A stretch of 20,000 bases of DNA, taken from NCBI GenBank assembly GCA_000934665.2, contig KZ538526.1:44103-64102 (forward strand), written 5' to 3'. The position numbers were made by a program, and so were the translations under genes. How positions within the stretch are numbered: position 1 is the stretch's first letter; the number at the start of each line of letters is the position of its first letter. This stretch comes from Catajapyx aquilonaris (taxonomy: Eukaryota). The notes under the pieces are model-generated. The model searched no databases. It was not told the DNA's origin and saw only the letters and a list, made by a program, of their open reading frames with translations. Below are positions 1 to 20,000 of this stretch, piece after piece.

Positions 1-2232
1 AAATGATGAAGTTGAATGCAAAGTGTAAGCAATAGAAGCAAGACCCAACCAGGTAGGAAGCCATAAAACTTATATGGTGACCAAGAAGGTATACTGCCAT
101 GAGTGGCCCAATGCAGATGAAGTAAACTGCACTCAGCATTATGAACATGTAGGTCAACCTCATCTCTCGTTTATTCAGCTGAGAAGTTGTGCTGGTACCT
201 ACGTCACTGCAAAAGTCGAGGAAGAAATTAATTGATATGTAGTTGTAAGGAATGAAATTCAATTATGTTACATGGAGACATAATATGAACCAAAATCACT
301 CGTGTTAAATATCACAGTACAATATTAAAGGGTAGCTTATTGGCATTAAGATAAAAAGGTGCTTAAAATTAATTTGAAGTTGTAAAAAGATATTTTGGTT
401 AATGTGGTATTGTACATTTTTGTAATTTAGGATTACAATACTGTTCAAGTGACTTGGATTATTTTCCCATTTCCACTGAATAACATTTACCACCACGTAA
501 CTTCTGATATCTTTGTTACACTTCTAAGCCTCCTTCATCCTTGTGGTCATCTTCATTAAAAATAGTACAGTGAAGCATATCTATGACAGACCCTGGATGC
601 CGCATAAAATGTGTCCGTCACAGTAGTGACAGTACCGGTGCTTTTGTTTGATCATAGTATTAGATTTTCAATGTAGTAGTTGCACAAAACAGAAACCTTT
701 TTACCACACAATATTGCTACAGAATCGACTAATCATTTTAGACAGGTGGAGCACCAAGGTTAGTATAACAAAAAAGGAAAATTTCTGCTTTGTTATTCAT
801 TATTGATAAAAATGACAAACCTGTGATTTTCTACACACTGACTGTGAGTTCAGTGCTCCCAGCCCTTACTGCATATTTCATGAGTCTACTAATGATGATT
901 CATTATATACCAGTAGTCAGATTTATATTAATAACAGATTATATATTTTGAACAATGGGTCTTGCTAAATTTGTTTTGAAAAACTATGAGCCAGTGTGAA
1001 AAATGGGGGTTCCCCTACTTACCTAATGGCATGTAAATGTGCAGAGCTGCCACGCAATTTAATCCAGATAACAAGCAGCGACAGAACTGTAACAACTCCC
1101 GGAAGCAGAGAGCCAGTAACAATGATCCATTTTGCTTTGCCCAAGGCCATGCATTGCCCCACGTTTGGGTTGTACCCAAACTCTCCTACAACCTAGAAAA
1201 CAAAATTAATAAATGCTTGTAAAATAGATATTTTCTTGGACAAGTCTGATGAAAACTTTAAGGTGGTGAAATATAAAAGAATAGGCTACTGAGTTCAATG
1301 TTCTCGGCCCTAAATGGTGCCAATAGTCAACTTTATGTTCAACTTACACCAAATAGAGGAGCCAGGAAGATCAGTGAAGCACATAACCATGGAGAGAAAG
1401 CAGCAAGGCAGCTCTGTAATGTAGTTATTCCTGAGCATGTTGATGGCCACCACAGCATTGCTAACCTGGAATAGAAAATGTATGTGACTTTGGATCTAAA
1501 TAATCTTGCATAACCATTGTGAGAATCAACAACGTCTCGTGAATTGAGGACTTAGGCTTATACTAACAAAATATTCATTAACTCTTCATTACATTTACCG
1601 TCATTCAATGCATACCTGTTAAAAGCCAACGTGGCTAAAGAAAGAAGCGAAGCCATGGACACCACGTGCCGCATGTAGGCTATGACAATGCAGGATATAC
1701 GTCCATAGTACCAGCCATGTTGCAAGTAAGTAATTGCTGACACTGGGAGGAACAGCAAGCAGAAAGAAAAGTCTGCTGCACTCATGCTCAGAAGAATGCT
1801 GGTTGTTGAATTGTGAAGGCAATTCCTATAAATACAGAAAGTCAAGTAACTTATACGTATATAGGAAGTAACTGCACTGCACTCTATGTTACAAGCATAC
1901 ACATCACAACTTGTGGTACTGCAATACTACGATGTCAGGATAATACATACTGTATGTTCTTTTACTTACCAGTCGAGATGTTTACACTTCTGGCGAGCAT
2001 ATATCAATGCAACAATGTTCAATAGATTTCCTGTTGTCCCGATCACTGATGTTAAAAGCCAAAATACTACCATGCCAGTATCCAATATGAAAGACATGTC
2101 TGGAAAACAACACTCTGGCTGCAGACCAGAATCAAAGCACAGCGTAACATTGCAAGTTTGATCATTTTCAACACGTGACAATAAGTCGAATGATCCTGAA
2201 TCATTTTGATGAGGTAGAGATGAGTAGTTCAT
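1..2232 (-). CDS. Class A (rhodopsin-like) GPCR, Tre1/moody/GPR84-like; 3'-partial (runs off the window start)
   Basis: Phase-consistent GT-AG exons 2232-1970, 1825-1616, 1465-1348, 1192-1023 and 206-<1 (an extra small ICL3 exon near 845-885 is possible). The translation has TM1 ...VIGTTGNLLNIVAL, TM2 MSAADFSFC, TM3 ISC...LAFNRL, TM4 SPWLCASLIFLAP, ECL2 GEFGYNPNVGQC, TM5 LLPGVVTVL, TM6 REMRLTYMF...YFICIGP and TM7 FAFNFII. N-terminal N-x-S/T sites are present. NR in place of DR and NFII in place of NPxx resemble the Tre1 group. Confidence 0.85.
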
Positions 2233-3562
2233 AACTGGAGAACTTGTGTGAATGCTGTAGTAATGCAGCTCCCTAGAGTGTCTGATGGAAAAATAACCTG
2301 CGAACTAGAAATCCTGTTTTCCGCACACTTCCCTGGAAGTAGGGCATCAGACTGAGCCCTAACAACATGAATATTATCAGTAGCCTCACCATGCATATTG
2401 TGTAAACCATCCCTTTATGACCCTTTATCCGTTTATGCATGACGATTTCATAAATATTAATGCATTCATCATATAAGTTCCTAGTGCGTCATTAATGTGT
2501 ATTGGCAGGTAGTTTATCACTATAATGCCACATGTGGATAGGTATTTATATAGGACCAATAATTGGCCATACATAACAATCTGTGAACACCTGTATCAAA
2601 ACAATGCAATTAATAAGAGTGAAATTAGGTTTTAACATAATGTAAATCAATCTATGTATTGGAGTGCTATCCAAACCCATGTAGAAATCATTGTGCATAA
2701 TAATGTTAAATGGTACTTTCTCATATAAATCATTATTTTCATGCGGATTTTCAAAACTTTAACGTCCTTCGGTCCTTGTGGTATTAAAAGTCAATGAAAA
2801 TATTAATAGCATTCAGTGGGTCTTGTCTGGCATTATGTTGCCCCAATGGACAATGGCGAGTGAAAGTTTTACCTTGTGTGCCGAATATGATTTGCCAGAG
2901 CTCCCACAGTCCGGAAGTCGCCAGTTACTCCAGAACTCGACTGTCATCCACATTGCTAGAGGATTATTTATTCGTGTTATTCTGCCCTCATAAATAGTAA
3001 TGCCTTCATCACAAGCAGAATAGATTACCTCTTTTAGGGGTCTCTCAGGCACCCTTGACATGGCCTATTTGAATGATTTTCTGGGTTGATGATCCCATTT
3101 CAATAATAAAACACGTACCAAAGAGCACTGAAAAATTAAGAATCTTTACAAAATTTTGAAGAGGTGGGTGTGGGAGTGGGGTGGTAATTTTGACCCTTTT
3201 TGTTGAAACCTATTCAACATTCTGCTGTTTCTCCGTAACTAATCAGGACACACATGTGCTTAGTGTGAAAATCTTTTAGAATTGTTTGCTTTCATCAAAG
3301 TAAAAGAAAAAGGACAAAATTTATACATTTTAAAAATTCAACAGTGAACTTTGGCCATCGAGTTGCGTTTGGCTCAGAATAATCTATGAACAGAAATATG
3401 CTAGATTGCTTTTACATGCAGGAAAAAAAAAAATCGGAACTTTTTATCTCCCTGACATATTTCAATCCGCACCTGACAGCTACACCACTCATCTATCACT
3501 TTCACACTATCCATCACTGCCCTCGTGTAAAAAAAATACTGCCACTTAGACATTATATGTAC

Positions 3563-3568
3563 TTTATT
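3563..3568 (-). promoter_or_regulatory. Polyadenylation signal AATAAA of the FANCB-like gene
   Basis: tttatt on the + strand, about 30 nt after the stop codon at 3602-3600. Confidence 0.55.
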
Positions 3569-3599
3569 AATTAATTGCTCCTTAGTGAATACAACCAGA

Positions 3600-5654
3600 T
3601 CAGTTCCTGCCATGAAATGCACTCTCTTTCGTAAAACTTAATGCTTTGTCAGTTTCTAATTCAATGGCTGCTAGTTGTGCCCTAAATTTCCGGTACTCGT
3701 TGATTGCTTTCTGGTTCAGTACTTCTTTCACCTTTTTCAATCCCTGGTCAACTACATAAATCTCTTTGGCAATTGTCCTCTTCAATTCATCATCGGATTC
3801 TGTGGCATGCTCAGAGAGACATGCCTTTACATCTGCTGGCAGCAATGCAGTCAGCATCCGTACAAATAAATTCAGCTGGGATTGATTCCTGAAACATAAA
3901 TGCAGGTTTAGCAGATTGCAAAATGCTGCTTATCAAAACTCAGCTGCCAAAATTAGGGTGTACATAACAATTTTGATTAGTCAGAGATAGACTGATGGAG
4001 AGAGTAACTGGGGATAATGCAATATTATAAACAAATTGTGATTATTTCACGAGCATGAAGACACAATATTATGATGAACCTTACTTGGCAAAAATGAAAA
4101 ACTTGGTCTCCTCTGTCATGGTCACCAAAATCCATCCTCCTGCATCACTTGTAGGTTTGTAGAACACCGTCTCCTTCCCCTCAGCCTGCAGATGCATCTC
4201 CAGTTCCAGGTTCTTCATGAGGTCTTCAACATCCACTTTAGGGCTGTCACAATTCAGTGCAATGTCCAGGATTCCTTTAGTGCTCCAGGCAGCCAGTGAC
4301 AAAAAGTATTTCCTGAATCGATCTGAAGGATACATGGAATTCATTTTCTCAACATGTGGCAAAGAGTTGTCCAAGTAAAAATGGTCCAACAATAGTGTGT
4401 GATGCATTTCCTCCATGACATACGATGCTTCCCAAAATAATGTGATACGGCCAGGATCAGGTAAATCCACTTTCACTGAAATAAGTGCACGTTTTGAAGT
4501 CACATATTTGCCAGGTAGTAGAATCAATCCTCACCTGTTAAAAGAAGCATATCTCGAGTAACAACTCCTCTGCACTCTTCTAGATGTGGCAGGGACCCAT
4601 CCCATTTCAAGGTATTTGAAGTGTATATCAAATGCTTGCAATCAGAAGACATAAGAAAGCTCCTTATCTGACTTACTGCCGTAGTGGTACAAACACATAT
4701 CTCAGCACACAAAATCCAGGACTCCGCAATCCTAAAGCTCCACGTATTCATGACATTCAAAGGAAGAACCCTTAATTCAGATAATTTTCCAGGAGAAATT
4801 GGGCAATCGTCCTCTAAGCCAACAATGGTCACCTGAGACTGAAAAAGGAGCACGTGTAACATTATACCATGTGAAACAACTACACTATGTAAGAAGTGTA
4901 AATATTGTGAATTCAAATTCAACATTGGCACCTGAGGGAGGCCCTCATCATGGAAATTCCAAACATCACATTTTACCTCTTCAGTCATTGGGGCAGAATC
5001 ACCACCAAGAACAGATGCGAAGGATTTGATCATGTCATCTTCTTCCTCCACATCAATCAAGGTCCTTTGAAGTCCGCCTTGAATTCCCTCCAGAGTACTT
5101 ATCAAGGGATCAGATGCTGCAGTACCAGACACAACGACACTGTCAAGAGTCACATGAGGGTCCACAAAGTTCGAGCTCCCGTCCCTGTATTGCAGCTTCA
5201 ACTTGTGACAACCTGTCTTCTTCGACAATGTCACCATTGCTGTGTGAGCATTTGGATACTTGTCAATTACCTGCAATGTTAGGAAAATCAGTACAACCTC
5301 ATTTCAGACAAATGATCAAGACATTACCACAAGTGACACTCCTTCAACAATAAAGACTCCCTCTGTCGGTGAGACGACAATGTACACCCAGCCATCTGGA
5401 GAGTCTCTTGCCAAGGCCAAAATCCGGCTTGCATCTTTCACGCCGATGTCTGCTTGCCGTCGAATCTCCCTCGCCGCATTAATTTCATAAAGTACTCCTT
5501 CGTTGGTGCAAGCAACGCAGCAGGTACATCTCTTAGATGACCAAAAGGCCAAGCTGAAGAAGTTGGCCGCAGTGATGGACCGCACGAGAGACTGCGGCAC
5601 ATACTTGACCCAATGAGGCTCCACTACGCTATCTCCAGCAGCAGAACTCGTCAT
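3600..5654 (-). CDS. FANCB: Putative Fanconi anemia group B-like protein (FA core complex scaffold), about 530-580 aa
   Basis: Phase-consistent exons 5654-5328, 5270-4535, 4475-4085 and 3888-3600 (1743 nt, 580 aa). An additional in-frame intron (4931-4833 or 4976-4833) is possible. The gene structure is well supported. The identity rests on recalled similarity to vertebrate FANCB segments, in the right order: coiled coil DPLISTLEGIQGGLQRTL, then NVMNTWSFRIAESWILCAE, then FIFAKNQSQLNLFVRMLTALLP, then the C-terminal helix YRKFRAQLAAIELETDKAL. Confidence 0.6.
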
Positions 5655-6412
5655 TGCTGATCACCTACGATACATCTGGTGGAAACATTGACACTTGAAA
5701 TTACTTGCGTTAATAATGTTACTGTATTTTTAAAAAACGATTTCCTTACAGAAATCCCCAAATGTGGTCACACAAAGGCACGTTGCAAGGCCAAAATCGC
5801 CATTTTTGGTCGGATATTGTACGCGCGCTTTCAGCCATAAAAAAACATTACTTTAAATTACATGCTCATATACAAATGTCACGTGCGAGTACCTTGTTTG
5901 GTAATTAGTTTATTAAATTAATCGAATTTAGGCGGGTGGAGCGAAGTTATTCCAGTATCGACTGACATCTGACCTCCAAGCACCTGACAAACGCCTGATC
6001 TTTGACCTTTCATAAACGCTAGTGACCATCTATTATCATCCACCAACAACGTATAACTAATCCGCATAGCCAGCATAATATCTACATAATGAGCAGCATA
6101 AAAACATGCAAAATGATAGCAATAGTTGATGGCGATTGCAGTAGTTGAGTCGGTACTGGTAATAAATCACATAACAATCACAGAAAGTACTTGAAGTAGT
6201 ACACATAGAAGGCCGGAAATAGTAGCCCCGCCCTGCAGCCGTGCGTTAATAGATCATCAGACGGATCCAGCCAGTGCCAGGGAAGAATCACTGCAATCAC
6301 AATAAGGGAGGGACGGCCTTCCTCTTTACCAGTTGGCATAAGAGGTCCCAGCGTGGCAGACATCAGGAAGAGTGGTGGGGTGGAGGATGAGACAGACTCT
6401 TCTCCATGCAAC
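5655..6412. promoter_or_regulatory. Probable bidirectional promoter and 5' UTRs between the FANCB-like gene and ninjurin
   Basis: Head-to-head start codons about 760 bp apart; locally CpG-richer. YY1-like CGCCATTTT near 5798, E-box GTCACGTG at 5878-5885, and a minus-strand UTR intron candidate 5892-5676. Confidence 0.5.
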
Positions 6413-7457
6413 ATGCCTCTGCTGAACAGGGGCAGCAACAGGAGGGAGGTGGCGGAGGTCAACACGGGGTACGGGAGCAGGGCAGGGGACGGCATGGAGA
6501 TGGATCCATTGAGGGAGACAGACGTTGACCCAAGGAGAAGAGGAGGGTGGGTTTCGCAGTTGCGCCAGGCGCCTACAGGGACAACATTAGTGTTTAGTTA
6601 AAACTGGCTGCATCATCAAGCCATTAATTCAGAAAAAATCACTGCATCTTGCACTGGCTTATCATTTAATGCTAATTTTCATATTTCAGTTGACTCTGGA
6701 TATAACAGCGTCAGCCATAACGGACGTTCAGTTATAACAGACTCGAAATGCCGGTCCTGTCATACTTCCATAAGGCCCTATGTATTTTTTCTCCTGATAT
6801 AACAGACTAATTGGATGGTGTATGCAATAATGGGTCAACCCACAAAAATGTCAGAATTGAGTTAAGCTCAGGAACATACACCCTACTGCATTCAGTTAAA
6901 ATCACGCTGGTGAAATATGCATCCTTCTGCCGTAAATGAGTGAAAATAATACTGAATTCATTTCACAGGTATGACTTTCAAAGCCCCTTTTCTCAAAACT
7001 GTTTTCATGTGGGTTGACTTATTATTGCACAACACCATCCAATTTTACCTCATCTCGGGTATAAGCGTATAACAGACCATTTCTTAGCCCCTACGTGGCA
7101 AAATATGTTGATTTTGATTACTCAGCTTCCTTTCCCACGTGAGAAAAGCACTGCATACTGGAGAGAGAGTGATTTGTGTATCTGTCACTGATCTAACCAT
7201 GGGATCTAACACTTGCAGAAAATCTCAAAATCATTCTTTTTTGGGGGGTCATGCGTAATTTACAGATGAACTAATTTTGCATTTTGTGAATAGTTTCATC
7301 AATCAGTGTGCAGTTGTGTGCATTATAAACATTGGGAAAGCAGAAAATTTTGCATATTCGTTGCAAAAGTGGAGATTTGTCTGTAACAGACCTGGGTTAT
7401 TGCAGACTTTTACTTTTTTCCATGGTCCATTGAAGTCTGTTATATCCGGATTTAACT

Positions 7458-7508
<51 letters not shown>

Positions 7509-10005
7509 TTATTATTATTTACTGTATTTTTATGATATGTGAGGATAACAAGAAGCTTCTCCTACACCGTGAATGATGGTGGTGATATTATAATCCTGGT
7601 ACACCCCATTATTCATAGGTCATGGTTCAACTAGAGCGGAACTATCCTAGTTCTGTGGCTGTTCTCGGTAGTGTAAACCACAAGCTGCACACTTGTTGTA
7701 ACCCTGTTTCCTGTTTTGTTCAGGGTCAACCAAAACTTCCTCATGTCAGTGACTCATAATTATATCCTTGAGGCCCTGTTTATATCAAGCAACTTAGAAG
7801 GTTCACATAGTTTTTGCTTATGAGGACAGACAGTTTCTGGCGCACTGCCTTTTTAGACAGTGACAGAGCGTGGTATTCTCCTGGGCATTTGGTTACCTTT
7901 GACACTTGTGGCTGCAACTGGTTGTTATTGATATAGTGGCCATTAAGGTGCATCCATTTCCATTAAAAAGTATTTGCATGATTTTAAGCTTGACAAGGTT
8001 TTGATTGCTTATTGAATGATTACATCAGATTGTCAGATGTGCAATTCATGAGCCAGTTTCAATTATTATTTGAAACCATTGCAAGTGGCATGACAGAATT
8101 TCAGTTGTTAATTACATGTAAATTCTATAGCTGTAGCATGCATTACACTGATCAAATCCACTGTTGGCGAGATGCTACGTATTTATGCACAGGGTTTAGC
8201 ATGTAACTACGTTACTTTGCGTGATTTACCATGATTAACTCAGTCCTACTATTCTTAACGAGCATAATTAGAGGAATGTAACCCTTCACAGCAACCTTGG
8301 AAGACCAATTTTGTAATATAAATCTGCAGTGAACCAGTATTCTCTGCTGCCTCTTAAGTAATTCCATTTATAATGCTTGCCAAGACAGCATAGCTGCTCC
8401 CACATAATTCCCATCAAACTAGACCTACTTTTCCCAGATGCTCATTGATGAAATGGATAGTAACTTTTCTGGACGAATACTTATTGTACATGTTGTGCAT
8501 GTTTAGGAATACATTTTTCTGGATGTTAATTTTTATTAGGCAAATGAGTTACTCTAATATTTGAAAGAACGTGTGTAACAAAGACTTCCAGTTGTAAAGT
8601 ATGTTCCTGTTTATCAGTATGCTAGTTATTTAATTGTAATAAATTTTATTAACATCTAACTGTAATCATAGTGTAATTCTGGATAGGTATGTTAATGAAC
8701 TCACAGTGTGTTAGTTCGTAACAGCTTAGTGATTGATAGGTACTTGCTTGGATAACTTCCAAAACGGACTTTTAGCTCTATTCACAGTGTGATGTTCTCC
8801 AACCTCGTCAAACAATTCTATTAAAACAATAAACATTGGGAGCCTTTCTTTGCTTTCTTTCCAAGCAGAACCTCATTTGACTTCAATAAATCTTAAAGCA
8901 ATTGTTTGGTCCCGGCAATAGTTTTCTTACCAAAATAATCCTGCGTACGGTGGTGGATTATTACACACTGATAATAATTCATGCAACTTGTGACTTTTAG
9001 ACCTCCAATTGCTGGCCCAGAAATGTCAGAAAATGGAGATGATACTGATGGCATGGGAATAGATGATGGCCTTCTTCCTCCATCTGGCCCAACCCCAAGA
9101 CCTGCCACCCCCAGAGAGGAGCCGGAGCCAAGGGGAGGGAGGGAGAATCCATTCATTCCAGTCAGACCCGTAAGTTCATTCAGTCTGGTCTTACAAAATA
9201 TGCAATTAAAATGGCTATTATTTCTGGTTTTTCCACAAGGGTTTCATCCCAGTTGATGTGAACCTGTATGCAACCAAGAAGACAGTAGCGCAAGGGATGA
9301 TGGATCTGGCCCTTCTCTCTGCAAATGCAAACCAGTTGCGCTATGTCCTTGAGAGCAGAAGCACGAACATGTACTACTATGTGAATATTGTCCTTATCTC
9401 CATCAGCATTGCTCTGCAGGTTGGTCCGTTTCTGAAAATATGTATGGCAAAGCTAGAATCTGTCTCTGAAATCTGAGATAGGTGTTTCCATAGCTTCTTC
9501 TTCACAAAGTCAGAGGTGAAAAAGAACCTGTTTTAGTAGCAGAATATTCTATGTAAAGTTATTCACTTCTAGTGAGAGTAATTTACTACTTTTGCACTAC
9601 AGTTTTGAATAGTAGCCTAGTATTTTTTCTGAAACCTGGCATTCTGTAGTTTGCTATATTGTCTTAAAATCGAAAATTAATATTTGTCATTAAAAATAAG
9701 TTTTACATAATCATATTCATACACTGGTGCATATTCAAGAACAGCTCACAAAATGATATTTCATTTCAGAGTGTCGCAAGACTCACAAACTATTGTCTTT
9801 TCTTATTTAGTTAGCCGTTGGAGTTGGACTCATCTTGATTGGACGTTACAACCTCAATCGTGAGCGGGATGTGCCAAAGGCAGACAAAGTGAACAACGTA
9901 CTTATTCTAGGAATCTTCCTAATTACTGTTATCAATGTTTTTATCTCTGCTTTTGGAATTGAAGAAGCTGAGGTTATTCCCATGCCTGGAGGAGCAGTCA
10001 TCTGA
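6413..10005 (+). CDS. NijA: Ninjurin (ninjurin A-like), about 225 aa
   Basis: Exons 6413-6546, 9001-9169, 9240-9419 and 9811-10005, phases consistent (678 nt). The ninjurin domain is clear: DVNLYATKKTVAQGMMDLALLSANANQLRYVLE...VLISISIALQLAVGVGLILIGRYNL...ADKVNN...GIFLITVINVFISAFG. Exon 1 and the start codon are less certain. Confidence 0.92.
6687..7458. mobile_element. Non-autonomous pogo/Tigger-type (Tc1/mariner) DNA transposon (MITE) in ninjurin intron 1
   Basis: Left end CAGTTGACTCTGGATATAACAG (6687-6708) matches the reverse complement of 7437-7458 (CAGTTAAATCCGGATATAACAG) at 19/22 positions. TA follows the right end. Internal ATAAC(A/G)GAC motifs recur. No transposase ORF. Confidence 0.8.
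7459..7519. repeat. (TTA)n microsatellite
   Basis: About 20 units with one interruption, directly abutting the MITE right end. Confidence 0.95.
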
Positions 10006-10448
10006 AATTATTTCTTAAACCACATTCAAATATTGAGGTGTTCCCTATAGCAAGGCCATGTACAAAGTGAGACACTAGATGTGCTGTAGTTCCTTGAATC
10101 TCAGCCAGTCATTACCGCTCCTGAGACTAGCCAAGCCAATGCCACATGAGACCAACGTCTACCAACGCTTATTTCATTTCAGTTTATTTTTTAATGCAGA
10201 GTCACTGGTGCCTTGTGTGTTAATCTGCCTTCCACAGTTGTGATTAGCCAGCTTTCAGCATGCTGGTAACACTTGTTTCTATTTTCAGATGTGACGCTTT
10301 TATAAACATCATAGACCTCATTTCTAACATGCATGTACTAGACTGCTAATTTTTGCAAGCATTAGCACAGAATTAGAGGCTGATTTAACTCCAAATGTGG
10401 AACAAAATAGTTCACTTAAAAAGCAGATGTCACGAGCATCTTGTAATA

Positions 10449-11314
10449 TAGTAAAACCTGTCTGTAACACAACTGGGATTGAGTGGAAATGTGTCTATTG
10501 CAGAATTCGTCCTGCCAATGGTTTTGTTGTGTACCATATGTTTCATAATATATTAAGGTAACATTTGTATTGATAAAAATGTTGCAGACTGTTCTCTGAT
10601 CAGCTGGCAGTTCTGCATATATGCTAGACAGCAGATAAAGGGGGCCGAAATGTTTGAGGATAGGGTTTGGTCTTACCTGACAGGGTGACATGAAGGAAAG
10701 TGTGATTAAATAATAATCACCTGCGATTTATCTTTGCCTAGTACAGAAATAGTTACAAGTGTAAGTACTCCTTGTAATATTAATTCTCTGGAGACATTGT
10801 TGATGTCAATAATTATTCAACCAGTGTCACTAGCATGTCAAGCTAGGCTACATCATATGTTAAAGGGTTCCCAATTTATTGATTTAATAGAGGGCTTGCT
10901 GTCCAAACATCTCGAATTTTTAATTAATCAGAGAGCAGTCTGCAACATTTTCGCCTGTACAAATGTAACATTTATATGGGCGACACGGTGGCGTAGTGGT
11001 TAGCGCCGCAGCCTTCCACTTCTAAGGTCCCGAGTTTGGTCCCCAGGTCGGACGGAGGATACTTATGAGAATAGAGTTTCGATTGGTTCTCCCATTTCCT
11101 CCCACAATCAAAATCCATCACAGCGCAGGCAATGATTAAAGACGGTTCATGAAAAGATGATCCCCTAAGAGGCCCAGGGAGGCCTATCATGGGATATCCA
11201 TTATTATTATGATTAAAATGTAACATTTATTATGAAACACATGATGTATAACACAAGCTTGTCCAACATATAATTTTGTTGAAACAGAATGAATTCTCCA
11301 GACAGGTTTTACTG
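10449..11314. mobile_element. pogo/Tigger-type MITE with long imperfect inverted arms, interrupted by a SINE
   Basis: TA-flanked termini: (T)AGTAAAACCTGTCTG at 10449-10464 and CAGACAGGTTTTACTG at 11299-11314 (15/16 match). Internal arm 10521-10600 is the reverse complement of 10927-10975 plus 11231-11258 once the SINE is removed. Confidence 0.78.
10976..11215 (+). mobile_element. tRNA-derived SINE, about 240 bp
   Basis: Pol III A box TGGCGTAGTGG (10989-10999), degenerate B box GAGTTTGGTCCC (11032-11043), short (TTA)n tail, and a perfect 15-bp target-site duplication AAATGTAACATTTAT at 10961-10975 and 11216-11230. Confidence 0.88.
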
Positions 11315-13259
11315 TAGGCTACATTGCAATTGAATTTTTATATGCATTGGTATGGAGATGACTGCCAAAAATGTATGTCGCTTATATTCAGGTTTGCTTG
11401 CGCATGCAAGAAAGATAGCACTGATATGGACCAAAGCTCATGTGATTGGTACAGTTGTTTGTAATAGTTGATTGCTTCTGTGTTCTGGTGGAGTTTGTCA
11501 TTACTAGTTTTTATACAGAGATAACTGCCATACAATTAACTACTAAGGAATAATGTTCCATTCTGTGTGAGATTACTAAAATTTAATTGTAAGTGATATT
11601 CCCATCTGAGCAGTTGTTCCACAAGTTTCTCATTAGCTTGTGTCGCAATATTGCCTCTACAGATTAGTGTGGTTTCAGACAACTGGGAAAAGGACATTTC
11701 ACCAATAGACAGTGCTAATTTCTGACCCCTTCAGTGAGATGGAACAGAACATTACGTGAACTATCAGTGTAGGAAATATCCATTTGAATAACTTGAACAA
11801 TTTAAGCTTATTTGTAGGAGCTGTTCCTATGAGTACTATTGGTTACTATTGATGTGATTTCAGATAAATGGAATATGCTGCTGAAAAAGTTACAGATCTT
11901 TTGTTGAGATGTAATTCACCCAGCTGTCATTGAACCGTTATGAACCATGTGGAGACAGTAGCTCATCTTTCAAGGGAGATGGAAACTCAGGATTTACTGA
12001 ATAGAAACCCTACGAGCTTTCATTCATCGAAAGAACATGATAAAAGCCTGTAAATAGAATCAGAAATTGGAAGTCATTATTTTCTTCTGGAACTGATTTC
12101 TGGGCTAATTTTAAATTGTAATACACTTCCACTTGCAAGTAGCTTCCAGCAAGTTTTAACAATAATGCTAATGTATAATATATTACAGGAAGTACTTACG
12201 TGTCAGGGTTGTGTTATGCAAGTCACAATGCAGAGGAGAAATAGAGCTTGTTTACTCACTAAAATCACTGACATTCCCAAGGCAGATGTTGAAAAAATAT
12301 GCTTGTTGGGTATGAAATTATTGGTGATGGTGGCAGACCATCAGGCATTCAACTTAATTTCAATGCATAATATCTGTTCACTTATCCAACAAGCTGAGTA
12401 TTAAGATAATTGAGAGCTTTGAAATAATTGGTAACTATTCCTCCTGAAACTAGACAGTTGGAATGACTTCCTAACATTAGCCTACTACTGTAAAGTTGAA
12501 GTGGCAGTAAAACAAGATGAGTTGTGTGCATAAAATATAATGACGAACCTCCTGTGCATAAGTGAATATATATGTTGTGCTTCCTGCAAAAAAAAGAAAA
12601 AAAAGTTATTTGAATTCATTACTACGTCGTCACTAAGATGAATGGCAAGATGACTACAAAATGCAGCGTTGTCTTGTACACCATTACATAACTGCAATGC
12701 TTCCACAGCATGTTCTCACAGTACCTAAATGTTGCCATGCTTGTCAAAGCAGTACCTGTACTTGTCAGTTTTGCACCTGCCAGGGGTTACTATGCATTTA
12801 CATTGGTGTTGTGCAATGAAAAATTAAAGGATCTCTATAAAATACATTAATATGCCAAGCATCTGAGTATGTAATTAATATTGTAGAGGATTGTATTGAG
12901 TGTTACTAACTTTGCAAGCATAATTTTTACATATGATTATTTTGACGAGCCTATGGAGGGTCAACTGCCTTGCAAGTAGTTTATGGAATATATGCATGGG
13001 CCTAAGTGTGATGTTACTGATAATTGTGGTGCAAATGTGACCTGTTGGAAATGTTAATGGCAATCTTTGTGCAATAAGCTTGTCCTTGGTCTTAAAAATT
13101 TAGCAGGTGGATCTCAATTCTAGATTCTCACTGGATTCCTAAGAACTTGTTAATTTCGTACTTAATACTTTACTTTTTACTTCACTATTCTTTGGCTGTG
13201 GGGAAGGATGTTACATGAACATGTAATGCCTCATGATGATAATAAACCTGTCTGTGAAA

Positions 13260-14125
13260 TCACTGCTCATAATAAGCCACGTGGTCTCCAGACTTATACT
13301 CGTTGCCTTCCAGAATGCTCACCAGCCGTTGCACAGTTGTGTTACAGTCAAGCAAACCTCTGGCCCCCTCCTTTGACTGGGCCATGTCCATGAAGGCCTT
13401 TTTCGTGCCAGGATCAACGGTTTCTTTTACAGCACTTGCGAACATGTCAGTGTCTATGGGGCCAGGGCTGTAACTGAGCACCTTTATGGAAGGATTTTCT
13501 TCTGCTAGAACACGGAAGTACATCTCTCTGGCTGCTTTTCCAGTGCAGTAGAGACCCATGGTAGCCAGTGGTTTAACTGCAGCCAAGGAAGTCATGTTGA
13601 TTATGGTGATAGTTGCAGAGCCTCCAGCAGGGAAGACACGGAGGAATGCACAAGTTAGAGACATCGTGCTGCACAGATTGGTCTGGAAAAGATTAATTTG
13701 CAGTAAATTCCTGATTTCTAACTGGAATGAGTGGATTAGCTGACCTGGAAGTAGTCCTGGTAGACATTGTCATTGTACTGGCTGCAATAGTGTGTTAACC
13801 CACCAGTAGTTCCGGCATTGTGAACCAAAATGGCAGAGGGGAATGATTCTCCTTTGACAACCTTCGTAATAGCCGAGTGGAAGGCTTCAGTTGAGGTGTC
13901 CTTAGGAGAGGCAAGATCAACTGCAGCGAGTTCCACATGCACAGAGGACGAGACAGCAAGGACTTGGGTCCGTGTCTCCTCCAATCCCTGCTGGCTGCGA
14001 GCCATCAGGAGGAGGACAGAGCCTGGGCCCATCCTCCGTCCAAACTCAATGGCTATGGTGCGTCCTATGCCTCTGCTGGCTCCAGTCACCAGGCAAAAGG
14101 CCCGCTCTCCCCAAGGGTCAGGCAT
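13260..14125 (-). CDS. SPR: Sepiapterin reductase-like SDR, copy A (267 aa; lacks the C-terminal pterin-binding Asp)
   Basis: Exons 14125-13745 and 13682-13260 (62-nt intron). Motifs: TGASRGIG, HNAG, NMTSLAA, YCTGKAAREM, YSPGPIDTDM; C-terminus YKSGDHVAYYEQ. Confidence 0.9.
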
Positions 14126-14545
14126 TTCTGGAGCTGCCAAAGAGACAATCGTTTCTTCTACACAAGAAGCAGAAGGGGTATCTCTGAGAAGTTGAGATCA
14201 ACCACTTGTGGAATCTGTCTTGGAAGAATGCCAAGGGTAGATAATTATCAGGTTAGGTGGCTGTGTTGCCAAATGTACTGGTCCAATGGGACCGAGGTCT
14301 CCTCACCATCTCAAGCATGCTTCCTTTGCTTGCCACATGTTAAGCACCTGTATAATATCTGCATTTTATACTCCCTCTGGGCTATTTTGGAGTCAAAATT
14401 TTTAGTTAGGATGATGTAATCTGCAAATTGTAGAAATAAGGCATCTTGGTTCAGTCTAATGCTCACTCCTTTGCAACCTTGTTTGTCCATCTCTTCCTTG
14501 AGGTCTGCTAGATACTAATGAAATGCTTAATACTTTTCACTTCAC

Positions 14546-14551
14546 TTTATT
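14546..14551 (-). promoter_or_regulatory. Polyadenylation signal AATAAA of SPR copy B
   Basis: tttatt on the + strand, about 70 nt after the stop codon at 14624-14622. Confidence 0.55.
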
Positions 14552-14621
14552 CTTGAGTTGTGTGCCAGGATGTTACATGGACATTTAATGGCTCGTGATG
14601 ATGATATACCTGTCTGTGGAA

Positions 14622-15528
14622 TCACTTGTCAAAATAATCCACATGGTCTCCAGACTTATACTTGTTGCCTTCTAGAATGCCAACCAGTCTCTGCACAGTT
14701 GTGCTACAGTCAAGCACTCCTCTGACCCCATCCTTCGACTGGGCCATTTCATTAAAGGCCTTTTTCATTTCAGGATCGATTGATTCTTTTCCAATGCTTC
14801 TGAACATGTCAGTATCCACAGGTCCTGGGCTGTAATTGAGCACCTTTATGGAAGGATTTTCTGCTGCTAGAACACGGAAGTACATCTCCCTGGCTGCTTT
14901 TCCAGTGCAATAGAGACCCAAGGTAGCCATTGGTTGAATGGCAGCCAAGGAAGTCATATTGATCAAGGTGACAGCTGCTGATCCTCCAGCAGGGAAGATG
15001 CGGAGGAATGCACATGTTAGAGACATGGTGCTGTACAGATTGGTCTGGAAAATAATTACTTGCTGTGAGTACATGATTTTTGACTGGAATGAGCTTATTC
15101 TGGTGTGTGGGAGAGATGAGTAGCGGTGGTAGCGTGTATAAGCTGACCTGGAAGTAGTCCTGGTAGACATCGTCATTGTACTGGCTGCAATAGTATGCCA
15201 CCCCACCAGTAGTTCCGGCATTGTGAACCAAAATGGCAGAGGGGAATGATTCTCCTTTGACAACCTTCGTAATAGCCGAGTGGAAGGCTTCAGTTGAGGT
15301 GTCCTTAGGAGAGGCAAGATCAACTGCAGCGAGTTCCACATGCACAGAGGACGAGACAGCAAGGACTTGGGTCCGTGTCTCCTCCAATCCCTGCTGGCTG
15401 CGAGCCATCAGGAGGAGGACGGAGCCTGGGCCCATCCTCCGTCCAAACTCAATGGCTATGGTGCGTCCTATGCCTCTGCTGGCTCCAGTCACCAGGCAAA
15501 AGGCACGCTCTCCCCAAGGGTCAGGCAT
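14622..15528 (-). CDS. SPR: Sepiapterin reductase, copy B (267 aa; canonical C-terminus)
   Basis: Exons 15528-15148 and 15044-14622 (103-nt intron). Motifs: TGASRGIG, HNAG, YCTGKAAREM, NYSPGPVDTDM; C-terminus YKSGDHVDYFDK, like vertebrate FKSGAHVDFYD. An upstream in-frame ATG at 15699 is possible. Confidence 0.93.
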
Positions 15529-15784
15529 TTCTGGAGCTGGTAGAGACACCGGTTTCTTCTGCACAAGAAGCAAACGTATCAACCTGAGGTTCAACCACTT
15601 GTGGAATCCTTCCTGGAATAATGCCAAGTAGATTATATAATCAGTGTGGCGGCTGTTGCCAAATGTACCTGTCCACAGGGTGCGTCCAAAAGGAAGCATG
15701 GATGCCAACTGGCCTGAATTTTGTGTTGGTCACCCTGCGTAAATCTCATGAAATCAATACATGAAAGAATATTTCAGTACAAAA

Positions 15785-15790
15785 TTTATT
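15785..15790 (-). promoter_or_regulatory. Polyadenylation signal AATAAA of TMEM209
   Basis: tttatt on the + strand, about 110 nt after the stop codon at 15904-15902. Confidence 0.55.
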
Positions 15791-15901
15791 CCAAAGAACC
15801 ATGGTACACCATTTGGATTGCGGCTCAATCCACACCATAACTTTTTTCTTTGTTTCCTTATAAAAATTGAACACAGTGTGTAAAATACGAAATCAGGCGT
15901 A

Positions 15902-17883
15902 TCATGAGATGTCCTTCATGACACCTAGAATGTTAATCCCGGATGGCCCGAGATTCATCCTCCCCAGCATTCCCTTCTCCTTTGCTTTGACCCAGTGCAG
16001 GAACAGAAGCACAGCGTGGAAAAGGTTGTTGGCACCCTTCGGTACATCCACCACTTCCCCTCCCACTGCCAACTTGAACACAGGCGGATCAGTCTCTGCT
16101 TGGTAGATGACCATCGATGGCTCCTGAGGCGAGGGTGTCCCTTGCGGCGAGGTGGGCTCCCTCTGTGGTGTCCATGGATGACGCTTGTAGTACTTGCTGG
16201 AAAATGGCTTGGCTTGCTGACCCATGCACTGAGGTGATGGGAGGCATGCATCAAGGTATGCTGCCAAGAAATGCATCACAAGGGTGGAGTCAGCAGGCAG
16301 GTCGTGTGTCCACGGCTTTCCCCTGTAGTTTCCTCCACGATTCCAAGCATATGCACCCATACATCCTCCACCAGACAGCTCCTTAATCCTCCCCACGAGG
16401 TACTCCTGATGCTGAGGAGTGACATCCAAAAATGGCAGCAGCTGGGGAAGAGTGGGCAGCATCTGTACGGATGACGCAACTTGCTTCAGTTTGTCCAGAG
16501 GGCATCGTCCAATTTGGGTGTCTGGGAAACCCAAGCGCTCTAGGTGTGAGTTGGCTGACTCGATTTCAACAAGGAGTCGCAGCAAAATAGTCTGGGATAT
16601 CCAGGTCCGTAGATTCTGAGTCCACTGCACCAGTATATTTGGGGAAACCCCCAAGCGGGTCCACATCTCATTGCGATCCTCAGGGCGGCGAGTTGCAGCA
16701 TCCGCAGTGCGACTGGATGGCTTCCCTGGACTCGATACCGAGAGCACATAAACCTGTGAAATGAGCAAAGTTCAGTTAACAACCTATCCCAGACAAATAC
16801 GCATGGCAAGTGATCATAACAAAGATTCTAATGCGATAAAATGCTATCTGCTGTAATTCACAGCACCTGCTTGCGCCCTCTGTCCCCCAAGTATGAGTTG
16901 AATGAGGCATTTGCAGCATGTCGGCCTGATTCCTCCTGCAACAGTTTCTTTTCCAAAAGGTCCACCTCCTTCAGCAGACGATTCAGACACTCAGTTTCAT
17001 CTCTAGCAGGAAATGCGACTGGTGGTGCTGTTCGACTGCGACGATGTCTGGCACTATCATCAGGCGATGGTCTGTAGTACATCCACGAGGAAGAGGAGAG
17101 GGATGCATTGGGGCTCGACAGATACGACCCATCTGAAAGCCAACTGCATGACTGGTTGATGGGTGTTGTTGATGTGCTGGGTGGCCCAGAAGGTCCAGGT
17201 GTTGTGGGTGTGAGGAGGAGGTCTGATATATTGAGGGGATTTGGAGGAGGTGATCGCATAGGTCTGGCAGATGTGGGTGGAAAGGCAGGGTCATCTGGGG
17301 ATATGCCTAGCAGCTGGCGCTGTTTTGGTGACAGAGTGATTGGAACAGGAACAGCCTGTGGCACTCCAGAAGTACAGGAAGCAGGTGATATGTTCACCAT
17401 ATCTCCAGCATACATGTAGGTGTACAGGTGAACGCAGAGGTTCAGAATCAGACCAAAAGCCAAGGCCCATTCCAAGTACCAGAGGAGGAGAACACATCCA
17501 GGAGACGGCCAGCGGGACAAGCTAAATCAGAAATGTCTGTATGTTACATCATAATTGTGACAGTTGTAATCTATTTATTGCTATATGGCATTATGAAGCA
17601 CAGATTACGCACACTGCCACTGCTGCAGAAAAAATGCATATCTCAAAATTTTGGCTACCACTTTACAATTAATTAATGCAACCAGTAATAATTTCCAAGT
17701 GAATTCATCTTGACATCATTTGTCATACTCAACTAAAAGAAACACATCATGGCATATTTACATGTCAGTGACGACAATGGTAAGGCCCCATCCATTGCAG
17801 AAGCACCAAAACAGGCTCCCACGTGATTTTTCCAAAGATTGCCTGTGGTTCAAGACCATCTCCACCACTGGGCTGCACTGCAT
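15902..17883 (-). CDS. TMEM209: Transmembrane protein 209 (nuclear envelope protein NET31), about 542 aa
   Basis: Exons 17883-17762, 17521-16867 and 16753-15902, phases consistent (1629 nt). Two N-terminal TM segments (LWYLEWALAFGLILN), LSPKQRQLLGI, a Ser/Pro-rich middle, WTQNLRTWISQTIL, QEYLVGRIKELSGGGCMGAYAWNRGG, W..DLPADS.LVMH, and C-terminal PKGANNLFHA...GMLGRMNLGPSGINIL. Confidence 0.93.
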
Positions 17884-18231
17884 CACTGGAAACACAACAG
17901 CAAAGTCAGTATAACACGACATCACATACCACTGTCAGCACACCAGTGTGCCTGAAACCCAAGAAAACATGCAACAGCAATAAAAACCAAAATCATGACA
18001 AGACCATAGTCATAAACTGTTGCACTAGCAGCTGAAGCGGTTCTCCGCATGGCTGTTTCCATGGTAAAAAGGCAGTTTGCTTGCCCTGTGTACGGGTATG
18101 AAATGGGTGTGAAACAGGTATGAAACCAACCCTTAACAAACTTTCCCTCCACTATTATAATAAAATTTTTATACTAAAAAAAATCATTGAAAATTATAAC
18201 ATGTGACCAGACTCCTGTGTCTGTGACCCTC

Positions 18232-18292
<61 letters not shown>
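18232..18292. repeat. (TAA)n microsatellite
   Basis: About 20 perfect TAA units. Confidence 0.95.
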
Positions 18293-18295
<3 letters not shown>

Positions 18296-18545
18296 CAAAC
18301 AGGCTTCAATCGTAATGTGCTTGCAGTGTTCCAAGCTTTTTTTTTTTTTTCTTCTTCTCTCCCTCTCTTTCTTATCCATGAAGACTAATCAATGTGCGGA
18401 ACGATGCGATATAACTTCCCAATTTGAAGGGCCACAACCTCCCGGTTCAAGTCAAAAGCACGAACCTGCAGCTGTGATGGAGGCCAGTGCAGATGAAGAC
18501 TAGAAGACTCTGATGATGATGTCCCCAACCGACTCTTCCACTCAC

Positions 18546-18899
18546 GCCAGCGGAGTCGCTTGAAGAAGAAGCAGGGTGGCCAACAGAAAACGTGCATCAC
18601 ATTCAAATCTTAAATCGCAGGCGTCGACATTCGTCTTATTCCCGTTAATATAAATTATGAAAATTTTAAAAATATATGCATCACATATTAATTAACATGA
18701 TCGAATGTTCTATTGCAGTGGAGGCGATTGGAGTGACGTCATTTATACCCGCTTTTTTTTTTGCTTTTTAACATACTAGTCGCTATGCTACTTTCGGCCC
18801 ATTGAGCACATTCGAGTTTCGAGATTGTTCGAACAACGCGGATGTTCGGTACCGGTACCTGCCGATTCCTTTGCCTGTTGGCCCGTTTTGACCTGTAGA
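18546..18899. promoter_or_regulatory. Probable bidirectional promoter TMEM209/GEMIN8
   Basis: Head-to-head genes; CpG-rich; palindromic CRE TGACGTCA at 18734-18741 next to a reversed CCAAT (ATTGG, 18727-18731); a strong minus-strand donor GTGAGT at 18545 suggests the first exon of TMEM209. Confidence 0.55.
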
Positions 18900-19375
18900 A
18901 TGGCGTCAAATGCGCAGTGGTATGAAGACGAGAAGTATGACAGGTACTGGCAGCACTATCGAGAGGTGATGGACTGGTACCAGAAGCATGAGGTGGCTTC
19001 ATGGAAGGCAAAGGCTGCTGCGCTGGAGTATGAGAACCGGGCCCTGCGCCAGTACATAGCCAACATGCAGGTGAGGCAAACCCTCCGTACTCTTGCTCTG
19101 CCGGTACACTCTGGCTTTTCTTCTTCAGGGAGCTGTGGCATTTAGTACTGACAGTGGCGTGAAGGAAAGTCAGTCACGTGCACCAAAAGAGAACAAGAAG
19201 ATCAACAGAAAGAAGTACAAAAAAGACAAGGATGGAGAGTACATGACCCGGAAGATGAACAGTAAACATTGCGATCGTGATGAATCAGAGCATGCAGAAC
19301 CTCAGCTGCGAATGGATGTGACAGAAGACATGATAGAGTTCCTTACAAAATCACTTGCTCACCAGGAAGAGATGA
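18900..19375 (+). CDS. GEMIN8: Gem-associated protein 8 (SMN complex), 5' part; downstream exons not resolved
   Basis: Exons 18900-19070 and 19129-19375 (58-nt intron, then donor GTAAGT at 19376). WYEDEKYDRYWQHYREVMDWYQKH matches the Gemin8 N-terminal W-Y...Y-x-RYWQHY...M-x-W motif. MDVTEDMIEFLTKSLAHQEE matches the start of the conserved C-terminal domain. Confidence 0.85.
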
Positions 19376-20000
19376 GTAAGTATTGTTTGAAGGGAATGCT
19401 CAGAATGGTGTGCCCTCAAGTAGTGTGTCACGTTGAGACGATAGTTCTTCCACTTTGTGGGTACAATATACTCGAAACCAACTAGATCTGGTGTATAATA
19501 AGGCCACTACATAAGGGTGTGTTATGAAGTGACCTTGTATGTTCAGACTGTACTCAGGTTTCCTCATTATTGCCTTCAGATGTTGCTAGACCGATGTACT
19601 GTACCATTATGAGAGCAGAATACAAATCAAATTTACTTGCCCTGATCTGAAAATATCGGGACACCCCCAAAAAATGGAGTGGTGGGGTTATACACAGGAT
19701 GTGATAAAAAGTTTCCATTAAGATTATCTGGACTTTAGAATGGATAATTATGAATAGTAACAATTGAGCTAGGAGGATACCAAATTTGAAGTTCATTTGA
19801 CAGTTAACAACTGAAATAAATACGATTATACCTTGGACAGTGAATTTCTGTGGGGTCTGGTAAAAATTGCTGCCACTCTGTTTATTTCTTACTTAGCGGG
19901 ACGTAAATGTTGATAATGAACCTGAGGGGCCGCACAAACCCAAAAACAGTTATGACATTAATTACAAAAAATCTAGCACAAAATTAAAAAATATTTATCG

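What the first reader, a model, noticed from the sequence alone, without database searches (positions are those of the whole stretch)
13260..13682. Sepiapterin reductase paralog that has lost the pterin-anchoring Asp but keeps the catalytic residues
Seen: copy B ends SGDHV-D-YFDK (GAT, 14639-14637) while copy A ends SGDHV-A-YYEQ (GCT, 13277-13275). Both keep the Rossmann TGxxxGIG motif, the Ser of TSL and YxxxK, with intact ORFs. Other substitutions cluster after the catalytic Ser (IQPMATL vs VKPLATM) and in the lid after DTDM (FRSIGKESIDPEM vs FASAVKETVDPGT). Established: the C-terminal Asp (human Asp257, mouse Asp258) anchors the pterin ring in SPR. Inference: copy A is a neofunctionalised NADPH-dependent carbonyl or quinone reductase with a non-pterin or altered substrate (pigment or detoxification chemistry), while copy B keeps BH4 synthesis.
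Basis: partly seen in the sequence, partly recalled or inferred. Interest (0 to 1): 0.75.

Follow-up and report, generated by a model that had tools for sequence, protein, structure and literature searches.

The report
Sepiapterin reductase twin lacking pterin anchor
An animal, probably an arthropod, carries two side-by-side copies of the gene for sepiapterin reductase, the enzyme that finishes the cofactor BH4; one transcribed copy has lost the aspartate that the human enzyme needs to reduce its pterin substrate, so it likely works as a general NADPH carbonyl/quinone reductase while its twin likely keeps making BH4, though neither enzyme has been assayed.

Summary
Two tandem, intact, two-exon sepiapterin reductase (SPR) genes encode 267-aa proteins that are 87% identical. 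Copy A has Ala (GCT) where copy B and human SPR have Asp (257). Three DNA runs and a second, spliced (RNA-type) run show GCT and the tandem layout, so assembly error and silence are refuted. Of 28 family-conserved columns, B keeps all, alone among 12 SPR-like genes in this genome; A departs at only two, D263A and D266E, both in the C-terminal motif. Ala occurs in 0 of 328 homologs. Codons 1-109 (cofactor-binding half) are homogenised, most likely by gene conversion (dS 0.024 vs 0.295); the rest diverges under purifying selection (dN/dS 0.40). Asp-less SPR paralogs recur: 12 of 147 scoreable representatives (sea urchin, tick, tunicate) and two more genes in this genome. Best reading (0.6): a natural equivalent of the D257H mutant, which loses sepiapterin reduction but keeps ROS production. 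The substrate is unknown. The scan noted altered SPR paralogs once in another genome. New variant of a known kind; interest 0.4.

The parts
13745..14125 (-). SPR copy A, coding exon 1 (codons 1-127): Rossmann NADP(H)-binding half (TGxxxGxG, Arg43, Asp70, NAG)
   Evidence: TIGR01500 71.5 bits
13683..13744 (-). Copy A intron, 62 nt, GT-AG, phase 0
   Evidence: run X5 contig carries exon-1 letters beyond the acceptor (loose end at 13688)
13260..13682 (-). SPR copy A, coding exon 2 (codons 128-267 and stop): Ser159 (13589-13587), Tyr172 (13550-13548), Lys176 (13538-13536), lid, C-terminal motif
   Evidence: TIGR01500 151.2 bits; best PDB hits are human and mouse SPR
13275..13277 (-). Codon 263 GCT = Ala at the position of human Asp257
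   Evidence: covered with 0 other letters in X1, X2, X3, X5; Ala in 0 of 328 homologs
13266..13268 (-). Codon 266 GAG = Glu where the family has Asp (305 of 322 rows with a residue); second departure in the same C-terminal motif
12008..13259 (-). Long 3' UTR of copy A (at least 1.25 kb)
   Evidence: one X5 contig 12008-13531, 1524 nt, 0 other letters
13799..14136 (-). Homogenised (gene-conversion) tract in copy A, from 11 nt before ATG to codon 109
   Evidence: 2 silent differences in 327 coding nt; one collapsed 338-nt contig at about 1.5-1.65 times flanking depth in X1-X3; Fisher p 4e-6 on silent sites
15148..15528 (-). SPR copy B, coding exon 1 (matching tract 15539-15202)
   Evidence: X5 contig 15148-15504 with spliced loose end
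15045..15147 (-). Copy B intron, 103 nt, GT-AG, phase 0
   Evidence: X5 loose ends at 15050 and 15148
14622..15044 (-). SPR copy B, coding exon 2 with Asp263 (GAT 14639-14637); keeps all 28 family-conserved columns
   Evidence: X5 contigs 14540-15050

Best explanation
Copy A is a transcribed, spliced, intact tandem duplicate of sepiapterin reductase that keeps the NADP(H) site and the Ser-Tyr-Lys catalytic residues but carries Ala in place of the pterin-holding Asp, so it likely reduces non-pterin carbonyls or quinones with NADPH and is predicted to have little or no sepiapterin reductase activity, while copy B likely makes BH4. Mechanism: NADPH binds the N-terminal Rossmann half, which is identical in both proteins over residues 1-109 (shown). 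Hydride passes to a carbonyl held by Ser159 and Tyr172, with Lys176 assisting (residues shown; chemistry from established SDR knowledge). Without the carboxylate at 263, and with D266E beside it, the pterin ring would not be held in a productive pose (inferred from human D257H), whereas quinones, dicarbonyls and aromatic ketones, which wild-type SPR already accepts, would still turn over (inferred). History: tandem duplication, divergence of the substrate-binding half under purifying selection, and recent gene conversion over the cofactor-binding half that stops just before the loop residues 110-112 (pattern shown; that selection sets the boundary is inferred). This is specialisation on an old side activity rather than new chemistry.
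For: Intact frame and catalytic residues. Spliced transcript with GCT in a second sample. dN/dS 0.40 over codons 110-267, below 1 at p = 6e-4, after silent divergence of 0.295. Only 2 of 28 conserved columns changed in A, both acidic residues of the last five; 0 changed in B; about 4 would be hit if the 35 differences fell at random (35 x 19/158, my arithmetic). Asp in 311 of 328 homologs, Ala in none. Human D257H abolishes sepiapterin reduction with minimal effect on ROS production, and SPR accepts quinones, dicarbonyls and ketones (PMC7520308). Loss of the last five residues in silkworm gives an SPR-deficiency phenotype (PMC7137946). The exon-2 model's best matches are human and mouse SPR. 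An Asp-to-Ser paralog in this genome is kept with the same motif in another protein at 72% identity, so Asp-less SPRs can persist.
Against: No assay or ligand model. dN/dS is pairwise, so purifying selection on B alone could contribute; no close ortholog of the A/B pair was found (best 43-45% over the full length), so no per-branch test. D257H adds a bulky ring, Ala only removes the carboxylate; residual pterin activity is possible. Chlorobium SPR reduces sepiapterin through a different binding mode. No significant clustering of changes and no clear rate asymmetry beyond 263 and 266. No X5 contig was laid on A's own exon 1. One conversion tract cannot show that selection fixes its boundary.
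Confidence: 0.6

Rival explanations
1. Copy A is still a pterin enzyme with altered kinetics or stereochemistry: it binds the pterin in a shifted pose, as Chlorobium SPR does, or performs only one of the SPR steps, and shares the BH4/pterin work with B.
For: 26 of 28 conserved columns kept; 87% identical to B; Chlorobium SPR uses a swivelled binding mode that depends on Trp196 and Phe99 and gives a different stereospecificity (PMC7520308); Ala leaves room rather than clashing.
Against: Asp257 loss abolishes sepiapterin reduction in the human scaffold. A does not differ from B at the first residue after the conserved Met207 (Phe in both). I could not align A to the Chlorobium enzyme, which was not among the 15 PDB hits.
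Confidence: 0.2
2. Copy A is a redundant duplicate under relaxed selection; D263A is a tolerated loss of function and the gene is on its way to decay, with conversion from B masking decay in exon 1.
For: No signal of positive selection; exon-1 integrity is explained by conversion; lower contig depth than B in X5 (12.8 vs 48.7, a poor measure); the genome tolerates many SPR-like copies, one with Lys-to-Arg in YxxxK and one with Ser-to-Ala.
Against: Unconverted exon 2 has no stop or indel at dS 0.32 and dN/dS 0.38; apart from 263 and 266 no conserved column is hit in A; outgroups match A and B about equally at the other 33 differing sites (4.8 vs 5.2); the gene is spliced and transcribed.
Confidence: 0.12
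3. A's exon 2 acts mainly as an alternative last exon or as a partner subunit: spliced to B's exon 1, or forming A/B heterodimers that tune BH4 output, rather than as a free-standing enzyme with its own substrate.
For: The two mRNAs share 33 nt across the exon junction, so X5 contigs cannot phase exon 1 with exon 2; the only exon-1 contig carries B's letters at codons 110-120. SPR is a homodimer built on helices E and F, and codons 170-187 are identical in A and B.
Against: The exon-1 contig of X5 begins exactly one base after the codon-8 difference between A and B, which implies that both 5' forms were present (a polymorphism within B could also do this). A keeps its own ATG, splice donor and a 5' flank 83% identical to B's. 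A B-exon-1/A-exon-2 product would differ from A at only 4 residues and still lack the Asp.
Confidence: 0.08

Closest known systems
Animal sepiapterin reductase (SPR, classical SDR; human PDB 1Z6Z, 4HWK, 6I6P; mouse 1SEP; TIGR01500)
   Same: Same fold and motifs; exon 2 is 44% identical to human SPR in the structural alignment; TGxxxGxG, Arg43, NAG, Ser-Tyr-Lys, PGP, DTDM kept.
   Different: Copy A lacks the Asp257-equivalent and has Glu for the Asp260-equivalent; copy B has both.
Engineered human SPR D257H (Yang et al. 2013, seen only as cited in PMC7520308)
   Same: Loss of the same carboxylate with catalytic residues intact; the mutant loses sepiapterin reduction and keeps ROS production.
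   Different: Here the change is natural, is to Ala, and comes with D266E and 33 further differences from its twin; no activity is measured.
Drosophila Sptr / CG12116 neighbouring SPR pair
   Same: Adjacent SPR paralogs in an arthropod, predicted by homology modelling to differ in substrate selectivity (PMC8733705 citing Kim et al. 2015).
   Different: I did not see the CG12116 protein or the modelling paper, so whether it lacks the Asp is untested. The pair here is 87% identical with a converted N-terminal half.
Chlorobium tepidum SPR (PDB 2BD0)
   Same: An SPR-family enzyme whose substrate site differs from the mammalian one.
   Different: It still reduces sepiapterin, through Trp196 and Phe99; not among the PDB sequence hits of copy A exon 2; not aligned here.
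Benzil reductases and yeast YIR035C-type SDRs (NF005381; PDB 3KZV, 6UHX)
   Same: Next-best family after SPR for exon 2 (52 bits); a model for non-pterin dicarbonyl reduction by SPR-like folds (activity from the family name and from recall).
   Different: Far below the family cut-off of 258 bits; A descends from an animal SPR, not from these.
Islands of divergence amid gene conversion in Tigriopus GOT1p1/GOT1p2 (PMC3728101, abstract)
   Same: Duplicated enzyme genes with homogenised and divergent regions, read as possible selection for a new function.
   Different: That study had population haplotypes; here there is one tract, two samples.

Membership tests
Sepiapterin reductase family (classical SDR) | Profile match to TIGR01500 above all other families | tested here: met
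   Best family for each exon: 151.2 and 71.5 bits for A, 157 and 70.9 for B. Neither exon alone reaches the cut-off of 206.55; the rough sum does.
Sepiapterin reductase family (classical SDR) | Rossmann TGxxxGxG motif with basic residue for NADP(H) 2'-phosphate (Arg43) | tested here: met
   Identical in A and B, conserved in at least 94% of 150 representatives; the role of the Arg is recalled.
Sepiapterin reductase family (classical SDR) | Catalytic Ser, Tyr-x3-Lys | tested here: met
   Ser159, Tyr172, Lys176 in both copies
Sepiapterin reductase family (classical SDR) | SPR-type fold of the C-terminal half | tested here: met
   Exon-2-only model, mean pLDDT 73.5; the first 14 PDB matches are human or mouse SPR, TM 0.76-0.78 over the query
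Functional animal SPR (L-erythro-biopterin forming) | C-terminal Asp (human 257) needed for sepiapterin reduction | tested here: not met
   Ala in copy A; Asp in copy B. Copy A is therefore not filed as a functional SPR; copy B meets the feature.
Functional animal SPR (L-erythro-biopterin forming) | [quoted passage not shown] | not testable with these tools
   Needs an enzyme assay
Functional animal SPR (L-erythro-biopterin forming) | Homodimer through helices E and F | not tested
   No complex prediction was run
Chlorobium-type SPR (swivelled binding) | Trp196 and Phe99 equivalents | tested here: inconclusive
   2BD0 was not among the 15 PDB hits, so no alignment; A has no Trp in the lid
Benzil reductase (NF005381) | Score above curated cut-off of 258 bits | tested here: not met
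   52.2 bits for exon 2; not among the 25 families shown for exon 1
Pseudogene | Frame disruption, dN/dS near 1, or no transcript | tested here: not met
   Intact frame, pairwise dN/dS 0.40, spliced transcript

The most novel reading that the evidence does not exclude
Animals have repeatedly turned sepiapterin reductase into pterin-blind NADPH reductases by dropping one aspartate, an unrecognised functional class hidden under the 'SPR-like' label (sea urchin, tick, tunicate, this arthropod). This genome, with 12 SPR-like genes and up to three separate Asp losses, has built a reductase arsenal from a normally one- or two-copy cofactor enzyme. Copy A is the youngest split, caught while gene conversion still welds its cofactor half to the BH4-making twin, and it serves a specific lineage metabolite such as a defensive or dietary quinone.
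Probability: 0.2. Interest if true: 0.7.

Novelty: new variant of a known kind. Interest (0 to 1): 0.4.

Why it matters
SPR has a second, poorly understood activity (quinone redox cycling, dicarbonyl reduction) that can be separated from BH4 synthesis in the laboratory by mutating Asp257. If copy A behaves as predicted, A and B are a natural matched pair: same cofactor half, 35 differences, one with and one without the pterin anchor. That makes it directly testable which residues convert SPR into a general reductase and what the non-pterin activity is for in an animal. It also warns that many genes annotated 'sepiapterin reductase-like' (about 8% of the representatives scored here) may not make BH4. 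The chemistry and the evolutionary pattern are both known kinds, so the surprise for a specialist is moderate.

Tried and rejected
Assembly error at GCT: rejected. A and B as two alleles placed in tandem: rejected, since one contig (14107-15231) runs from A's start through the spacer into B's exon 2 and intron in X1 and X2. Exon-1 identity as an assembly collapse of divergent copies: rejected, since the runs give one shared contig at raised depth and no second divergent exon-1 contig was laid at 85% likeness. Clustering of substitutions after the Ser and in the lid: not significant. Accelerated evolution of A: quick trees give A/B branch lengths of 0.074/0.066, 0.092/0.037 and 0.096/0.051; the outgroup count favours B (211 vs 94 of 338 rows) but almost only through positions 263 and 266, and outgroups are not independent. 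Which copy changed at each of the other 33 sites remains open. Close orthologs of the A/B pair: none in three protein searches, the 50% representative search or metagenome contigs (best segments 50-56%), so no branch-site test. No run was on record as RNA; X5 was judged RNA-type from its splice joints. Contig depth was not used to rank expression. A full-length model with NADP and sepiapterin was not obtained; only exon 2 was folded. Primary papers on D257H (PMC3696693, PMC4352594) and on the fly pair (10.1515/pterid-2014-0017) are not held, so I saw nothing of them. Nine literature searches listed no paper describing a natural Asp-less SPR paralog or an SPR family expansion in an arthropod; the library lacks most subscription journals and I did not open supplements.

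Full report
Observation. The minus strand holds two tandem two-exon genes, B (15528-14622) upstream of A (14125-13260), each with one phase-0 GT-AG intron at the same codon and each encoding 267 aa without disruption. They differ at 35 residues (86.9% identity). All four exons match TIGR01500 (sepiapterin reductase) best. The sequence alignment to solved structures places residue 263 on human Asp257. A model of exon 2 alone (mean pLDDT 73.5) has human and mouse SPR as its first 14 PDB matches. Upstream on the same strand lies a TMEM209-like gene (PF09786; gene name recalled).

Is it real and expressed? Five runs hold the stretch; I laid four. Contigs of X1, X2 and X3 (one sample) cover the GCT codon with no other letter, and in X1 and X2 one contig links A's start to B's second exon, so the copies are tandem, not alleles. 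X5, a second sample from another study, is not on record as RNA, but its contigs skip four introns in the neighbouring genes with canonical ends and carry exon-1 letters directly beyond the acceptors of both A and B. One X5 contig runs 12008-13531 with 0 other letters, through GCT and 1.25 kb of 3' UTR. So A's second exon is transcribed and spliced. Limit: the two mRNAs share 33 nt across the junction, the single exon-1 contig has B's letters at codons 110-120, and no X5 contig was laid on A's exon 1. That contig starts exactly one base after the codon-8 difference between the copies, which suggests that both 5' forms were present; this is inference. Contig depth (12.8 for A, 48.7 for B) is no measure of expression.

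How unusual is the change? Among 182 homologs at 90% clustering, 180 have Asp and 2 (one cluster) have Gly. Among the best 150 representatives at 50% clustering (of 860 at E up to 1e-30), 135 have Asp. Of the 15 others I set aside 3 with aberrant C-termini (P0280, P0288, P0295), leaving 12 of 147, two of them Glu. Ala appears in 0 of 328. I looked up 10 of the 15: four carry organism names, Lytechinus (Ser), Ixodes (Val), Ciona (Lys) and Mizuhopecten (Glu), all 'sepiapterin reductase-like'. The searches rank by similarity to canonical SPR, so Asp-less forms are probably under-counted. Loss of the Asp is therefore rare but recurrent. Of 28 columns conserved in at least 85% of the representatives, B keeps all 28 and A departs at two, D263A and D266E, both in the last five residues. 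That both fall in this motif was noticed after the fact.

Genome context. The genome has at least 12 SPR-like genes: this pair and ten with a single long open frame at 35-41% identity to A and B, five of them on one contig. Each of the ten departs at 3-7 conserved columns, so B is the only fully canonical SPR. Two of the ten also lack the Asp: L014 (Gly, truncated, Arg in YxxxK) and L017 (Ser). L017 has a 72% identical counterpart, P0240, with the same Ser motif. L017 lies 14 nt behind a CCDC32 frame, as earlier scan notes said, and CCDC32 and SPR domains are annotated in one protein in Ephemera and Orchesella, both with Asp. This suggests that the copy at the old chromosomal position lost the Asp while the canonical function sits at the TMEM209 locus (inference). 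A is sister to B in all three quick trees (support 99-100), so its loss is independent of those in L014 and L017, whose own relation is unresolved.

Mode of evolution. Codons 1-109 differ by 2 silent bases only (dS 0.024); codons 110-267 have dS 0.295 and dN 0.118 (Fisher p = 4e-6 for silent sites; permutation p = 7e-5 for the longest run without a silent change). The 5' flank, intron and 3' UTR differ by 17-21%. The DNA runs show this tract as one collapsed 338-nt contig at 1.5-1.65 times flanking depth. Recent gene conversion is the simplest cause. The tract covers the NADP(H)-binding half and ends right before three consecutive replacements (110-112) in the loop after the NAG motif. Such islands of divergence can mark selection for a new function (PMC3728101, abstract only), but one tract cannot prove it. 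In the unconverted part dN/dS is 0.40, below 1 (p = 6e-4), which is pairwise and not branch-specific. Outgroups match B more often than A at the 35 sites (7.0 vs 4.9), but nearly equally without 263 and 266 (5.2 vs 4.8). So A's distinctive change is narrow: the C-terminal motif.

Mechanism. From PMC7520308 (parts 1 and 2 of 6 and passages): Ser, Tyr and Lys carry out catalysis; Asp257 hydrogen-bonds inhibitors in the substrate site; D257H abolishes sepiapterin reduction with minimal effect on ROS production; wild-type SPR also reduces quinones, vicinal dicarbonyls, aldehydes and ketones; Chlorobium SPR binds sepiapterin in a swivelled mode through Trp196 and Phe99. That mouse Asp258 bonds the pterin ring is recalled, not read here. 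From PMC7137946 (passages): deleting the last five residues of silkworm SPR gives the lemon SPR-deficiency phenotype. From PMC8733705 (passages): Drosophila has two adjacent SPR genes predicted by modelling to differ in substrate. PMC10213231 and PMC5041015 (passages) added nothing on this residue. Taken together, A most likely binds NADPH exactly as B does and reduces non-pterin carbonyls or quinones, with little pterin activity (0.6). Rivals are altered pterin chemistry (0.2), relaxed decay (0.12) and an alternative-exon or heterodimer role (0.08). Shown: anatomy, residues, transcription, selection pattern. Inferred: every statement on substrate. Nothing here bears on pigment versus detoxification.

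Novelty. The chemistry is known from the engineered mutant, SPR paralogs with predicted different substrates are known from flies, and conversion with divergent islands is a known pattern. Nine searches listed no description of natural Asp-less SPR paralogs or of an SPR expansion of this size; most subscription journals are not covered. The scan has one note on altered-loop SPR paralogs in another animal genome (unchecked) and none like this sequence. Interest 0.4.

Noticed in passing
G000 contigs C984, C1102, C4456, C5825, C7747 (loci L006, L011-L019): Ten further SPR-like genes with single long open frames; eight form a clade with a rebuilt lid (PG[V/L/I/F/A]..T[K/Q]L instead of PGP.DTDM) and C-terminal extensions, keeping the Asp. 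Twelve SPR-like genes in one animal genome looks unusual.
   Followed up: partly
L017:1465-2717 (- strand): The SPR-like gene 14 nt behind CCDC32 has Ser for the Asp; P0240 (72% identical) shares the motif, while CCDC32-SPR proteins annotated in Ephemera and Orchesella keep Asp.
   Followed up: partly
L014:1501-2292 and L011:1471-2301 (- strand): L014 has Arg in the YxxxK motif, Gly for the Asp and ends two residues later; L011 has Ala for the catalytic Ser. Possibly non-catalytic or altered enzymes.
   Followed up: no
protein P0345: An unnamed SPR grouping with springtail sequences has His at the Asp257 position, a natural counterpart of the laboratory D257H mutant.
   Followed up: no
window:15421: Run X5 has copy A's base at the silent codon-36 difference on a contig that otherwise carries B's letters, and X1-X3 also show A's base in the collapsed contig: the tract may be polymorphic, with conversion still going on.
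   Followed up: partly
window:15528-15902: Copy B starts only about 230 nt after the end of the TMEM209-like transcript (X5 contig ends at 15762). Both SPR copies have matching GT and AG sites upstream of the ATG (about 15670-15560 and 14280-14160) that may mark a 5' UTR intron.
   Followed up: no
window:12008-13259 versus 14540-14621: Copy A has a 3' UTR of at least 1.25 kb, copy B one of about 80 nt ending after an AATAAA that A lacks at the aligned place: the copies may differ in post-transcriptional control.
   Followed up: no
window:18780-19485 (+) and 15902-18466 (-): A Gemin8-like gene and the TMEM209-like gene lie head to head; X5 shows their introns.
   Followed up: no
window:11045-11210: A short repeat-like element with many divergent, highly represented contigs in X5 (summed depth several hundred).
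   Followed up: no
window:1558-2304 (-) and 3600-5660 (-): Exons of a rhodopsin-family GPCR (PF00001) and several open frames of 109-259 aa with no Pfam match.
   Followed up: no
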